Source of the DNA: Bdellovibrionota bacterium
GTDB taxonomy: Bacteria > Bdellovibrionota_C > UBA2361 > JBGSMV01
NCBI GenBank assembly: GCA_044356455.1
Contig: JBIKWF010000008.1
Location: 1 to 64,000 of the forward strand
Length of the DNA stretch: 64,000 nucleotides
Reading direction: 5' to 3'
Shown: piece after piece, positions 1 to 64,000 of the stretch
Position numbering within the stretch: position 1 is the stretch's first letter
Layout: each line of letters opens with the position of its first letter
Translations under genes and position numbers: made by a program
Notes under the pieces: model-generated
Seen by the model: the letters and a program-made list of their open reading frames with translations, nothing else
What the model was told of the DNA's origin: nothing
Databases searched by the model: none

Positions 1-321
1 GAAGTTGAAGAGATGTTCTCTTTAGCTGATGTGTACGTCATGCCTTCGGTCTCCGAGCCTTTTGGTCTTTCTGCTCTCGAAGCCATCAAGTTCGAAACGC
101 CGGTAATTATCTCCCGCCAGTCGGGAGTTTCCGAGGTGCTCTCACACGCCCTCAAGGTGGACTTTTGGGACACGGAACGCCTTGCTGATTTGATGATTAA
201 TGCGCTGCAGCATGAGGAATTGCGGGCAGACCTTGTGGCTATGGCGCGCGAAGAGGTCCGCCGGCTACACTGGGAGGCTTCCGCGTTACGAACTATTGAG
301 GTGTATCGAAGGCTAATTTAG
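1..321 (+). CDS. Glycosyltransferase family 4 (GT-B), C-terminal part; 5'-truncated by window edge
   Basis: ADVYVMPSVSEPFGLSALEA (EX7E) motif; frame open from position 1; directly upstream of GH57. Confidence 0.9.
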   Translation, partial: EVEEMFSLADVYVMPSVSEPFGLSALEAIKFETPVIISRQSGVSEVLSHALKVDFWDTERLADLMINALQHEELRADLVAMAREEVRRLHWEASALRTIEVYRRLI

Positions 322-428
322 GAAGCCAAAAAAGTCCTCCTTCGTGGTCTTAGTGATCTTAGTGGTTGTTTCCAACCATCAAGAAGAGTCGGAGGTGCAG
401 TCTTTGCTTCGCAGAAGGTAGGAGTTCT

Positions 429-1676
429 ATGCCATCAGTATGTTTCTACTTTCAGGTACACCAGCCCTTCCGCGTGAAGCGCTATTCGTATTTCCAGATA
501 AAAAGTGACCACATTTATTTCGACGATGAGAAGAATGGCACGGTTCTGAAGAAAGTTGCTGATAAGTGCTATCTCCCTACCAATGCCACGATGCTGGAGC
601 TTATTAAGCGCTATGCAGGGGAGTTCCGTATTTCTTACTCAATCACCGGGACCGCGATTGAGCAGATGAAGCTTTACTGTCCCGAAGTTCTTAAAAGCTT
701 CGAGCGACTTGCGGAAACGGGCGCGGTCGAATTCATCAATGAGACGTATTATCACTCCTTGGCTGCCGTTTATGAGCCCGATGAGTTTCGCGAGCAGGTC
801 GCAAAGCATACCGCATTGATGAAGAGCCATTTCGGTCAAACTCCGAAAGTGTTTCGCGACACCGAGCTCATATATTCCGATGAGATCGGGAAACTCGTCA
901 GTGAACTTGGATTCGACGCTATAATCGCCGAAGGCGTTGATGATGTTCTTGACTGGCGTTCCCCGAATTATCTCTACGCGGTACCTCGTCATCTTACTGG
1001 GGGTAGAGAAGTTAAGCTCCTGCTGAAGAATTACCGCCTTTCGGATGACATCGCCTTTCGCTTTTCAAATCGCGGCTGGCCAGAATGGCCTCTTACTGCC
1101 GAAAAGTTTGCGCACTGGGTTCATCAGATAAGCGGTAACGGCGATGTCCTTAACTTGTTCATGGACTACGAGACTTTTGGCGAACACCAATGGGCTGATA
1201 CCGGGATTTTTGAGTTCATGAAGCATTTGCCGGAGCAAGTGCTAAGAAAATCAGATTGGAACTTTCGGACGCCCTCACAAATCGCAGCGCTCTACCCCGC
1301 GCGAGCGGAGTTACCTTTTCACCGCCTTACCTCGTGGGCCGATATGGAGCGCGACCTTACCGCGTGGCGCGGCAACCGAATTCAGAACAGTGCGCTTGAT
1401 CTAGCCTATCAAATAGGACGAGAGCTCAAGCGCCGAGCGCCACTTCCAGATGAGGGGCCCTCTTTCGCAGCTGAGCTGCTTGATACCTGGCGCAAGCTTC
1501 TTACCTCCGACCATTTCTACTATATGTGCACCAAGTGGTTTGCTGATGGAGACGTGCATGCGTATTTCAGTCCCTATGAGAGCCCCTATGAGGCTTTTAT
1601 CAATTACATGAATGTCCTACGTGACTTTCGTGAGCGCTGGTTGCCCGGCTGGAAGCCTATGGGGCACGCGGGGTAA
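429..1676 (+). CDS. Glycoside hydrolase family 57 (alpha-amylase-like)
   Basis: YFQVHQP, ETYYHS, DTELIY, DYETFGEH and TSDHFYYM motifs; ATG at 429 follows AGGAG RBS, so the ORF-track start at 366 is probably too early. Confidence 0.92.
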   Translation: MPSVCFYFQVHQPFRVKRYSYFQIKSDHIYFDDEKNGTVLKKVADKCYLPTNATMLELIKRYAGEFRISYSITGTAIEQMKLYCPEVLKSFERLAETGAVEFINETYYHSLAAVYEPDEFREQVAKHTALMKSHFGQTPKVFRDTELIYSDEIGKLVSELGFDAIIAEGVDDVLDWRSPNYLYAVPRHLTGGREVKLLLKNYRLSDDIAFRFSNRGWPEWPLTAEKFAHWVHQISGNGDVLNLFMDYETFGEHQWADTGIFEFMKHLPEQVLRKSDWNFRTPSQIAALYPARAELPFHRLTSWADMERDLTAWRGNRIQNSALDLAYQIGRELKRRAPLPDEGPSFAAELLDTWRKLLTSDHFYYMCTKWFADGDVHAYFSPYESPYEAFINYMNVLRDFRERWLPGWKPMGHAG

Positions 1677-1785
1677 AGCCGACATTGTTCTCTCTTCTTA
1701 ACCAATAGGGCCTAAAAACGACCCTCTTTGAACCTTTTCCCGCACTTGTCTACTCGCCTTATCCCAGCGATCAGGGTATCTTTAA

Positions 1786-2985
1786 GTGCTTGTTTTATTG
1801 AAGTTTACGGAGCCACTCGCGATGTCGTCAGCGTCCATTTCTGCGGTTTCTCTGACTGTTCCTACCCAGGACGGATCACTTGATGGAACCTATTCTAGTC
1901 TCAGCTCAAATGCTGCTGAGGCGACAGCTGTGCAAAACGAGAATAGTGCCCCAGTGTTTAATACCGAGTCGATTGGTGCATCTTCAGTAAAGCCAGTTCC
2001 AGAAAAATGGCGCGAGACAGTAGCTCGTTACGCGGAGCCCAAAACCCTCTCCGCTATCACGCAGCTTTGTACGACTATTATTCCGCTTGTAATTTTGTTT
2101 GCCGCCATGCACGCGCTGCTTGAGGTGCACTACGGACTCGTGATGCTACTCACCATTCCGACAGCGCTTCTCCTCGTCCGTTCCTTCATAATAATGCATG
2201 ACTGTGGCCATGGGTCCTTTTTTGCTTCGCGCCGCTGGAACGATATCGTTGGTTTTATAACTGGGGTAATGACGCTTACTCCCTACGTACACTGGCGTAA
2301 GGAACATGCCATTCATCATGCCACCTCCGGCAATCTAGATAAGCGAGGTTTCGGAGACGTCACCACACTCACAGTGAAGGAGTATCTCGCGCTGCCATGG
2401 TGGGGGCGCCTGCAGTACCGTATCTACCGAAGTCCCCCAGTGCTGCTTGGGCTTGGCCCCATTTGGATTATCCTTAAGCACCGCATTCCTGGGCCCGTAA
2501 AGGCGTTTGGGCCTAAAGAACGCTTGAGTGTGTATTCAACTGATATCGTGCTCGTCGCGTTGCTCGCTATTGGCGCTATGACGGGGGTGCTGGGGACGGC
2601 GCTGCTTCTTTATCTGCCGGCAGTTGTTCTTGCAGGTGCTATTGGAATTTGGCTCTTCTATGTCCAGCATCAGTTTGAGGGGACATATTGGGAGAGGTCT
2701 AAGAATTGGGATTACGCTACGGCTGCAATTTATGGCAGCACGTATTTAAAGCTTCCCAAGTTTTTACAATGGTTTACAGGGCACATCGGGCTTCATCATA
2801 TTCATCATTTGAGCCCCCGAATTCCTAACTATGTATTAGAGCGCTGCCACAACGAGAACCAAGAGTTTCATGCCGCCCCTACCATTGGTTTATGGGAGGG
2901 GATCAAGACCCTCTCTCTGAAGCTTTGGGATGAAGATCGACAATGTCTGATTAGGTTTAGCGATCTTCGGAGAATGCAGCGCTGA
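1786..2985 (+). CDS. Membrane fatty-acid desaturase (DesA/Des-like)
   Basis: Three His boxes HDCGH, HAIHH, HHIHH; several TM segments; real start may be ATG 1822. Confidence 0.9.
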   Translation: MLVLLKFTEPLAMSSASISAVSLTVPTQDGSLDGTYSSLSSNAAEATAVQNENSAPVFNTESIGASSVKPVPEKWRETVARYAEPKTLSAITQLCTTIIPLVILFAAMHALLEVHYGLVMLLTIPTALLLVRSFIIMHDCGHGSFFASRRWNDIVGFITGVMTLTPYVHWRKEHAIHHATSGNLDKRGFGDVTTLTVKEYLALPWWGRLQYRIYRSPPVLLGLGPIWIILKHRIPGPVKAFGPKERLSVYSTDIVLVALLAIGAMTGVLGTALLLYLPAVVLAGAIGIWLFYVQHQFEGTYWERSKNWDYATAAIYGSTYLKLPKFLQWFTGHIGLHHIHHLSPRIPNYVLERCHNENQEFHAAPTIGLWEGIKTLSLKLWDEDRQCLIRFSDLRRMQR

Positions 2986-3101
2986 TATCGGTTTCTCATC
3001 TTTTCAAGAACCTCGACTCTTTTCGTGAAGGGGTCGGCGGGTTATACCAAGCTTTGTGCGCGCCAGGCGCTTGTCTCTCTTTGGAGTACGAGGAATAGAC
3101 C

Positions 3102-3530
3102 ATGAAAACTTTCGGAACTTTTCCACTCTCTTTTGCCCATACCTCTTTGATTGCTGCGTTTTCGGCGCTTGTCATCGGAGTGACCTCTGGTTGCGCCGCA
3201 CTCAATGACCCGAACTTCTATCCCTCTTCGAATGACGGTTATTATAATAACAGAGGCTACGATGACGATTACTATCGACGCCGCGAATCCGAGCGTAATT
3301 GGGAAGAGCGCCGTCGCCTTGAACGAGAGCGCGAGCGCTTAGAAGAAGAGCGCCGTCGGCACGAGTATGATCGCCACCGCGATCCGCCTCCTCTTCAGCG
3401 CCCTGTGCCTCGGGAAGAATCATGTCCCTCGGGTTTTAGTCCAAGTGAGCAGAAGTGTAGTCCCTCCGAGCGGGCACGCGGTTGCAAAGATATTCGGATG
3501 CCGAGTGGGCTTGGATGCGTGAGAAGGTAG
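3102..3530 (+). CDS. Hypothetical lipoprotein with R/E-rich coiled coil and Cys-rich C-terminus
   Basis: GAGGA RBS, lipobox-like VTSG-C, four Cys at C-terminus. Confidence 0.7.
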   Translation: MKTFGTFPLSFAHTSLIAAFSALVIGVTSGCAALNDPNFYPSSNDGYYNNRGYDDDYYRRRESERNWEERRRLERERERLEEERRRHEYDRHRDPPPLQRPVPREESCPSGFSPSEQKCSPSERARGCKDIRMPSGLGCVRR

Positions 3531-3559
3531 AAAATGTACCTATTTACTGCTGAATCTTT

Positions 3560-3620
3560 GCCTGGCTAGTCGTTATGCTCGCGGGATCCCTAGCGGGTCC
3601 GTGAGCATAACTGGCTAGGC
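3560..3620. repeat. Long imperfect hairpin containing a motif repeated at 14766-14792
   Basis: GTTATGCTCGCGGGATCCC-TAGC-GGGTCCGTGAGCATAAC; lies between convergent genes. Confidence 0.65.
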
Positions 3621-3679
3621 GTGTGTGTCCCGTAGCCACCACAACATGTAGTGGTAGCAGCTTCCTACGGGGCGGACTT
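3619..3679. mobile_element. Degenerate short MITE of family 2 (end consensus GAGTCTGTCCCGTAG), flanked by CTAG
   Basis: CTAG-GCGTGTGTGTCCCGTAG...CTACGGGGCGGACTT-CTAG; right end resembles 16656-16674 and 31979-31997. Confidence 0.5.
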
Positions 3680-3690
3680 CTAGGAGCCTG

Positions 3691-4893
3691 CTATACCTCT
3701 CCAGCGACTCTGCCGCTTTGAATGCGCTTCTCAATTAATTCAAATTGCGCTTTGCGCGCGAGAAAATTCACTTTGGAGTCAAGTAGTTGAATTTCGGTGA
3801 GGCCAAGGAGCGCTTCGTAGAGAGCAGCTCTCCTTTCCTTTGGGCTTTCTAGGCGAGTAGCTTTTTCACTTGCTTGAAGGAACGCAGTGACTGCGCTGTA
3901 GCACGAGTAGGTCATGCCGCTTGCGGCGGATGAGCCGGTTAGCTTCTCAAGCTGAGCACGAAAATGAGGGTATGAGAGACGGGTTTCAATAAACCTAACA
4001 TCTTCCAAGACATTAGCAGGCACGGACGCAAGCACTTCTGGTTTAGCGATCCAAAAGTTCGAATAGATTGCGCCAGTCACTCCCTGTTCTTTAAGTCGCT
4101 TCGTAAGAGGCCCAATTTGGGAGATTGCTACGTTCAGAAACACTGCGTCGGGCTTTGCCGCTCGAATGCGGAGAACTTCCGATTGGAAGTCCTGCGCAGA
4201 AGGCGAGATAGATTCTGAGACAAGGACTTTTCCTCCACGTTGCGAAAAATCCTTGGTGAACCAATCAGAGACAGAGACGAGCCACTCGTCTTCTCCCGTA
4301 AGGACTGCTGCGGAGCGAAGTGAACGTTCGTAGAATTTCTGCGCAAGTCTGCCTCCTTCGATATCTGCTGAGGGCCAGAACTGAAAGGCATAGGGATTTC
4401 CCGATGCGAACTCTGCATGTCCCACAGCTCCAAGAAGAGGAATAAAGTTCTTAGCCGAGAGGGGATTAACAGCCATTCCTACCGGTCCGCGTACGGCTAG
4501 AACTGCATCAACTTTATCGGCGCGAATGAGCTTCTCAAACTCCGACATGCTCAGCTTGGGATCTGCTTGGCTATCACTGTAGTGTAGTTCAGCCTCCTTA
4601 CTTCCCTGCATGGCAACCTGAACTCCTCGTTTGCAATCCTCCCCGACCGGCGCATAGGGGCCTGAAAGCGGAAGAAGCATACCAAGTCGCCAGGGAGAAG
4701 TGAGCCAGGGAGTAAGGCCATTGTTGCTTGGAGGTGCCAACTCTTCAGCTAGCGCTAGTGAGGAATGCCGTGTGCTCGCAAGGCAAATTACGCCTGACAA
4801 GAGCAGGACCAAGACACTTCTAATCAGGTTTACCGGCATAGTGACTCCACAAGGCGAGAGCGACCTCTCTGATACATTGTCATTGGGTGCCAT
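3691..4893 (-). CDS. Periplasmic substrate-binding protein, LivJ/branched-chain amino acid type
   Basis: LGMLLPLSGPYA..G motif, DSQADP, DFQSEVLRIRAAKPDAV; signal-peptide-like N-terminus. Confidence 0.85.
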   Translation of the reverse strand: MAPNDNVSERSLSPCGVTMPVNLIRSVLVLLLSGVICLASTRHSSLALAEELAPPSNNGLTPWLTSPWRLGMLLPLSGPYAPVGEDCKRGVQVAMQGSKEAELHYSDSQADPKLSMSEFEKLIRADKVDAVLAVRGPVGMAVNPLSAKNFIPLLGAVGHAEFASGNPYAFQFWPSADIEGGRLAQKFYERSLRSAAVLTGEDEWLVSVSDWFTKDFSQRGGKVLVSESISPSAQDFQSEVLRIRAAKPDAVFLNVAISQIGPLTKRLKEQGVTGAIYSNFWIAKPEVLASVPANVLEDVRFIETRLSYPHFRAQLEKLTGSSAASGMTYSCYSAVTAFLQASEKATRLESPKERRAALYEALLGLTEIQLLDSKVNFLARKAQFELIEKRIQSGRVAGEV

Positions 4894-4983
4894 ATACGAT
4901 TGTTTTCTAAGGGCGGGAAGAGTTTGAGTGATTTGAAATAATTACTCATCCCACAGGCCCCTTTAACGCACGCCATAGCTTAA

Positions 4984-5115
4984 GGAACCTCTGAAAAACC
5001 TAAAAATCGCGCTTCTTCTGTCCCGTTTTTCCTCCGCGTACCCCGCGTTATACAAAACTTTTCAAGTAACGCGGAGGACGCAAAGTACGCGGAGGGGTAG
5101 TTTTTCAGAGGTTCC
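4984..5115. mobile_element. MITE family 1, copy 1 (132 bp)
   Basis: Perfect TIR GGAACCTCTGAAAAAC/GTTTTTCAGAGGTTCC, TTAA on both sides, internal CCTCCGCGTA...TACGCGGAGG palindrome. Confidence 0.85.
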
Positions 5116-5299
5116 TTAATAAAGGCGCATATTCGTACGAAATTTTTGCGCACCATTTAATTGAAAGCACCAAGGGAGTGCCTGGGAGCACGCTCCGCTT
5201 TGCCTTCCTAACAAAGAACTAACACGAGAGAATGTTTACTAACTCGAGCAACGGGCGTACACGATGGCGAATATTATCCGAATGTTGGAACTATAGATC

Positions 5300-6517
5300 A
5301 TGTGCGCCCCTTCTCATCGTCAGCTAGAAGCAGCCGGTTGGTTTGACGAACCCACACTAGCTTCCCTCCCTCCTGGAGCGGGGCTTGTTCCGCCGCAGCT
5401 AAGACTTGTTTCCGACGCCGCGAACCCCGATGGTTTACGTGCGGGCCTGTCAAAAGAATCCGAAAGGCTACTTCTTCAAGCAATAGCTAAGTTCGATAAG
5501 GCAGTTCAAAGTCGTTTACGAGATTGGTTAGAGCTGTCTGAGGGCGGTCTGATCGAAGAGTCTCATGCGGCCGCGGCTTCTCCAAAACTAAAAGTCATTG
5601 CCTGTTCATTAGACTCTCTTTTCCCGGGTATTTGCTTTGAGCAAGTGCTTCTTGAGCAACTTGAGATTTCAAGGGTTCTCGATCGAAGAAGGGTTGCCGA
5701 TGTACCGGCACCCCGTGTTTTTGGCTGCAATCAAGGTGCACCCTCTTTAGCCTCAGCCGAGGCTCGGCTTACGGCCGAGATCTTCCCTACGTGTAGTCTT
5801 GCCTCCTGCTACCAGCGGGCGCTCGATCTTATCCCCGCTTTCCCCAAGGAAGAGCGGGCCCAATTGCTTGACGAGGTTCGAACGTGGCCTACCAAGCTCC
5901 TTACGGGCATTTCAATCCAAGCGCTCAGTGTTGCGACGAATGCCGCCTTCCAGGGTATCGAGAGAGCAGTTTCGAATGAGATTCTAGAGTTCGTTATTGC
6001 GGCCAGCCGCCATGGACACCACATTTGCATTACCTCGCCCATGAGCGTGTGGGCGGCGCGCTGGCTCGTGGCAGAAAGGCTCAACCCACTTCTCACCGCG
6101 AATCAAGAGACTCCTATCCCGCTTAGCTGTGTGGGTGGGGTGCCTTCCTTGCTTCGCGCCGAAGGCGGTGAGCTTGTGAACGAGGCCGACCTTGCGGCTT
6201 CACTTTCGCGGTATACCCGCTGGAATCCTAGTGCCTTTGGGCCTCTTGTTTTTGCCGGGGAGTCTTACGCATGTCCCGTTACTGACTCGCGGGCTACGGC
6301 GGAGGATTCAAAGGACATCGATCTTGCATTCGTAGGCCCCACAGAGTCAGCGGATATATACTCGAGGGCGAGGCGCATGGTGGTACTGTGTGATGTTACC
6401 TCGTATGATCCAAAAAACTCCGATCTTCTCACAAGAATCAACGCGATTCCGGGTCGATCCTTAGTCGTTCAGCCGCTACGTGGCTCCTCGTTCTTTGGCG
6501 GCAGTAACTCTTTGTAG
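5300..6517 (+). CDS. Hypothetical protein, possibly degenerate HAD-like fold
   Basis: 405-aa ORF; KVIACSLDSLF, GHHICITS and LAFVG loosely resemble HAD motifs I, II and IV. Confidence 0.55.
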   Translation: MCAPSHRQLEAAGWFDEPTLASLPPGAGLVPPQLRLVSDAANPDGLRAGLSKESERLLLQAIAKFDKAVQSRLRDWLELSEGGLIEESHAAAASPKLKVIACSLDSLFPGICFEQVLLEQLEISRVLDRRRVADVPAPRVFGCNQGAPSLASAEARLTAEIFPTCSLASCYQRALDLIPAFPKEERAQLLDEVRTWPTKLLTGISIQALSVATNAAFQGIERAVSNEILEFVIAASRHGHHICITSPMSVWAARWLVAERLNPLLTANQETPIPLSCVGGVPSLLRAEGGELVNEADLAASLSRYTRWNPSAFGPLVFAGESYACPVTDSRATAEDSKDIDLAFVGPTESADIYSRARRMVVLCDVTSYDPKNSDLLTRINAIPGRSLVVQPLRGSSFFGGSNSL

Positions 6518-6557
6518 CTGCAACTTCTTGTAACAGTGAGCATGGCGGCCATGCTCG

Positions 6558-7844
6558 CTATGCTAAATCATACGTCTCCTTCTCCCTTGGGGGATTGAGG
6601 ATGAGTGCCAATTGGCGCGTTTGCTCCGGATCAAGAAGCGCGGCAAGTATATTCCCTGAGGACTGATTGACCTGTGCCAGGCTGAGAAGTTCGGTTTCAA
6701 TCTCGGCGAGAAGCGCGATAGCTGAAGCGCGTGCGGCACTCAAGGTAGCTTTTCTAGCAGCAGCACGCACGGCGTCCTGAGGGAATGTCGTGCTCATAAG
6801 CATTTCCTGTCCTAACGAGCCAGCCAGGCTAAGTTCGTTGTCCATCCATGAGCGAATCAAGCGCGCAACCTCATTGGTTATCTCAACTCTGAGGGACTCT
6901 AATTCCTCATCCCGCGGTGGCCCTTTGGGCTTCGTGAGTCTTGAACTGAGACGCGCCTCGAGTTCTCGAGCAGGCCTTTGAGCGAGGCTGTCCTTTTGCT
7001 CTTCACTTGGCTGGGCTTCTCGGCACAACTTGGCGTAGTCGGCAGCGGTTTGAGTAAGGAGTTCACTCTTAAATTCATCTTTCGGCGGCTTTGGTTTGAC
7101 GTCTTTCGCCGCCGCCGGGCCACCGGCACGCAGCGCAGCCTTACGAGCCTCTGCGGCAGCCAGCTTCTCTTGCTGCCTCTGCTCAAAGTTGCTCTGACGC
7201 GTTGAAGCATCCAGAGGTTCTCCCTTGGGTAAGCGCTCGCCAGCCCCTTCTGCGAAACTCTTTCCCTTAAGTCCACTGAGGGCGCTTTGAATATGCTCGC
7301 TGCTCTTGAGTGCTCTTCCCGCGAAAATGACCATAAGCCGCGTTTGCTCTAAGCATTCGCTCATCGTCGATTGTATATGTGCTTTGGAGAGCTGCACGCC
7401 CTTCGCCGAGAGTCGTTTCAAGAGGTCTGAAACGATGGTGGCAATAACGGCTGAAGGAGGTGCGCGGTAGAGGTCAGGGATGATGCGGTGAAGATCGCTT
7501 AGGGCACGCTCTGCCTGGCTCGCCCATTCAAGTCTAAGCTCAGCAATTTTGATACCTCCATTTCCTGATACCGCGCCCTCGCCCTTGAGTCTGTTCCGAA
7601 AATTCAATGAGCATTGCACAAGGGCCGCGAAGTTCTGAGGTGTTCGTGAGCCAACATGGGAGTGCCTGAGCTCGCGGTAACGCAGTACTTCAGCCTCCGA
7701 AGGAAGCGGCGAAAATGCTGCCTCAGGGGCAGCCAAGATGGAGTCAGTTGGATGACTGTTGGCAGCGCCTGTAATGGCGTGAGGAGGTGGAACGCTCGTC
7801 GGCTTGTGAGAGGAACAATTGGGCTGAAAATGCATACTGCACAA
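6558..7844 (-). CDS. Hypothetical helical/coiled-coil protein
   Basis: 428-aa ORF, GGAGG RBS upstream; no recognised motif. Confidence 0.6.
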   Translation of the reverse strand: MCSMHFQPNCSSHKPTSVPPPHAITGAANSHPTDSILAAPEAAFSPLPSEAEVLRYRELRHSHVGSRTPQNFAALVQCSLNFRNRLKGEGAVSGNGGIKIAELRLEWASQAERALSDLHRIIPDLYRAPPSAVIATIVSDLLKRLSAKGVQLSKAHIQSTMSECLEQTRLMVIFAGRALKSSEHIQSALSGLKGKSFAEGAGERLPKGEPLDASTRQSNFEQRQQEKLAAAEARKAALRAGGPAAAKDVKPKPPKDEFKSELLTQTAADYAKLCREAQPSEEQKDSLAQRPARELEARLSSRLTKPKGPPRDEELESLRVEITNEVARLIRSWMDNELSLAGSLGQEMLMSTTFPQDAVRAAARKATLSAARASAIALLAEIETELLSLAQVNQSSGNILAALLDPEQTRQLALILNPPREKETYDLA

Positions 7845-7935
7845 TCCTCCGAAGGTTAGGTATTTCGACCAATGATACTGGCATGTCGAAACGCAACGAA
7901 GGAGTTTTAGCCGGGGAGCGGGCGGAGGTAAGATT

Positions 7936-10596
7936 TCAATACTTTCTTTCGAGACAGCGCGTCACAAGCGCGGTCCAGCCCGTCTGATGACTTGCGCCGC
8001 AGCCCTTTGCCGAATCCCCATGAAAATATTCGTAAAAGAGCACGAGGTCTCTCCACGCGGGGTCATTCGCATAACGCGGGTCCTCGCCGTGGCAGGGCCT
8101 CTGGCCTTTCGCATCAGGAATGAAAATTGCGGAATGACGAATGGCAAGCTCACGCGCAATTTCCCTTAGATTGAGCTTTCGTCCGGAACCAGTAGGGAAA
8201 TCAATGGTAAAACTATCTCCGTAGAAATGGTGATAGCGTTCGAGCGCTTCAATAAGAAGATAATTAATGGGGAACCATACAGGACCACGCCAATTCGAGT
8301 TTCCACCAAACATCGTGGTGCGTGATTCCCCAGGTACATATTCTACAGAGAATACTTGCGAATCCACTTTAAATTCGAAGGGCTTTTCTCCGTGGGCCTT
8401 TGAGAGGGAGCGGATGCCGTAGGTTGAGAGAAACTCCTTTTCATCGAGTATGTACGTCAGCATGCGCTCAAGGCGCGACCTTGAGGGAATGGCGAGTAGA
8501 CGATGCTGATGCACTTTTTCGCCGCTTGATTCAAGGTAGGAGATGTGACGCGCGAGATCTTTGCGATGGTCGAGGAACCATTGCATGCGCTTTTTGAACC
8601 CGGGCAAGCGCGAGATTACGTCTTCCTCAAGCACCTCGACCGCAAGCATGGGAATAATCCCTACGAGAGAGCGAATCCGTAGCGGTGTTGCGGCGAGCTC
8701 AGTGCGCCTTTGGTCATAGTAAAATCCATCCTGTTCATCCCACAGACCGCTACCACCAAAAGTATTAATTGAGTCAGTTATCGAAATGAAATGCTCAAAA
8801 AACTTTGAAGCCATGTCCTCATACGCAGGATCTTCTGAGGCAAGCTCAATTGCCATCGAGAGCATGGTCCCACAGAAAAAAGCCATCCATGCGGTAGCAT
8901 CGGCTTGTTCAAGGTGGCCACCACCGGGAACGGGCTGTCCCCTGTCGAACACTCCGATGTTATCGAGCCCCAAGAATCCACCGGAGAATAAGTTGTTTCC
9001 GCCTATATCTTTGCGGTTGATCCACCAGGTGAAATTGAGAAGCAGCTTTTGGAATACGCGTGCTAAAAATACACGGTCTCGTTTACCTTTAGGCGCCGTA
9101 ATTTTATAGACACGCCAGCATGCCCAGGCGTGCACTGGGGGGTTTACGTCACTAAAGGCGAACTCGTAGGCAGGAAGTTTTCCTGTAGGATGCATGTACC
9201 ACTCTCTGAGAAAGAGAATGAGTTGTTCCTTCGCAAACTCAGGATCGATTTTTGAGAAAGGAACCATGTGGAATGCTAAATCCCAGGCTGCGTACCAGGG
9301 GTACTCCCACTTGTCAGGCATCGATATGACGTCGCGGTTATAAAGGTGCGACCAATCGGTATTTCGCGTGTTTTTTCGGTTGGGGTGCGGGGCAGGTTGG
9401 GCGGGATCTCCCTCCTGCCATTCGCGGACTGCGTAGTAGTAGAACTGCTTTGACCAAAGAAGTCCGGCATAGGCTTGCCTAGAAACTTGGCGCTCCTCGT
9501 TCGATGCTCCGGAAGGCAGCTTGTCCTCGTAAAAGGTGTCGGTCTCAGCGATGCGGGCTTCAAGGGTGCGGTCGAAAGATTCCCCAAATATTTCCTGGGG
9601 GGCGTCGCGATCATTAAAAAGACGAAATTTAAGTTCGAGTGAAGCTCCCGAAGGGATTTCTTGGCAGGAGTAAAAACTCGCCTTCGTTCCTTTATGATCC
9701 GAATTTACGGCGCCCTTCTGATCATGAATCACATAGTCGTGGAACGAGTCCTTCACGAAAGGACGCTCCATCGGACTTCCAAAAAGCCGGCTAATATTAG
9801 TTTCATTCTCGGTGAAAAGAGGGACCGGATGGTAGAGCTTCGATTCAGGCTCGCAGTGGAACGTGAAAGGTTCCAAACTCTCGTGCTGTGTCCGAAAGGA
9901 GGAAGCGCCAGAAAGCGAAATAAGCGGCTTTTTTTCAGCGTAGCCCTCTCCCGAGCGGCCCCAGGACCAATTGTTTCTGAACCAGAGAGTGGGAAGTACG
10001 TGCAAGCGCTGAATGGTTGGGCTGTGATTAACTATTCGGAGACGTATAAGAATATCGTTCGGTGCGCCCTTGGCATACTCAACAAAGATGTCGAAATAGC
10101 GCTGGGAGTCAAAGACGCCTGTGTCGCTTAGTTCAAATTCCGGCTCGTCGCGAGAGCGGCTCTTATTCTCAGTGGCAAGAAGACCATAGGGGAAGTCATC
10201 TACCGGATACTTATAGAGGCCCTTCATGTAGGAGTGCGTGGGAGAGCCATCAAGATAGTAGTAGCACTCTTTTACGTCTTCTCCGTGGTTACCCTCACTG
10301 CCGGTGACTCCAAAGAGTCGCTCTTTTAGAATCGGATCGTGGCCGTTCCAAAAGGCAAAAGAGAAGCAAAGCCTACACTCGCGGTCCGTAAGTCCAAGTA
10401 AGCCATCTTCCCCCCAGCGGTAGGCACGGCTCCGCGCATGGTCGTGGGGAAAATAATCCCAGCAGCTACCGTCAGGAGAGTAATCTTCGCGTACGGTTCC
10501 CCACTGGCGCTCTGAAAGGTAGGTTCCCCAGCGCTTCCAATTCTTTTGGCGCACGGCATCTTCTTGCAGACGTTGTGACTCAGGGTCTAACTTCAT
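7936..10596 (-). CDS. GH63/MGH1-like glucosidase
   Basis: WGTYLSERQWGTVREDYS, SMPDKWEYPWYAAWDLAFH, GGNSNWRGPVW, GASHQTGWT. Confidence 0.93.
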   Translation of the reverse strand: MKLDPESQRLQEDAVRQKNWKRWGTYLSERQWGTVREDYSPDGSCWDYFPHDHARSRAYRWGEDGLLGLTDRECRLCFSFAFWNGHDPILKERLFGVTGSEGNHGEDVKECYYYLDGSPTHSYMKGLYKYPVDDFPYGLLATENKSRSRDEPEFELSDTGVFDSQRYFDIFVEYAKGAPNDILIRLRIVNHSPTIQRLHVLPTLWFRNNWSWGRSGEGYAEKKPLISLSGASSFRTQHESLEPFTFHCEPESKLYHPVPLFTENETNISRLFGSPMERPFVKDSFHDYVIHDQKGAVNSDHKGTKASFYSCQEIPSGASLELKFRLFNDRDAPQEIFGESFDRTLEARIAETDTFYEDKLPSGASNEERQVSRQAYAGLLWSKQFYYYAVREWQEGDPAQPAPHPNRKNTRNTDWSHLYNRDVISMPDKWEYPWYAAWDLAFHMVPFSKIDPEFAKEQLILFLREWYMHPTGKLPAYEFAFSDVNPPVHAWACWRVYKITAPKGKRDRVFLARVFQKLLLNFTWWINRKDIGGNNLFSGGFLGLDNIGVFDRGQPVPGGGHLEQADATAWMAFFCGTMLSMAIELASEDPAYEDMASKFFEHFISITDSINTFGGSGLWDEQDGFYYDQRRTELAATPLRIRSLVGIIPMLAVEVLEEDVISRLPGFKKRMQWFLDHRKDLARHISYLESSGEKVHQHRLLAIPSRSRLERMLTYILDEKEFLSTYGIRSLSKAHGEKPFEFKVDSQVFSVEYVPGESRTTMFGGNSNWRGPVWFPINYLLIEALERYHHFYGDSFTIDFPTGSGRKLNLREIARELAIRHSAIFIPDAKGQRPCHGEDPRYANDPAWRDLVLFYEYFHGDSAKGCGASHQTGWTALVTRCLERKY

Positions 10597-10640
10597 GTGT
10601 GTGCTAAGATTGCCGCATCCTGCGTGAAAGCGGCAGCAGT

Positions 10641-10684
10641 AAAAATAGAAAGGCGCTGGCGGTGATTTTTACACCCCCAGCGCC
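10641..10684 (-). terminator. Intrinsic terminator of the 10768-11094 gene
   Basis: GGCGCTGG.GGTG/CACC.CCAGCGCC stem followed on the minus strand by TTTCTATTTT. Confidence 0.65.
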
Positions 10685-10722
10685 GATACTTTATGGCGCA
10701 GGTTCTTGAAACCGCGCCAGTA

Positions 10723-10758
10723 CTGCGCAGTTACTTTTGCGCAGAAGTAACTGCGCAG
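10723..10758. repeat. Near-perfect 36-bp palindrome with three TGCGCA at 14-bp period
   Basis: CTGCGCAGTTACTTTTGCGCAGAAGTAACTGCGCAG. Confidence 0.8.
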
Positions 10759-10767
10759 AAGTCTCTG

Positions 10768-11094
10768 TTAGCGTAGCAGAGTGAGGCGTTCTTGGAATTC
10801 TTCGGGGCTTCTTTCGTAGCCACGCAGAGTTTCTTGAAGCGCGATTGGCTCAAGGTCAAGGTGAAGAGCAACCCAGGCAAAGCTAAAGGGCTTCTTGGGA
10901 GTGAGCTTGCCAAAAAGCCATTGGCGAGCGCTTCGTACTACGTGACGTTCACAGTGGGCGGTTCCAAAGGCGTCGCATATCGCCCGAGATAGGACGGCAG
11001 CGAGCAAGTTCCTTTCAGCTTTTACCGGGGAATAGGCTTCAACATCCTCTTCTCTCTCAGGTGAGAACCGGCTAAGTGCTGATGAGTTACTCAT
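10768..11094 (-). CDS. Small conserved-looking helical hypothetical protein
   Basis: ERNLLAAVLSRAICD...ARQWL...PFSFAWV..LDL pattern; GAGAGG RBS. Confidence 0.75.
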   Translation of the reverse strand: MSNSSALSRFSPEREEDVEAYSPVKAERNLLAAVLSRAICDAFGTAHCERHVVRSARQWLFGKLTPKKPFSFAWVALHLDLEPIALQETLRGYERSPEEFQERLTLLR

Positions 11095-11499
11095 GATTGG
11101 CCTCTCAAAAAGGAACTAACAATAAAAGATCATTCGTTGCGGGAACCTAGCGAAACTACCCCGCCATTTCTTGCCTTTCTCTGGCTCCAAGAGCCCATTC
11201 CTAGAGCCAATGGAGAACATTCTTCTCTCGTCATACCGGGCTCGCTCTACCCCCTATGCAGGGACAGCAATCGCTCGCGTTGTAATGGTGAGATGAGAAT
11301 GTAAGGTCAAGAACAAGAGACAACCTCTTGATATAATTAAACAATAGCAGGTTTGTTTAACGTAACTAAAGCTTTTACTCGGTTAAACCAAACGCGTCAA
11401 GTCTTTATTTTATTTAGCTTTTTTTTGTTGTGAGTGAGATGGTGTTTTATGTCATGTTGCGTGACGCGATCTGCCAGTGACGCTTTTAGTGACTCTGGT

Positions 11500-11528
11500 T
11501 TGACTTTGAACTTGAACTCCCCTAGTTT
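11500..11528 (+). promoter_or_regulatory. Sigma70-like promoter of the RRM-bS18 gene
   Basis: TTGACT-N17-TAGTTT, immediately before the structured leader. Confidence 0.55.
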
Positions 11529-11534
11529 CGCTCC

Positions 11535-11652
11535 TCGCACCGTTAGCTTCATGTTCCCGATAACGGGAGGATTAAGAGGCCTTTAAATCTGTGCTGAGGT
11601 CGGTAGGTGCCGATCTCTTCTCGAGGCATTTACTCGGCAGATTTGGGTGCGA
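11535..11652 (+). ncRNA. Candidate structured 5' leader RNA
   Basis: Nested helices TCGCACC/GGTGCGA, TCCCG/CGGGA, AAATCTG/CAGATTT, GTAGGTGCC/GGCATTTAC. Confidence 0.5.
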
Positions 11653-11694
11653 AATGGTGTTTAACGATTTGAATCCCCTTGGTTTAACGAGCGT

Positions 11695-12234
11695 ATGGCG
11701 AAGAAGCTTTTTGTTAGCAATCTTGATTTCGAAGTAGACCAGAACACCCTGCGTGGATTGTTCGCCGAACTCGGTTCCGTAATCAGCGCGGTTATCGCTA
11801 CGGATCGTGAAACCAAGCGCTCGAAAGGGTTTGCCTTTGTCGAGATGGAGCGCGAAGAAGACGCTCTTAAAGCCATCGAGACTCTTAACAATCGTGCCCT
11901 GAACGGTCGTCCTATGAAAGTCGTTGAGGATCGCGGCAAGGGCGGTGGCGCAGGTGGGGATGATGACGGCCCTCGTCAGCGTGAGTTCCTTCCTCCAATT
12001 CAGCGCATGCAGCTTTTCAAGCGCAAGAAGAAGCTTGATCCATTCATGGAAGACCCGACCAAGAGTGTCGATTACAAGGACGTAGTAGTTCTTTCTCGCT
12101 TCCTTAGCGAGCGCGGCAAGCTTCTTTCTCGTCGTCTTACGGGTCTTAGTGCCTATAACCAGCGCAAGGTTGGTAAGGCGGTCAAGCGTGCGCAGAATCT
12201 TGGGCTGATGGCTTTCACTAGCGTGAAGTCCTAA
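11695..12234 (+). CDS. rpsR: 30S ribosomal protein bS18 fused to an N-terminal RRM domain
   Basis: RNP2 LFVSNL and RNP1 KGFAFVEM; Gly/Asp linker; S18 signature VDYKD...LSERGKLLSRRLTG...QRKVGKAVKRAQNLGLM. Confidence 0.92.
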   Translation: MAKKLFVSNLDFEVDQNTLRGLFAELGSVISAVIATDRETKRSKGFAFVEMEREEDALKAIETLNNRALNGRPMKVVEDRGKGGGAGGDDDGPRQREFLPPIQRMQLFKRKKKLDPFMEDPTKSVDYKDVVVLSRFLSERGKLLSRRLTGLSAYNQRKVGKAVKRAQNLGLMAFTSVKS

Positions 12235-12267
12235 CTCGGTAGAGAGCTAGTCCTCCCGAGGATAGCG

Positions 12268-12309
12268 AAAGGCGTAGTGACTCATGTGAGTCGCTACGCC
12301 TTTTGTTTT
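12268..12309 (+). terminator. Intrinsic terminator, probably bidirectional
   Basis: AAA-GGCGTAGTGACTCA-TG-TGAGTCGCTACGCC-TTTTGTTTT. Confidence 0.9.
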
Positions 12310-12369
12310 ATGTAGCCGTAAATCTCAAAGACAAACGAGACAGCTCCTAAGCCGCGCCTTCGCACGCGG

Positions 12370-13059
12370 CTACTTTTTCGTCTCCCAGGCCTTGTCCCCA
12401 GGTATGTGAAAGACCTTTTGATTGGCCTTATTTACAGAATCGAGCTCAACGGCTTTGCATAGCTGCTCAAGCACATGCTTAATGCGTTTGCCGCTTGATT
12501 CAACAAGCTCCGCTGCTTCTTTTTGCTCCGGTGTGGACCCTTGAGCCGTAGAGAGCAAATAGGCAGCTCCTAGTACGGCACCCAAGGGATTATTGATTTC
12601 GTGCCGCAAGGTTCCGACGAGAGTCTTCACGGTGTCTATCACCGCTTGATTCAATTTCGCCTGCTCTAGTTCTTTCGAAAGCCGATTCCTATCAATGATG
12701 CCGAGAATCAGAGGCTTGAAGAGGGGCTCGCTGACGCTGCGTTTGCTTAGAAAAAAAGTTGCCCCCGCCTGAACGGTGGCTCCCGGAATTTCTGGAGCAT
12801 TGTCTGAGCTTACGGATAAAATCGCTTTGTCCCTGAACCAGCCTTCGGCAAGAAGTTCCGAGCCACGTCCGTCCGGAAGATGTTGGTCTATCACTATAAG
12901 ATCAAAATCTTGACTCTCTGGAGTTCGAAGATTCGCTCGTACCTCCGTGAGGCTTGCAAAGTGGGTAACGGAAGCGTCAGGCATAATTGCCTTGAGGCGC
13001 ATCTCGACGATCTTCTTAAAGGAAAGGTCGTCATCAATAATGAGAATGCGATGTGTCAT
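12370..13059 (-). CDS. Receiver domain + HisKA/DHp protein lacking an ATPase domain
   Basis: ILIIDDD and IDQHLPD receiver motifs; H-box LRHEINNPL; ends without N/G1/F/G2 boxes. Confidence 0.85.
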   Translation of the reverse strand: MTHRILIIDDDLSFKKIVEMRLKAIMPDASVTHFASLTEVRANLRTPESQDFDLIVIDQHLPDGRGSELLAEGWFRDKAILSVSSDNAPEIPGATVQAGATFFLSKRSVSEPLFKPLILGIIDRNRLSKELEQAKLNQAVIDTVKTLVGTLRHEINNPLGAVLGAAYLLSTAQGSTPEQKEAAELVESSGKRIKHVLEQLCKAVELDSVNKANQKVFHIPGDKAWETKK

Positions 13060-13162
13060 GGCGCGCCTGCTGGAGTAGACCCTTCTATAATCCTAATATC
13101 GGTAGATTTCTGGCAATCCTGAAGCATTACCAAACAGGTGAAATTCTTTTTAAGGGTAAGGC

Positions 13163-14443
13163 CTAGCACTCTGCAGCCCATCGAAGAAACGGCAGGATGT
13201 GAACCGTAACTTCCTCGTACACTAAGTCGCGGGCAGGATCGCTCGCGGTAATTAATATGAGGTCTTTAATTCCGAGCTCTTTTCCTATGAGTGCTAGGCC
13301 TCTCAGTTCTCTGCGAAGAGTCGACTCGTCCGCTACAGAGAGGCTCACTTGAACCGCTATCGGATCTTGTCCAGCCTTGCGTCCGATAAAATCGACCTCA
13401 GCGGCCTCCGAGTCGGCCCTCCAGTAATGTAGTTCGAATCCGCGCCTGCGAAGTTCAAGGTATACGGAGTTCTCAAGAAAAGCTCCTTCGTCTCCAAGCA
13501 CTGAGAAGGCGCTGTAGCGGGCCATAGCCGGATCCACGCAGTAGAACTTCGGATTGCTGCGGATCTGCTTTCGTATCGCAGGGGAAAAAGCCTTGATTTC
13601 ATGAAAAAGATACGACTCCTCTAGCCAGCGAGAATATCTCTTAATTGTTTCGTTATCTTTCACCCCTAGTGCTTTCGCGACACGAGAGCGATTCATAAGG
13701 TGTGTGTTATCGCTGCACATTATCTGTGCCAACTCCTTTAACTGGCGCTTGAGGCGTGACCCGTGCCTTACAATTACGTCACGCTCAACGATATCTCGAA
13801 AATATTGTGGTAGTACTGAGGCGTCATTGTCGATGTACGATCGCGGAAACCCGCCATAGCGGTAATATTTTCTGTAGCTAGAGAGCAATTGGTCTTCCGT
13901 GAGAGCGGTCGCGGCCTGGAGCGGAAATTCAAACTGTAGGATTTCGTGAAAACTTAATGGGGTCATTTCGTGCGAACTATGACGGCCGGTCAGTAGGGTA
14001 GCTATCTCGGAACTCAGGAGCTGAGCGTTTGATCCGGTAGCGACGATCTTAACCGATCTATCCTTCGCAATCTGAGTAAGCCATTTTTCCCAACCGCTTG
14101 TATTCTGAATCTCGTCAAGCAGCAGCAGCATTCTGGGCGATGTGGATCTCGACAGCTCAGCGCAGATTTCAATCAGGGACAAGAAGTCCGCTCCCCCAAA
14201 ACCCTCAAGGGCCGGATTGTCAAATTCCACTAGCAGTGTGCGGTAGTTGCTTTGATGCTGCCGATAGAGCTGCGATAGAAACGATGACTTTCCGCAGCGG
14301 CGAACGCCTGTGATGATCGAGATTTCGGGTTTTTCAATCTCCGCAGATAGATCCAGCTCCCGCTCTGCGATTGGGCGCAGCACCTTCTGCTGAGCGAATA
14401 TTCGTTGCTGCTCAAGGATCTGTACGAGTTGCGCTTTGTCCAT
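13163..14443 (-). CDS. COG1373-type AAA ATPase with DUF4143 and PD-(D/E)xK-like C-terminus
   Basis: GVRRCGKS, LLDEIQ, ATGS, GGFP, KFYCVD, EVDFI...AVQV. Confidence 0.9.
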   Translation of the reverse strand: MDKAQLVQILEQQRIFAQQKVLRPIAERELDLSAEIEKPEISIITGVRRCGKSSFLSQLYRQHQSNYRTLLVEFDNPALEGFGGADFLSLIEICAELSRSTSPRMLLLLDEIQNTSGWEKWLTQIAKDRSVKIVATGSNAQLLSSEIATLLTGRHSSHEMTPLSFHEILQFEFPLQAATALTEDQLLSSYRKYYRYGGFPRSYIDNDASVLPQYFRDIVERDVIVRHGSRLKRQLKELAQIMCSDNTHLMNRSRVAKALGVKDNETIKRYSRWLEESYLFHEIKAFSPAIRKQIRSNPKFYCVDPAMARYSAFSVLGDEGAFLENSVYLELRRRGFELHYWRADSEAAEVDFIGRKAGQDPIAVQVSLSVADESTLRRELRGLALIGKELGIKDLILITASDPARDLVYEEVTVHILPFLRWAAEC

Positions 14444-14476
14444 CCGCCATGAGCATACTATAATTATGTGATTTAT

Positions 14477-14507
14477 TAAACGGTAAATATTATGTATTTA
14501 CCATTTA
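14477..14507. promoter_or_regulatory. Palindromic operator candidate upstream of the ATPase
   Basis: TAAACGGTAAATA-N5-TATTTACCATTTA (13-bp arms, one mismatch). Confidence 0.55.
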
Positions 14508-14709
14508 GCAAGTGGTATATATAACGTTTTGATATCAATCGCGAAATATCCCTGCAGACGAGGAGAATTGCCTGTGAGCAATTCGCTTGTCATGTTCCGG
14601 ATTGGGTCCACCGCACTGAAAAACTGATTCAGTCTGTGAACGATCCACAATCTCAAGACGAGAGAGCCTAAGACGTTCTTCGGCCTTGTGCGCCCCGATT
14701 ACCGGCGAG

Positions 14710-14794
14710 GGCGCCTCTGAAAAACAGCGTGTTCGCGGCGCTCGCAGGCGCGCGATGTTGGAAATCTCACGGACCCGAAGGGATCCCATGAGAT
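14710..14794. repeat. Solo degenerate family-1 TIR followed by the conserved bulged hairpin
   Basis: GGCGCCTCTGAAAAAC at 14710-14725; CTCACGGACCC-GAA-GGGATCCCATGAG at 14766-14792. Confidence 0.5.
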
Positions 14795-14813
14795 ATAGCG
14801 GCTCGATATACTT

Positions 14814-16604
14814 TTAAGCCGCGGAAAGTTCCTGGCGCTCTACGAGTGAGCGATAGAGGCCCGGGACTCGGCTCAGCTCCTCATGACGCCCTCTCTGGAC
14901 GATCACTCCACGGTCAAGCACCAAAATCTGGTCGGAATGTTGCACGGTTGCCAAGCGATGAGCCACGACGAGCATGGTCTTTCCTTTAACTCGTGTTGCC
15001 AAAAAGTTCTGGATCACTTGCTCAGTTTCCCCATCAAGTGAAGAGGTTGCTTCGTCAAGTATCAATAGCCCCGGATCGCGAGTAAGTGCCCGCGCGAGAG
15101 CGAATCTTTGCTTTTGACCACCAGAGAGCTGCACGGCTCTGTCTCCTGGAAGGGTCGCAAGTCCTTCAGGAAGCCCACGAATTAACTCCCCAAGTGCAAC
15201 CTCGTCACACAGTTTTTCTAGCTCGGAATTGGTAGCTAACGGATTACCAAAGCGAAGATTATCTGCGAGAGAGACGCCAAAGAGTTGGGCGTCCTGAGGC
15301 ACAAAGCTCATCTTTGCACGTGCAGTCTGAACGCTTTCTTCCGAAAGTGGAGTGCCATCGACTCGAATCACTCCCTTCTGCGGGAAGTAGAACCCAAGTA
15401 GGAGATGCACTATCGAACTTTTTCCAGCCCCGGAGGGCCCCACAAGTGCAGTGAACGAACCTGGCTCTAAGGTGAAGGACACTTCTTTTAAGACAGGGGT
15501 TTCAGCTCGCGAGGGGTAAGCAAACGACACAGATTCAAATTCAACTCGCACAGGAGAGCTCGAGGGCGCCGAAGGAGCCGCGGGAAGTAAGGATGCGTCA
15601 GATTTATCTCCAATCAAAACGTGGCCTTGAAGAAGATCGAAAACACGCTCCGACCCGCCCACGGCTTGCACAAACTCGGTATAGGCACCGATAAGGAAGG
15701 CGAAAGAGACAGCCACGATCGCAGCGTACATAAGAAAAGCGGTAAGGTCGCCCACTGAAAGGCTGCTCGATTGGACGAGCATCAGCCCATAAAACACCAC
15801 GAGCACGAGAAAGACGTTCATTAAGAAGTTTACGAATGATGCGAAGAATGAGGCAATTTCCGAGCGCCTGATTCCTAACGAAAGCGCTTCTTGATTATGG
15901 TTCCGAAAGCGCTCGGCCTCGCTACGTTCCCGAGAGAAGGCTTTTACAATACGGTTTCCAGAGAAAACTTCTTCAGCTACCGTAGTAATAGTTCCTAAGG
16001 CCTTTTGCTGAGCCTTTGAAACCGCTTTCAGGCGCTTCCCTAGCACCATGCTAATTCCAACCAGAAGTGGAAGGCCCAGCACGAGGGCCGCGGTCATCTT
16101 CGGTGAGAGAAAGAGCATAAGCCCTATACCCACTAGAACTTGTAGCCCGTAGCGAATCAGCACAGAGAGCTTAATGCTGACCGCATCTTGAATCTGGGCG
16201 GTATCAGCGGTCAGGCGCGAAACCAGATCGCCGGAGCGATTAAGGTCGAAGAATTCAACGGAGCGAGCAAGAAGCGAGTTAAAGAGACGCGTGCGCAAGT
16301 CGGCGACGGCTCTTTGACCGATCACGGCAAAGAGCAACGCGCGGTAATAGAAGCTTAAACCCTGAATCGCAAAAAGTGCCGCGAGAGCTCCGCAGGCCCA
16401 AAAAGGGTGCGTCAGGATCTGAGGAAGGGCATCGGTATTGAGAGCAAAGCGGATAATCTGCGGGAATGCCAGATTGATGCCACTTCCCACGGCAAGTGCG
16501 ACGAGAGCACAAGCAAAGGCCTTGCGATGCGGTTTTACGAGGCCAAGGATTTGCCGAGCGGCGGGCACGTTAAACTTACGGGATGTCTTTTCTTTGCTGG
16601 TCAC
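14814..16604 (-). CDS. ABC exporter, fused permease/ATP-binding (ABCB/MsbA-like)
   Basis: TM domain, GPSGAGKS, LSGGQKQR, ILDEATS, VAHRL. Confidence 0.93.
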   Translation of the reverse strand: MTSKEKTSRKFNVPAARQILGLVKPHRKAFACALVALAVGSGINLAFPQIIRFALNTDALPQILTHPFWACGALAALFAIQGLSFYYRALLFAVIGQRAVADLRTRLFNSLLARSVEFFDLNRSGDLVSRLTADTAQIQDAVSIKLSVLIRYGLQVLVGIGLMLFLSPKMTAALVLGLPLLVGISMVLGKRLKAVSKAQQKALGTITTVAEEVFSGNRIVKAFSRERSEAERFRNHNQEALSLGIRRSEIASFFASFVNFLMNVFLVLVVFYGLMLVQSSSLSVGDLTAFLMYAAIVAVSFAFLIGAYTEFVQAVGGSERVFDLLQGHVLIGDKSDASLLPAAPSAPSSSPVRVEFESVSFAYPSRAETPVLKEVSFTLEPGSFTALVGPSGAGKSSIVHLLLGFYFPQKGVIRVDGTPLSEESVQTARAKMSFVPQDAQLFGVSLADNLRFGNPLATNSELEKLCDEVALGELIRGLPEGLATLPGDRAVQLSGGQKQRFALARALTRDPGLLILDEATSSLDGETEQVIQNFLATRVKGKTMLVVAHRLATVQHSDQILVLDRGVIVQRGRHEELSRVPGLYRSLVERQELSAA

Positions 16605-16647
16605 CCTCTACCTTTACCAGGGAGTGCTCGAGGGCGCTACCGGTGGT

Positions 16648-16674
16648 GAGATTTTCTACGGGACAGACTCCTAG
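16648..16674. repeat. MITE family 2 right end
   Basis: GAGATTTTCTACGGGACAGACTCCTAG; 25/27 identical to 31971-31997. Confidence 0.7.
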
Positions 16675-16854
16675 GGAACCTCTGAAAAAGTCCCCCTTCG
16701 TGCTCTTCGCGTCCCCGGCTCCGCCAAAGCTGCGCCGCGGCCGCACTTAAGCCAGGCTCGGCGCAGACGGCTTCGCGTTAAACCCAAACATCACTAGCAC
16801 ACGATATTTTAGGGAATAACGCGAAGGGGAAATTAAAACTTCTTCAGAGGCTCC
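16675..16854. mobile_element. MITE family 1, copy 2 (180 bp, with ~57-bp nested insertion)
   Basis: CTAG-GGAACCTCTGAAAAAG...CTTCTTCAGAGGCTCC-CTAG; colinear with copy 3. Confidence 0.85.
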
Positions 16855-16992
16855 CTAGAAGACTTGAGAGGAACGCCGCTAGTTCCAGCGTAAGGGCTGG
16901 ATATCATCAACCCCATACAAATGTCATAAGTCGCCAGGTGCGCAGGAGTAGTAAGGGGCCCAGAATCCGGGTAGCATGTTATTCACAAGTGA

Positions 16993-17589
16993 ATGTTCCA
17001 CAGAAGCTTCTCCAAATATTTGCGGACGATTATGAGAGCATTGTCGCGTTTGTATTCTTTTCTTCTCCTTGGATTACTTGCCTGTGTTTTCAATATCGAC
17101 ATCGCTGCGGGCGAACCCCTTAAACGCTACGACGGCAAAATGGTAAGTTTCTCTTATCCCGCTGGTTGGAAGATGAAGCCCGGATTCCTCAGCGGACTCG
17201 AGTATAATATCATGATTGAGAATGACGAATCGGCGATACTTTTCATCACCTTTCATGACTATTCTGACAAAAAGATTCTCAAAGAGATCATTCGAGAGGA
17301 TCAGATAAATACGCCAGAGACTCCGGTTTCGGAGACTGCCGGGACCTTGAGCGAGGTGCGCCGTTCGTTTGGGGGAAAGATATACTCAGGATTTCGTCGT
17401 GAATATTCAGTAACTTTGTCAGGGGACATCTTCTCGATAAGTAAGTCCAAAATGCGAAAGGAGTACTTTTTGATCGACTGTAAGCCGCGCTCGGTTGAGG
17501 TCGCCGCGCAGGCTTCGGACGCGGAATGGCCCGAGCTTGATCGTGTCGTGGCAACGGTTGCAGATACTTTGGAATTACGATGCCGTTGA
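16993..17589 (+). CDS. Hypothetical exported protein (PsbP/DcrB-like appearance)
   Basis: Signal peptide; SFSYPAGW motif; start probably ATG 17032. Confidence 0.65.
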   Translation: MFHRSFSKYLRTIMRALSRLYSFLLLGLLACVFNIDIAAGEPLKRYDGKMVSFSYPAGWKMKPGFLSGLEYNIMIENDESAILFITFHDYSDKKILKEIIREDQINTPETPVSETAGTLSEVRRSFGGKIYSGFRREYSVTLSGDIFSISKSKMRKEYFLIDCKPRSVEVAAQASDAEWPELDRVVATVADTLELRCR

Positions 17590-17838
17590 CGAGCACGGGT
17601 ATCTGGTAAAAAATCTCTCGAAGGCATCGGTCTCTTTCCAGTTTCAAATAGGCCAATGAGCGTTTGGCCAGAGCTGCGGTTAACCAACTGTCGCCCCGCG
17701 GGACTGTGCACGAAAGCTTCAGCGAGCGGTGAACTGAGAGCTCCTGTGCCCTATTAATCAAAATGCACCTGAAGGTCTTAGTCTCGGAGTCGCGATGAAC
17801 GCCGTAATCGTGACAGGGTATAGATCGTATCTTATTTC

Positions 17839-17867
17839 TTGCATTTTAGTGCCCTGAACACTAAAAT
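17839..17867 (+). promoter_or_regulatory. Leaderless promoter with overlapping palindromic operator
   Basis: TTGCAT-N17-TAAAAT, 6 nt before ATG 17874; ATTTTAGTG-N7-CACTAAAAT. Confidence 0.7.
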
Positions 17868-17873
17868 CCATAT

Positions 17874-19124
17874 ATGCAATATAACTATAGATATTTACAG
17901 CATATTCTAGCTCAGGCATCCCCCGATTTCCGGGTTCTCCTGATTACAGGCCCCCGGCGCGCCGGTAAAAGCACTTTCGCCAAGCACATCCAATCTTTAT
18001 GGAACGGAGGCAGCTACAACAGCTTCGATACCCCGCTTGAACAGGCGCGTTTTAACGCCGATCCCATTGGTTTCCTGCGCTCACTTGCCCTGCCCGCAAT
18101 TCTTGATGAAGTGCAGAACGTGCCTGAGCTTTTCAACTACCTAAAGGCTGAAGTCGATCGTAATCCAGGCGCAGGCTGCCAGTATATTCTAACTGGCAGC
18201 CAGCAGTTTCAGGTGATGAGGAATGTTTCAGAAAGTCTAGCCGGACGAATTCAGATTAAAGAGCTACTCCCCTTTTCCGTCGGAGAGGCAAGGCGAAGCG
18301 ATCCGGAACGAATACGCCGCAACCTGGAGACGCTCCTGGCGGGGCGCAGCGGCTTCGAAGTTCCAAAATCAGACCAGCCGGTTTTGATTCCTCAGCTGCT
18401 TGAAGTTGGCGGATTTCCACAATCAGTCCTAGCCTCGAGTGAGCAGTCTCGTTTCGAATGGTTTAGTGGATACATAGAAACCTATATTCAGCGGGATATT
18501 AGATCGCTCAGCAATATTCAGAATCTCTCGGCGTTCTCTCGATTCGTATCGCTCATCGCGGGACGCACCGCACAACTGCTCAATCATTCTGAGATTGGGA
18601 AAGATATTGGTATCAATTACAAAACGGCACAGCACTATCTCTCTCTTTTGGAGAGCTCATATCTCTGGCAACCGTTACTGCCATACTACAAAGCGGGCTC
18701 AGAGAAGCGACTCACTAAAAGCCCTAAAGGCATTCTGATCGATACGGGCGTTGCGATGTATATGACCGGATTGCGCAAAGAAGGGGTAATGCGAAACCCG
18801 ATGTATGGCGCCTTGTTTGAATCGTTGGTGATCAGCGACCTCCTTAAGTTGTGTAAATCTTTTGGGCATCGAGTCGTTGCATGCCATTATCGTGCCACCG
18901 AGGCGGCTGAGGTCGATCTGGTTTTAGATCTTGGTTCTTCGATCGTTCCCATCGAGATCAAGGCCTCTGCATCACCTGATGCAAGTTGGACCAGAGGTAT
19001 AAAGTCACTGCGCAAGGCGATGAGCCTACCCCCAGACTATCCAGGATTCGTGCTTTCACTCTTAGATGAAGTAAAGCCACTCGGGCCAGGGATCGTAAAT
19101 GTTCCTTTTCAGGCTTTTGTCTAG
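17874..19124 (+). CDS. COG1373-type AAA ATPase with DUF4143 and PD-(D/E)xK-like C-terminus
   Basis: GPRRAGKS, ILDEVQ, LTGS, ESLAGR, GGFP, KSPK..LIDTG, EVDLV...PIEIK. Confidence 0.92.
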   Translation: MQYNYRYLQHILAQASPDFRVLLITGPRRAGKSTFAKHIQSLWNGGSYNSFDTPLEQARFNADPIGFLRSLALPAILDEVQNVPELFNYLKAEVDRNPGAGCQYILTGSQQFQVMRNVSESLAGRIQIKELLPFSVGEARRSDPERIRRNLETLLAGRSGFEVPKSDQPVLIPQLLEVGGFPQSVLASSEQSRFEWFSGYIETYIQRDIRSLSNIQNLSAFSRFVSLIAGRTAQLLNHSEIGKDIGINYKTAQHYLSLLESSYLWQPLLPYYKAGSEKRLTKSPKGILIDTGVAMYMTGLRKEGVMRNPMYGALFESLVISDLLKLCKSFGHRVVACHYRATEAAEVDLVLDLGSSIVPIEIKASASPDASWTRGIKSLRKAMSLPPDYPGFVLSLLDEVKPLGPGIVNVPFQAFV

Positions 19125-19315
19125 AAGTGATTTCACAACGACTGTCTCAAGGGCGCTTAAAGTTCCGGAGCTTTCTGCGCGGTGTTCGAGTGTCATGTGT
19201 GATCTAAGGCGCGAGTCTGTTAGGTTGTTATGCAGTACATTGTCACGCATAGGAAAGGACGGATAGACTTGTCTCGCGATTTGTCTTGTAGGTAAGTGGC
19301 ACTATTCCTTAGACT

Positions 19316-20089
19316 ATGGACACAACGGTGCTATCACTAATCCAAGTGTTTTTCTTTGGGAGATTTACCATGCGATATGGAACTACAAGGATGTTTACCT
19401 CGAAAGTGAACACCCCTGCGCCAATCTCCTTCGAATCGACTCTAGGCTCTTCACCTCAGTTAGTGAGCGGTAAACTTTTTGAGGGGTTAGGAGCGGGGCT
19501 TTTGAGGCAAGGCAAAAAGTGCGGCGCCAAAGAGTGCGGGGCAGGTGCACTCGTCCTTGTCATGGGCTGTATAACCATAGGCTCTCTCTTCCCCGTGGGA
19601 GTATCTCTGAACTTCATGGGGCCACGTGAAGCCTTTGCAGCTTCAACCAAGGAGACAGTTTTCGTGCAGGTCCAAACAACTTCTCTTCGCTCAGGCCCTC
19701 AAGCTTGGGCTAAGTCCATTACCGAGCTGCGTTATGGGGACAGGCTTAGCCTTCTTGATTCCGTTTCTAAGGATCAATCAACAGGGGTTCCTGGTTGGTT
19801 AAAGGTTCAGAAGGGCGGCACACAAGGCTACGTTCATCTTTCTGCAATTACTTCTCGCACCGTAGTGATTCAAGGCAAGTCAGGCGGGACAGGCACTAAC
19901 TTAAGTTCCGGAGATGTCGTGCTTGCAGGTAAGGGCTTCAATGCTGATGTAGAGCGCTCCTACTCAGGAAAGCGCTCGGGGAGCAATTTTGCGGAGGTCG
20001 ATCGCATGGAGGCTCGCCGAGTCAGTAATGGCGAAGTTGCAAGCTTCATCTCAGCTGGTCGACTTGGACTTAAGGGAGGAAAGTCATGA
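19316..20089 (+). CDS. Exported SH3b-domain protein (true start probably downstream)
   Basis: LRSGP...LRYGDRL...GWLKV...GYVH pattern; LAGKGF motif; 4-nt overlap with next gene. Confidence 0.75.
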   Translation: MDTTVLSLIQVFFFGRFTMRYGTTRMFTSKVNTPAPISFESTLGSSPQLVSGKLFEGLGAGLLRQGKKCGAKECGAGALVLVMGCITIGSLFPVGVSLNFMGPREAFAASTKETVFVQVQTTSLRSGPQAWAKSITELRYGDRLSLLDSVSKDQSTGVPGWLKVQKGGTQGYVHLSAITSRTVVIQGKSGGTGTNLSSGDVVLAGKGFNADVERSYSGKRSGSNFAEVDRMEARRVSNGEVASFISAGRLGLKGGKS

Positions 20090-21012
20090 AAATAAAAACA
20101 CTTTCTGGGGCTTCCCTTCTTATTCTTTCCGCACTTGCAAACGCGGGGTGTGCCAATCAGAACTTTCGCGATATTACGTCAACGGTACTTGGTCAGACAG
20201 GATATGTATCGGCATCCCAAGCCGAGTCCTTGCTCAGGGCAGGAGAGGGAGTAGTTCAGGCTGCGACACCTCTTACTGAGGAGCAGGAATACTACCTCGG
20301 GCGAGGCGTGGCAGCGGCTATTTTGGGACGTTACAAGCCTCTGAAAAATGACGCAGTCCAGCGCTATGTAAACGTAGTTGGCCGCACGGTGGCGGCGTTT
20401 TCCGATCGGCCCGACACCTTCAAAGGATATCGATTCTTGGTTCTCGACTCCAATGAAGTAAACGCAATGGCAGCCCCCTCGGGTTTTATTTTCATCACGC
20501 GGGGTTTACTTCGTAATCTAAAGACTGAGGATGAACTTGCAGGAGTGCTTGCGCATGAAGTTGCGCATGTCGTGCATGCGGACGGTGTGAATGCAATTTC
20601 AAGCAGCAAGCTCACAAAGGCCGTGGCCTTAGTGGGTCAGGAAGTGCTTGCTTCCCAGGGGCCCGCAGAGCTTGCCGAAATAACAAACCTCTTTAGTGAG
20701 AGTGTGAATGAAGTCGTTGAGACTCTGGTCACGAACGGCTATTCGAGATCTCAGGAGTATGACGCTGACGAGTATGCTCGCGAGCTTTTGCTCCGCGCAG
20801 GGTATGACCCTGATGCGCTCGCGCGCTCCCTTCAGACGCTTGAGAACGTGAGCGCCAGCGCGCAAGGTCTTGGCGGGTGGTATTCAACTCATCCTAGTCC
20901 CAAGAAACGTCGCGAGGAACTTGAAGAGGAAACTTCGAAGAGTCCCACGGCAAGCATTGGGCTGGGGACGCGAACTGCGCGCTTCAAGAATGGGGTTTCT
21001 GGTCTAAAATGA
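20086..21012 (+). CDS. M48 family zinc metallopeptidase, probable lipoprotein
   Basis: VNAMAAP, LAHEVAH, YSRSQEYDAD, STHP; lipobox-like NAG-C. Confidence 0.92.
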   Translation: MKIKTLSGASLLILSALANAGCANQNFRDITSTVLGQTGYVSASQAESLLRAGEGVVQAATPLTEEQEYYLGRGVAAAILGRYKPLKNDAVQRYVNVVGRTVAAFSDRPDTFKGYRFLVLDSNEVNAMAAPSGFIFITRGLLRNLKTEDELAGVLAHEVAHVVHADGVNAISSSKLTKAVALVGQEVLASQGPAELAEITNLFSESVNEVVETLVTNGYSRSQEYDADEYARELLLRAGYDPDALARSLQTLENVSASAQGLGGWYSTHPSPKKRREELEEETSKSPTASIGLGTRTARFKNGVSGLK

Positions 21013-21068
21013 GTGATTGCTGGGCACGGAAACGGTAGATCGGTGGGTTGCCTCGCGTAGTAACCTAG

Positions 21069-21208
21069 GGAACCTCTGAAAAAGTCAACCTTCGCGCTCT
21101 TCGCGTCCTTCGCGTTAAACCCAAACATTGCGGGTACGCGATATATTGCGAAATAACGCGAAGGACGCCGAGGACGCGAAGGGGAAGAAGAGGTTTTTCA
21201 AAGGCTCC
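21069..21208. mobile_element. MITE family 1, copy 3 (140 bp)
   Basis: CTAG-GGAACCTCTGAAAAAG...GTTTTTCAAAGGCTCC-TTAG; (CTTCGCGTC)n/(GACGCGAAG)n arms. Confidence 0.85.
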
Positions 21209-21229
21209 TTAGCTAACCCGAAACAAGAT

Positions 21230-23356
21230 ATGGCCACGAAGGACACCCAAAGCTTTCGAGCAAGAGCCTTTGGGCTTACGGTTCTTATTGCGTCCTTGCT
21301 TGCCACCATAGTCACCCTATCGGGTTTCAAGGGTTTCGAAGAAATCGAGTACCGAACCTGGGATTGGCGCCTGGAGTTCATGGCAACGCCGCCGCGTGTG
21401 ACTCCCCTTCGAATTATAACGATTGATCAGCCTTCCCTCGACTACTTAGCGCGGGAGGAGGGTCACGTCTGGCCCTGGCCCCGAGGGGTATATGAGGCAG
21501 TACTGCAGTACTTGAAGAGCGCCGGTGCAAAAGCGGTAGCCTTTGATATCTTGCTTACTGAGCCGTCCTCTTACGGAGTCGATGACGATGATGCGTTAGG
21601 CGCCGCGGTGAAAGGAACTCTGCCCGTGGTAAGCGCTCTTACCATGACAGAGGCGCCCTCCGATGAAAGTGAAGAGGACCTTAAGCGCTACCAGGAAAAG
21701 CAATCGCAGCGCGAAGAATTGCTGCGTCAGTTTAAGCTCCCTCCACGCGCTATCGTTCCCCTTCGTGGAGTAACCCTCCCCATCAGGCAGCTCATTGATA
21801 GCTCTGCCATGCTTGCTGACGTGAAGGGAGAGCCAGATAGCGACGGAAACTATAGGCATATTATTCCTGCTGCGTTTCTTACTTCGAATCCCGAATTAAA
21901 AGTGCTTCGCCTTCCCTTTGCGCTTTATTCTCTAGCCTTTCCGGGCACGCCAGTTGATTTTACCAAATGGGTAGACGCGGAAGGCAGGCTCACCATTCGC
22001 TACGTTGGTCCTAAGGGAACTATTCCTACGGAGTCTTTTGCGAATGTGTACCTTAGCTGGCAGAATCTTATTGCCGAGACATCTCCTAAAGTGCCTCTCG
22101 CTAATTTCAAAGATGCTGTAGTTCTTATCGGGATGGACGCACCGGGATTGCTCGATCTGCGACCCACTCCTCTTGCTCCCAATTTCCCCGGAGTGGAGCT
22201 CAATGCCACGGTCATTCAAAATTTGCTGGATCACAGCTTCATAAGGAAGCCGGAGCGGCACTGGGTTTTGCTGGGAACTATTCTTGCCATAGGCCTCGTC
22301 GCTGCGGTGAGTCTTTTCCTTTCAGGGCCTACCCAAGTTCTCTCGATTATTCTTTTGTTCTCTGGCTATCTCTTTGCAAGCTTCGCTGCGGCTGAGGCGG
22401 GTTGGTGGATACCCTTTGTTACCCCCGCGCTTAGTATGGTGGGCACTTTGCTTGCGAGTCTCACGGTGCTGTATGTGGGGGAAGGTAGGCAGCGCCGGTT
22501 TTTAAAAGATGCATTTCGATTCTATGTAAGCCCGTCAATTATTGACCGCATTGTAGAGGACCCGCGCCAACTTGAGCTTGGAGGAGAGCGCCGAGAGCTT
22601 ACGATATTTTTCAGCGATATTGTGGGCTTCACCACCATCTCGGAAACACTCGAGGCGGGACAGCTTGTATCGATGCTTAACACGTATCTGTCGAACATCA
22701 CCGAAATAATTCTGCGCTACGGGGGTACCGTCGATAAATATGTAGGTGACGCGGTAGTGGCATTTTGGAACGCCCCGCTTTCGCAGCCCGACCATGCGGA
22801 GCGTGCAGTAGGCGCCGCACTTGAAGTCCAAGCAGAGCTTCTTAGGCTCCAAGTAGTTTTTGAGCGAGATTATAAGGTCACGGTAAAGACACGCATTGGA
22901 CTGAACACGGGCATGGTCAGCGTGGGCAATTTTGGCTCCTCTGTTAGATTTAGTTACACCGTGATTGGTGACGCTGCGAATCTTGCTTCTCGCTTAGAGG
23001 GGGCAAATAAGTATCTTGGGTCCTCGATTCTTATGTCGGGCCGTACTTTCAAAATGCTTGGGTCCGCGCAGCGTGCACGGAGCCTTGGAACAATTAAAGT
23101 AGTGGGGAAGACGCATGGGGTTCCAGTCTATGAGCCGCTCGGCGAATCTCATCCGCTAAGAACTCAGCCTGAAAAAATGCAAACGTATGAGGCCGCCAGA
23201 GTGCGGTTTGAGAGAGGGGAGTTTGATGAAGCGCGCGAGCTTTTTGAAAAGCTTCCTGAAGATTCGGTGAGTGCTGCCTATCTTAGGCGCATCGCGGTAG
23301 AGGGTGCTCGCAAGGGTTTAGATTGGTCTCCGGAATGGAATCTTACGGAAAAGTAG
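21230..23356 (+). CDS. CHASE2-domain class III adenylate cyclase
   Basis: WPWPR, AFDILL, PGVE; 3 TM helices; FSDIVGFT, DKYVGDAV, YTVIGDAANLASRLEG. ORF-track start 21128 lies inside the MITE; ATG 21230 preferred. Confidence 0.92.
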   Translation: MATKDTQSFRARAFGLTVLIASLLATIVTLSGFKGFEEIEYRTWDWRLEFMATPPRVTPLRIITIDQPSLDYLAREEGHVWPWPRGVYEAVLQYLKSAGAKAVAFDILLTEPSSYGVDDDDALGAAVKGTLPVVSALTMTEAPSDESEEDLKRYQEKQSQREELLRQFKLPPRAIVPLRGVTLPIRQLIDSSAMLADVKGEPDSDGNYRHIIPAAFLTSNPELKVLRLPFALYSLAFPGTPVDFTKWVDAEGRLTIRYVGPKGTIPTESFANVYLSWQNLIAETSPKVPLANFKDAVVLIGMDAPGLLDLRPTPLAPNFPGVELNATVIQNLLDHSFIRKPERHWVLLGTILAIGLVAAVSLFLSGPTQVLSIILLFSGYLFASFAAAEAGWWIPFVTPALSMVGTLLASLTVLYVGEGRQRRFLKDAFRFYVSPSIIDRIVEDPRQLELGGERRELTIFFSDIVGFTTISETLEAGQLVSMLNTYLSNITEIILRYGGTVDKYVGDAVVAFWNAPLSQPDHAERAVGAALEVQAELLRLQVVFERDYKVTVKTRIGLNTGMVSVGNFGSSVRFSYTVIGDAANLASRLEGANKYLGSSILMSGRTFKMLGSAQRARSLGTIKVVGKTHGVPVYEPLGESHPLRTQPEKMQTYEAARVRFERGEFDEARELFEKLPEDSVSAAYLRRIAVEGARKGLDWSPEWNLTEK

Positions 23357-23384
23357 TAGTCATCTATTGCCGCCCGCAGGAGCC

Positions 23385-23990
23385 TCATGCCTTCATCAAC
23401 TTAGCCGGCGCAAATTCCTTTAAGAGCTGAGGAATCTCGAGTTTCAATTCCACGAGGTTGTGCCTTACATAGTCCAGATCGAGATCCGTCACATTTCCAA
23501 AAATCTCTTTGAGATCGTCAAGGTCTTGAAACCGATCAGGCGCGTTGCTCAGCGCGTAGCACTTTGCCAAAATGAGGTCTTCTGGCGTGATCACCGGGAC
23601 GACTTTGAACCCCAAATCAATCTTATTATGCTGTGCGCGCTCTACCGCTTGAGGCAGCCACGGCAATTCAGGCAGTAAAATATCAATTATTCCCTTACTC
23701 TCATGAAGGGGCGGGCGGGAGGTTACCATGCAAACGGCTTTTCGGGCTTTCTCCTTGGGGCCGGCAGGAATAAATCCCAACATCGGTGTGAGCCCTATCT
23801 CTTGTATTACCTTTTCAGCTAACGCACGAGAATCTGAAAGCGGCTCCGCGATTAACGCAAAGTCAACGTCGCTTGTGACGCGCGCCTGGGAGCGATAGAG
23901 GCTCGCGGCGTGGCCACCAATCAGACAATATTTGCAGCCCAGCCTTTCAAATGCTGCTACCGCTTGCCGGAGTGTTTTAAGTGGGGTCAC
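23385..23990 (-). CDS. Nucleotidyltransferase (AbiEii/DUF6036-like), putative toxin
   Basis: LIGGHA...RVTSDVD (GG..DxD), EDLILAK, RFQDLDDL. Confidence 0.8.
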   Translation of the reverse strand: MTPLKTLRQAVAAFERLGCKYCLIGGHAASLYRSQARVTSDVDFALIAEPLSDSRALAEKVIQEIGLTPMLGFIPAGPKEKARKAVCMVTSRPPLHESKGIIDILLPELPWLPQAVERAQHNKIDLGFKVVPVITPEDLILAKCYALSNAPDRFQDLDDLKEIFGNVTDLDLDYVRHNLVELKLEIPQLLKEFAPAKLMKA

Positions 23991-24363
23991 GCCGAGCCTT
24001 CTTTATCCGATGATAAAACTCATAGGTTTCATCCATCCATGTAAGTCTCTCAAAGGCACCTTGAGAAAATCTACTTGAGCGTTGGCGTAGGACGGCGTGT
24101 TCCTGCACGAGAAAGAATGCTTCTAGGCAATCGCGCTCCTCGTCTGAGAGCTTTAAACGTAAGCACCGACGATTGCCGACGCGTTTCTCGGCGAGGACAC
24201 CAACCTCCTTGAAGCGCCTTAAGATATCTGACACGCCGGCGGGAGAGAGCGAGGAATCTTTGGCAAGGTCGCGTAGATGTCGTTGCCCGTGACTAAGCAT
24301 CAAGCGGCGGAGGACTTGCATCGTTGGCTGGCTGCAGAGGTGTTGAATGAGCGCGCCTGACAT
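23977..24363 (-). CDS. Winged-helix DNA-binding protein, putative antitoxin
   Basis: HLRDLAKDSSLSPAGVSDILRRFKEVGVL HTH plus wing; overlaps NTase start; ATG 24363 follows a promoter. Confidence 0.78.
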   Translation of the reverse strand: MSGALIQHLCSQPTMQVLRRLMLSHGQRHLRDLAKDSSLSPAGVSDILRRFKEVGVLAEKRVGNRRCLRLKLSDEERDCLEAFFLVQEHAVLRQRSSRFSQGAFERLTWMDETYEFYHRIKKARRDPT

Positions 24364-24369
24364 GAATAT

Positions 24370-24398
24370 ATCGTACGATTTTTCGAACAATTATTCAA
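24370..24398 (-). promoter_or_regulatory. Leaderless promoter with operator
   Basis: TTGAAT-N17-TACGAT-N6-ATG; GTTCGA-AAAA-TCGTAC imperfect palindrome in the spacer/-10. Confidence 0.65.
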
Positions 24399-24525
24399 GG
24401 AGGTTAGGCGAGGTGAGGGGTGAGGAAGTGAATTATGTTAAATGATTGCAGCGGGTTATGGCATCTTCTGAACGTGCAGATGGGTAGAGGACGCAAACGG
24501 CCTGCTTTGAGTGTCAGGTGCTGTG

Positions 24526-26277
24526 TTAGGCGAGATCTCGTCCAACTTCTTCCAAGCGAGCCAAGAGCTTCTCCACCGCTTCTTCGGTGTTGTGTTCCAT
24601 CACGTGCACATGCAGTCCGTCGAACGCCGAGGAAGCGTCAGAAGTTCTTAGTGGACCATCTTCCGGAAGACGAGCGCGAAGGATCGGCGAGTAGGCCACC
24701 ATAAGATGGTCCTTGGGGTTTTGATTAATGCGCGAAGCCGTTTCCCAATTCGCGTCTGCGCGAGAGCTCGTGCTTGTCCACGCCACGACAGAGGTTTGAG
24801 GCTCAACCACTAATCGATAATACGGACTTTTGCGGAGACCATGAGCGAAAAGCCGACTAAGATCGATAATTCGCTGTCTGCTTTCACGTAGCCCCTGAAG
24901 TCCTTGTTGAAGGAGGTATGCGTACATAGACAAAACGGGTGCGGCGCCTCTTGAGGTAAGCATGTGCGCATGAGCAACAAGAGACTGCTTCTCGTCGCTG
25001 TGATTCACCTGTGGAATATGCCCGGGCGCCTGTAAAGCCTTGAGATCGGTAAAGTCTCTTAGGAGCAAGAGACTATGGTCATAGGGCAATTCAATTTTTT
25101 GAGGATCAATCACCAGAGCTCGAATATTAGGACACGCAAAGTCCCAGGGAATATCCCCGTCAAGCATGGCCAAGTTAAGCCACTGGGCTGCGGCGTCGGC
25201 AATAATAGGGGGGCAATACCCATGCCCTGAGCAGAGATCTGAAACTTGCGCATCGACGGGAGTAGGGTCGTGCGCTAAGCCGCGCTCCGTATCGCCCATC
25301 ACAATCGCATGAGCGAGTATTTTTCCGCCGGAATCGTGGATGTCGGAAATGGTCTTAGCCACCGACGCAGAGCAGGGGCGAAACTGTTCATCTACCGCAT
25401 AGAATCTAAGTTGGTCTCTACCGAGTCCTACTGCCTCAACTGCTTTCACGAGTGCTGAATTGTTAGTGACCGAGGCGAGCAGCATGGGAGTTGGAATATC
25501 CGGGCGTGCACGAGCTTGGGCGAGGCCCTCCTTACGAAGATCAAAGCCGTACTGCGCGTAATAGCGAACAAGGTAGAGTATTAGTGCTTGCTGAAGTGAC
25601 TGAGTGGCAGATTTCAGTACTAACATTCCGCCTTCAGAAGGCTGAGGGTGCCTGAAAAGGTTTAGCAGCATGCGTTCCGTGCTGTGCACCGCCGACCACG
25701 TGCCGCCGAAGGAAAAGGGCATGGCAAGGTTTGGGTTCTGAGATCTGATGATCTGGTCGTGTATGGCCGCGGGGAAGGGGTGAACTAGGGTGATCGGCCG
25801 AGCAAGCGCTTCGCCGGTGCCCATTTGGTATCTATCGCGTGCCCCAAGTGTTTGCAGGCTCTCGAGGATCTTAGCTTCTGAAATACCGTGCTGTGGAATG
25901 TGACTTATCTCTGCTGGATCAAGACAGACAGAAGTTCTTGGAGGAACAAGCGTTTTAGGATCGGCCTGAAGCTCCTTTTCGAGGAAGGCGCATTCGGCTT
26001 CAGTGAGAAGCCCTCCCCTTGTCATAAAATGCAAGCTAAAGAGTACTTGGTTAAAAGGAAACCTCCGCAGGCGCACCCGCAGCTGCTCCGTATCTCCGTG
26101 AGCACCATTACTTGCAGAGAGCCCAGGTAAAGAAGCAGCGAAGGAAACGAGATCCAGCGCAAGATCAGGATTAGGATATCCCAAACCTTCATCTGCGTGG
26201 CTTCGTGTGCCCATTTGAATAAGCGGCAAGAAACTTGTGGTGGCGTGCTGATTCGATGGAGAGGGGGTATTCATCAT
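24526..26277 (-). CDS. Divergent PLP-dependent (group II) decarboxylase-like protein
   Basis: MGDTERG, IIADAA, IDPQK (PLP Lys), TSRG motifs. Confidence 0.7.
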   Translation of the reverse strand: MMNTPSPSNQHATTSFLPLIQMGTRSHADEGLGYPNPDLALDLVSFAASLPGLSASNGAHGDTEQLRVRLRRFPFNQVLFSLHFMTRGGLLTEAECAFLEKELQADPKTLVPPRTSVCLDPAEISHIPQHGISEAKILESLQTLGARDRYQMGTGEALARPITLVHPFPAAIHDQIIRSQNPNLAMPFSFGGTWSAVHSTERMLLNLFRHPQPSEGGMLVLKSATQSLQQALILYLVRYYAQYGFDLRKEGLAQARARPDIPTPMLLASVTNNSALVKAVEAVGLGRDQLRFYAVDEQFRPCSASVAKTISDIHDSGGKILAHAIVMGDTERGLAHDPTPVDAQVSDLCSGHGYCPPIIADAAAQWLNLAMLDGDIPWDFACPNIRALVIDPQKIELPYDHSLLLLRDFTDLKALQAPGHIPQVNHSDEKQSLVAHAHMLTSRGAAPVLSMYAYLLQQGLQGLRESRQRIIDLSRLFAHGLRKSPYYRLVVEPQTSVVAWTSTSSRADANWETASRINQNPKDHLMVAYSPILRARLPEDGPLRTSDASSAFDGLHVHVMEHNTEEAVEKLLARLEEVGRDLA

Positions 26278-26474
26278 AGGAAATACCCGCGTATGTTAAT
26301 CCAGCCGCGTAGGCTAAGCAGCATCCTGATTAGAAAAAATGAAAATGAATTGCGACGCAGCCTTGGACGCCACGAATAATTTCATGGGTTTGATTGCAGG
26401 ATTGAGTTTAAAGACAGCTTTTAAGTTGAAATCTGCTCTGAACGTTGAAGATCCTCTAACTATTCGATCGTAGG

Positions 26475-28061
26475 CTAGTCGCACATGCGCGGTATTAAGA
26501 ACCAATTCAAGTCGTTCTTTTTCCCACGCGAGTCGCCGTCGCTTACTGATTCAATCTCGCCATTCGCCTCGTTGAAAGAAAGCTCCTTGATCATAGGGCT
26601 TCTCGTCCACGAAGTACCCGAGTCCTTTTGGTGGAAGATGAGGTAGTAACGATCTTCAGCGACACTTTTAAAAACTTCGCCGTGGCCATAACTGCGCCCG
26701 AGATATTGTCCTCGTCCGTTTACCGGTAGATTTCTCTCGGAAGAAAACACGAGCTGCGATTCCGGAATAAGTTCATCATCCCACTTCGCCATGGCAAGTT
26801 CCCGAAAGGAGCGAGCTTTGCGATAAACCATATTGTAACCTTGCGCACTCGTCGGGTTGCGCGTGAAAACCAAGTAATACCAGCCCTTGCGAAAGAAAAC
26901 CGCTGGCCCTTCAGATATGCAATACGTTTGAGTACCCGTCTCGCCAAAACAGCCGTTGTAGATTGCGGGCCAGTTGTTGACGTTGCGGTTGAGTGAATGT
27001 GGAAGGAGCTCATAGCTCTTCGCATCCAGTTCATAAGGCGAAATAAGGGGGAAGGAGGCAATGTTAAATCCCTCGAAGCGAGAATCAATTCCTCCCTCCC
27101 AAACATAGAGAAGTCTTCGGCGATTCCCCTCTTGAGGGTCGAAAAACACATATGAATCAAGAGCCGCAAAAGTGCGATCTTCAATATACTGTATCGAGCT
27201 TAGCGGATAGGGCGGCAAAGCGGTTGAGGTGAACCCCAGCATAGTGCGGAACCCCGGTCTTCCAAGTGAATTCGCCAGCTCGCCAAGATGAGGACCTTGG
27301 TTCCGGCGAGTTGCGGACGTAGGAATGAGTCGCATCCCTGCTCCTTGTGCCCAGCCCCCATCGTAGCGCATTTCAGCGGCCGGGTCGTTATTCACTCGGT
27401 AGCCATAGAGGCGAGGTTCGGCGGCGCCTCCATCACTCGCAGAGGCAAAGAACCCTCCTTGTCCGAACGAAGTACGACTGATGGAGGCCACAAATACAGT
27501 CTGCCAGGCGTACGAGCCTCCCGCGTTGCAATTGCCCAAATCGGCAAAACATTCGGTAGCGGAAAAACTAATAAAAATTCTGCTGGGGACAAGGGGATCC
27601 ACGTAGAGGTGGGGTGCCCACAGATCTTTAAACTCTCTTCCGTTAATGCGTATTCTATCTCCGGAGCGACTCAGCTCCGAAAACGCCATACGCCGTAGCC
27701 TCCAGTCCGTAAGATCGCTTGAGGCGAGAAGTGCAAAATTTGCAACGCCAAAATTATCGGAGGTCCCCGTCGCCCAATACTCCCCTCCATACGTCATCAC
27801 GGAGGGATCGGGCAGAATGAGCCTTTCTCCGCTATTTGAGAAATTGAAGCGTCCCTCATGAATGTTTGGGACTAGGCAATAGGGGCCGTTCGTGTCGGAT
27901 GCGTAGCTCGCGTTTACCGGGTAACTTCCAACTCCTGGACATGCTGCGGTTTGGCAGCTGACAGCAGGCATCTTGTCTGCAGAAAGCACGGGCTGTGCTT
28001 CTACCTGAGTACCCGCACCGATGATTAGATAGGTGCTAAGAACTGCCGCTACTAGCCGCAT
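26475..28061 (-). CDS. Secreted GH43-like five-bladed propeller glycosidase
   Basis: Signal peptide; PDPSV, LWAPH, EGP..F..GWYYL, GHG motifs. Confidence 0.8.
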   Translation of the reverse strand: MRLVAAVLSTYLIIGAGTQVEAQPVLSADKMPAVSCQTAACPGVGSYPVNASYASDTNGPYCLVPNIHEGRFNFSNSGERLILPDPSVMTYGGEYWATGTSDNFGVANFALLASSDLTDWRLRRMAFSELSRSGDRIRINGREFKDLWAPHLYVDPLVPSRIFISFSATECFADLGNCNAGGSYAWQTVFVASISRTSFGQGGFFASASDGGAAEPRLYGYRVNNDPAAEMRYDGGWAQGAGMRLIPTSATRRNQGPHLGELANSLGRPGFRTMLGFTSTALPPYPLSSIQYIEDRTFAALDSYVFFDPQEGNRRRLLYVWEGGIDSRFEGFNIASFPLISPYELDAKSYELLPHSLNRNVNNWPAIYNGCFGETGTQTYCISEGPAVFFRKGWYYLVFTRNPTSAQGYNMVYRKARSFRELAMAKWDDELIPESQLVFSSERNLPVNGRGQYLGRSYGHGEVFKSVAEDRYYLIFHQKDSGTSWTRSPMIKELSFNEANGEIESVSDGDSRGKKNDLNWFLIPRMCD

Positions 28062-28254
28062 AGTGCCTCAAGAAAATTATCAATGCGCATCGGAGAACAC
28101 GCCTGTTTATTCACCTCTTAAGAGTCGCCGGGCGAGGATTCCGTTGCTCTCAATGTCGCCGATAAAAAAATACGTGATTCTCATTGCTTAGCCTGCGTTT
28201 TTCGCAGCGCTACTGGCCAAAATCGATTGGCTTTTAAAAACGGAGGTATTTTAG

Positions 28255-28382
28255 GGAGCCTCTGAAAAACTGACCTCTGTGTACCTCTGAGTCTCTGTGG
28301 TGAAATTTTCATGAAGAAATTCACCAGAGACGACACGGAGGTACACAGAGGTGTATTAAGACTGAAGGCTTTCGGAGGTTCC
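28255..28382. mobile_element. MITE family 1, copy 4 (128 bp)
   Basis: TTAG-GGAGCCTCTGAAAAAC...CTTTCGGAGGTTCC-CTAG; ACCTCTGTGTACCTC/GAGGTACACAGAGGT arms; right flank contains the hipA stop codon. Confidence 0.85.
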
Positions 28383-29606
28383 CTAGAGTAGTTCCCCCAA
28401 GTCCCCCCGCCGCTTGTGCATCATCTTCCGAAGGTCAATTGTTTGTTTCTCCGTGAGACCAATTTCTGCCAAGCGTTCGATCCAGGGCGAAGATTTCTCA
28501 ACAAGATCTGACAGAATACGGCGCATAGCAGGAGCGCGTACTCCGCAGCGTTCTCCGAAAGCAATAAAATCTCGCGCTTTAAGATTGTCGTCGCGGCCTT
28601 CAAAGCTAAGCGCCATGGTGCGATCGCCGTAGGGAAGCGTTGCGACAAGATCATAAGCGGGGGTGAGGCGTATCGAACCTGTGCCTGGATCGGTAGCGAG
28701 ACTAATATTCTTGGCGTGCAAATCTCCGTTAGTGATGAGGTAAGAGAAAGCCTTTAATCGTAAAAGCTTGGCGCATTCAACTATTGGTGCGGAACTACGC
28801 GAGGCTATTCCTTCTGCTATCTCACGAAAGCTGAGGCGGTATTTATCTGCGGGGTATCGGTCGAGAAATTGGCAGGCGTCTTCCTGATGGATTTTCTCAG
28901 CTTTCTTTGTGATTTTATTGAAACGTCGATCGAAGCGTTCGAGAAGAAGTCCTGACGAGCCCCCGCGGTCCTTTACGAGCATACAGCGAGGTACTTCGAG
29001 ACCGCAGGCGCGCGCCATTTCTGTGAAAAAGAATTCGTTTTCTGCAATTCTGGGAAATTCAGGAGGGCTGAGTTTAAGAATGCAAAAGCGCCGGCGCATT
29101 TTCACCTGCACCGGGAACGAAATCATGCCGGCAGAAATCTTTGGTTGTATTCCCGCTATGGTCAGGTCTCTTGCCCGCTCTGCCGGATCTTGGGCAGCGA
29201 TGGCTTTTTGAAAAAGCTCATGGAAGTTAACCTGCTCAAGTTCATAGGCCTCACCTTTCATAGTAGGAGGGGAAGTATCGGGGGCAGTTACCGAGATGTC
29301 TCCGATGATATCCCCGCCGCTTCCAAGGAGCAGACTAAAGAGGTCATCCTCAGAGGTCTTTAGTATCGTGCGCAGTGCTTTAAGGCGCAGTCCTTCGGGA
29401 AGTAATCCCGCGAAGAAAGGATGCAGGTTTGAGCCCGTGACTTCATACGTCCGTCTGCGTGGTGGCATCGTGTAGGAGACACCCTCGCTCTCTGGGGCCG
29501 CAGCATCAAAGTAGGTGAATGTTGCGCCAAGTGCCGTGCGGCGTAGTTCGCCGATGAGGGCTTCACCTTTATAGACGTGAGCAGTGCTGAGAGCCTTAGG
29601 TTCCAT
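28383..29606 (-). CDS. hipA: HipA family Ser/Thr kinase toxin
   Basis: HPFFAGLLPEG N-domain, GIQPK, ERFDR, HQED, DLHAKN, PAYDL. Confidence 0.92.
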   Translation of the reverse strand: MEPKALSTAHVYKGEALIGELRRTALGATFTYFDAAAPESEGVSYTMPPRRRTYEVTGSNLHPFFAGLLPEGLRLKALRTILKTSEDDLFSLLLGSGGDIIGDISVTAPDTSPPTMKGEAYELEQVNFHELFQKAIAAQDPAERARDLTIAGIQPKISAGMISFPVQVKMRRRFCILKLSPPEFPRIAENEFFFTEMARACGLEVPRCMLVKDRGGSSGLLLERFDRRFNKITKKAEKIHQEDACQFLDRYPADKYRLSFREIAEGIASRSSAPIVECAKLLRLKAFSYLITNGDLHAKNISLATDPGTGSIRLTPAYDLVATLPYGDRTMALSFEGRDDNLKARDFIAFGERCGVRAPAMRRILSDLVEKSSPWIERLAEIGLTEKQTIDLRKMMHKRRGDLGELL

Positions 29607-29627
29607 CGAAGCGAGGCTCCTTGAGAG

Positions 29628-29876
29628 TTAGGGTTTCTTAACGACAAGAAGTTCTTTGCCCTTGGTCAGCGTGAGAGAGAGACCAAGCACTTCAAGAACA
29701 GTGAAAAGCTTTTCGAGTCTTACGGAGGGCTTCCCGCGTTCAAGCTGGTTAACAAAGGTAAGCCCGCAGCCGGCGAACTCGGCGAGTTCCGTCTGAGTAA
29801 GGGAAAGGCGCTGCCTTTCGGCGCGGATAGCCTTGCCAAGGGCTAGGAAGTGGTCGTTTTTATGCGATTGCATCAT
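29628..29876 (-). CDS. hipB: HipB/y4mF-like XRE antitoxin
   Basis: LTQTELAEFAG...QLERGK HTH; directly upstream of hipA. Confidence 0.85.
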   Translation of the reverse strand: MMQSHKNDHFLALGKAIRAERQRLSLTQTELAEFAGCGLTFVNQLERGKPSVRLEKLFTVLEVLGLSLTLTKGKELLVVKKP

Positions 29877-29994
29877 TCTAGCTATAATGATGCTCAATCG
29901 CAGCTAAAGCAACATGAAATTATGCGATCGTATAAAAAACAAAGTTATAGCTTAAAATGGTCTGCGCACCGCCAATAATTATGCGAAAGCATAA
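29860..29994. promoter_or_regulatory. Three palindromic HipB operator candidates
   Basis: TTATGCGATTGCATCA (29860), TTATGCGATCGTATAA (29920), TTATGCGAAAGCATAA (29979). Confidence 0.75.
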
Positions 29995-30271
29995 AAATGA
30001 TGCAGTTTGAAATCGGAGAGGCTCCTGGTACAGCCTCCTGGGACACCCAAGTTCTACAGTCCTTCAGAATGGGTCAGGCTTAGGCTTGTCTGACTAACCA
30101 TTCGCAATTACGAGCAAAAACAAATAACCGCGTGTGGTGTAGAGCAAGGGAGGGAGTCCTAAGGCGCTGCTGCCGCTAAAGTACCCTTAAGCGATCCCGG
30201 TCGCCGAAGTTGAGATTGCTTAGCCCTCTACTCCTCAATCAGGGGCTCTTGAGCTTGACCACGAAGAAAGA

Positions 30272-31786
30272 GTGGGGAAGGTTACTTGCGGTGAGTATCG
30301 GAGATATTGCTTGAATAAGTGTCCCTTCATTACTTCTTTCTTAGAGCGTGTTCTCTTAGGCTCGATGATTGCTCTAGTCATTCAGATGAGCATGTTCGCA
30401 GCTCACGGGTTTGCCGAAACACTCGTGATTCCAAGTGTGGAGGAGACCGCGCTTTCGGGCCGCGGTATCGGGTACAGTGCCCCGGCAGTAGCAGAACTTG
30501 ACGGCAATGGTTCAAATGGAAGGGAGATAGTGCTTGGTGGATCAGATGGAGTGCTCCATGCGCTAAGAGCAGACGGAACCGAGCTGTGGACGGTCAATCT
30601 TCCTGGCTCTGATTGCCCCCTCTCTCCTCAAAAGGACAAGCTTTACTCCTCTCCTGTCGTTGGGGCTCTCAGAGGGGACGGTGTCCCCTACGTAGTAGTC
30701 GGCTACGGAGGATTCAAAAGTGCAAAATGTGAAGGCGGAGTTGCTGCGTATAGAGGCAGCGATGGGACTCTCTTCTGGAATTTCAGCGTGAAGGATTTCG
30801 CCCAAAAGAAGGGCTTCTTCGCTTATCGCACCATGGTGTTTTCGACCCCCGCCCTTGCGGATGTTAATGGTGATGGGACGCTTGAGGTAGGGTTCGGTGC
30901 ATTTGATCGAAATGTATACCTATTAAATTCAGATGGAACGTTACGGTGGTATTACCACGCCGCGGATACCGTATGGTCATCTCCCGTTTTTGCCAATGTT
31001 GATGGCGATTCGAACCTTGAGATGATTATCGGAACAGACATAACAAAAAACGGCGCTCTCGTTCCACCGACTCAAGATGGTGGTTTCTTGTACGCGTTTG
31101 ACACGCAAGTTGTATCTGGTGGGTTTGTTCCCTTCCGAGATCCTCAAAAGAAAATAACAAAGTGGCGCCGTTATTTCGATCAGGTGGTCTACTCCAGTCC
31201 TGTTATCGGAGAGCTGCTACCTTCAAAGCGCGGGAAAGAAATTGTTATTGGGAGTGGGTGCTATTTCCCCACTCAGTCTCTCCCGCGTAAGGGGAACGAA
31301 TATCGTGTGCTTAGTCTAAAAACCGGCAAGGTTCGTAAACGAATAAGTACTCCGCTCTGCTCCGCATCTTCAGCGGCAATTGGAGATATCAATAACGATG
31401 GCGTACCTGACATTGTTTTGATGATTGATGCCGATATCGCAAATGGTGGTGACGGGAAGGGGACTGTCATGGCGATAACACCAGAGACGGGCGCCACGCT
31501 CTGGAGCGTCTCTACGCGGGCGCTCTTCCCATTTCAATCTCCTGTGCTCGCCGATCTTGGAGGAGATGGCACTCTGGAGGTTGTCGTTTCAGAAGCTACT
31601 TCGCTTGCAATTCTTAGCGGCGCCACCGGCGCGGTGATGAATCGAATCCGGCTGCCTGGCACGGTGCAATCAACCGCGGCGGTAGCCGATCTTGAAGGGA
31701 ACGGACTTGTTGACATTGTTTCCGCTGGAGGCAAAGGGGGAGACGGCGGCCTGTATGTGCTCAGAGATATTTCGGTGGCGGAGTGA
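30272..31786 (+). CDS. Secreted FG-GAP/VCBS-repeat beta-propeller protein
   Basis: Repeated SSP..aD.dGDG..E motifs; start probably downstream (ATG 30365). Confidence 0.85.
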   Translation: MGKVTCGEYRRYCLNKCPFITSFLERVLLGSMIALVIQMSMFAAHGFAETLVIPSVEETALSGRGIGYSAPAVAELDGNGSNGREIVLGGSDGVLHALRADGTELWTVNLPGSDCPLSPQKDKLYSSPVVGALRGDGVPYVVVGYGGFKSAKCEGGVAAYRGSDGTLFWNFSVKDFAQKKGFFAYRTMVFSTPALADVNGDGTLEVGFGAFDRNVYLLNSDGTLRWYYHAADTVWSSPVFANVDGDSNLEMIIGTDITKNGALVPPTQDGGFLYAFDTQVVSGGFVPFRDPQKKITKWRRYFDQVVYSSPVIGELLPSKRGKEIVIGSGCYFPTQSLPRKGNEYRVLSLKTGKVRKRISTPLCSASSAAIGDINNDGVPDIVLMIDADIANGGDGKGTVMAITPETGATLWSVSTRALFPFQSPVLADLGGDGTLEVVVSEATSLAILSGATGAVMNRIRLPGTVQSTAAVADLEGNGLVDIVSAGGKGGDGGLYVLRDISVAE

Positions 31787-31970
31787 GCGCAGCTGCTATC
31801 GCCCTTTATCCGCGGATTGTAAACAGTAGGAGCAAGCTACGCCGGGCATGCCGAGTTATAGGGCTTGTTCCTGGTAGCGGCGAGGGGTGTGCCCCATAGG
31901 CACATAAGTCTGGATTTTGGACATAACCCCTTGTTAGGCTGCTCGTCTACCAGCGTGGCATGTCGTCGTA

Positions 31971-31997
31971 GAAATTTTCTACGGGAAAGACTCCTAG
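31971..31997. repeat. MITE family 2 right end
   Basis: GAAATTTTCTACGGGAAAGACTCCTAG. Confidence 0.7.
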
Positions 31998-32097
31998 GAT
32001 TGCCAAGAATGAAAGCGGTCACTCAGATCCTGGTAGGGAAGAACTTATAACGACTTGTGGGAACTAAGGACCACAGTCCAAAGAGTGTGCTTGGGGT

Positions 32098-32814
32098 GTG
32101 GCTATGATCATAGTTCGAAAGAATGAGGTTGCTCTCGTTGAACGTCTTGGAAAGTATCTTTCTACACGTGGTCCTGGGATGCACTTCATAGTTCCGCTTA
32201 TCGATCGTGTTTGCGCTCGTCTGCCACTGAGCGATCAAGACATAGCGATTCATGCAAAGGACTATAGAACTTCAGATGCAGTGACGATTGAAGTTGAGAT
32301 GTTGCTTAGCTTTGCGATTGTGGACCCAAGGCAGGCGTATTATGGCGTAAAGGATTTTCGAGCAGCAGCCCAGCAAGAGCTACACCGCGCGGGGGAATCC
32401 CTGTTCGCGAACTACAGTCTTGATGAGTGTTTCCAAAATAGGAAGCAGATTGGAGATAGGCTTAATGATTCGGTAAGAGCGGCTTTTAAATCATGGGGTA
32501 TCGAGGCAAAGAAGATAGCGGTAACCAATATCATCATGCCCGCTGAGCTTGTTAAAGTCATGGAGAAGCAGCTGAACGAAGAGAGAGCAAGACGGACCCA
32601 GCTGATCGATGAACAACGTGCGCGATTCGCCAAACGATCTAAGGAGAACCTTGTCGGTTCGTGCGTGAGGATTAGTTCCGACATACTTGCAAAGAGTTAT
32701 GGCACGGCTTGGTTCGAGGGGAGTGAGTGGCCGGTATTCAATAGCGGAGATAAAACTCTTCGGGCGGACAGCGAGGTAGCAATTTCGAAAGTGAACTGGC
32801 TTTTTGAAGTCTAA
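32098..32814 (+). CDS. SPFH/band 7 protein with C-terminal NfeD-like segment
   Basis: VERLGKY...PG.HF.VP.IDRV; C-terminal G...FEGSEW....L....V.I pattern. Confidence 0.8.
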   Translation: MAMIIVRKNEVALVERLGKYLSTRGPGMHFIVPLIDRVCARLPLSDQDIAIHAKDYRTSDAVTIEVEMLLSFAIVDPRQAYYGVKDFRAAAQQELHRAGESLFANYSLDECFQNRKQIGDRLNDSVRAAFKSWGIEAKKIAVTNIIMPAELVKVMEKQLNEERARRTQLIDEQRARFAKRSKENLVGSCVRISSDILAKSYGTAWFEGSEWPVFNSGDKTLRADSEVAISKVNWLFEV

Positions 32815-32881
32815 TAGGAGACGGAATTTCAAATAATCAAGGGCCATTTTTAAAAACTACCTTTGGACAACTAAGAGCCAA

Positions 32882-33730
32882 ATGGGAGATCCAAAAAATA
32901 ATGATCCACGTTACCCGGGAAAGGTAAGCCTGAAACTGTGGTCTGTCGGTTTTGTTTGCTGCCTCATTCTTGTAGTGGGAAGAGCGTGGAGTTTCTTTGC
33001 TGCGGCTCCCTGGGGCAACCCCGTGCCTGGAGACCTTCGTGGACCTGATCACTATTACGCAAGGACTCTTTCCTTTCGTGAAGGGCGAGACGCATTTCAA
33101 AAGCTCACCTTGGCCCAAGGACAGTCGGAGTCAGCTGCGCGCGAGCTTCTGCGGATTGTTTCTCAGTCATTCATCCACAAAGCAGATGGCCCTTATTACT
33201 TGGGCTTTTTTGATAACTGGATCATGTGGGTACGTAGCCTGACGGATCCGCGCGCAAAGATTTCTCAGGACGGCGAATTCTTGTGGCGGGTTGGTTACGG
33301 ATTTTGTGACCAAGCAGCAACTGTTTACGTCTCACTCGCCAAGCAGCTTGGGTTTCGTGCCCGTATACTTTGGCTAGAGGGACATGTGGTAGCAGAAGTT
33401 CTTGTGCCGAACCTTGGGGGAAGGATTGTCGACCCTGACCTTGGCATATGGTGGGATTTTTCTTCGGCTGAGCTTGCACAAGGTATTTCCCAAACTCGTA
33501 TTGCTAATGAAATTCTTGCTGCGGGATATGATAATGAGCTCGCGCAAAAGATAGCCCAAATTTATGTGAGCACGGAGGATAACAAACTCACCGCTTTGCC
33601 CTATTTGCCAGAGCTATATCGATTTGAGGCAATTTCCAGTTGGCTGAGCCTGCTACTTCCAAGCCTGGGACTATTGTGGTGCGGCGGGTGCCTATTACAT
33701 TCGAGGGCTTACAAGAATAGTACGCGCTGA
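32882..33730 (+). CDS. Membrane-anchored transglutaminase-like (papain-fold) protein
   Basis: GFCDQ, GHVVAEV, VDPD triad; N- and C-terminal TM segments. Confidence 0.72.
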   Translation: MGDPKNNDPRYPGKVSLKLWSVGFVCCLILVVGRAWSFFAAAPWGNPVPGDLRGPDHYYARTLSFREGRDAFQKLTLAQGQSESAARELLRIVSQSFIHKADGPYYLGFFDNWIMWVRSLTDPRAKISQDGEFLWRVGYGFCDQAATVYVSLAKQLGFRARILWLEGHVVAEVLVPNLGGRIVDPDLGIWWDFSSAELAQGISQTRIANEILAAGYDNELAQKIAQIYVSTEDNKLTALPYLPELYRFEAISSWLSLLLPSLGLLWCGGCLLHSRAYKNSTR

Positions 33731-33767
33731 TTTCTTAATCTTTCGGAATCGAATAAAGTCCAACCTT

Positions 33768-35087
33768 ATGAATACCACCGCACGTCAGTTATTCGTTTTG
33801 CTTCTCGCCTTCATCGCTTCCCTCTCTTCGGCTCGCGCCGAAAGCAGCATAAACAATAGCGAACTTTCTTCGCTGAGAATGTGGGTGCTTCCTCATGATA
33901 GTTTGGAGATCTCAAACTCCACGATTTGCCCGCAAGGAGGAGAGGACTGTGTCATCTTTGTGGACCAAAATGCGAAGCTTTCCGTCAACAATACAAGTTT
34001 TGGCCCCAAGGTAAGGATCTTCTATGATTGCTCGTTTACTGAGTGTATCGAATTTAGCAATGTTACTAAGAATGCTCTTGTAGTGGAGGGCCGGCCACCT
34101 TTTCTTACGGCTGCGGCCGCCACCAACCCGGCGTTTCGCCGCACCTCAAAAAGCATGACGAATACGCATCTTCAGCAGTTTTCCGGCCGGATCCCGACGG
34201 GAGAAGCTCTAGAACTTTCAAATGTGCATCTATGCGATGAGGCGGGAGCTGCGTCATGTGTTCTTGATGTTTCTCCTCAGGGCACGCTTATCGCAACGAA
34301 TACGGTTCTTGGGCGCAGGCTGCACATCCGTCCTGCCATGCGCTTACTAGAACAGGTTGAGTTTTCGAACGTTCAGTTTTTCGGCGCATTCTCCGAGTCG
34401 CAATCCACGGCGCAGGCACCCACGAGAAGTGAGGAAGTAAGGGAGCAAAACGAAAAGCTGGTTGCTGATCTCGCCCCACTTAAGCTTCGAGTTGAAGAAA
34501 CTGCTCGGGGAGTCGAGATTAACCTTCCGGGGGTATACTTTGAATTTAATAGATCAGATCTCACGCCCTCTGCGAGTAAAAATGTAACCAAGATTGGTGA
34601 TATTCTGTCGAATGTAGAGGGGAGAGTCGTGAGTGTAGAAGGGCACACTGACAGTGTTGGCTCAGATGAGTATAATTACCGCTTGTCGCGTAGCCGTGCT
34701 GAGGTTGTCAGAGAAGCTCTGGTCGCAAGGGGCTTCTCGTCTTCGCGCATCCGAGCTACCGGATTTGGTGAGAGTCAGCCGGTGAGTGACAATGCCACGG
34801 ACGAGAGGCGTGCGCGGAATAGACGCGTGGAAGTTATTGTTGAGAATTCTGGAACTTTACGCACTTCTTCGGATGACCCCACAGAGAGGCTCAATAGAGA
34901 GGCTTCTAAGTCATCGGGTCAACGTACTTCGCAAGATTCGACCAAGCGCTCCATTAGAGTTGGCGAAGCGAATAATCCAGTCGTGAGTGTGGAAGACGAT
35001 GATATCAAAGTTGGTTCTGGCATTCACGTGACCGACAAACATGTCTCAGTGCATGTTGATGGGCTACACGTGGAGATTGACAAATAG
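33768..35087 (+). CDS. OmpA_C peptidoglycan-binding protein with duplicated N-terminal domain
   Basis: VEGHTDSVG, NYRLSRSRA, GFGESQP, NRRVE; signal peptide. Confidence 0.88.
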   Translation: MNTTARQLFVLLLAFIASLSSARAESSINNSELSSLRMWVLPHDSLEISNSTICPQGGEDCVIFVDQNAKLSVNNTSFGPKVRIFYDCSFTECIEFSNVTKNALVVEGRPPFLTAAAATNPAFRRTSKSMTNTHLQQFSGRIPTGEALELSNVHLCDEAGAASCVLDVSPQGTLIATNTVLGRRLHIRPAMRLLEQVEFSNVQFFGAFSESQSTAQAPTRSEEVREQNEKLVADLAPLKLRVEETARGVEINLPGVYFEFNRSDLTPSASKNVTKIGDILSNVEGRVVSVEGHTDSVGSDEYNYRLSRSRAEVVREALVARGFSSSRIRATGFGESQPVSDNATDERRARNRRVEVIVENSGTLRTSSDDPTERLNREASKSSGQRTSQDSTKRSIRVGEANNPVVSVEDDDIKVGSGIHVTDKHVSVHVDGLHVEIDK

Positions 35088-35090
35088 GAG

Positions 35091-37748
35091 TTAGAAGCTT
35101 CTTGCCGCACAGCAGGCATAATTTCTCACAGCCCCGTACAGGTCAAAGTTAACTATTCCATCAGTTGGATTCACGGATGAGGGGCCAAAGCAGCGACTCG
35201 CAACGCGCCGGTACACCGCATAGGCAACAAAACTTGAAGATGAGCCAACCGATCGAAGAGTGACACTTCCCGTATGAAGCCAGGTGTCATCGGGGAAATT
35301 GAGTCCAAGATTTGCCCGATTCGCGCACGCATACGCGAGGTCTTGGTGCTCACACACGCGGCCGCCAAGTGAATAGCACCGGTTCAAGGCCTCTTCGATT
35401 GTTCCAGATGCAGTGAAGCTTGGCTCTATACAGGTAGGTCCAAGGTCAATCCATCCAGCTGGGCACGAGAGTGTAGGTGTGTTTCCGGCAGGTCCTTGTG
35501 GACCTATCGGGCCAATTGCTCCGGTATCACCCTTAGGCCCTTGCAGACCAATAGCGCCAGGCAATCCTTGGGGCCCTGCGGGTCCCGCTGGGCCAGCGAC
35601 GCCGGTATCGCCCTTTAATCCTTGTGGGCCAGTTGCTCCCATGTCGCCTTTGAGACCTTGAGGTCCTGCGGGACCTGTAGCTCCTGTATCCCCCTTCAAT
35701 CCCTGTAGTCCCGTGGGACCGGTTGCGCCAGTATCACCCTTGAGACCTTGTGCGCCTTGAGGTCCCATAGGTCCAGCAACACCCGTATCTCCTTTTTGTC
35801 CCGTTAGACCTTGCTCGCCGCGATCACCCTTAAGACCTTGCGGGCCTTGTGGTCCAATAGCACCCGCATCACCCTTGTCACCTTTGGGACCGACTGCTCC
35901 GTCAGCTCCCGCAGGTCCGGTTGCACCGGTATCTCCTTTCACTCCCGCCAGACCCTGTTCACCGCGATCCCCTTTAAGTCCTTGCGGGCCTTGTGGTCCA
36001 ACCGCACCAACATCACCTTTATCGCCCTTGGGTCCGGCCGCTCCATCTGCTCCTACAGGTCCAGCTGCGCCGGTATCACCCTTTAGACCTTGTGCGCCTT
36101 GCGGTCCCGCAGGTCCGACATTTCCCGTATCTCCTTTTGGTCCCACCAAACCTTGCTCGCCGGTATCACCCTTAAGTCCTTGCGGGCCCTGTGGTCCAAC
36201 CGCACCGGCATCGCCTTTGTCGCCCTTGGGACCGACCGCTCCATCTGCTCCTGCAGGTCCAGTTGCGCCAGTATCACCCTTTAGACCTTGTGCGCCTTGA
36301 GGTCCTGCAGTTCCGACATCTCCCGTATCTCCTTTTGGTCCCACCAAACCTTGCTCGCCGGTATCACCCTTAAGTCCTTGCGGGCCCTGTGGTCCAACCG
36401 CACCAACATCACCTCTATCGCCCTTTGGACCGACTGCTCCATCAGCTCCCGCTGGCCCAGTTGCTCCGGTTTCACCTTTGAGACCTTGTGCGCCTTGCGG
36501 CCCCGCCGGTCCGACATTTCCCGTATCTCCCTTTTGTCCCGCAAGACCTTGCTCTCCGCGATCTCCTTTCAGTCCTTGCGGGCCTTGTGGTCCAACCGCT
36601 CCCGCATCACCTTTTTCGCCCTTCGGACCGAGCGCTCCATCTGCTCCTGCAGGTCCAGTTGCTCCAGTATCACCCTTAAGACCTTGTGTGCCTTGCGGCC
36701 CGGCAGGTCCTACATCTCCCGTATCTCCTTTTGGTCCCACCAAACCTTGCTCGCCTCGATCACCCTTAAGTCCTTGCGGGCCCTGTGGTCCAACCGCACC
36801 AGCATCGCCTTTGTCGCCCTTGGGACCGACCGCTCCATCTGCTCCTGCAGGCCCAGTTGCACCGGTATCACCTTTAAGACCTTGTGCACCTTGCGGACCC
36901 ATAGGTCCAGCAACACCCATATCTCCTTTTGGTCCCGCAAGACCTTGCTCTCCGCGATCTCCTTTCAGTCCTTGCGGGCCTTGTGGTCCAACAGCACCCG
37001 CATTACCCGTTGGTCCTTGCTCTCCTTGTTCGCCCTTTAACCCCTGAGGTCCAGCAACTCCGGCATCGCCCTTCTCTCCTTTTGGACCTTGAGCCCCATC
37101 AGCTCCCGCCTGGCCCTGCAAGCCGGGAAGTCCTTGTGGGCCTGCAATTCCCTGTGGACCTTGTTGCCCCTCTGCTCCCGTGGCGCCGGTCTCACCTTTC
37201 TCACCGCGTTCTCCTTGCGATCCCGCCGGGCCAGCAGGCCCTTCAGGACCCATTGGTCCGGTGTCGCCTTTATCACCCTTGGGCCCTTGCACTTGAAGGG
37301 CGCCGAGAAGTTCAAGGAGTTCAGTAATGGTTACGACGGAAGATAAAAGAGGATAGCTTCGCCCAGAATGGCCACTTGTGTAGACCTGCAAATAAACTTT
37401 GCCTGAGGGACTTTTTGGAACCGAGACTGCGAGAGTAATAAGTCCGTCACGATCAATTTTTCCTGTGCCGACAATACTCGCGCCGCTCGCAGGCTTCGCT
37501 TGCGACCCTTGCAAGACAAAAACATCCGGCTTCAAGCTTATGCCAAGGGTATAGTTGGTGAAGGCCACACCTCGAATCGAGACATTTACTTTGGTGTCCC
37601 CACCCGCACTCAGAATCGCAGGCTCCGAAACGGAAATATCTGGCGCCTCTTTGTTCCAGGAATCAGCCTGCGCTTCCCGTCGCCCTATCAGCAAGCCAAG
37701 GAACAGCGCAGCAACAATCGGATTGAGGAGCAGCACTGGATACTTCAA
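35091..37748 (-). CDS. Secreted collagen-like protein with Cys-rich C-terminal head
   Basis: About 200 consecutive G-X-Y triplets; signal peptide; GAGG RBS before TTG. Confidence 0.9.
35484..37286 (-). repeat. Collagen-coding repeat with a 198-bp higher-order unit
   Basis: 66-aa unit [15 protein letters not shown]...GDAGAV repeated about 5-6 times. Confidence 0.85.
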
Positions 37749-38277
37749 GAGAACCTCGCAGTTTACGGCGAAAAGTTTCGTCCAGTGCCTACCCCGCGTG
37801 AGTAGTGAAGTTCGGCGTGATTGTGAGCTGTGATGAGATTTTGAATCTGAGTGTCGAGCGCGCTTAGATTAAATTGAGAAATCAGCGCATTGGTGATTCA
37901 TTAGAATTCACAAAAATCTCTGAGCATTCCTCTCACTAAGCACTATGGAGTTCTCTGAAAGCGGCCTTTCCGTGCCGCATGTAATGCGGGGAGAATCTGG
38001 GAGGCTTCGTCTCCAACTTTGTCGGGATAAGAATCTACGAGTGCTCCTATTCGCGATAGAATAGTGAATCCAAACTACTGGTCACCGCGGCAAAGCATAG
38101 TGCAGAAATGGGGGGGCGAGGTGTGTACGCGCCCCCCTCTCTTTTCGGTCTCGTACGAGTCGGGAGAAAGACTCATGAGGAGCCCATTCGCTTCAAGCTG
38201 GCTCCACTCTCCACTCCTCGAATAGGAGAGATGGAGTGTGGAGCCAATCATTACTTCAGTGCATTCGCCAGTACGGC

Positions 38278-39357
38278 CTACTGCACGCCGCAGGCTCTCT
38301 GGTCGCTAGGATGCACTACTACTCTTTGGCACGGCCCCTCACGGAAGCATGAAAGGCCCACCATTTGACCAGCACTGTTAATGGAATCGGGCTGAAACCA
38401 TTCTATCTGCTCGTAGGCAGAGGGCATAAGGTCAGAAAATTTTCTTATCCCAGAGCGCTCGTCCCAAAGGAATTGAAACCCTTCGGTTTCAGTGTATGCC
38501 GATCCTACGAACGAACCACGCTGGCTAGCGTGATGAATAAGGACGCTTGCGCCCTCAAGCCCAACCTCGTCATTAAGGTGGATAAGCCTCCGATGCGAGG
38601 GCCACACGAGTGCATGGTGGATAACCCTCTCCTCTCCATTGCTACCATGGACGAGTTCCTCCCCTCGGCCGATAGCGGTGCCTGATTCAAGTAAGTCCTG
38701 AAGCCATGCATTCTCAATGCCTGACGGGAGAGGGAGCTGCACAACTGGTCGGCCCAAAGGACGTAGTGCCGGACGATACTTGTGTAGGACTGGGTCTACC
38801 AGAAGAGCTCCACCAAAGGTGAGAGCAGAATTCAAATGGTCGGCAGAGAAGTTTGCAGGCATCCTTTGATCAAGGTACCGATTTCTTATGAGCAAACTGT
38901 GCTGTATTTCGTTGCGCTCTCCAATGCCAATAAAGAGAGTGATGCCCGACGTGCTTAGGTCTACTGCAAGAAGTCCGTTTGGGTAACGCGGGGGAGCTGG
39001 TGGAAGCTGACGCGCTGCGGCATTTCGCATCAGAAAGGCGGAACTAAGAGGGTATCCCTCTCGGATAAGTGCTTCTCCGGAGTTTTTAAATAAAAGGGCC
39101 GAGGCATTTCGGGTAAAGGGCTGAGGAGCAGTCACGGTTCGAACCGTTCCACGTTCGTAAAGGCGAAATACACGCTCATTTGCACTTACCTGCATGTTCC
39201 CAAGAATCTGGCAGCGGTCATTGATGAGCCAAGGTTTCCAGAGTTCCCCTTGGAGTTCGGTGCCCGGAATGACGGTAACCGTATAAGGGTCCGCGTATGC
39301 GGACGCACTGATGACAAGCTGCATGGCTAGTAAGAAACGTAGGATTATCGTTCTCAT
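38278..39357 (-). CDS. Secreted HAF-repeat-like propeller protein
   Basis: INDRCQILG and INSAGQMVG repeats; signal peptide from ATG 39357 with GGGGAG RBS. Confidence 0.7.
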   Translation of the reverse strand: MRTIILRFLLAMQLVISASAYADPYTVTVIPGTELQGELWKPWLINDRCQILGNMQVSANERVFRLYERGTVRTVTAPQPFTRNASALLFKNSGEALIREGYPLSSAFLMRNAAARQLPPAPPRYPNGLLAVDLSTSGITLFIGIGERNEIQHSLLIRNRYLDQRMPANFSADHLNSALTFGGALLVDPVLHKYRPALRPLGRPVVQLPLPSGIENAWLQDLLESGTAIGRGEELVHGSNGEERVIHHALVWPSHRRLIHLNDEVGLEGASVLIHHASQRGSFVGSAYTETEGFQFLWDERSGIRKFSDLMPSAYEQIEWFQPDSINSAGQMVGLSCFREGPCQRVVVHPSDQRACGVQ

Positions 39358-39604
39358 AATCTTCTCCCCGTTAGTAGTGTACTCTGACAACGCCCGCACG
39401 TTTGGTCGAGATGGTGAGTGAATAGTAAACGACGCAGGAAATCACAGCGCGTCAGCGAGTCATGACAACTGATTGGAATGAATGAGATTCTGAGCAGAGA
39501 AGGCAGTAAGAGAACTTCTTATTTATTTAGACTACAAGAGACATGAGTGGTGACTTTATCGAAAGATAAAGAAGCTAATATTGTAAAAATGGGAGAGAGC
39601 AAAC

Positions 39605-40993
39605 CTACCAAAGTGCGGCGGGGTCTGCCGTAGTGGTGAGCGCAAGTCCCTGAGCTCCCGCGCCCCCCGCAGTAGTAGAATCATTTCCAATATTACCTGG
39701 ATTCACGGTGCCTCCGTCGCCACCTGCGCCTCCGCTTCCGCCTCCGGAGCCTCCGCCTAGATACACAAATCCAGAGATACTTCCTGCCCCTCCCGCTGAT
39801 CCTCCGGCTCCGCCATTTACCGTAATGCTGCCCGAGTTAGTGGCTGAGGGAGCAATTAAATGAACAATTCCTCCTCCGCCCCCGCCGCCTGCCGCAAAGC
39901 CGGTTGAGTTGGAGTCCGTCGCAAGTAATGCGCCACCGGCTCCTCCATTTGCAATAAGCGCACCGGAATTGCTGACCGAAGTACCCGAAGCGAGAAGTAT
40001 AAAACCTCCCCCACCTCCTCCTCGTGCGGGGCCCGGGGCGCCTGTTCCGTGTGCTGAGATACTCCCTTGATTCACCACGCCTCCGGCGCAAAGCACCGCG
40101 AAGTTACCTCCTCCATCACCTCCTGTGTCTGCACTTTCGCGAAAGCCATTTCCTCCTCCCAGAATGCCGAGCTTGAGTAGTTGCCGAGCAACTCCAGAGT
40201 AAAGAGCCAAGCCGCCTGTGCCCCCAAGGGCGGCCAGTCCTCCAGAACTCACGGTGCTTGGGCGAACGCCATTTTCGCCGAATCGAGGATGGTCGCGTAG
40301 GGCGGGATTAACGCTAATTGTTCCCTCATTCTGGAAACTACCAGTGCAGCGAATCACAGTACCTGAATGGACAGTCAGCGTGGACCCACTGGCAATCGTG
40401 AAATTGGTATATTGAGGATTCGGGTCATTGAGAGTGACACTCCCCACAATAGATCTTCCGCCGGCCGATCCATCGCCGTAAATGCGCAGAGTCCCATCGC
40501 TTCCCGCGGTGCCGGGTGCTCCGGTTGAGCCAACTGGTCCTTGTGGCCCCGTTGCGCCTTGAGCTCCGGTAGGTCCGGCCGGACCTTGCGGACCAGTGAG
40601 CCCGGTTTCTCCCTGCGGGCCCGCCTCTCCTTGCTCCCCTGTTAACCCTTGTAGCCCCTGGTCCCCGCGTAATTCATCAAAAGCGATCTCTGTTTCGCCC
40701 AAAGCGACTGAGCAACGTTTGCGTACTTTGATAGACCCATTGCTCGTTCGAATGCAGAATTTATAACCGGGAAGACTGCTTGATTTACGCCTCAAGTCCT
40801 CAACGTAGCATAGAGCTCCCTCACGCCAGTCTCGGCATTCTGATTTACCGAGCCCAAGGCTTGTACAATCATAAGGGCAGAGGTGTACGCTCACGGAGGA
40901 GGGAATTTGAGCGAGCGCCTCGGATATGTCCCAAATGGGGAGCAAGGAAAGCAATGCAAGAGTTCTCAGAATTCGAGAGTGAATGCGCAGCAT
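39605..40993 (-). CDS. Secreted protein with short collagen segment and Gly-rich C-terminal domain
   Basis: About 19 G-X-Y triplets; repeated GGGGGG.I motifs; Cys-rich N-domain. Confidence 0.8.
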   Translation of the reverse strand: MLRIHSRILRTLALLSLLPIWDISEALAQIPSSVSVHLCPYDCTSLGLGKSECRDWREGALCYVEDLRRKSSSLPGYKFCIRTSNGSIKVRKRCSVALGETEIAFDELRGDQGLQGLTGEQGEAGPQGETGLTGPQGPAGPTGAQGATGPQGPVGSTGAPGTAGSDGTLRIYGDGSAGGRSIVGSVTLNDPNPQYTNFTIASGSTLTVHSGTVIRCTGSFQNEGTISVNPALRDHPRFGENGVRPSTVSSGGLAALGGTGGLALYSGVARQLLKLGILGGGNGFRESADTGGDGGGNFAVLCAGGVVNQGSISAHGTGAPGPARGGGGGGFILLASGTSVSNSGALIANGGAGGALLATDSNSTGFAAGGGGGGGIVHLIAPSATNSGSITVNGGAGGSAGGAGSISGFVYLGGGSGGGSGGAGGDGGTVNPGNIGNDSTTAGGAGAQGLALTTTADPAALW

Positions 40994-41235
40994 TGCAAAG
41001 GTTAGCGTCAGGCTATGCCGAAAGCCTTAGCTCCCGGCAACCAAGAAAGTGTCTCCTTGCGTGAGATCTCCTTCTTATCCTGTACGTTACAAAGAAGTCT
41101 TACCAACTTCGCGTAGGGATATACCAAAAAATCTCCTACGCGGAGCGCCTCGCGGAGTAGCACTCACCACTCCCACTCCTCTCATACCTTGACTCTCGCC
41201 TCTCGCTTTGCAGCGAGTTCAGAGTATGGGCAGCG

Positions 41236-42102
41236 CTATGCCACTTTCCTCGATGAGCCATTCGAATCAACGCGGGGAGGCTCAAGCTGCAGTAGGGTTC
41301 GTAGCTGTGTCCCAAGCTGCTGTGCGCGAACTTTGTCATTCTCTACTTTAAGTTCAATTGAATGAGCGGCATCCAGGATCGGTGCACCGTCCGCCTTGGT
41401 CGGGACCGGGCGAGAAGGCTCAAAGAGAGAATCCAGCGCTTTCACGAGCTCCGCGGGGAGAGTGATAGTGATCACGAATGAGGAGAAGATACTAATATAT
41501 TTTCCTGCGAGCTCTGGGGGAGACTTTTCAGCAAATCTTACGACCCCCGGGACATTCCTGCGCATCTCAGCGTAGCGCCTGCTAAGGGGCGTGTCATGGC
41601 CAATCACCATGTGATAGGGAAGATTCAGTTCCCTGTGGGCATCAAGAATCTGAGATTCGGTAGAGTCCTTTGAAAGAATAAACCAGGCATGAGGCGACCA
41701 CTCGAGGTAATCGTTTTCACCGCCATTAATGAGTAGTCCCATCGTGATACCACTCCAGAATTGACGGAGTTCTCGGAGGGATCCTGCGCGCATCACCGAA
41801 CGCGTGCCAATGTCATTCACAAGCAGACCCTGTTCGCGTGCCTTGGCGAAGTTGGATAAAGCGGAGTTAAGCAGAAGCTGAGCGGAGAAGAGCCAGGTAA
41901 GTCGAATTACATAGCGGTCTCTCAGCTTGATAATTACGCCATCTCTCATGAGCTTACGCAGATCGTGATAAATGGCTTGGAGTGAGCACTTGGTGCCTGA
42001 GGCGGTGACCTCTGCAAATATTTCTTGGGCTGAAGCGGAAAGGCGGCGTAGGAGAAATCGTACAATGATGTCTTCTATGCGCTGCGTTGCACCGAGAATC
42101 AT
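41236..42102 (-). CDS. Putative regulator with N-terminal winged helix
   Basis: SAQEIF...SLQAIYHDLRKLMRDGVIIK. Confidence 0.65.
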   Translation of the reverse strand: MILGATQRIEDIIVRFLLRRLSASAQEIFAEVTASGTKCSLQAIYHDLRKLMRDGVIIKLRDRYVIRLTWLFSAQLLLNSALSNFAKAREQGLLVNDIGTRSVMRAGSLRELRQFWSGITMGLLINGGENDYLEWSPHAWFILSKDSTESQILDAHRELNLPYHMVIGHDTPLSRRYAEMRRNVPGVVRFAEKSPPELAGKYISIFSSFVITITLPAELVKALDSLFEPSRPVPTKADGAPILDAAHSIELKVENDKVRAQQLGTQLRTLLQLEPPRVDSNGSSRKVA

Positions 42103-42376
42103 TTTTTCTCTCCGCTCCGTCGAGTGGGTGAATACGGAGGGGGTATCAGACGCTGATAGTCGCTTATGGCAGTCGTTGCCTTCCTTGAGCCTTGCATAGT
42201 ACCCCCACCATCTTCGTTATTCTTCCGGCAGAGAGGCTCGATACCTGAGGCTGAATCAGCACCGTGCATCAAAAGAATAGTTACCGAAGATATTCTGTAG
42301 GGGGGCAAGCGCCTACGTCTTCGGTGCCCTGACTTGTGATTGTCGGCTGCACGTCAAACGGCGCTCCAAATACCCT

Positions 42377-42505
42377 GGAAACCTCTGCAAAAGCTCCATT
42401 CCAAATACACCTCTGTGTACCTTCGTGTCCTCTGTAGTGAATTGCTTGATAAAATTTCACCACAGAGGACGCAGAGGTACACAGCGGTGAGTTTTCAGAG
42501 TTTCC
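42377..42505. mobile_element. MITE family 1, copy 5 (inverted relative to copy 4)
   Basis: GGAAACCTCTGCAAAAG...GTTTTCAGAGTTTCC-CTAG; reverse complement aligns with copy 4 along its length. Confidence 0.8.
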
Positions 42506-42541
42506 CTAGAGTTTGGTGGCTCGGCTTGCTTCTTAGAGAGC

Positions 42542-43528
42542 TCAGCGGATATTTCGAAGAAAGCGCGTGAGTTCCCCTTCTTCGCTCTTAGTCGGGCGCC
42601 TATAAGTTCGGACATCAGGGGAGCGCGGGAGTAACCCAGGCGGCGCATCCTGATACTTTGGCACCCAAAGAAGAAAGGCATTTGAGCGTGATTCAGCCGC
42701 TTCTAAGAGCGCCTTCCACTGTCGAAGACGAGGCACTGAGGGGTCGTCTTCGCCCTTAAAGCGAAAGTATTCGCCATCGGTATGAACGATTCCGTTGCTC
42801 AAAGAGCTATCCGTGCGAGAGGTGTGGACTTCCTTAATGACACCTTGGGGCAAAGACTGTGAGCCCTCTCCACGGCACTTATAACACGCGCTTCTTACCC
42901 AGCTGACTTTTTCTGGGGAGGGTAGAGCTGACTTTGCGAGTGCGAGTGCTACCTGAAAGCCATCTCTATCCAGAGTGTCTTCAAGGCCAGGGGCGATACT
43001 TACTTTAATGCCGCGTGCGAGTGCATATTCCGCGAGGGGAGCAATCCGAGTTTCGATAATCTCGCGGTACGTATCTTGAAATGCAAGATTTTCTTTTAGC
43101 TTGCGAAGAAAAGTAGCGGGATGCATCACGGCAAAAGAATGAAACAGGCCGCTACTCCACCGTCTTTGCGCGGGACCGTTGTACACATAAAAGTGTACCC
43201 AGGCTTCTCTGCCCTCCGAGGACAGCTTGTCTAAACTTGTCTGCACTGCGTCAGAATTCCACCCGAACGTCCCATCAATAACAAAGGCAGTCATCACGCG
43301 CTTGAGGCAGCTTTTTGTCAAAACTTGAACAATAGGCTGCGGGCCCTCCGGCGCGCGAGGATGGAGGCAGTGCAGACAAGAGATTCCGCGCCACGACGCT
43401 TCGAGTAATCCGTTGGGACAGTCATTGGCTATGGCCGAGACAGGCACCAATGAAAGCACAGTGGAAATGAAACACTTCCATACGGCTTTCCAAAGTTGCT
43501 GCTGTGCTTTTCTCATCGCGCGGTACAT
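42542..43528 (-). CDS. Hypothetical exported protein
   Basis: 328-aa ORF, signal-like segment, CxxC pairs; overlaps end of upstream gene. Confidence 0.6.
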   Translation of the reverse strand: MYRAMRKAQQQLWKAVWKCFISTVLSLVPVSAIANDCPNGLLEASWRGISCLHCLHPRAPEGPQPIVQVLTKSCLKRVMTAFVIDGTFGWNSDAVQTSLDKLSSEGREAWVHFYVYNGPAQRRWSSGLFHSFAVMHPATFLRKLKENLAFQDTYREIIETRIAPLAEYALARGIKVSIAPGLEDTLDRDGFQVALALAKSALPSPEKVSWVRSACYKCRGEGSQSLPQGVIKEVHTSRTDSSLSNGIVHTDGEYFRFKGEDDPSVPRLRQWKALLEAAESRSNAFLLWVPKYQDAPPGLLPRSPDVRTYRRPTKSEEGELTRFLRNIR

Positions 43529-45111
43529 TGAGAGTCACTCTCCTCTGCATAAGCCAGAATCCACCCATAATCAGTGCCTGAGGGAGCAAAGGCGGGGTGA
43601 AACTTAACGAGATATTCAAAGCGCCGATCGATGTAGGATAGCTTGGTGCGTGCGGTGCCATCCAAGCCAAGAACTACCTTCCTCAGCTCACGCTCGGAAC
43701 AACTGCGATAGGCTCCCGCTTCTTCATCGTAGTATGAGTCCGATTCAACAACTGTCGCCTGTACGCCTGTATAGCTATCGAGCGGACTAGATGCCGTAAT
43801 CGCTACTTCAATATTGTTAATGCCTTTAGTAGTGAGACTTGCATCAATAGATGGACAGAAGTCGCGGTAGGTGCCCCACGCAGAGGAGGGCAGGGGCCTA
43901 GCAATCACGAGTTGGCTAAGTCTTCCATCCCCTCGGATATCAGCAGAGAAGAGCAGCTCATCTCTGTCGTTGAATGAGGCAATAGTAAGGTATGACCCAT
44001 TCAAGCTAGCGCTGGTCAGCGTTGAGTTTTGCATTAATCTGTTATGCGGCGCGAGGCACGTCAGCCCTATTCCATGGCGCTCTTTGGGGTTCTCAAGAAA
44101 GGCACTGTTTCGGTATCCCGCGATGAGCCCTGAGCGCGAGAGTGCACCGGAGGAACTGTAGTCGCTTCTTCCAGTAAAGTCGTTTCCTCCCTCATAGGAA
44201 GCAACGCGTCCCCGAAAAAGGGTGGTGCCAAGCATAGTTTCGCCCCGCCCGTTGATCTCGACCACCGCGTTATGAAAGCAGGAGGCTAGTTGGTCGTCGG
44301 AGTTTCCAAGACAGCGTAAAGAATCCTGATAATAGGCGCGCTTGAAGCAGACTTGCTTTCCTTCTTGCGAGAACCTGCACGTTTTAAAGGGCCCAATGAG
44401 CTCCTCAGCGGCATAATAGTTCTGGCACAGGACTGGATTCTCTGAGGAGATTGGCGGCGGTGTCTTTGAGCTGTTCTGACGGAACACCACCATGTCCCCT
44501 TTGTTGTTAAGGCTCAAACCCACCGAAAGAAGATTTTCAGGTAGGTTCTGCACGTGCCTGCTCCCTTGGGCTCTGCTCCAGGTAAAGGCTCGAGGAGCGA
44601 GATAATTCCTGGTGGTTACGACTGGATTCCCGTCACTATCTAGGTCCGGGGTATCGTCATAGTCCCTGTCCTCTGAGCATTGGTAAGACGCAAGAGATCC
44701 AGAGAATCCTAAAACTCGGCCCGAGTCGTTAATATCGAGAGCTTCGCTCAGCGTATCTGAAGGTGAGGCGAAGGGAAGAGTTTCGGTGCCTCTACTAGGG
44801 CTCCAGAGAGCCGCGACACGTGCGCCGCTCACCATTTTATACCCAGCAACCTGCCCTTTCTTATTGATGGCAAACGCATCCCTCATCCCGGCATCGCAAA
44901 GCCGCGTCGACGAGCCAGAATCCCGGTGGTATGCCACCGGACAGGGAGGAGAAGAGTTGAGGTCCCGAAGAAGAACCCAAGAGCCCCCCATGTCTACCGC
45001 TTCTTCATTGTCAGAAACGACGGGGCTTAGTACCTCATATGAGTAGCGCTGAGCGTGCGCGAGGCTTGCCGAGAGAAACAGTGAAACCGCGAATATAGAT
45101 ACATATCTCAT
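43513..45111 (-). CDS. Secreted HAF-repeat-like protein
   Basis: AINKKGQVAG, DINDSGRVLG, LNNKGDMV, EINGRG repeats; signal peptide. Confidence 0.75.
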   Translation of the reverse strand: MRYVSIFAVSLFLSASLAHAQRYSYEVLSPVVSDNEEAVDMGGSWVLLRDLNSSPPCPVAYHRDSGSSTRLCDAGMRDAFAINKKGQVAGYKMVSGARVAALWSPSRGTETLPFASPSDTLSEALDINDSGRVLGFSGSLASYQCSEDRDYDDTPDLDSDGNPVVTTRNYLAPRAFTWSRAQGSRHVQNLPENLLSVGLSLNNKGDMVVFRQNSSKTPPPISSENPVLCQNYYAAEELIGPFKTCRFSQEGKQVCFKRAYYQDSLRCLGNSDDQLASCFHNAVVEINGRGETMLGTTLFRGRVASYEGGNDFTGRSDYSSSGALSRSGLIAGYRNSAFLENPKERHGIGLTCLAPHNRLMQNSTLTSASLNGSYLTIASFNDRDELLFSADIRGDGRLSQLVIARPLPSSAWGTYRDFCPSIDASLTTKGINNIEVAITASSPLDSYTGVQATVVESDSYYDEEAGAYRSCSERELRKVVLGLDGTARTKLSYIDRRFEYLVKFHPAFAPSGTDYGWILAYAEESDSQCTAR

Positions 45112-45227
45112 AGGGATATCCTAAATAGTGTGTAATATGCACACTACCCAAAGAGCCGAGGCTAATCAAGCACAAAAGACACGAATTCGTGCTTGCCATG
45201 CTAATGTGCTGATGGCACACTATATTT

Positions 45228-46133
45228 ATGGCATCAAAGGAAGAGGTATACGAAGCAGTCGTCGGGTTCTTGGTAAGACCGGTGGCGCGCTTTTGCGTGA
45301 GGAACTCTATTCCTTTTCGCGTCTTTTTTGAGCATGCCCGCATGGCTTTTGTTCGTGAAGCCAACGCCTTCTTAGAAGGTCAGGGGCAATCGGCAAATGT
45401 GAGCCGAGTTGCGCTGCGCACGGGACTTAGCCGAAGAGAGGTTCAGGCGTGTCTTTCAAATCAAGAAGTTGAAGCTGAACCAAGTCTGCTCCGAAAGATT
45501 CTTGGTAAATGGCAGCTCGATAAGAGATACCGTGCTAAATCCGGCAGGCCTCGGCCGCTTACTGCGCTCGGCAATGATAGCGAGTTTGCTGAAATGGTGC
45601 GCTCGGTAAGTCAGGACCTTAATCCTTACTCAGTCCTTGGAGAACTCGAATCAGCAAAACTTGTGGAACGTAAGGATGCCGTAGTGACTCTTGTGTCGCC
45701 GGTGTACATCCCAGCGGGAGACATTAAGCGCGGCTTTCAGCTAGTGGCCTCTGATGTTGATGACCTCGTGCTCGCTGCGGAAGAGAATATTGAGCATCAA
45801 GAGAATCCGCCCCACCTGCATATTAAGACATCGTACGATAATATTGACGCCCGGGCTCTTCCTGAGATCCGTGAGTGGTGTATTAAGAAGGGACAGGAAA
45901 TCCATGCGGAGGCTCGTGAATTCTTTTCACGCTATGACCTCGACATGAATCCTCAGAGAGCGAAAGGGGGGGAGGCTACGGGGGGAGCGCGCGTAGCGCT
46001 TGGAACTTTCAGCATTGCTCAGCCGCCTGATATCAAAGCAAGCAGTGAGCCTGAAAAGACGGACCCGATTACTGGACTCGAACGTTCAGGCGAGGGAGCG
46101 AAGAAAAAAGCGCATAGGAGTGGGAGGGGGTAG
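45228..46133 (+). CDS. DUF6502-like putative DNA-binding protein
   Basis: NVSRVALRTGLSRREV, W..D..Y....G.PRPL, VLGEL. Confidence 0.75.
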   Translation: MASKEEVYEAVVGFLVRPVARFCVRNSIPFRVFFEHARMAFVREANAFLEGQGQSANVSRVALRTGLSRREVQACLSNQEVEAEPSLLRKILGKWQLDKRYRAKSGRPRPLTALGNDSEFAEMVRSVSQDLNPYSVLGELESAKLVERKDAVVTLVSPVYIPAGDIKRGFQLVASDVDDLVLAAEENIEHQENPPHLHIKTSYDNIDARALPEIREWCIKKGQEIHAEAREFFSRYDLDMNPQRAKGGEATGGARVALGTFSIAQPPDIKASSEPEKTDPITGLERSGEGAKKKAHRSGRG

Positions 46134-46924
46134 TGGACAATTCAGGTAGGCATAGCAATTTTCTCATGAGAGTGAAGCTCTGCTCGCTCCTCTGTGTCCT
46201 ATCTATCGCTACCCTCCTTGCGTCTTGTGCGGGAGGAGGGTCGGCAGGTACCGGAGGGGGCAGTGGAGTCGAGCGCACGTTCCGAGGATCGGTAAGAAGC
46301 GTCGGGGCACCAGTGGCGAACGTGCGTGTTTCGCTCGTTGAGACAGGAGCCACTTCGGTAACTGATGCAGAAGGGAAATTCTCTTTACAAGCCAATCTCC
46401 CTTCCGACTCCGCAACGCTAGGACTTATTGCTGCCGAGGGGCAGGCCGAACAATTTGTAGACGTGCCGATTGATAATCCGGATTCAACGGTAATCTCGGT
46501 TGATATTTCCCTCGATGCTCAAAAGCTTGTTGAGTCCGTTTCTCGATTTTACATGTGGGCGCGCGTCGTTGGAGAATGTGCACGCTACTTTGATAATCAA
46601 GAAATCATTCGTCAGAAGCGTAAAACGCCGCCAGAGTTGCCGTGCACCATGCGCTTTTTTGTTAATGGAGGGGTAACTCCGCTCGAGAATATCCCCGGCG
46701 CGATGCAAGTAAGAAGTTGTGACTCAACATTGTGGAGACCACTCGCGACGGGGGCAACGGGCCGGGGGGCGGAAGCAGGGGTAGGCGAGATAGACTTCAC
46801 CTTTATCGACAATGAGCGAAACTGCGAGTATCGTATTGTCGCTCCGTTTGATGTTCCGCCTCTTCCGGAGCTTTCGGTATTACTACAAACGCTCACCCTC
46901 ACTTCTTCGCAGGCGAAGAAGTAG
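46133..46924 (+). CDS. Lipoprotein with carboxypeptidase-regulatory-like (transthyretin-fold) domain
   Basis: LLAS-C lipobox, GGSAGTG, TDAEGKF. Confidence 0.7.
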   Translation: MDNSGRHSNFLMRVKLCSLLCVLSIATLLASCAGGGSAGTGGGSGVERTFRGSVRSVGAPVANVRVSLVETGATSVTDAEGKFSLQANLPSDSATLGLIAAEGQAEQFVDVPIDNPDSTVISVDISLDAQKLVESVSRFYMWARVVGECARYFDNQEIIRQKRKTPPELPCTMRFFVNGGVTPLENIPGAMQVRSCDSTLWRPLATGATGRGAEAGVGEIDFTFIDNERNCEYRIVAPFDVPPLPELSVLLQTLTLTSSQAKK

Positions 46925-46971
46925 GCTTCTTTAGCGAGTTGGGTGAGGCTAACTCTTGGATTTTAACGGCC

Positions 46972-48333
46972 ATGAAATCTTATGACGTGGTAATTGTAGG
47001 AGGGGGATGCTCTGCGGCTCTTCTGCTTCTGCAGTTAGTTGAAGCCCTCCCTAAAGGATCCCACGTTGCCATAATAGACGCGAGTGACATGCCCACAAGA
47101 GGCATCGCCTATCGCACGAGAAACACTCGGCACCTTCTTAATGTGCCGGCTGCTCGTATGAGTGCCTACCCCCAGAAACCAGAAGACTTCTGTAACTGGC
47201 TCAAAGCATCGGGGAAAACATTCGGAAACTTCGATTTTGTTCCGCGCTGGACTTACGGTGACTATCTAGAGCAGAGACTGGCTGAAGCTACGGCTTCCCA
47301 ACAACCTACTCTCGAGTGGATAAAGGGAACTGCTTCGGGAATCGAGCAAGTGCCTGGTCCACACGAGACTAAATATGTGGTTCAGATCGCAGGTCATGAG
47401 CCTGTAGCGGGGAGAAACTGTATTCTTGCAGTGGGAACTCCCGTTTCCGAGTGGCCTAGTATCTTTAGGTCGGCAGGCATCAAACGCGCAGATCTGCTCC
47501 TTGTTGACCCATGGAAAATGCAGGCTTCTTCTGATGTCCCCAAGGATTCAGAGGTCTGTGTTCTTGGGACGGGCCTCACGGCTGCAGATGCGGTGATAGA
47601 GCTTGTCACTCATTCCCGCCCTCGAAAAATTACTATGCTTTCTCGGCATGGTTTGCTCTCTGAGGTTCATAAACCAGAACTCTACTTACAGCCGGGCCTG
47701 AGTGCTCCCACACTACCCTTGCGACTTCGTCAGGTTTTAAGATGGGTCAGGGAAGGCAGCCGTAGTACTGATTGGCGCCGCGTGGTTGATGCGCTAAGGC
47801 CGGTCACGTCTCAGCTTTGGAAGGGCTTTACTCAGTTTGAAAAACGGCAATTTTTACGGCATCTACGGTCGCATTGGGATGTGGCAAGACATCGGATGGC
47901 CCCTCAGATTCGAGAGGAGCTGGACAAATTACGCTCGGCTGGAATTCTCGAGATAGTTTCCGGAAGAGTTCGCAAAGTAGAGATTCAAGGCGACAAGGTC
48001 GCGCTTTCCTTCCATGATCGCAGCCATTCCTTGCGTGAACTTCATATCGCTCGCGTGGTAAACTGCACCGGCTTTGGTGATATGGCTCCGCCAGGAAGTT
48101 TACTTGCAAAGCTTGAATCGGGTGGTTTGCTTAAACGTTCGCAAATCGGCTTTGGATTTGAAGTTGATAGCACTCGTTCTCCGGGGTTCTTTTTGATTGG
48201 CTCGCTCAGGCTTGGCGAGTTATGGGAGAGCATCGCAGTGCCTGAACTGAGGCAGCAAGCCCGGCAGATTGCTGAGACAGTAGCGGCTTCATGCGTAACT
48301 GAGTCTTTTGCGCCAGGCGCCTCAGTTCCATAG
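46972..48333 (+). CDS. FAD/NAD(P)-binding oxidoreductase (NAD_binding_9-like)
   Basis: IVGGG, GIAY..HLLNVPAARMS, GTGLTA.D, NCTG, WESIAVPELR. Confidence 0.85.
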   Translation: MKSYDVVIVGGGCSAALLLLQLVEALPKGSHVAIIDASDMPTRGIAYRTRNTRHLLNVPAARMSAYPQKPEDFCNWLKASGKTFGNFDFVPRWTYGDYLEQRLAEATASQQPTLEWIKGTASGIEQVPGPHETKYVVQIAGHEPVAGRNCILAVGTPVSEWPSIFRSAGIKRADLLLVDPWKMQASSDVPKDSEVCVLGTGLTAADAVIELVTHSRPRKITMLSRHGLLSEVHKPELYLQPGLSAPTLPLRLRQVLRWVREGSRSTDWRRVVDALRPVTSQLWKGFTQFEKRQFLRHLRSHWDVARHRMAPQIREELDKLRSAGILEIVSGRVRKVEIQGDKVALSFHDRSHSLRELHIARVVNCTGFGDMAPPGSLLAKLESGGLLKRSQIGFGFEVDSTRSPGFFLIGSLRLGELWESIAVPELRQQARQIAETVAASCVTESFAPGASVP

Positions 48334-48336
48334 GTT

Positions 48337-49359
48337 CTAAGAGTTGCCGTCTTCCACTGGTTGATCCACCGGTTTGGCAGAGGAAGCTCCTTGAGAAAGG
48401 AAGTACTCAACTGCGGCGCAGGCCCAGGCGTTAAATCTGTCCTTCTCAGGGCCAAGGGCAATTGAATGCGCCGATCCTCCAAAGCGACAGACTTCAATGG
48501 CGCGGGAAGAGAGAGAGTCTTTGATGATATCAGAGCTGCGTGGCAGAGCGGAACGATCATGCACTCCATGCGCCAGAAAAACGGGGGGAGTAAAGGCCCC
48601 GGAGGCCACAAGCTTACGTGCATCCACCCGTAACTGCTCGATACCAAGAATTGCCCCGCGCGCGATAACAGGTATCCTAGGCCTTAGGTCCCATTCTGTG
48701 GTCCGGTATTGGGGCGGCACAGGTGTCGGCCCAAAACTAAGCTCCTCGAGGACGAATTCATCCAACTCTGGTCCCTTTAGCTTTCTCGCCTTGCGAGCAA
48801 CATTCCACTGGTAGAGGGCCCTTAGAGTGCTAGCTCCTTTGAGATAGGCCCCTTCAGTGATTACCCCGGCAACGGGCCTAAACGAGAAGCGCTGAGCGAG
48901 TTGAAGCGCTACCAAAGCCCCTATTGAGAAACCTCCGAAAATAAGAGGTGTCGTCTCTGGTAGCCCGAAGATCGCTTCCTGCACTGCATTAACTGCCTTG
49001 TTCATTACGTTATGTGCGGAAAACTGGGCGGGCACCCTCATTTTCTCATCATGTCCCCACAAGCTGGTCAGGGACACATGAAGAGAGCGGTCGTGTAGTA
49101 GGGCGCCCAAATGCCGATAATGATAGGGACCACATTCTCGAAAGCCGCCAATCAGGATTACTGCGGCACGCGCGCGAGAGGGCTCGCATGGAAGTACGAG
49201 ATCCGAGATCCACTCTGCTTGAGATAGCCCCCGATTCGAAGATAGGTCCTCTAAGGGCATCGAGAGCACGGGCGCTGCGGAGGAAGCCTCTCTATGAACT
49301 CCATCTCCACGGGCAGATGGACTTGAAAGAGGGGACGAATGAGGAGACGAACCTGCCAT
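48337..49359 (-). CDS. Alpha/beta hydrolase (carboxylesterase-like)
   Basis: GFSIG nucleophile elbow, HG.HD, SAH. Confidence 0.8.
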   Translation of the reverse strand: MAGSSPHSSPLSSPSARGDGVHREASSAAPVLSMPLEDLSSNRGLSQAEWISDLVLPCEPSRARAAVILIGGFRECGPYHYRHLGALLHDRSLHVSLTSLWGHDEKMRVPAQFSAHNVMNKAVNAVQEAIFGLPETTPLIFGGFSIGALVALQLAQRFSFRPVAGVITEGAYLKGASTLRALYQWNVARKARKLKGPELDEFVLEELSFGPTPVPPQYRTTEWDLRPRIPVIARGAILGIEQLRVDARKLVASGAFTPPVFLAHGVHDRSALPRSSDIIKDSLSSRAIEVCRFGGSAHSIALGPEKDRFNAWACAAVEYFLSQGASSAKPVDQPVEDGNS

Positions 49360-49524
49360 AATTCAAACAGCATTGGCGCGGGTAAGAGGCCGGAGAGATT
49401 AGCGCAGGCCTGAGCCTCCATCAATCTATTCCCCTAAGTAGCTGGAAAGATATGAACTAAACCCCGCTCGAACGATGGGTGATGCATGAGAGACTCCTTT
49501 TGAAGTGGATACTCTCGCTCAAGT

Positions 49525-50001
49525 ATGTTGATATCTTTGTCGAAACAAGGACGGATGGGATTTAGAAAGCCGACATTAGCTTCTGTGGTTCTCGCGATGC
49601 TTTGGCTGCTTTGTGCCATCCATTGCACTGTCGATAAGGCATCTGCCCATTGGCACATCGGAGGTCCCGCTGAATCACCGGTTCATCATCATTCACCGAT
49701 CGGTCAGGAAACCTCCGAGAATGGATGTCCCCAACATGATAGTTCTCTTGACTCCAAGGGCGAGGAGTGCTGCTCAATCCAGGCCAGACTAATCTCTTTG
49801 CATGCCTTCTAGAGGGAATCCTTACATCCGCGCCTGATGGCTTCAGCCCTGGGGCTTATTTTTTCTCATGCGAAAATTTTTCTTCTGCATGACGAAAGAG
49901 GCCCTAGTCCGCAACCTGAGGCAGCTTTACGTCAATTCACTTTTCTTTCCGAACATCTTCGTGCCGCTTGCGCTCCTAATGCCCCGCCTTCAAACGTTTA
50001 G
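49525..50001 (+). pseudogene. CzcI/DUF2946-like His/Cys-rich leader protein interrupted by in-frame TAG (49810-49812)
   Basis: Frame continues 62 codons past the TAG to ...AACAPNAPPSNV-stop; N-terminal hydrophobic helix, HHH, CC. Confidence 0.65.
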
Positions 50002-50142
50002 TCGCTGGGGCAGACGTCATCGCAGGTCCCTTGGAGTGAGTCCGGTAGAAATATAGCTTGCCGTTTCGGACCGACTTCTCGACTCCCAATTTCATGTTCG
50101 TAGTGCTCAATTTCATCGCACCGTTCATCGGAGCATGCTGTT

Positions 50143-51372
50143 ATGAACCAGTTTAAAAAAAGAATTGCATGTCTGCTTCTCGCGGGAGTAGGGCTATTTT
50201 CACCTTTGCTCGTAGTGGCAGAGAGTCAAACAACCACCTTGGAGGAGCTACTTGCCCGAGCCTTGGACGAAAGTCCGCTCGTCAAGAGGATTGCAGCTCA
50301 CACGACTCAAAGTCGGGCTCTCGGCATTGAAACTTCCACTCTTGAAAACCCAACGCTCGATTCTGAGATCCGATTCCCTACCTCTCGAGGGGATTCAAAG
50401 GGGCAAAATGAAATAGCACTCGCCTTGTCTCAGCCCATGCGAGTCAGTGACTTTGGCACGCGAGCCCGCATTAACGAGCTTATCCAAAGCGCAGCTTCGC
50501 AGGATGAAAGAGCCGAGCTACTCGCATTTTCGCAGCGATTTCGTCTTGCCTACGTAAAGTCGTGGTCTCTTTCGCAAAGAGCAGATGAGATGCAGGGCTC
50601 TCTTGCGAGAATCTCAAAGATCGAAAAGCACGTAAATGCTGCCGCTCAGGGTGGCTTCATTCTACCAAGCGAAAGGGCACTTTTTAAAGCAGAAGCATTG
50701 AAGGCGCGCTATCAGCTAAGGGCCCTGAGTGCCGACCTAATCCGAGCGCGAGCTGAGCTTGCAAAACTCGCAGGCTTCGCAGTGGGAGAAAAGTTGACGC
50801 CTCCAACCTTTGCCGTTCTCCCTAGTGAGGCAGAGTTGCTTGAAAGAGAGGAGCGCCTCCCCGCACAAACCCGCGCTAAACTGGCATTGCAGCTAGCCAC
50901 TGAGCAGATGAAGCGAGCCGAGCTCGATGCCTACCCATAATTCGCTCCACGAATCGTATACGAGCGCAATAACGATGCTTCCGAGTACGTGGGCTTTGGA
51001 ATCTCATTTGATCTTCCCGTCTTCAATCGAAATCAGTCGGAAAGGAGCGTGCATACGTCCGAAGTGGTAGCAGCTCGAAGTCTAGATAACTACTTCTCGG
51101 GCGAAGCCTTTGTGAGCGAGGTCAAAGCGCTTCGCTCTCATATAGAGGTTTCTATGCAGCTGCTCTCCGGGTACCAAAAAGAAATTGTCCCCGCTTTGCG
51201 CGAAGCAGTAGCAGAAGAAGAACGCCTTTTCTCTGAGGGACAAGGAAACTTTTTCCGCATGTGGCAAAGCCTCCGTGAGCTCACGGAGGCACAGAATGAA
51301 GTGGCGGAGAGGATGGTGAGAACTTCCGCTGACCGCGCTGAACTTTCTTTGCTGATAGGGGCAGACCTTTAA
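50143..51372 (+). pseudogene. czcC: CzcC/TolC-family outer-membrane factor interrupted by in-frame TAA (50938-50940)
   Basis: Two ORFs in the same frame joined by FAPRIVYERNNDASEY; ISFDLPVFNRNQ motif. Confidence 0.85.
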
Positions 51373-51383
51373 GGACAATAGCT

Positions 51384-52643
51384 ATGAAAAAGTCATTCTT
51401 TCTTATCATATTTCTTGCGAGCTTTATGACGTGGCTTGAAACTCCGGCCTTTGGGGGAGGCGGGCATGACCATGACCATGACCACGGCCACGGGCATGAG
51501 TCTCATGAAGAAGAGCCGCCGAAGAGACCCCATGGAGGACGGCTACTTGCAAAAGATGATTTTGCTCTCGAGATCACTATCTTTGAGAAGGGTGTGCCGC
51601 CGCAGTATCGTCTATATCCTTACAAAAATGGTGAACCGATTGATGCTTCCGAAGTATCAGTGGGTATCTCGCTTACGAGATTTGGCGGAAAGAAGGATGA
51701 ATATAACCTAACCGCAAAAGCCGAGTATCTTACCTCTGAAAAAGTTGTTGAAGAGCCACACTCCTTTGACGTGAGTGTTACCGCCACATGGAGAGGCAAT
51801 GCCTATACGTGGGACTATGAGTCTTACGAAGGACGAACCGAATTGAGCGATGAAGCACTCAAGGTTGCACGCATCACAATTGATACGGCAGGACCGCAAC
51901 TTATCAGTCAAGTAACCAATGTCTATGGCAGGCTGGTTCCGAATCAGGATCGGGTGGCGCATATTCGCCCCCGCTTTTCGGGAGTAGTTCGGGAGATTCG
52001 AAAGGAGTTGGGAGACAAGGTCGAAAAGGGGGAAGTCCTCGCAATTATTGAGAGCAATCAGTCGCTTCAGCCTTATGAGATCCGTAGCCAGATAAGGGGG
52101 GAAATAATCGCTAGGCACGCGACATTAGGAGAGTTCGTAACAGACGAGAAAGAAGTTTTTGTAGTCGCAGATCTCTCAGAAGTCTGGGCGGACTTTCAAG
52201 TGTACCGTGATGACTCGGACAACATTGAGCGAGGCCAACCTATCAAGGTTGACTTGGGTGAAGATGCCTCATTCGATGCAAAGGTTACCTATGTGGCCCC
52301 GCTCACTGACGAGGTGACCCAGTCAAAGCTTGTGCGCGCGGTAATCTCGAACCCGAGTGGACGGTTACGTCCAGGCCTATTCATCTCAGGCTCTCTTTCA
52401 AGCAACGAAAAATCTGCGGCGCTCGCAGTAAGGCGTGAGGCTATCCAGAGCTTTCGTGACTGGAGCGTCGTGTATCTCACCGATGGGAAGGTGTTTCAAG
52501 CCATGCCAGTAGAGCTTGGTCGGAAGGACTCTTCCTATGTCGAAGTTCTCTCAGGGCTCGAGGCGGGAGACCGCTACGTTTCGCATAATAGTTTCATTAT
52601 CAAAGCTGATATCGAGAAGTCAGGGGCAAGCCACGACCACTAA
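51384..52643 (+). CDS. czcB: CzcB/CusB periplasmic adaptor
   Basis: His-rich N-terminus, EPHSF, ADLSEVW, LRPGLF, C-terminal KSGASHDH. Confidence 0.9.
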   Translation: MKKSFFLIIFLASFMTWLETPAFGGGGHDHDHDHGHGHESHEEEPPKRPHGGRLLAKDDFALEITIFEKGVPPQYRLYPYKNGEPIDASEVSVGISLTRFGGKKDEYNLTAKAEYLTSEKVVEEPHSFDVSVTATWRGNAYTWDYESYEGRTELSDEALKVARITIDTAGPQLISQVTNVYGRLVPNQDRVAHIRPRFSGVVREIRKELGDKVEKGEVLAIIESNQSLQPYEIRSQIRGEIIARHATLGEFVTDEKEVFVVADLSEVWADFQVYRDDSDNIERGQPIKVDLGEDASFDAKVTYVAPLTDEVTQSKLVRAVISNPSGRLRPGLFISGSLSSNEKSAALAVRREAIQSFRDWSVVYLTDGKVFQAMPVELGRKDSSYVEVLSGLEAGDRYVSHNSFIIKADIEKSGASHDH

Positions 52644-52658
52644 CTAGAAGCGAAATAG

Positions 52659-56199
<3,541 letters not shown>

Positions 56200-56201
56200 A
56201 G

Positions 56202-56498
56202 CTAGTCTCCGAAGGCAATGGTACTGCGGCGAGTATAGAGTCCAAACAGAATAGAGAAATATTCAACATCCAGGTGATTGATGGTCTTAATTCCACCATT
56301 CTCCGCAGCGGCGCGTGTGCCAGAATCGCCCCACGCTACAAGCCAGGCTACAGAGTACGAGCTCGACTTGCCTTCCTTAGTGCCAAGTACTGTCTGGGAG
56401 ACGTCGGTATCAAGCGTATCGCGAATATTGAGGTAGGCGCAGCCTGGAGCAAGCGTAGCAACAAGCGCAATCAGCGAGAGGCGTTTAAAAAGTTTCAT
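56202..56498 (-). CDS. TRL-like family lipoprotein
   Basis: APG-C, LVAWGDSG..AA..GGI..I.H.D, SILFG; AAGGAG RBS before ATG 56498. Confidence 0.8.
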   Translation of the reverse strand: MKLFKRLSLIALVATLAPGCAYLNIRDTLDTDVSQTVLGTKEGKSSSYSVAWLVAWGDSGTRAAAENGGIKTINHLDVEYFSILFGLYTRRSTIAFGD

Positions 56499-56674
56499 CG
56501 AGAGAAGCTCCTTAATGAGCAAGTGCATTAGACGTGCCGGCACTTAGCCGTGCTGGCCTGCCAAGTAGCCTAATTCAGTACGCAGGTTCACGATAGAGAA
56601 TAGTTGCCTGCGATCTTTCGCGGTCCTGGGGAGCGCTGCCCCTGGGGGAAAGGAGAAGAAGACTTTAAGGTTCT

Positions 56675-57406
56675 TCAGAGGTCGGGAAGTAGCCAATCAA
56701 TTGGCTTCTCGCCATGTTCAAGTAAGTACTGATTCGCCCTAGAGAAATGTTTGCATCCAAAAAATCCGCTGTGCGCCGAGAAAGGAGAGGGGTGGGCGGC
56801 CGAGACAACGAGGTGTTTCTTGTTATCAATGAAACTGCCCTTCTTTTGGGCATAGGCGCCCCAAAGCATGAAAACAAGATGCTCCTTTCTTTCATTGAGC
56901 TCGCGTATTACGCGGTCGGTAAAAGTCTCCCAGCCCTTATTTGCATGCGACCCAGGGTTCCCCGCTTCCACGGTGAGGACAGAATTGAGCAGGAGGACTC
57001 CTTGCCGTGCCCAGGACTCTAGGCAGCCATGCTTAGGAATGGGGAGAGACAGATCTGCGTTAAGTTCTTTAAAAATATTAACCAAAGAGGGAGGAGGTTT
57101 CACGCCTTTCTGCACTGAAAAACAAAGCCCGTGAGCTTGTCCAGGTCCATGGTATGGGTCTTGTCCAAGAAGCACGACTCGAGCTTCAGAGAAGGGAGTA
57201 AAACTCAAAGCATTAAAGATGTCTGAGTTCTTAGGATACACAGTCTTGCCGCTCGCGCGAGCATCTTCAACCATTGCGAGCAATTGCAGGAAATAAGGTT
57301 TCTCGCGTTCCCCCGCAAGCACTTCCTTCCAGCTTACGCTTGCTGCGCTGCGCTCTGGGATGTGGGGCGCCGGTTCATGTAGTGCGGTTTCTTCTTGCAT
57401 CGGCAT
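56675..57406 (-). CDS. ung: Uracil-DNA glycosylase (family 1)
   Basis: GQDPYH, PPSL.NI, GVLLLN, HPSP. Confidence 0.97.
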   Translation of the reverse strand: MPMQEETALHEPAPHIPERSAASVSWKEVLAGEREKPYFLQLLAMVEDARASGKTVYPKNSDIFNALSFTPFSEARVVLLGQDPYHGPGQAHGLCFSVQKGVKPPPSLVNIFKELNADLSLPIPKHGCLESWARQGVLLLNSVLTVEAGNPGSHANKGWETFTDRVIRELNERKEHLVFMLWGAYAQKKGSFIDNKKHLVVSAAHPSPFSAHSGFFGCKHFSRANQYLLEHGEKPIDWLLPDL

Positions 57407-57435
57407 GGGTAAAAATCTCCCAAGAGAGATTCACT

Positions 57436-58371
57436 TTAATAGGGTTTAGCCTCTTCAATTTCTTGGCACATATGGCAGTAAGACTCGTAGCGCGAGAGTG
57501 CCATTCCGCCGTCTTTAATCGCATGTTTTGTTGCATCTCGGACCGCGCAGCGCCTTTCTGCTATGTGGGCGCAGTCAGAAAACTCGCAGCGTCCCTGTAA
57601 CCTTAGAATTTCTGGAAAGGCTTCGGCAACTTCAAGCCGAGTAAGATGTTCGACACCGAATTGCTGAATCCCGGGAAGATCAACTACTACAAGATCCTGC
57701 ATGCCCGTGCGCGGGAGGATAAAGCCAGATGCTTGCGAGGTCGTTTGTTTCCCTTGACCGGTACGTACACTCACTTCAGCGGTAGCCCGGGAAGCTTCCG
57801 GGATAAGTTTATTAATAAGTGTGCTTTTCCCTACGCCCGAAAGCCCACAAAGTGCGACCGTAGAGAGGGAAGCATCATTTAGTTTTTGCCGAAGTTCTTC
57901 TAGCCCAGGTCCAAACTTGGCGGCGGTGCGAAGCACCTGCACGCCTATCTTTTCATAGGCTGCAATCGCTTCTTCACAGGTAGTAAGTCCAAGGTCGGTT
58001 TTATTGATAATCAGAGCCCAAGGGATTGCTTGGCTATGGGCAACTACGCACATTCGGTCGATAGAGAGGGTATTAAGAAGAGGAGGGACCGCGCTCACGA
58101 TGAGCAGCAAGTCCACGTTGGCAACAATTGCCTTGGTATCTCCCCGATAGGAACGCGAAAGTGTATTTTTGCGTGGGTGGGCAGAGGAGACAAAAACCTG
58201 ACCCCCTTCCTCATGAAACTCCACTCGGTCCCCCACTAGTAGGCTGAGGCTACGAGATGCAATGGTTCCCGCCCTACCTGGCTGCCCAGCATGTGAGATA
58301 GTTGCGTGTCTTCGCGAGGTGTTAAGAACAACGCCATGACCAGTTGAGGGTGAGTTACTCATGAGGAGCAC
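57436..58371 (-). CDS. rsgA: Ribosome small subunit-dependent GTPase A
   Basis: Circularly permuted NKTD, GLSGVGKS, DLPG; C.FSDC.H....CAV zinc site. Confidence 0.95.
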   Translation of the reverse strand: MLLMSNSPSTGHGVVLNTSRRHATISHAGQPGRAGTIASRSLSLLVGDRVEFHEEGGQVFVSSAHPRKNTLSRSYRGDTKAIVANVDLLLIVSAVPPLLNTLSIDRMCVVAHSQAIPWALIINKTDLGLTTCEEAIAAYEKIGVQVLRTAAKFGPGLEELRQKLNDASLSTVALCGLSGVGKSTLINKLIPEASRATAEVSVRTGQGKQTTSQASGFILPRTGMQDLVVVDLPGIQQFGVEHLTRLEVAEAFPEILRLQGRCEFSDCAHIAERRCAVRDATKHAIKDGGMALSRYESYCHMCQEIEEAKPY

Positions 58372-58407
58372 TACTCATTGGAAGCACTGCGTTGAGGAAC
58401 ATTCATT

Positions 58408-58893
58408 TCAAGGCCTGCCAAACAGGAGCGAGAGGTTCTTGCCAGTTTCCGGGGCGCCGGCCCCCCTCTCGGATGCTCCCTCAAAATAGCTCTTCAATTC
58501 AAGCATCAGTCGAAGAGCCTCTTTGCCAACTGCTGACCAGTCAATCGTGCTGCCATATTCAGAAATAATAAAGCTCGTGAAGGTAAAAACTATCGGCGCA
58601 ATAAGGGCAGGAAGAATCCCTTCGCACTCGATACCCGGCAGCACCTTCACAATTATCCAAAAGATTGCGCCGTTTGTAAGAAGCAGGGTAAGGGCCTTGG
58701 AGCTTAAGGTATCGGGGACCTTAAAGAACAGAGCCGTATCCCATATATGAGCATTCACGAACGCAAGAGCGAGGACTGTGAGAAAAGCCGGAATGGGACC
58801 GTCTACCCTAAGCTTGGGGATCAATAATGCAGTCACCAACATGGCGAAGGTCTGAAGCAGCCAATAGCTAAGATTAACGGGAAGTCCTGACAT
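58408..58893 (-). CDS. YvlD/phage-holin-4-like membrane protein
   Basis: Four TM segments; LIP.LRVDG, NGAIFW, PGI motifs. Confidence 0.7.
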   Translation of the reverse strand: MSGLPVNLSYWLLQTFAMLVTALLIPKLRVDGPIPAFLTVLALAFVNAHIWDTALFFKVPDTLSSKALTLLLTNGAIFWIIVKVLPGIECEGILPALIAPIVFTFTSFIISEYGSTIDWSAVGKEALRLMLELKSYFEGASERGAGAPETGKNLSLLFGRP

Positions 58894-59031
58894 AGAGCCT
58901 TATTCTGGTACGGGGAAAGAGAGCTGAAAAGAGGCTCTTGATAGAGAATGCGGCTCCCCTGCTAAAAACTGCCCATCATTGGCCGATGGGAGGTGTTTGC
59001 TCAGGCCCGCGATGTATGGGATTAGTATAGC

Positions 59032-59736
59032 ATGCGATTTGGTTCACATCGTCGAGTTAGGTCTTCTCAAGTAACCAGCAATGAGGCTGCCTCAAAAGAC
59101 GCGCCTTCTTTGGGAAGCTCAGCCCTTGTGGCCCCCCCCGATAGCGGGGCTTCATCTCAATCTCAGCGGGCAGTGCATGGTGAATTGAAGGGCCATGGTG
59201 AATTGAAAGGCCGGGCGAAATCGGGGGCCAGTGGAATGAGCTTGCTCCGGCGTAGTTTGGCTCCTTGGGCAGGGATTAGTGCCCAGCTATCGAGATTTCT
59301 TGAAAAAATATCTGCTCCTTTCTTTGGAGCCAAATTTCCTGAAGCTCGCCAGGCCCAAACGCCTCAGGCGCCTGGTAGTTCGCAATCTACGCAGCCCTTG
59401 AACAGACGTGCGCGCATTCTGGCGCGGGTAAGGTCGGTGTTGTTCACGGCGCTTTGGTTTATGCCTGGCGCGTTTTTTATAGCAATTGGGTTAAGTGTGG
59501 CCTTTGCTCCTCAGCTTCTCATGAGTGCAGTTGCAGGATTCTGCGTATTTTTCGGTTTCGCGTCCTTTGGATTGGCTTGGAAGTTTATCCAGCTCAAGAA
59601 CAGAGTAGAGAAAGTTGCGCAGTCTTTTGAGACGCGAATTATGGTGCAGGCCATTCCTCATGGAAAGCTTGCAGATCCAGAGGAGCGTGTTCAGGATTTG
59701 GGAACAGTTCAAACTAAGAAAATCCTCTTTCATTAG
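59032..59736 (+). CDS. Hypothetical membrane protein
   Basis: Low-complexity N-terminus, two TM helices. Confidence 0.6.
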   Translation: MRFGSHRRVRSSQVTSNEAASKDAPSLGSSALVAPPDSGASSQSQRAVHGELKGHGELKGRAKSGASGMSLLRRSLAPWAGISAQLSRFLEKISAPFFGAKFPEARQAQTPQAPGSSQSTQPLNRRARILARVRSVLFTALWFMPGAFFIAIGLSVAFAPQLLMSAVAGFCVFFGFASFGLAWKFIQLKNRVEKVAQSFETRIMVQAIPHGKLADPEERVQDLGTVQTKKILFH

Positions 59737-59930
59737 TGAGTCCAGGGAAGGCATCGACTCGCCGCGCGCCTTGCGAGGCTCACTCTATCGGGATGCAAAC
59801 TTTCGATTTGGAATGAATATATTCTCCCGCGATGCCCTCTCTTGTGCGGCAAAGAAGTTTCGAAGGCACGCAGCTTGCTGAAAAAAGCCACTCCGTGGTG
59901 AGAAATTGAGAGGTGGGAGGGGAGCAAGAC

Positions 59931-61742
59931 CTACTCAAGCAACTGAAGCGCCAAAGCCGGAGCCTGATTCGCTTGTGCGAGAATCGCCGTTGCAATCTCC
60001 TTGAGCGTTCTCGTTTGAACCAATGCCGCGCTTTCGTTTGCGATATCAATATTCGTGATTCTTGCAGACGCCGCATCATAGTTCTCTTTTGAGGAGCTTA
60101 GGGTGTTCAGAGCTACTGCAAGCCGGCTCTGGGTACTTCCTATAGCACCAAGCTCTTTAGATACTCTCGCAAGCGTCGCATCAATCACCGATAACGAACC
60201 TAGCGCTTCTGCGCGCGTCGTAAGATTGAGGCGCTGCATCGAGGTTACTTGCTCGCTGTTAGCAAGCCCGATTCTAAAGCCCGAGCTTGCGTTAGTAGAG
60301 ACGAGGTAGTCGGCGGTGCCATCTCCGTTGAAATCACCAATCGAGAGATTACTTGCGAATGGAAGGACAACAGTTCCAAAAGTATTCGAAGCGCCAAATG
60401 TCCCATCCGCTGAGCCGTACCTGCCCTGCATCGTGCCATTTGCATTCACGAGAATGTCTGAGACTCCGTCTGCGTTGAGGTCAGCCACCTTGAGCGTATA
60501 TATAAAGCCACCGAAGGCTATCGAAGCTGCGTCCGCGAAGGTTCCGTCCCCCCGCCCCAAGTTTACCAAAGCGTTCGAACCTGAAGTGCCAATCGAATCA
60601 AGAATTCCGTCGCGGTTAAAATCGGCGAGCTGCCGAGAGGAGGTCAATCCTGACGCTATCCCCGAACCAAAGGTGCCATTGCCCGAACCAAAGTAGCTTT
60701 TCAATCCAGTAAGAATATCTATGCTCCCATTTCCGTCTAAATCTCCCAGCAGAGCAGCGCTGCCCCCAGTTCCTGAGATAGTTTGCGTCGGGGTGGATGA
60801 GAAAGACCCTGAGGCCGAGGCAAGGTGCACCGTATGAGCTCCGGAGGCTCCGACTAACAAGTCCGTTCGCCCATCATTGTTCAAATCCGCGGCCGCAAGA
60901 CTGGAAATACCCGAAAATCCGCCGACCGCAGAGGTCCCAAAGCTCCCAGTTCCTAAATTGGTATAGATGACGACAGAAACCGAGGTCACGTCTTGAGCTG
61001 CGATATCTATCCGACCATCCCCATTAAAGTCGCCAATAACGACTTGTGCAGAAGCAGCAGTGGAGCCTTGGGCCTGAGAAGTAAAAGTGCCGTTACTGTT
61101 ACCGAAATAGGTAACAATATTCCCCAACTCAGATGTGACAACGTCCATAATGCCGTCGCCATTAAAATCAGCTTCAACCTGAGAATTTACAAAATTGGCG
61201 CCACCTAAGTTGCTGCTCACAAAGGTTCCGTTCCCGGCAGTCCGGTCCAACTCAGTTCCAAGCCCGAATCCAATTGAGCCTGAAGTCCCCAGTCCTAGTT
61301 GTAGTCTCAACTCGCGCAGATCTCCGTCGAGAAGATTAATTCCGTTGTACGTCACACTGCTGAAGATCCGGTTGTACTCTTCAGTAAGCGCAGCCGCTTC
61401 TTTGTCCGATGATATCCTCTGAGTTCTGGAAAACGACCCGTTAGATGCTCCTATCGCAAGCTCTCTTAGCCGAAGAAGAATTCCCGATCCGCTCGTGAGC
61501 GCGCCCTCGGCAATAGAAAGTGCACTGATACCGTCGTTCGCATTTCTAATCGCCTGCGAGAAAATGCGGCTACTTACGTTAAGCTGGGAAGATACGGAGA
61601 GCCCCGCTGCATCGTCTGAAGCTCGGTTGATACGCATGCCGGAGGCCAGCCGCTCGAAGCTCAGCGACTCCGCCGACGTGGCTCGGTTCAACTGGCGCTG
61701 CGCCAGAAGAGAGGAAATGTTCGAACCAATTGAAATTGGCAT
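59931..61742 (-). CDS. fliC: Flagellin with seven FG-GAP/VCBS repeats in the variable region
   Basis: ERLASGMRINRASDDAAGL, AIRNANDGIS; LGAIGSTQSRL, ARITNIDIA.E, ILAQANQ...LQLL; 7 DxxxDG..D-type repeats between. Confidence 0.93.
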   Translation of the reverse strand: MPISIGSNISSLLAQRQLNRATSAESLSFERLASGMRINRASDDAAGLSVSSQLNVSSRIFSQAIRNANDGISALSIAEGALTSGSGILLRLRELAIGASNGSFSRTQRISSDKEAAALTEEYNRIFSSVTYNGINLLDGDLRELRLQLGLGTSGSIGFGLGTELDRTAGNGTFVSSNLGGANFVNSQVEADFNGDGIMDVVTSELGNIVTYFGNSNGTFTSQAQGSTAASAQVVIGDFNGDGRIDIAAQDVTSVSVVIYTNLGTGSFGTSAVGGFSGISSLAAADLNNDGRTDLLVGASGAHTVHLASASGSFSSTPTQTISGTGGSAALLGDLDGNGSIDILTGLKSYFGSGNGTFGSGIASGLTSSRQLADFNRDGILDSIGTSGSNALVNLGRGDGTFADAASIAFGGFIYTLKVADLNADGVSDILVNANGTMQGRYGSADGTFGASNTFGTVVLPFASNLSIGDFNGDGTADYLVSTNASSGFRIGLANSEQVTSMQRLNLTTRAEALGSLSVIDATLARVSKELGAIGSTQSRLAVALNTLSSSKENYDAASARITNIDIANESAALVQTRTLKEIATAILAQANQAPALALQLLE

Positions 61743-61787
61743 GACGGCAAAAAACAGAACTTAAATTAAAAGTTTCCTACCTTGGTA

Positions 61788-61814
61788 AGTTCGGCATCTC
61801 AGCAAAACTTTTAA
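61788..61814 (-). promoter_or_regulatory. Sigma28-like promoter of flagellin
   Basis: T-TAAA-N14-GCCGAACT versus consensus TAAA-N15-GCCGATAA. Confidence 0.5.
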
Positions 61815-62443
61815 TGATCTGGGCCATTTAAGAATGCCAACAAAACAAGTTACTCTTGGACTCATGACGAGGGCCCGCGCGTGCTAAGGCAGCTAAGCAG
61901 CTAGATTTATATGCAAAGTCATCACCTCGGGCGCAATGAAAACCAAAATCCTTAAGAAGTCTTCCTACTTCGAACGGATCTCCGCGGTATCTGACCAAAC
62001 ATTTTTCGCGGTGTTTCGATCGGGCAGCGCCCCAGGAGTCCTACCCTGCTCCGGAGCGGGTAAAGTTCCTAATTTTTGAATTCAATTGGTCGAGAGCCGC
62101 AAGTCGGTGCTCAGGCCCCCATGGCCACAAAAGATGGGTCTGCCTGGAGCCCTCTCCTTGCAATGAATAACTTCTCTGGGTTTCCCAGCGAGACCCTTGC
62201 GCTCCCTTGACGTCGAGATAGAACCTATCGATCTGCCTTGAGTACGGTCTTCGGCGTTCCCTCTTTTCAAAGACTTCTACATTTCCTTGGCACGCATTTT
62301 GCTCAGCCTCCTTAACGGGTGGTGAGAAAATGAAAGGTCACTGAAGTGCGCTAAACGCTTGAAGTGGTACGAGTTTAACTGAGTACCTCCTTGCATAGCA
62401 CGAGGGCATCACAGCGACCTCATAGTCTCACTGAGAGGTTAGC

Positions 62444-64000
62444 TTGTTTAGTTCTTCTCATAACTTCGTAGTCCGAGGGGCGTGCCTATCGCTACTTTCC
62501 CTCCTTCTCGCATCTGCGCCTGCAATTGCTAGCCCTGGGCTTCCCGTTGGCTTTGCGCCACTTTATGGATCTTACGCTTGCCGCTTCGGAATCCCGAATC
62601 GTGTCGTTGAGTTCAGGCAGCGCGTCGTGTCCGGAAATTCTCAATACGCGCGCACGATTCCAAGCATAAAGTCGCTTATCATCAAAAGAGATAACGCAGT
62701 TCGTAGACGCTCCGAGGAGAGAAGCCAAAGAGTTAGAGAAGAGCTTGGCCGAGCCATAACGAAGTATGGAGAGCTCATACGTCTTTCGAGATATTGCCGC
62801 GATTTGAGGCGTCCCGCGGCCTCCCCAACCCCGGCTCAAAGTGCAAGCCCTACACCTCTTCCGACAAGCACTTCCGTGCCATCTCCTTCGTCTAGTCCTA
62901 CGCCTACCCTTGGAGTAGCTACTCCTCCTGGTATAGAGATTCCACCTGAGATTACCGCTACAAGTGCTCCCACAAAAACAGCGACACCCACGAGCACCTC
63001 ACTACCTTCGAAAACACCAACTGCGGTAGCTACCGTAACTTCTACCAAAACAGCGACCCCCACAGGAACGGCGACTCCAACAAAAACCCCTTCAGCTACT
63101 GCTACAAAAACACCTACGGCAACTCCGACCAAGTCTGCAACTCCCACAAAAACAGCCACGCCCACCAAAACGCCTACCGCAACTTCAACAAAAACACCCA
63201 CCCCTACGACATCGCCAACCCCGCCTCCTGATCCAACTGCGACACCCTTTGCGCCGCGTCCTTTGATTCAAGCCTCGGCTGCAACTTTCTACAGTGTTAC
63301 CTACACCGTGACGTACTACGTGCTTTCATTGGGGCAAGATAGGCCCGGTGAGGCCGCTCAAGTTTCAGTCGAGCCGGTGAACGCGGCGAATCCACATCGC
63401 GCAAGTGTTCGTGTGTATGACCCGAGCGAGAAGTTGCAGGTGCTCCAGCAAATAGAGGGGCAAGGCGGAGTGCAATCGAAATTCTCTCCGTCCCCGCAGC
63501 TAGAGCTTTCCTCAGGACCATTTCCTCTTGCCAAGAATGGGACCTATGAGGTGCGCATCAGCGGAAATTCGAATATTCGCGCCAAGCTAAACCTTCCTCA
63601 AGAGGTAGGATGGGGCATCTCGTTCCAAAACGGCTGGTTTAGACCTTTTGAGGGCCAGCAGCCTGTTATGTATACCTGGATTACACAGCATCCCACCCAG
63701 CCACTTAAGCTTACGTTTGTTTCCTCCTCGCAGGTCCTTAACGTGGCTTTGCCTGGGAAAGATCTCACTCCGATCTATGATGCGGAGGGAAAAATTCTTC
63801 GCTGGGAACTAATCGTTCCACCTTCAAGTTCGCAGACTGGCTATGTTCAACAGGTGCAGCTGAGCGGGGGAAGCAATCTTCATTTCCAAGTCTCAGGCAT
63901 GCCGTTTATCCTCAGTCGTAGCGCCGAAGAAGCGGCACAAATCGGAGGCGGGCTGCAGCGCGTAGCGGGAGGGCCCATGAGTGGCTACCTTATTGCGCAT
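62444..64000 (+). CDS. Large secreted protein with Pro/Thr-rich linker; 3'-truncated by window edge, absent from ORF track
   Basis: GAGAGG RBS, TTG start, [29 protein letters not shown] signal peptide, (TKTATP)-type repeats at ~62820-63250, no stop before 64000. Confidence 0.85.

Follow-up and report, generated by a model that had tools for sequence, protein, structure and literature searches.

The window, the whole stretch of 64,000 nucleotides analysed here, carries at 11695..12234 on the forward strand a gene whose 179-residue product joins an RRM domain to the ribosomal protein bS18 in one open frame free of stops. Its parts, all on the same strand, follow one another without a break. The RRM (residues 1-80, 11695..11934), recognised by Pfam and by structural modelling, contains RNP2 as LFVSNL (residues 5-10, 11707-11724) and RNP1 as KGFAFVEM (residues 44-51, 11824-11847). 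A flexible Gly/Asp-rich linker (residues 81-97, 11935..11985) leads to a short segment, FLPPIQRMQLF (11986..12018), that alignment shows to be conserved ahead of the S18 core and that takes a PMGYFRAQP-type form in other orders. The Cys-free bS18 core occupies 12019..12231, and a basic patch, KRKKK, lies at residues 109-113. Profile matches are strong at both ends: Pfam RRM_1 covers residues 5-74 (E 7.5e-22), Ribosomal_S18 covers residues 123-172 (E 8.7e-22; 77.4 bits against a cut-off of 21), and the NCBIfam S18 equivalog TIGR00165 scores 70.6 bits against a cut-off of 38.75. Alignment of the core with E. coli bS18 leaves 18 invariant columns among five sequences and pairs K113 of the fusion with K9 of the E. 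coli protein, the RRM ending 33 residues earlier. An earlier note on this DNA had described just this arrangement, an RRM with both RNP motifs, a Gly/Asp linker and a Cys-free bS18 in one frame, and Pfam and TIGR00165 bear it out.

Could the junction be an artefact of assembly? The linker is crossed by single contigs from three public DNA runs (X2, 11793-12500; X3, 10993-12500; X14, 10700-12235), no indel is listed inside the gene in the public-run contigs, and relatives are fused too, so that this explanation is rejected; the earlier note had named separate domains in relatives, with a stop or frameshift in the linker, as what would speak against its reading of a fusion. Both Pfam domains are found in each of the top 120 among 598 homologues and in 41 of 41 aligned members. 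The structure predicted from the 41-sequence alignment has two confident domains (mean pLDDT 85.8, RRM about 90), the modelled RRM superposing on solved RRMs at about 0.8 Å rmsd; the linker is predicted to be disordered (pLDDT below 50 at residues 83-93) and the orientation of the domains is not fixed (pTM 0.44). From the one RNA run came just one contig, 239 nt long and loose at one end, over 11742-11945; it is not counted as evidence of transcription. Together, these observations confirm RRM-bS18 as a genuine in-frame fusion.

The gene stands as a unit of its own. A sigma-70-like promoter candidate, TTGACT-N17-TAGTTT (11500..11528, forward strand), would give a 5' UTR of about 160 nt (11535..11694, forward strand) with no SD 4-mer, no conserved leader and a fold z of -1.6. 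The candidate, proposed in the earlier note, is a sequence pattern that falls below the threshold of the promoter scan; the form TTGAC[AT]-N16/17-TA...T recurs within 230 nt upstream of 45 of the 56 distinct fusion genes of the focal order, against none of the 56 in the first 230 coding bases, taken as a control, and none of 14 upstream in other orders. Rfam gave only sub-threshold chance matches in the window. Beyond the stop codon, a terminator-like hairpin with a T-rich tail (12264..12309, forward strand; hairpin alone 12264-12307) folds at -33.3 kcal/mol (z -9.5; 0 of 200 shuffles as stable); it is absent from the list of a simple terminator scan and emerged from folding against shuffles, in agreement with the terminator proposed before. 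On the reverse strand, a conserved 108-residue protein is encoded at 10768..11094 and a response regulator-HisKA gene, often kept beside the fusion in relatives, at 12370-13059. Since these flanking genes are divergent and convergent, respectively, the fusion gene is monocistronic here, as had been claimed. The 108-residue neighbour adjoins the fusion in 72 of 84 loci (duplicates counted), divergent in the focal order and tandem upstream in other orders; it matches no Pfam or PHROGs family, shares 59-94% identity across nearly all relatives and 32% in one, and is placed by Atlas near unnamed clusters from bacteria and phages.

The source genome (93% complete) has a single S18 match, the fusion gene, which makes it the only rpsR there; a search for a second copy, suggested in the earlier note, found none. 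The same holds across the class: among 124 genomes searched, S18 was found in 116, always as a single copy, and in 113 of these it lies in an open frame of 170-268 residues. A specialised-ribosome paralogue, the other role envisaged before, is not compatible with the lack of a second copy in all 116 genomes that have a match. A search of the phylum, limited to 200 genomes at 85% completeness or better, gave 96, every one of the same class, so class and phylum appear to coincide; according to PMC13200544, the classes UBA2361 and Oligoflexia were moved into Bdellovibrionota_B in GTDB R226. Record titles name Bdellovibrionota, Oligoflexia, Deltaproteobacteria or Proteobacteria. Reading 84 S18 loci, some of them duplicates, showed the fusion in 80, with 72 distinct fused genes including that of the window. 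Of the 15 families outside the focal order, 14 yielded fused genes, and in the remaining one (G066) the gene is cut by a contig end; the distribution, which the earlier note had proposed to survey, is thus class-wide. In one non-fused genome, G097, assembled in about 800 contigs, a short deletion at the end of the RRM shifts the frame, probably as an error, and one named locus has the same frame break. Two small genomes, G061 and G062 (L087, L088), have a strongly diverged fusion with 36-38% identity, no DPF motif and a long branch in a fusion tree computed in quick mode.

The relocation of rpsR is also shared by relatives. The E. coli operon order, rpsF-(ssb/priB)-rpsR-rplI, is not that of the fusion, and no S18 was found at any of the 30 rpsF-rplI loci fetched from the 57 genomes with an rpsF match, L9 following S6 in all of them; the earlier remark that the gene lies outside its rpsF context therefore extends well beyond this genome. 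In the source genome, rpsF is followed directly by what we take, by sequence recognition, to be rplI, and preceded by presumptive pth, rplY and prs. Outside the phylum, no RRM-bS18 was found in representative, long-S18, viral and Atlas searches, which are weak tests: multi-RRM proteins dominate the representative search, with two fusions in the best 150; a survey of 120 of 5633 long-S18 matches had eight RRM+S18 proteins, all of this phylum's type; nearly all of 79 viral loci match the RRM part only, four having longer weak matches; and Atlas gave one cluster. Single-contig SSB-S18 and S6-S18 'fusions' are numerous in the protein database (P0392-P0510), and the two S6-S18 cases that were read appear to be operon neighbours joined by frameshift read-through.

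Part of the reason why the architecture has been overlooked lies in annotation. Eleven of the 64 NCBI '30S ribosomal protein S18' entries examined, of 72-82 residues, are exact tails of fused frames (P0271, P0273, P0284, P0286, P0287, P0288, P0293, P0296, P0299, P0300 and P0307), and full-length fusion entries exist under the same plain name. The Met at which the truncated calls begin lies inside the conserved segment at 11986-12018, so that gene calls from it drop the RRM, a blind spot that the fused frames expose. Is this Met also a start used by the cell, giving a plain bS18? A Met between RRM and S18 core is missing in 16 of 72 genes, and an SD 4-mer precedes it in 1 of 56, compared with 27 of 72 before the RRM start. 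An internal start is therefore unsupported.

The RRM appears to be held as tightly as the ribosomal protein behind it. Aromatic residues are kept at F6 and F46 in all 72 genes and at F48 in 71; the RNP2 position is Phe in 71 and Tyr in one, and the two RNP1 positions are Phe in 70 with Tyr in two, and Phe in 71 with Ile in one. Among 11 close pairs that are disjoint and belong mostly to a single genus, the RRM and S18 have the same dN/dS, 0.023; the linker has 0.024, and the conserved segment ahead of the S18 core 0.009. The distance from RRM end to S18 start varies from 22 to 64 residues in the 72 genes. Codon use resembles that of ribosomal proteins, with the whole gene at the 99.7th percentile, the RRM part at the 96.3rd and rpsF at the 89.9th, relative to 26 ORFs of the ribosomal-protein cluster, a few of them probably spurious. 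To judge from these substitution patterns, the fused RRM has an intact RNA-binding face and is under the same constraint as bS18.

Stand-alone RRM proteins occur in most genomes of the class, one or more in each, and it seems that tethering, not the mere supply of an RRM, is what has been retained. The one in the source genome (G000:C161:9453-9857, forward strand; locus L002) has a long Gly/Arg tail and is of the usual bacterial Rbp type. In an unrooted tree computed in quick mode, one branch (SH-aLRT 91) splits 26 fused from 11 stand-alone RRMs, which would be in line with a single origin. On whether S18 was inherited vertically or acquired, a separate tree is too short to decide (support 58); the closest matches outside the phylum are mostly unnamed or clostridial-labelled.

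The RRM has also been lost. In G069 (L084, G069:C117), stops lie upstream of a GTG start preceded by AGGA, and the linker is retained; elsewhere this genome has only a stand-alone RRM, and two relatives of the same family, G070 and G071, are fused. This loss marks the RRM as accessory rather than essential. The G069 genome is smaller, with 37% GC against 54-57%, and AT-richness might make an unfolding arm dispensable; the small genomes G061 and G085 still carry the RRM. Six database proteins are likewise RRM-less (P0274, P0279, P0290, P0301, P0302 and P0305), five of them by gene call alone. Together with G069 they nest among fused sequences, at four changes on a weakly resolved tree, so that the losses look secondary.

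Each domain is ordinary in itself. The S18 part is a zinc-free, C- bacterial bS18 (TIGR00165, PF01084), with its core over the cut-off, a basic N-terminal patch and no Cys in any of the 72 genes, but it differs in its tethered N-terminal RRM, in lying outside the rpsF-rplI locus and, unlike the zinc-responsive C+/C- bS18 pair, in being a single Cys-free copy with no C+ partner. The RRM part resembles the Rbp proteins (Bacteroides RbpA-C, Synechocystis Rbp1-3) in having one RRM with intact RNP1 and RNP2 followed by a Gly-rich stretch. The fusion scores 89.3 bits with the Rbp family NF058537, under its 100-bit cut-off, and whereas Rbp proteins stand alone, the fused RRM is joined to a core ribosomal protein and falls on a branch apart from the paralogues that stand alone in the same genomes. 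The chloroplast protein cS22/PSRP2, the third-best PDB sequence match, also brings an RRM to a 70S-type ribosome, again on its small subunit; it is described as a separate protein of land plants only, with two RRMs, located at the foot on 16S h6/h10, unlike a single RRM on bS18. The N-terminal extension of chloroplast bS18c is described as another lineage-specific addition to a platform protein, situated in the platform cavity and proposed to bind mRNA; it consists of short repeated peptides, and the algal uS2c addition is an OB domain, so that neither is a folded RRM on bS18. Bacteroidia, with their anti-SD pocket of bS21, bS18 and bS6, have likewise remodelled platform proteins across a lineage, but they lack SD motifs according to PMC13000457, whereas SD use is kept here. 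No PDB chain has both domains among the best 60 of 174 matches, and no description of an RRM-bS18 architecture was found in the literature covered, most subscription journals lying outside it. What is new is a folded RRM added to a platform protein across a bacterial phylum.

How might such a protein have arisen, and what would it do? In an early member of the phylum, rpsR would have left the rpsF-rplI locus, and its Cys-free bS18 would have been joined behind a single-RRM gene of Rbp type, the fusion then becoming the only bS18. As the sole copy it is expected in essentially all 30S subunits, although rpsR is described as non-essential in several species (PMC13000457); incorporation into the ribosome is very probable, and incorporation of the intact fusion only slightly less so. 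The bS18 part would assemble beside bS6 in its normal place on the 30S platform, with the RRM hanging from its N-terminus by a flexible tether of 22-64 residues. Published structures have the bS18 N-terminus touching mRNA between the SD helix and bS1, and the plant chloroplast bS18 extension projects into the same cavity as a proposed mRNA binder (10.64898/2026.07.03.736309). The RRM is thus joined at the mRNA-contacting end of bS18, which agrees with the placement next to the mRNA exit and the bS1 site given in the earlier note, and mRNA is its probable target. The reading we lean towards, with some reserve, is that every 30S bears an mRNA-binding arm on a flexible tether; it would bind single-stranded mRNA and serve as a built-in device for capture and unfolding beside bS1 during loading, possibly acting on exiting mRNA as well. 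It would be present on all ribosomes, probably have low sequence specificity and be helpful without being essential. Two studies report that stand-alone Bacteroides RRMs have no effect on ribosome assembly and serve cold adaptation (PMC13370968), and that Synechocystis Rbp3 prefers RNA near stop codons and co-purifies with ribosomes (PMC12232666); a role at the 5' UTR is therefore not the default of the RRM family.

A more specific proposal, that the arm biases the loading of transcripts or start sites by recognising sequence that lies upstream of the SD position, is possible and rather doubtful. The 5' regions of SD-less genes showed no motif peculiar to them. A TTTT element looked enriched before SD-less starts relative to shuffles, yet it is not specific: its frequency is 0.20 there, against 0.16 upstream of SD starts and 0.14 downstream of stops. 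Nor did SD use change in G069, and the selection of particular 5' UTRs suggested in the earlier note finds no backing here, leaving that interpretation, as a whole, partly supported.

The factors that the RRM might replace, among them bS1 and bS21, whose genes the earlier note had asked after, are in place. In the source genome bS1 has six S1 domains over two contig ends, taken as joined, and bS1 frames in relatives run to 560-603 residues among the matches listed; bS21 is present in 77 of 78 genomes and a cold-shock domain in 57 of 57. Since all three are still present, replacement of bS1, bS21 or cold-shock proteins by the RRM is rejected. The bS21 of the focal order, a neighbour of bS18, is itself extended at its N-terminus by a variable stretch rich in Arg, Gly and Asp, with GDRGGF repeats in the source genome (G000:C79:11168-11686, reverse strand; locus L074; codon use at the 98th percentile). 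Its frames measure 88-194 residues there (extended relatives at L106, L112, L115, L118, L121-L125 and L127-L131) and 66-120 elsewhere, 15 having been read on each side, the usual protein of other orders having 66-70. The extension suggests further remodelling of the platform, and a connection with RRM-bS18 is putative. Locus L103 (G087:C49) encodes another bS21 of that genome, apparently unrelated to the first; contamination of the genome is 6%, and the contig is probably foreign.

Might the RRM bind rRNA instead, as a chaperone of platform assembly, by holding the 16S 3' end or anti-SD so as to tune SD use, or in the manner of cS22? Among ribosomal RRM matches in the PDB, cS22 ranks first, and it is bound to 16S rRNA; PMC13000457 describes a Bacteroidia bS18 that lines the anti-SD pocket. 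SD use in the source genome is also below that of E. coli: an SD 4-mer precedes 409 of 1303 unambiguous starts (31%, background 8%), compared with 37 of 82 (45%, background 3%) in 252 kb of E. coli put through the same pipeline. These motifs are still about fourfold over background, however, and all 30 of the 16S tails keep an intact anti-SD core, so loss or sequestration of the anti-SD is not supported. In all 21 of the 16S sequences compared, the platform helices match those of E. coli in length (h26 26-30 against 29), with no deletion at the platform in any of them and hence no missing rRNA there for the RRM to patch. Among the 16S loci L133-L161, 20 sequences have a helix 6, and 21 a helix 17, shorter than that of E. 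coli, both helices being distant from the platform. Such short helices are probably common among bacteria. Loss of the RRM in G069 went without a shift in SD use: in 400 kb from each genome, the motif precedes 40 of 155 starts there, between 39 of 108 in G070 and 22 of 109 in G071, both fused (p 0.08 and 0.31). SD use is real and moderately below that of E. coli, and an rRNA target for the RRM is unlikely, although it survives better than the other alternatives.

A second alternative would place the action of the RRM away from the ribosome: bS6:RRM-bS18 in free form, or fusion protein in excess, would bind particular mRNAs (its own, rpsF-rplI or others) and regulate their translation, so balancing the separated genes. 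Autoregulation of rpsF leaders by S6:S18 is known, stand-alone bacterial RRMs are post-transcriptional regulators, and with rpsR and rpsF transcribed apart a new feedback link could be needed. Against this, no Rfam leader reaches the gathering score at 20 rpsF or 20 S18 loci, and the fusion 5' UTRs of relatives, whose promoter-to-start distance runs from 23 to 181 nt, share no motif beyond the promoter. Feedback on one or two mRNAs also fits less well with constraint on the RRM at the level of S18, and we regard this reading as improbable. It is more improbable still that the fusion is a polyprotein, its linker cut, or its RRM aiding folding or stoichiometric output, with ordinary bS18 on the ribosome. 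Eukaryotic ubiquitin-ribosomal protein fusions offer a parallel, the linker is disordered and variable, and RRM-less forms exist, but the alignment has no conserved cleavage-like motif in the linker, separate genes supply free RRMs, and re-initiation inside the frame is unsupported. Least probable of all is a tethered RRM that acts after initiation, protecting exiting mRNA, handing it to decay or localisation factors, or serving hibernation or cold survival: exiting mRNA passes the same position, and the studies on Rbp3, which co-purifies with ribosomes and binds near stop codons (PMC12232666), and on Bacteroides RRMs in cold adaptation (PMC13370968) would fit, but such a role shares its target, mRNA, with the preferred reading and differs from it in timing only.

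The core bacterial ribosome is usually treated as a fixed architecture, and folded RNA-binding additions have been described mainly in organelles. The organisms are known here from metagenome assemblies alone; the evolutionary facts are firm, and the function is inferred. A core platform protein bears an RRM throughout a free-living or host-associated lineage, on the stretch of the mRNA path between the SD helix and bS1, and the single gene offers a natural test of the effect of an extra RNA-binding arm on initiation. It also suggests a site at which a tether might direct ribosomes towards mRNAs of choice. G069, with its RRM lost, its linker kept and fused relatives in its family, is a ready comparison. 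On the bolder and rather doubtful reading that such an arm also biases loading, every 30S across a whole phylum would carry a covalent RRM at its mRNA path as a second capture arm beside bS1, to which the focal order would add the Arg/Gly/Asp-rich extension of bS21. Such an arm would be a bacterial counterpart, built into the ribosome itself, of the RRM-bearing eukaryotic initiation factors eIF4B and eIF3g.

Follow-up and report, generated by a model that had tools for sequence, protein, structure and literature searches.

A flagellin with a predicted seven-bladed VCBS/FG-GAP propeller from an uncultured Bdellovibrionota bacterium is one copy of a large, catalogued family

We wanted to establish whether the flagellin gene at one end of the 64,000-nucleotide stretch of DNA analyzed here (the window) is real, what its large insert is, and what such an insert might do on a flagellar filament. 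The open reading frame at 61742-59931 on the minus strand encodes a 603-aa flagellin (P0001) with a VCBS/FG-GAP propeller insert. The intact flagellin termini described in an earlier note, which was made from the letters alone, are both recognized by Pfam above the curated cut-offs: Flagellin_N at aa 6-140 (E = 4.8e-30, 104.9 bits against a cut-off of 26.6) and Flagellin_C at aa 518-602 (E = 1.1e-13, 51.7 bits against a cut-off of 23). The middle of the protein matches FG-GAP_3 (E = 7.3e-41, also above the curated cut-off) and no catalytic or peptidase family in Pfam. Only flagellin parts flank the propeller, both by Pfam and in the model described below, in which the D0/D1 core is helical and has filaments as its best Foldseek matches. 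The seven repeats quoted in the earlier note were all found in P0001, at aa 192, 238, 286, 334, 374, 421, and 470, and no such motif arose in 2,000 shuffles of the protein. The insert, which had been placed at about 60260-61230 with a length of ~325 aa, lies close to there, at aa 167-499 (window 61244-60246, ~333 aa). The parts of the gene are as follows.

59931..61742, minus strand: whole gene, P0001 (open reading frame and Pfam)
61245..61742, minus strand: flagellin N-terminal core, aa 1-166, with D0 helix, spoke motif, D1 helices, and beta-hairpin (Pfam Flagellin_N; model helices 9-33, 41-100, and 106-129)
60246..61244, minus strand: predicted seven-bladed VCBS/FG-GAP beta-propeller, aa 167-499, ~333 aa (model and structural realignment)
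61143..61169, minus strand: calcium-type loop 1, aa 192-200 (motif)
61005..61031, minus strand: calcium-type loop 2, aa 238-246 (motif)
60861..60887, minus strand: calcium-type loop 3, aa 286-294 (motif)
60717..60743, minus strand: calcium-type loop 4, aa 334-342 (motif)
60597..60623, minus strand: calcium-type loop 5, aa 374-382 (motif)
60456..60482, minus strand: calcium-type loop 6, aa 421-429 (motif)
60309..60335, minus strand: calcium-type loop 7, aa 470-478 (motif)
59934..60245, minus strand: flagellin C-terminal core, aa 500-603, with D1 and D0 helices (Pfam Flagellin_C; model helix 510-602)

We considered whether P0001 might be an assembly chimera or a decaying gene, as could be suspected from the 14 of 143 conserved columns at which it deviates from the family consensus (the 90th percentile; the family median is 9) and from the fact that, among the contigs of four other lake-water runs, mostly at least 99% identical to it, none alone covers the whole gene. 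A chimeric join at the domain boundaries, the concern raised in the earlier note, was looked for and not found: the junction between the propeller and the C-terminal core is bridged by contigs from three of the four other runs, and the N-terminal junction is bridged by one of the four (the X4 contig, 60669-61523). Further, the frame is open, the sole in-gene variant among the lake-run contigs is synonymous, and Flagellin_N, FG-GAP_3, and Flagellin_C occur together in all of the best 120 homologues listed. The GC content of the gene parts is even (0.53/0.52/0.52). We thus give chimerism or decay next to no credence and conclude that P0001 is a real gene.

The structure of P0001 was modeled with AlphaFold2 on a 120-sequence alignment, and in the model (mean pLDDT 91, pTM 0.83) long helices at the two termini enclose a middle made up of beta strands. 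Structural realignment placed residues 171-499 onto seven-bladed propellers with Z scores of about 25-27.5 over ~300 residues (LGI1, 27.5; CRTAC1, 26.7; integrin alpha-IIb, 26.2, with an rmsd of 2.9 Å over 307 residues). The closed seven-bladed propeller on a flagellin core that had been expected from the repeats is thus predicted with high confidence. Because the scores are tied among LGI1, CRTAC1, BBS9, and integrin, no function can be read from the fold. Sequence comparison of the insert gives weak matches to integrin alpha-IIb (E about 2e-4) and a fungal GlcNAc lectin (E about 5e-4). Blade 7 appears to be closed by an N-terminal strand (a 1+3 velcro); since its C-D loop and last strand seem to come from the N-terminal side, the propeller would be joined to the core at its conserved face, and it is from the sequence that we infer the orientation of the propeller in the filament.

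P0001 resembles the integrin alpha head and other VCBS propellers (PVL lectin and CRTAC1; PMC8023676) in its seven blades and the DxDxDG-type A-B loop but differs from them in having no conserved FG...GAP, no GW motif, and no signal peptide and in retaining all seven loops. Neither FG nor GAP forms conserved columns among 120 homologues. We rejected an identity as an integrin alpha chain, as the FG-GAP/cage residues, the leg domains, and the membrane anchor are absent, and a WD40 label, as the Trp-Asp at the end of strand C is absent and tryptophan is missing from the P0001 propeller and makes up 0.2% of propeller residues in the family. A toxin reading, suggested by PF12256 matches in some homologues and by Tc-toxin rows in the Foldseek output, was also rejected, as shared VCBS blades account for both.

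P0001 is a further copy of a large catalogued family and not the first sighting of one. Matched by domain make-up and length (the representative is A0A521GVE6), it has what characterizes outer-domain cluster #55 of the flagellin survey by Fields et al. 2024 (PMC11532411), namely flagellin ends, a propeller outer domain of 280-450 aa, and FG-GAP_3. This cluster is named "WD40-repeats" in one clause of that paper; 16 of its 40 members are labeled FG-GAP_3 (Supplementary Data 1), and these combine Flagellin_N, Flagellin_C, and FG-GAP_3 in 545-670 aa and come from MAGs. Unlabeled propeller flagellins of Paenibacillus, Desulfovibrio, and Chlamydiales are grouped in this cluster too; an FG-GAP flagellin of Fuerstiella stands apart, as cluster #636. 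The novelty implied in the earlier note was therefore set too high. In its available portions, the survey does not analyze calcium loops, paralogue repertoires, or function for cluster #55. By title and abstract, in the literature outside subscription papers, we found no study devoted to the flagellin FG-GAP/VCBS family, and a term search of PMC7018530 gave no match. The flagellinolysins (Eckhard et al. 2017, PMC5595980) are alike in carrying a folded foreign domain inside the hypervariable region of an intact flagellin; they differ in that the insert is a zinc protease of demonstrated activity with a scattered distribution, whereas propeller flagellins are multi-copy in one class. VCBS/FG-GAP is not named in the searched parts of that paper, whose Supplementary Table 1 (61 insert domains) may list VCBS.

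A protein search returned 2,317 matches at E <=1e-30 among 8,000 candidates; the best 120 listed of these all have the three-domain architecture at 36-45% identity, and full-length relatives come mostly from MAGs labeled Bdellovibrionota, Bdellovibrionales, Oligoflexia, or Deltaproteobacteria; the class concerned is probably UBA2361 of GTDB. Across 110 genomes of the phylum, flagellins were detected in 101 and the insert in 47 at a threshold of 1e-12, a count in which kin genomes are non-independent and some insert matches sit in non-canonical carriers, and from which at least one genome, G018, is missing despite its full-length match. The nine flagellin-less genomes of the phylum gave no insert match. 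The median number of Flagellin_N matches is 15 (6 to at least 33) in the 47 insert-positive genomes, compared with 7 (2-15) in the remaining 54 that have flagellins. Some genomes of the phylum carry four or five copies in tandem.

In a quick tree of 103 flagellin cores (midpoint root, one short row dropped, SH-aLRT support), 51 propeller flagellins group together (SH-aLRT 98) with a three-repeat copy, a long-branch plain flagellin, and two flagellins bearing PD40 propellers. Propeller flagellins may have a single origin. PD40 (TolB-like) propeller flagellins were seen at L074:359-2410, L078:2230-4326, and L083:2447-4477, two of them lying within the FG-GAP clade by their cores, which suggests from sequence that PD40 and FG-GAP inserts were exchanged between related cores. 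The mean core identity is 0.79 in the main plain clade versus 0.50 among propeller flagellins, a gap that fits a division in which plain flagellins would be the main subunits and propeller flagellins accessory ones. We also note a propeller flagellin (L049:2680-4650) on an 18-kb contig labeled Bythopirellula, which sits on a short branch nested among the copies of this lineage and reflects either misbinning or transfer.

The host of P0001 is an uncultured lake bacterium. Its genome (G000; 4.70 Mb, at 93% completeness) gave 25 matches to Flagellin_N, and 22 of its ORFs have both flagellin ends, so the suggestion that P0001 is one of several cargo flagellins was borne out. These 22 fall into four insert classes: seven with a seven-repeat propeller (one of them truncated where its contig ends), one with three repeats (L019:1369-2835, contig C73), ten with a mid-sized insert, and four plain. 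A fragment, FlgL, and a divergent protein of 743 aa account for the remaining matches. We can only speculate that neighboring subunits of the three-repeat flagellin might jointly complete a ring. The ten mid-insert flagellins (L007:1465-2754 and nine others, 430-487 aa) share an insert of 170-207 aa; several carry one dockerin-like DxNxDG loop, and this ~175-aa domain matched no Pfam or Atlas family (best Atlas score 0.88).

The earlier note had also stated that no other flagellar gene lies in the window, and we found none among the 34 ORFs of at least 90 aa in window 48000-64000 (four neighbors were scanned with Pfam). A complete export and motor set is encoded elsewhere in the genome, outside the P0001 contig: a scan of 89 ORFs identified rod, rings, hook, FlgK/L, the export gate, FliF/G/H/I/M, FlhF, FliA, and two FliD. 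The two fliD cap genes form a tandem pair (L110:14226-17484, contig C13). FliS is also encoded, and a Maf-like glycosyltransferase gene follows fliS. There are three motA/motB loci, two with an OmpA-bearing MotB, and four chemoreceptor matches. In the main flagellar cluster (L107:2379-3465, contig C110), two degenerate membrane proteins come after motA, and one of them retains the MotB helix. The motB of this cluster has no recognizable OmpA domain, but we rejected a non-rotating flagellum, as two other motA/motB loci have OmpA.

We noted that a Dx[DN]xDG-type motif occupies the A-B loop of all seven blades of P0001 and that 97 of 120 homologues have all seven. Across these 120 sequences, the D, N, D, G, and D positions of the A-B loop are 78-99% conserved in every blade. 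The C-D loop is conserved as well, while the B-C and D-A loops are where entropy is highest and indels concentrate. In four-stranded propellers, the A-B and C-D loops lie on one face and the B-C and D-A loops on the other. From their motif (PMC8023676), the seven loops would be expected to bind calcium. In 10 close pairs, loop identity is 0.68 for the calcium loops, 0.74 for C-D, 0.22 for B-C, and 0.19 for D-A, pooled figures that include two pairs (L119a/b and L035b/L051) with domain borders misplaced by the motif parser. In 6 of the 10 pairs, tandem copies among them, the cores are 82-90% identical and the propellers 36-46%. In a dN/dS test for positive selection on the 10 pairs, pN is below pS in every class, with synonymous sites saturated. 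The core itself is well kept among the 120 homologues, with mean conservation of 92% for the spoke motif and 70% for the C-terminal D0, and both D0 helices are retained.

The one part of the earlier note that did not stand is the word "lectin". In PVL and tachylectin, the sugar pocket is formed by a GW motif in loop D-A (PMC8023676); this motif occurs in 5 of 809 blades of the family and in none of the D-A loops of P0001, and the variable loops are aromatic-poor, consisting mostly of Gly, Ser, Ala, and Thr with less than 3% Tyr. The term is therefore unsupported. In UmbA4, calcium loops are conserved, binding pockets diverge, and binding relies on Trp and Tyr (bioRxiv 2025.04.24.650519, section 8). 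The P0001 propeller is acidic (28 Asp and Glu versus 9 Lys and Arg), and Ser and Thr make up 22% of it.

Upstream of P0001, one candidate promoter was found by comparison with the textbook sigma-28 box.

61788..61813, minus strand: candidate sigma-28 (FliA) promoter, 9 of 12 consensus matches, 53 nt 5' of the start codon

On its own this candidate is weak, being equaled in 52 of 500 shuffles. Across the family, boxes with at least 9 of 12 matches occur in 18 of 48 regions upstream of propeller flagellins, where 8.7 are expected and none of 200 shuffles reached as many; this excess was not seen upstream of plain (1 of 16) or mid-insert and other (1 of 18) flagellins. A de novo search of 23 host upstream regions gave a best motif of 8.26 bits compared with 7.4-7.9 in four shuffles, which is not convincing, and no sigma-70 promoter or terminator scored above chance near the P0001 gene.

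The lineage also has a divergent flagellin-like paralogue, found in 73 of the 110 phylum genomes in one or two copies each; its open frames measure 171-4,816 aa. That it is homologous to flagellin is indicated by profile comparison (98.4%) and PDB flagellin matches (E = 2e-11), and the best Foldseek matches of its model are flagellins (E = 5e-4, TM about 0.5), but it is without the spoke motif and its D0 is altered. Many copies are insert-free and of ~300 aa; others carry tandem VCBS propellers in frames of 4,585 aa (62 FG-GAP_3 stretches) or 3,898 aa, lengths that repeat-rich assemblies may misstate. Examples are L114:6209-19963 and L115:4771-16464 (both minus strand), G051:C1 (4,816 aa), L121:728-7264 (minus strand), and L110:1377-3605 (minus strand). 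In the P0001 host, the 743-aa copy bears another kind of beta-rich insert, and a plain flagellin and the two fliD genes are found 8 kb away. Giant flagellins (over 1,000 aa, with filaments of at least 30 nm; Thomson et al. 2018, PMC6248924) indicate that large outer domains are compatible with filament assembly; they differ in being single main flagellins with other inserts, whereas the carriers here reach 4,816 aa on a divergent core.

What, then, might P0001 do? The best reading, which we hold to be as likely as not, is that P0001 joins the filament as an accessory subunit and presents a variable face, specific to each paralogue, that serves recognition or attachment. In its favor count the predicted fold on a flagellin core, the export and motor set with FliS, two FliD, and the chemoreceptors, the repertoire, the asymmetry of the two faces, the close pairs with similar cores and divergent propellers, the more variable cores, the apparent insert swaps, the sigma-28-like boxes, and a Tad cluster beside an sctV gene. 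Judging by what is known of the family and by the genes present, P0001 would have a transcript of its own, probably dependent on FliA, and would pass unfolded through the flagellar channel with the help of FliS. Its D0/D1 core would then co-polymerize with the conserved plain flagellins of ~290 aa, which would make up most of the filament, P0001 being a minor subunit or one used under certain conditions. Outside the cell, the insert is predicted with high confidence to fold into the seven-bladed propeller, presumably locked by calcium in the seven conserved loops on the core-attached face. The least certain step is that the hypervariable opposite face, which differs between paralogues, would provide multivalent, low-affinity recognition of cells or particles. 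By analogy, the seven copies in this genome (elsewhere up to a dozen or more) might form a repertoire like that of the Bdellovibrio MAT fibers or the Streptomyces UmbA lectins, in which paralogues likewise combine a conserved carrier with a diversified, exposed target-recognition domain. Those systems differ in using other carriers, and UmbA4 is six-bladed with aromatic binding residues; binding has been shown there, while for propeller flagellins it is a proposal.

Several observations speak against this reading: the propellers have no sugar-binding signature, rapid change of the exposed loops may reflect mere relaxed constraint, sigma-28-like boxes show no excess upstream of plain or mid-insert and other flagellins, P0001 deviates from the family consensus at 14 of 143 conserved columns, and in Bdellovibrio bacteriovorus the flagellum is sheathed and prey is met at the opposite pole (PMC13689555). 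The propellers might instead form a variable coat without a ligand, that is, a rigid, calcium-stabilized filament shell with a possibly O-glycosylated variable face, which would alter recognition by flagellotropic phages or grazers or thicken the filament. Flagellin outer domains often serve packing and motility (PMC11532411), the variable loops are small and poor in aromatic residues, and the Ser+Thr content of the propeller and the Maf-like glycosyltransferase gene after fliS agree with such a coat. So does a rough packing estimate, by which one propeller per subunit fits at a radius of about 90 Å (51 Å lateral spacing). Antigenic switching, however, needs neither a swap of propeller type nor chains of a dozen propellers on one subunit, and we judge the coat a serious candidate that is nonetheless somewhat unlikely.

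Alternatively, the flagellin ends could be an export tag, with the propeller released by flagellar secretion in soluble or surface-bound form. The much faster evolution of propeller-flagellin cores compared with plain ones would suit this reading, as would the divergent flagellin-like paralogue of the same lineage, whose D0 is altered and whose inserts exceed what a lattice could take; but export alone should not require the two D0 helices and the spoke that are conserved in the 120 homologues of P0001, and we consider release improbable. Nor do we find it likely, and indeed we would be quite surprised, that the acidic calcium face bridges the filament nonspecifically to anionic polymers or minerals while the variable face is neutral. 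Such bridging would agree with the acidity of the propeller and with strong conservation being confined, on its surface, to the calcium loops, but the attachment stalk appears to exit from that same face, and the retention of seven or more divergent paralogues would be left unaccounted for.

Extending the recognition reading to the whole repertoire, we tentatively propose, as a possibility that stands well short of even, that the flagellum of this uncultured Bdellovibrionota-like class is a polymorphic recognition organelle, with a plain filament, 10-30 accessory flagellins with swappable inserts, and a giant carrier. The accessory inserts would be the VCBS propellers, the PD40 propellers, and the ~175-aa domain, and the divergent carrier, whose chains would run to about a dozen propellers and whose length reaches 4,816 aa, would sense or snare prey or host cells; both parts belong to the same tentative proposal and share its doubtful standing.

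Compared with the catalogued cluster, new here are the near-invariant calcium face set against a hypervariable face, the conserved cores with divergent propellers in tandem copies, the enrichment of sigma-28-like boxes, the apparent insert swaps on related cores, and the giant tandem-propeller carriers. If the variable face does bind targets, a filament built for motility would at the same time be a modular array for recognition, the flagellinolysin idea would be extended from an enzyme to an adhesin, a feeding or attachment strategy would be suggested for a widespread uncultured class, and a natural seven-loop propeller scaffold on a self-assembling filament would be at hand. Most deserving of further study are the size of the repertoire, the contrast between the two faces, and the giant carriers.

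Further, the host genome has two additional SctV-type genes. One adjoins a Tad cluster (L108:9609-18794, contig C184), in which CpaE, CpaB, CpaF, TadB, and TadC lie beside sctV and Ser/Thr kinases; the other belongs to a second locus, sctV/sctJ, which also encodes a FliA-like sigma factor (L109:8974-13992, contig C7). The Tad cluster beside sctV can be likened to predator Kil/T3SS* systems (PMC12075869), and by this analogy the pairing gives a hint about how the host may live. Divergently transcribed from P0001 is a ~1,290-aa protein with a Pro/Thr-rich linker and no Pfam match (window 62444-64000, plus strand, continuing to C38:66307). On the same strand, the window also encodes a lone 504-aa FG-GAP/PQQ-type propeller protein (30272-31786) and an 885-aa protein with a long collagen-like Gly-X-Y repeat (35091-37748).
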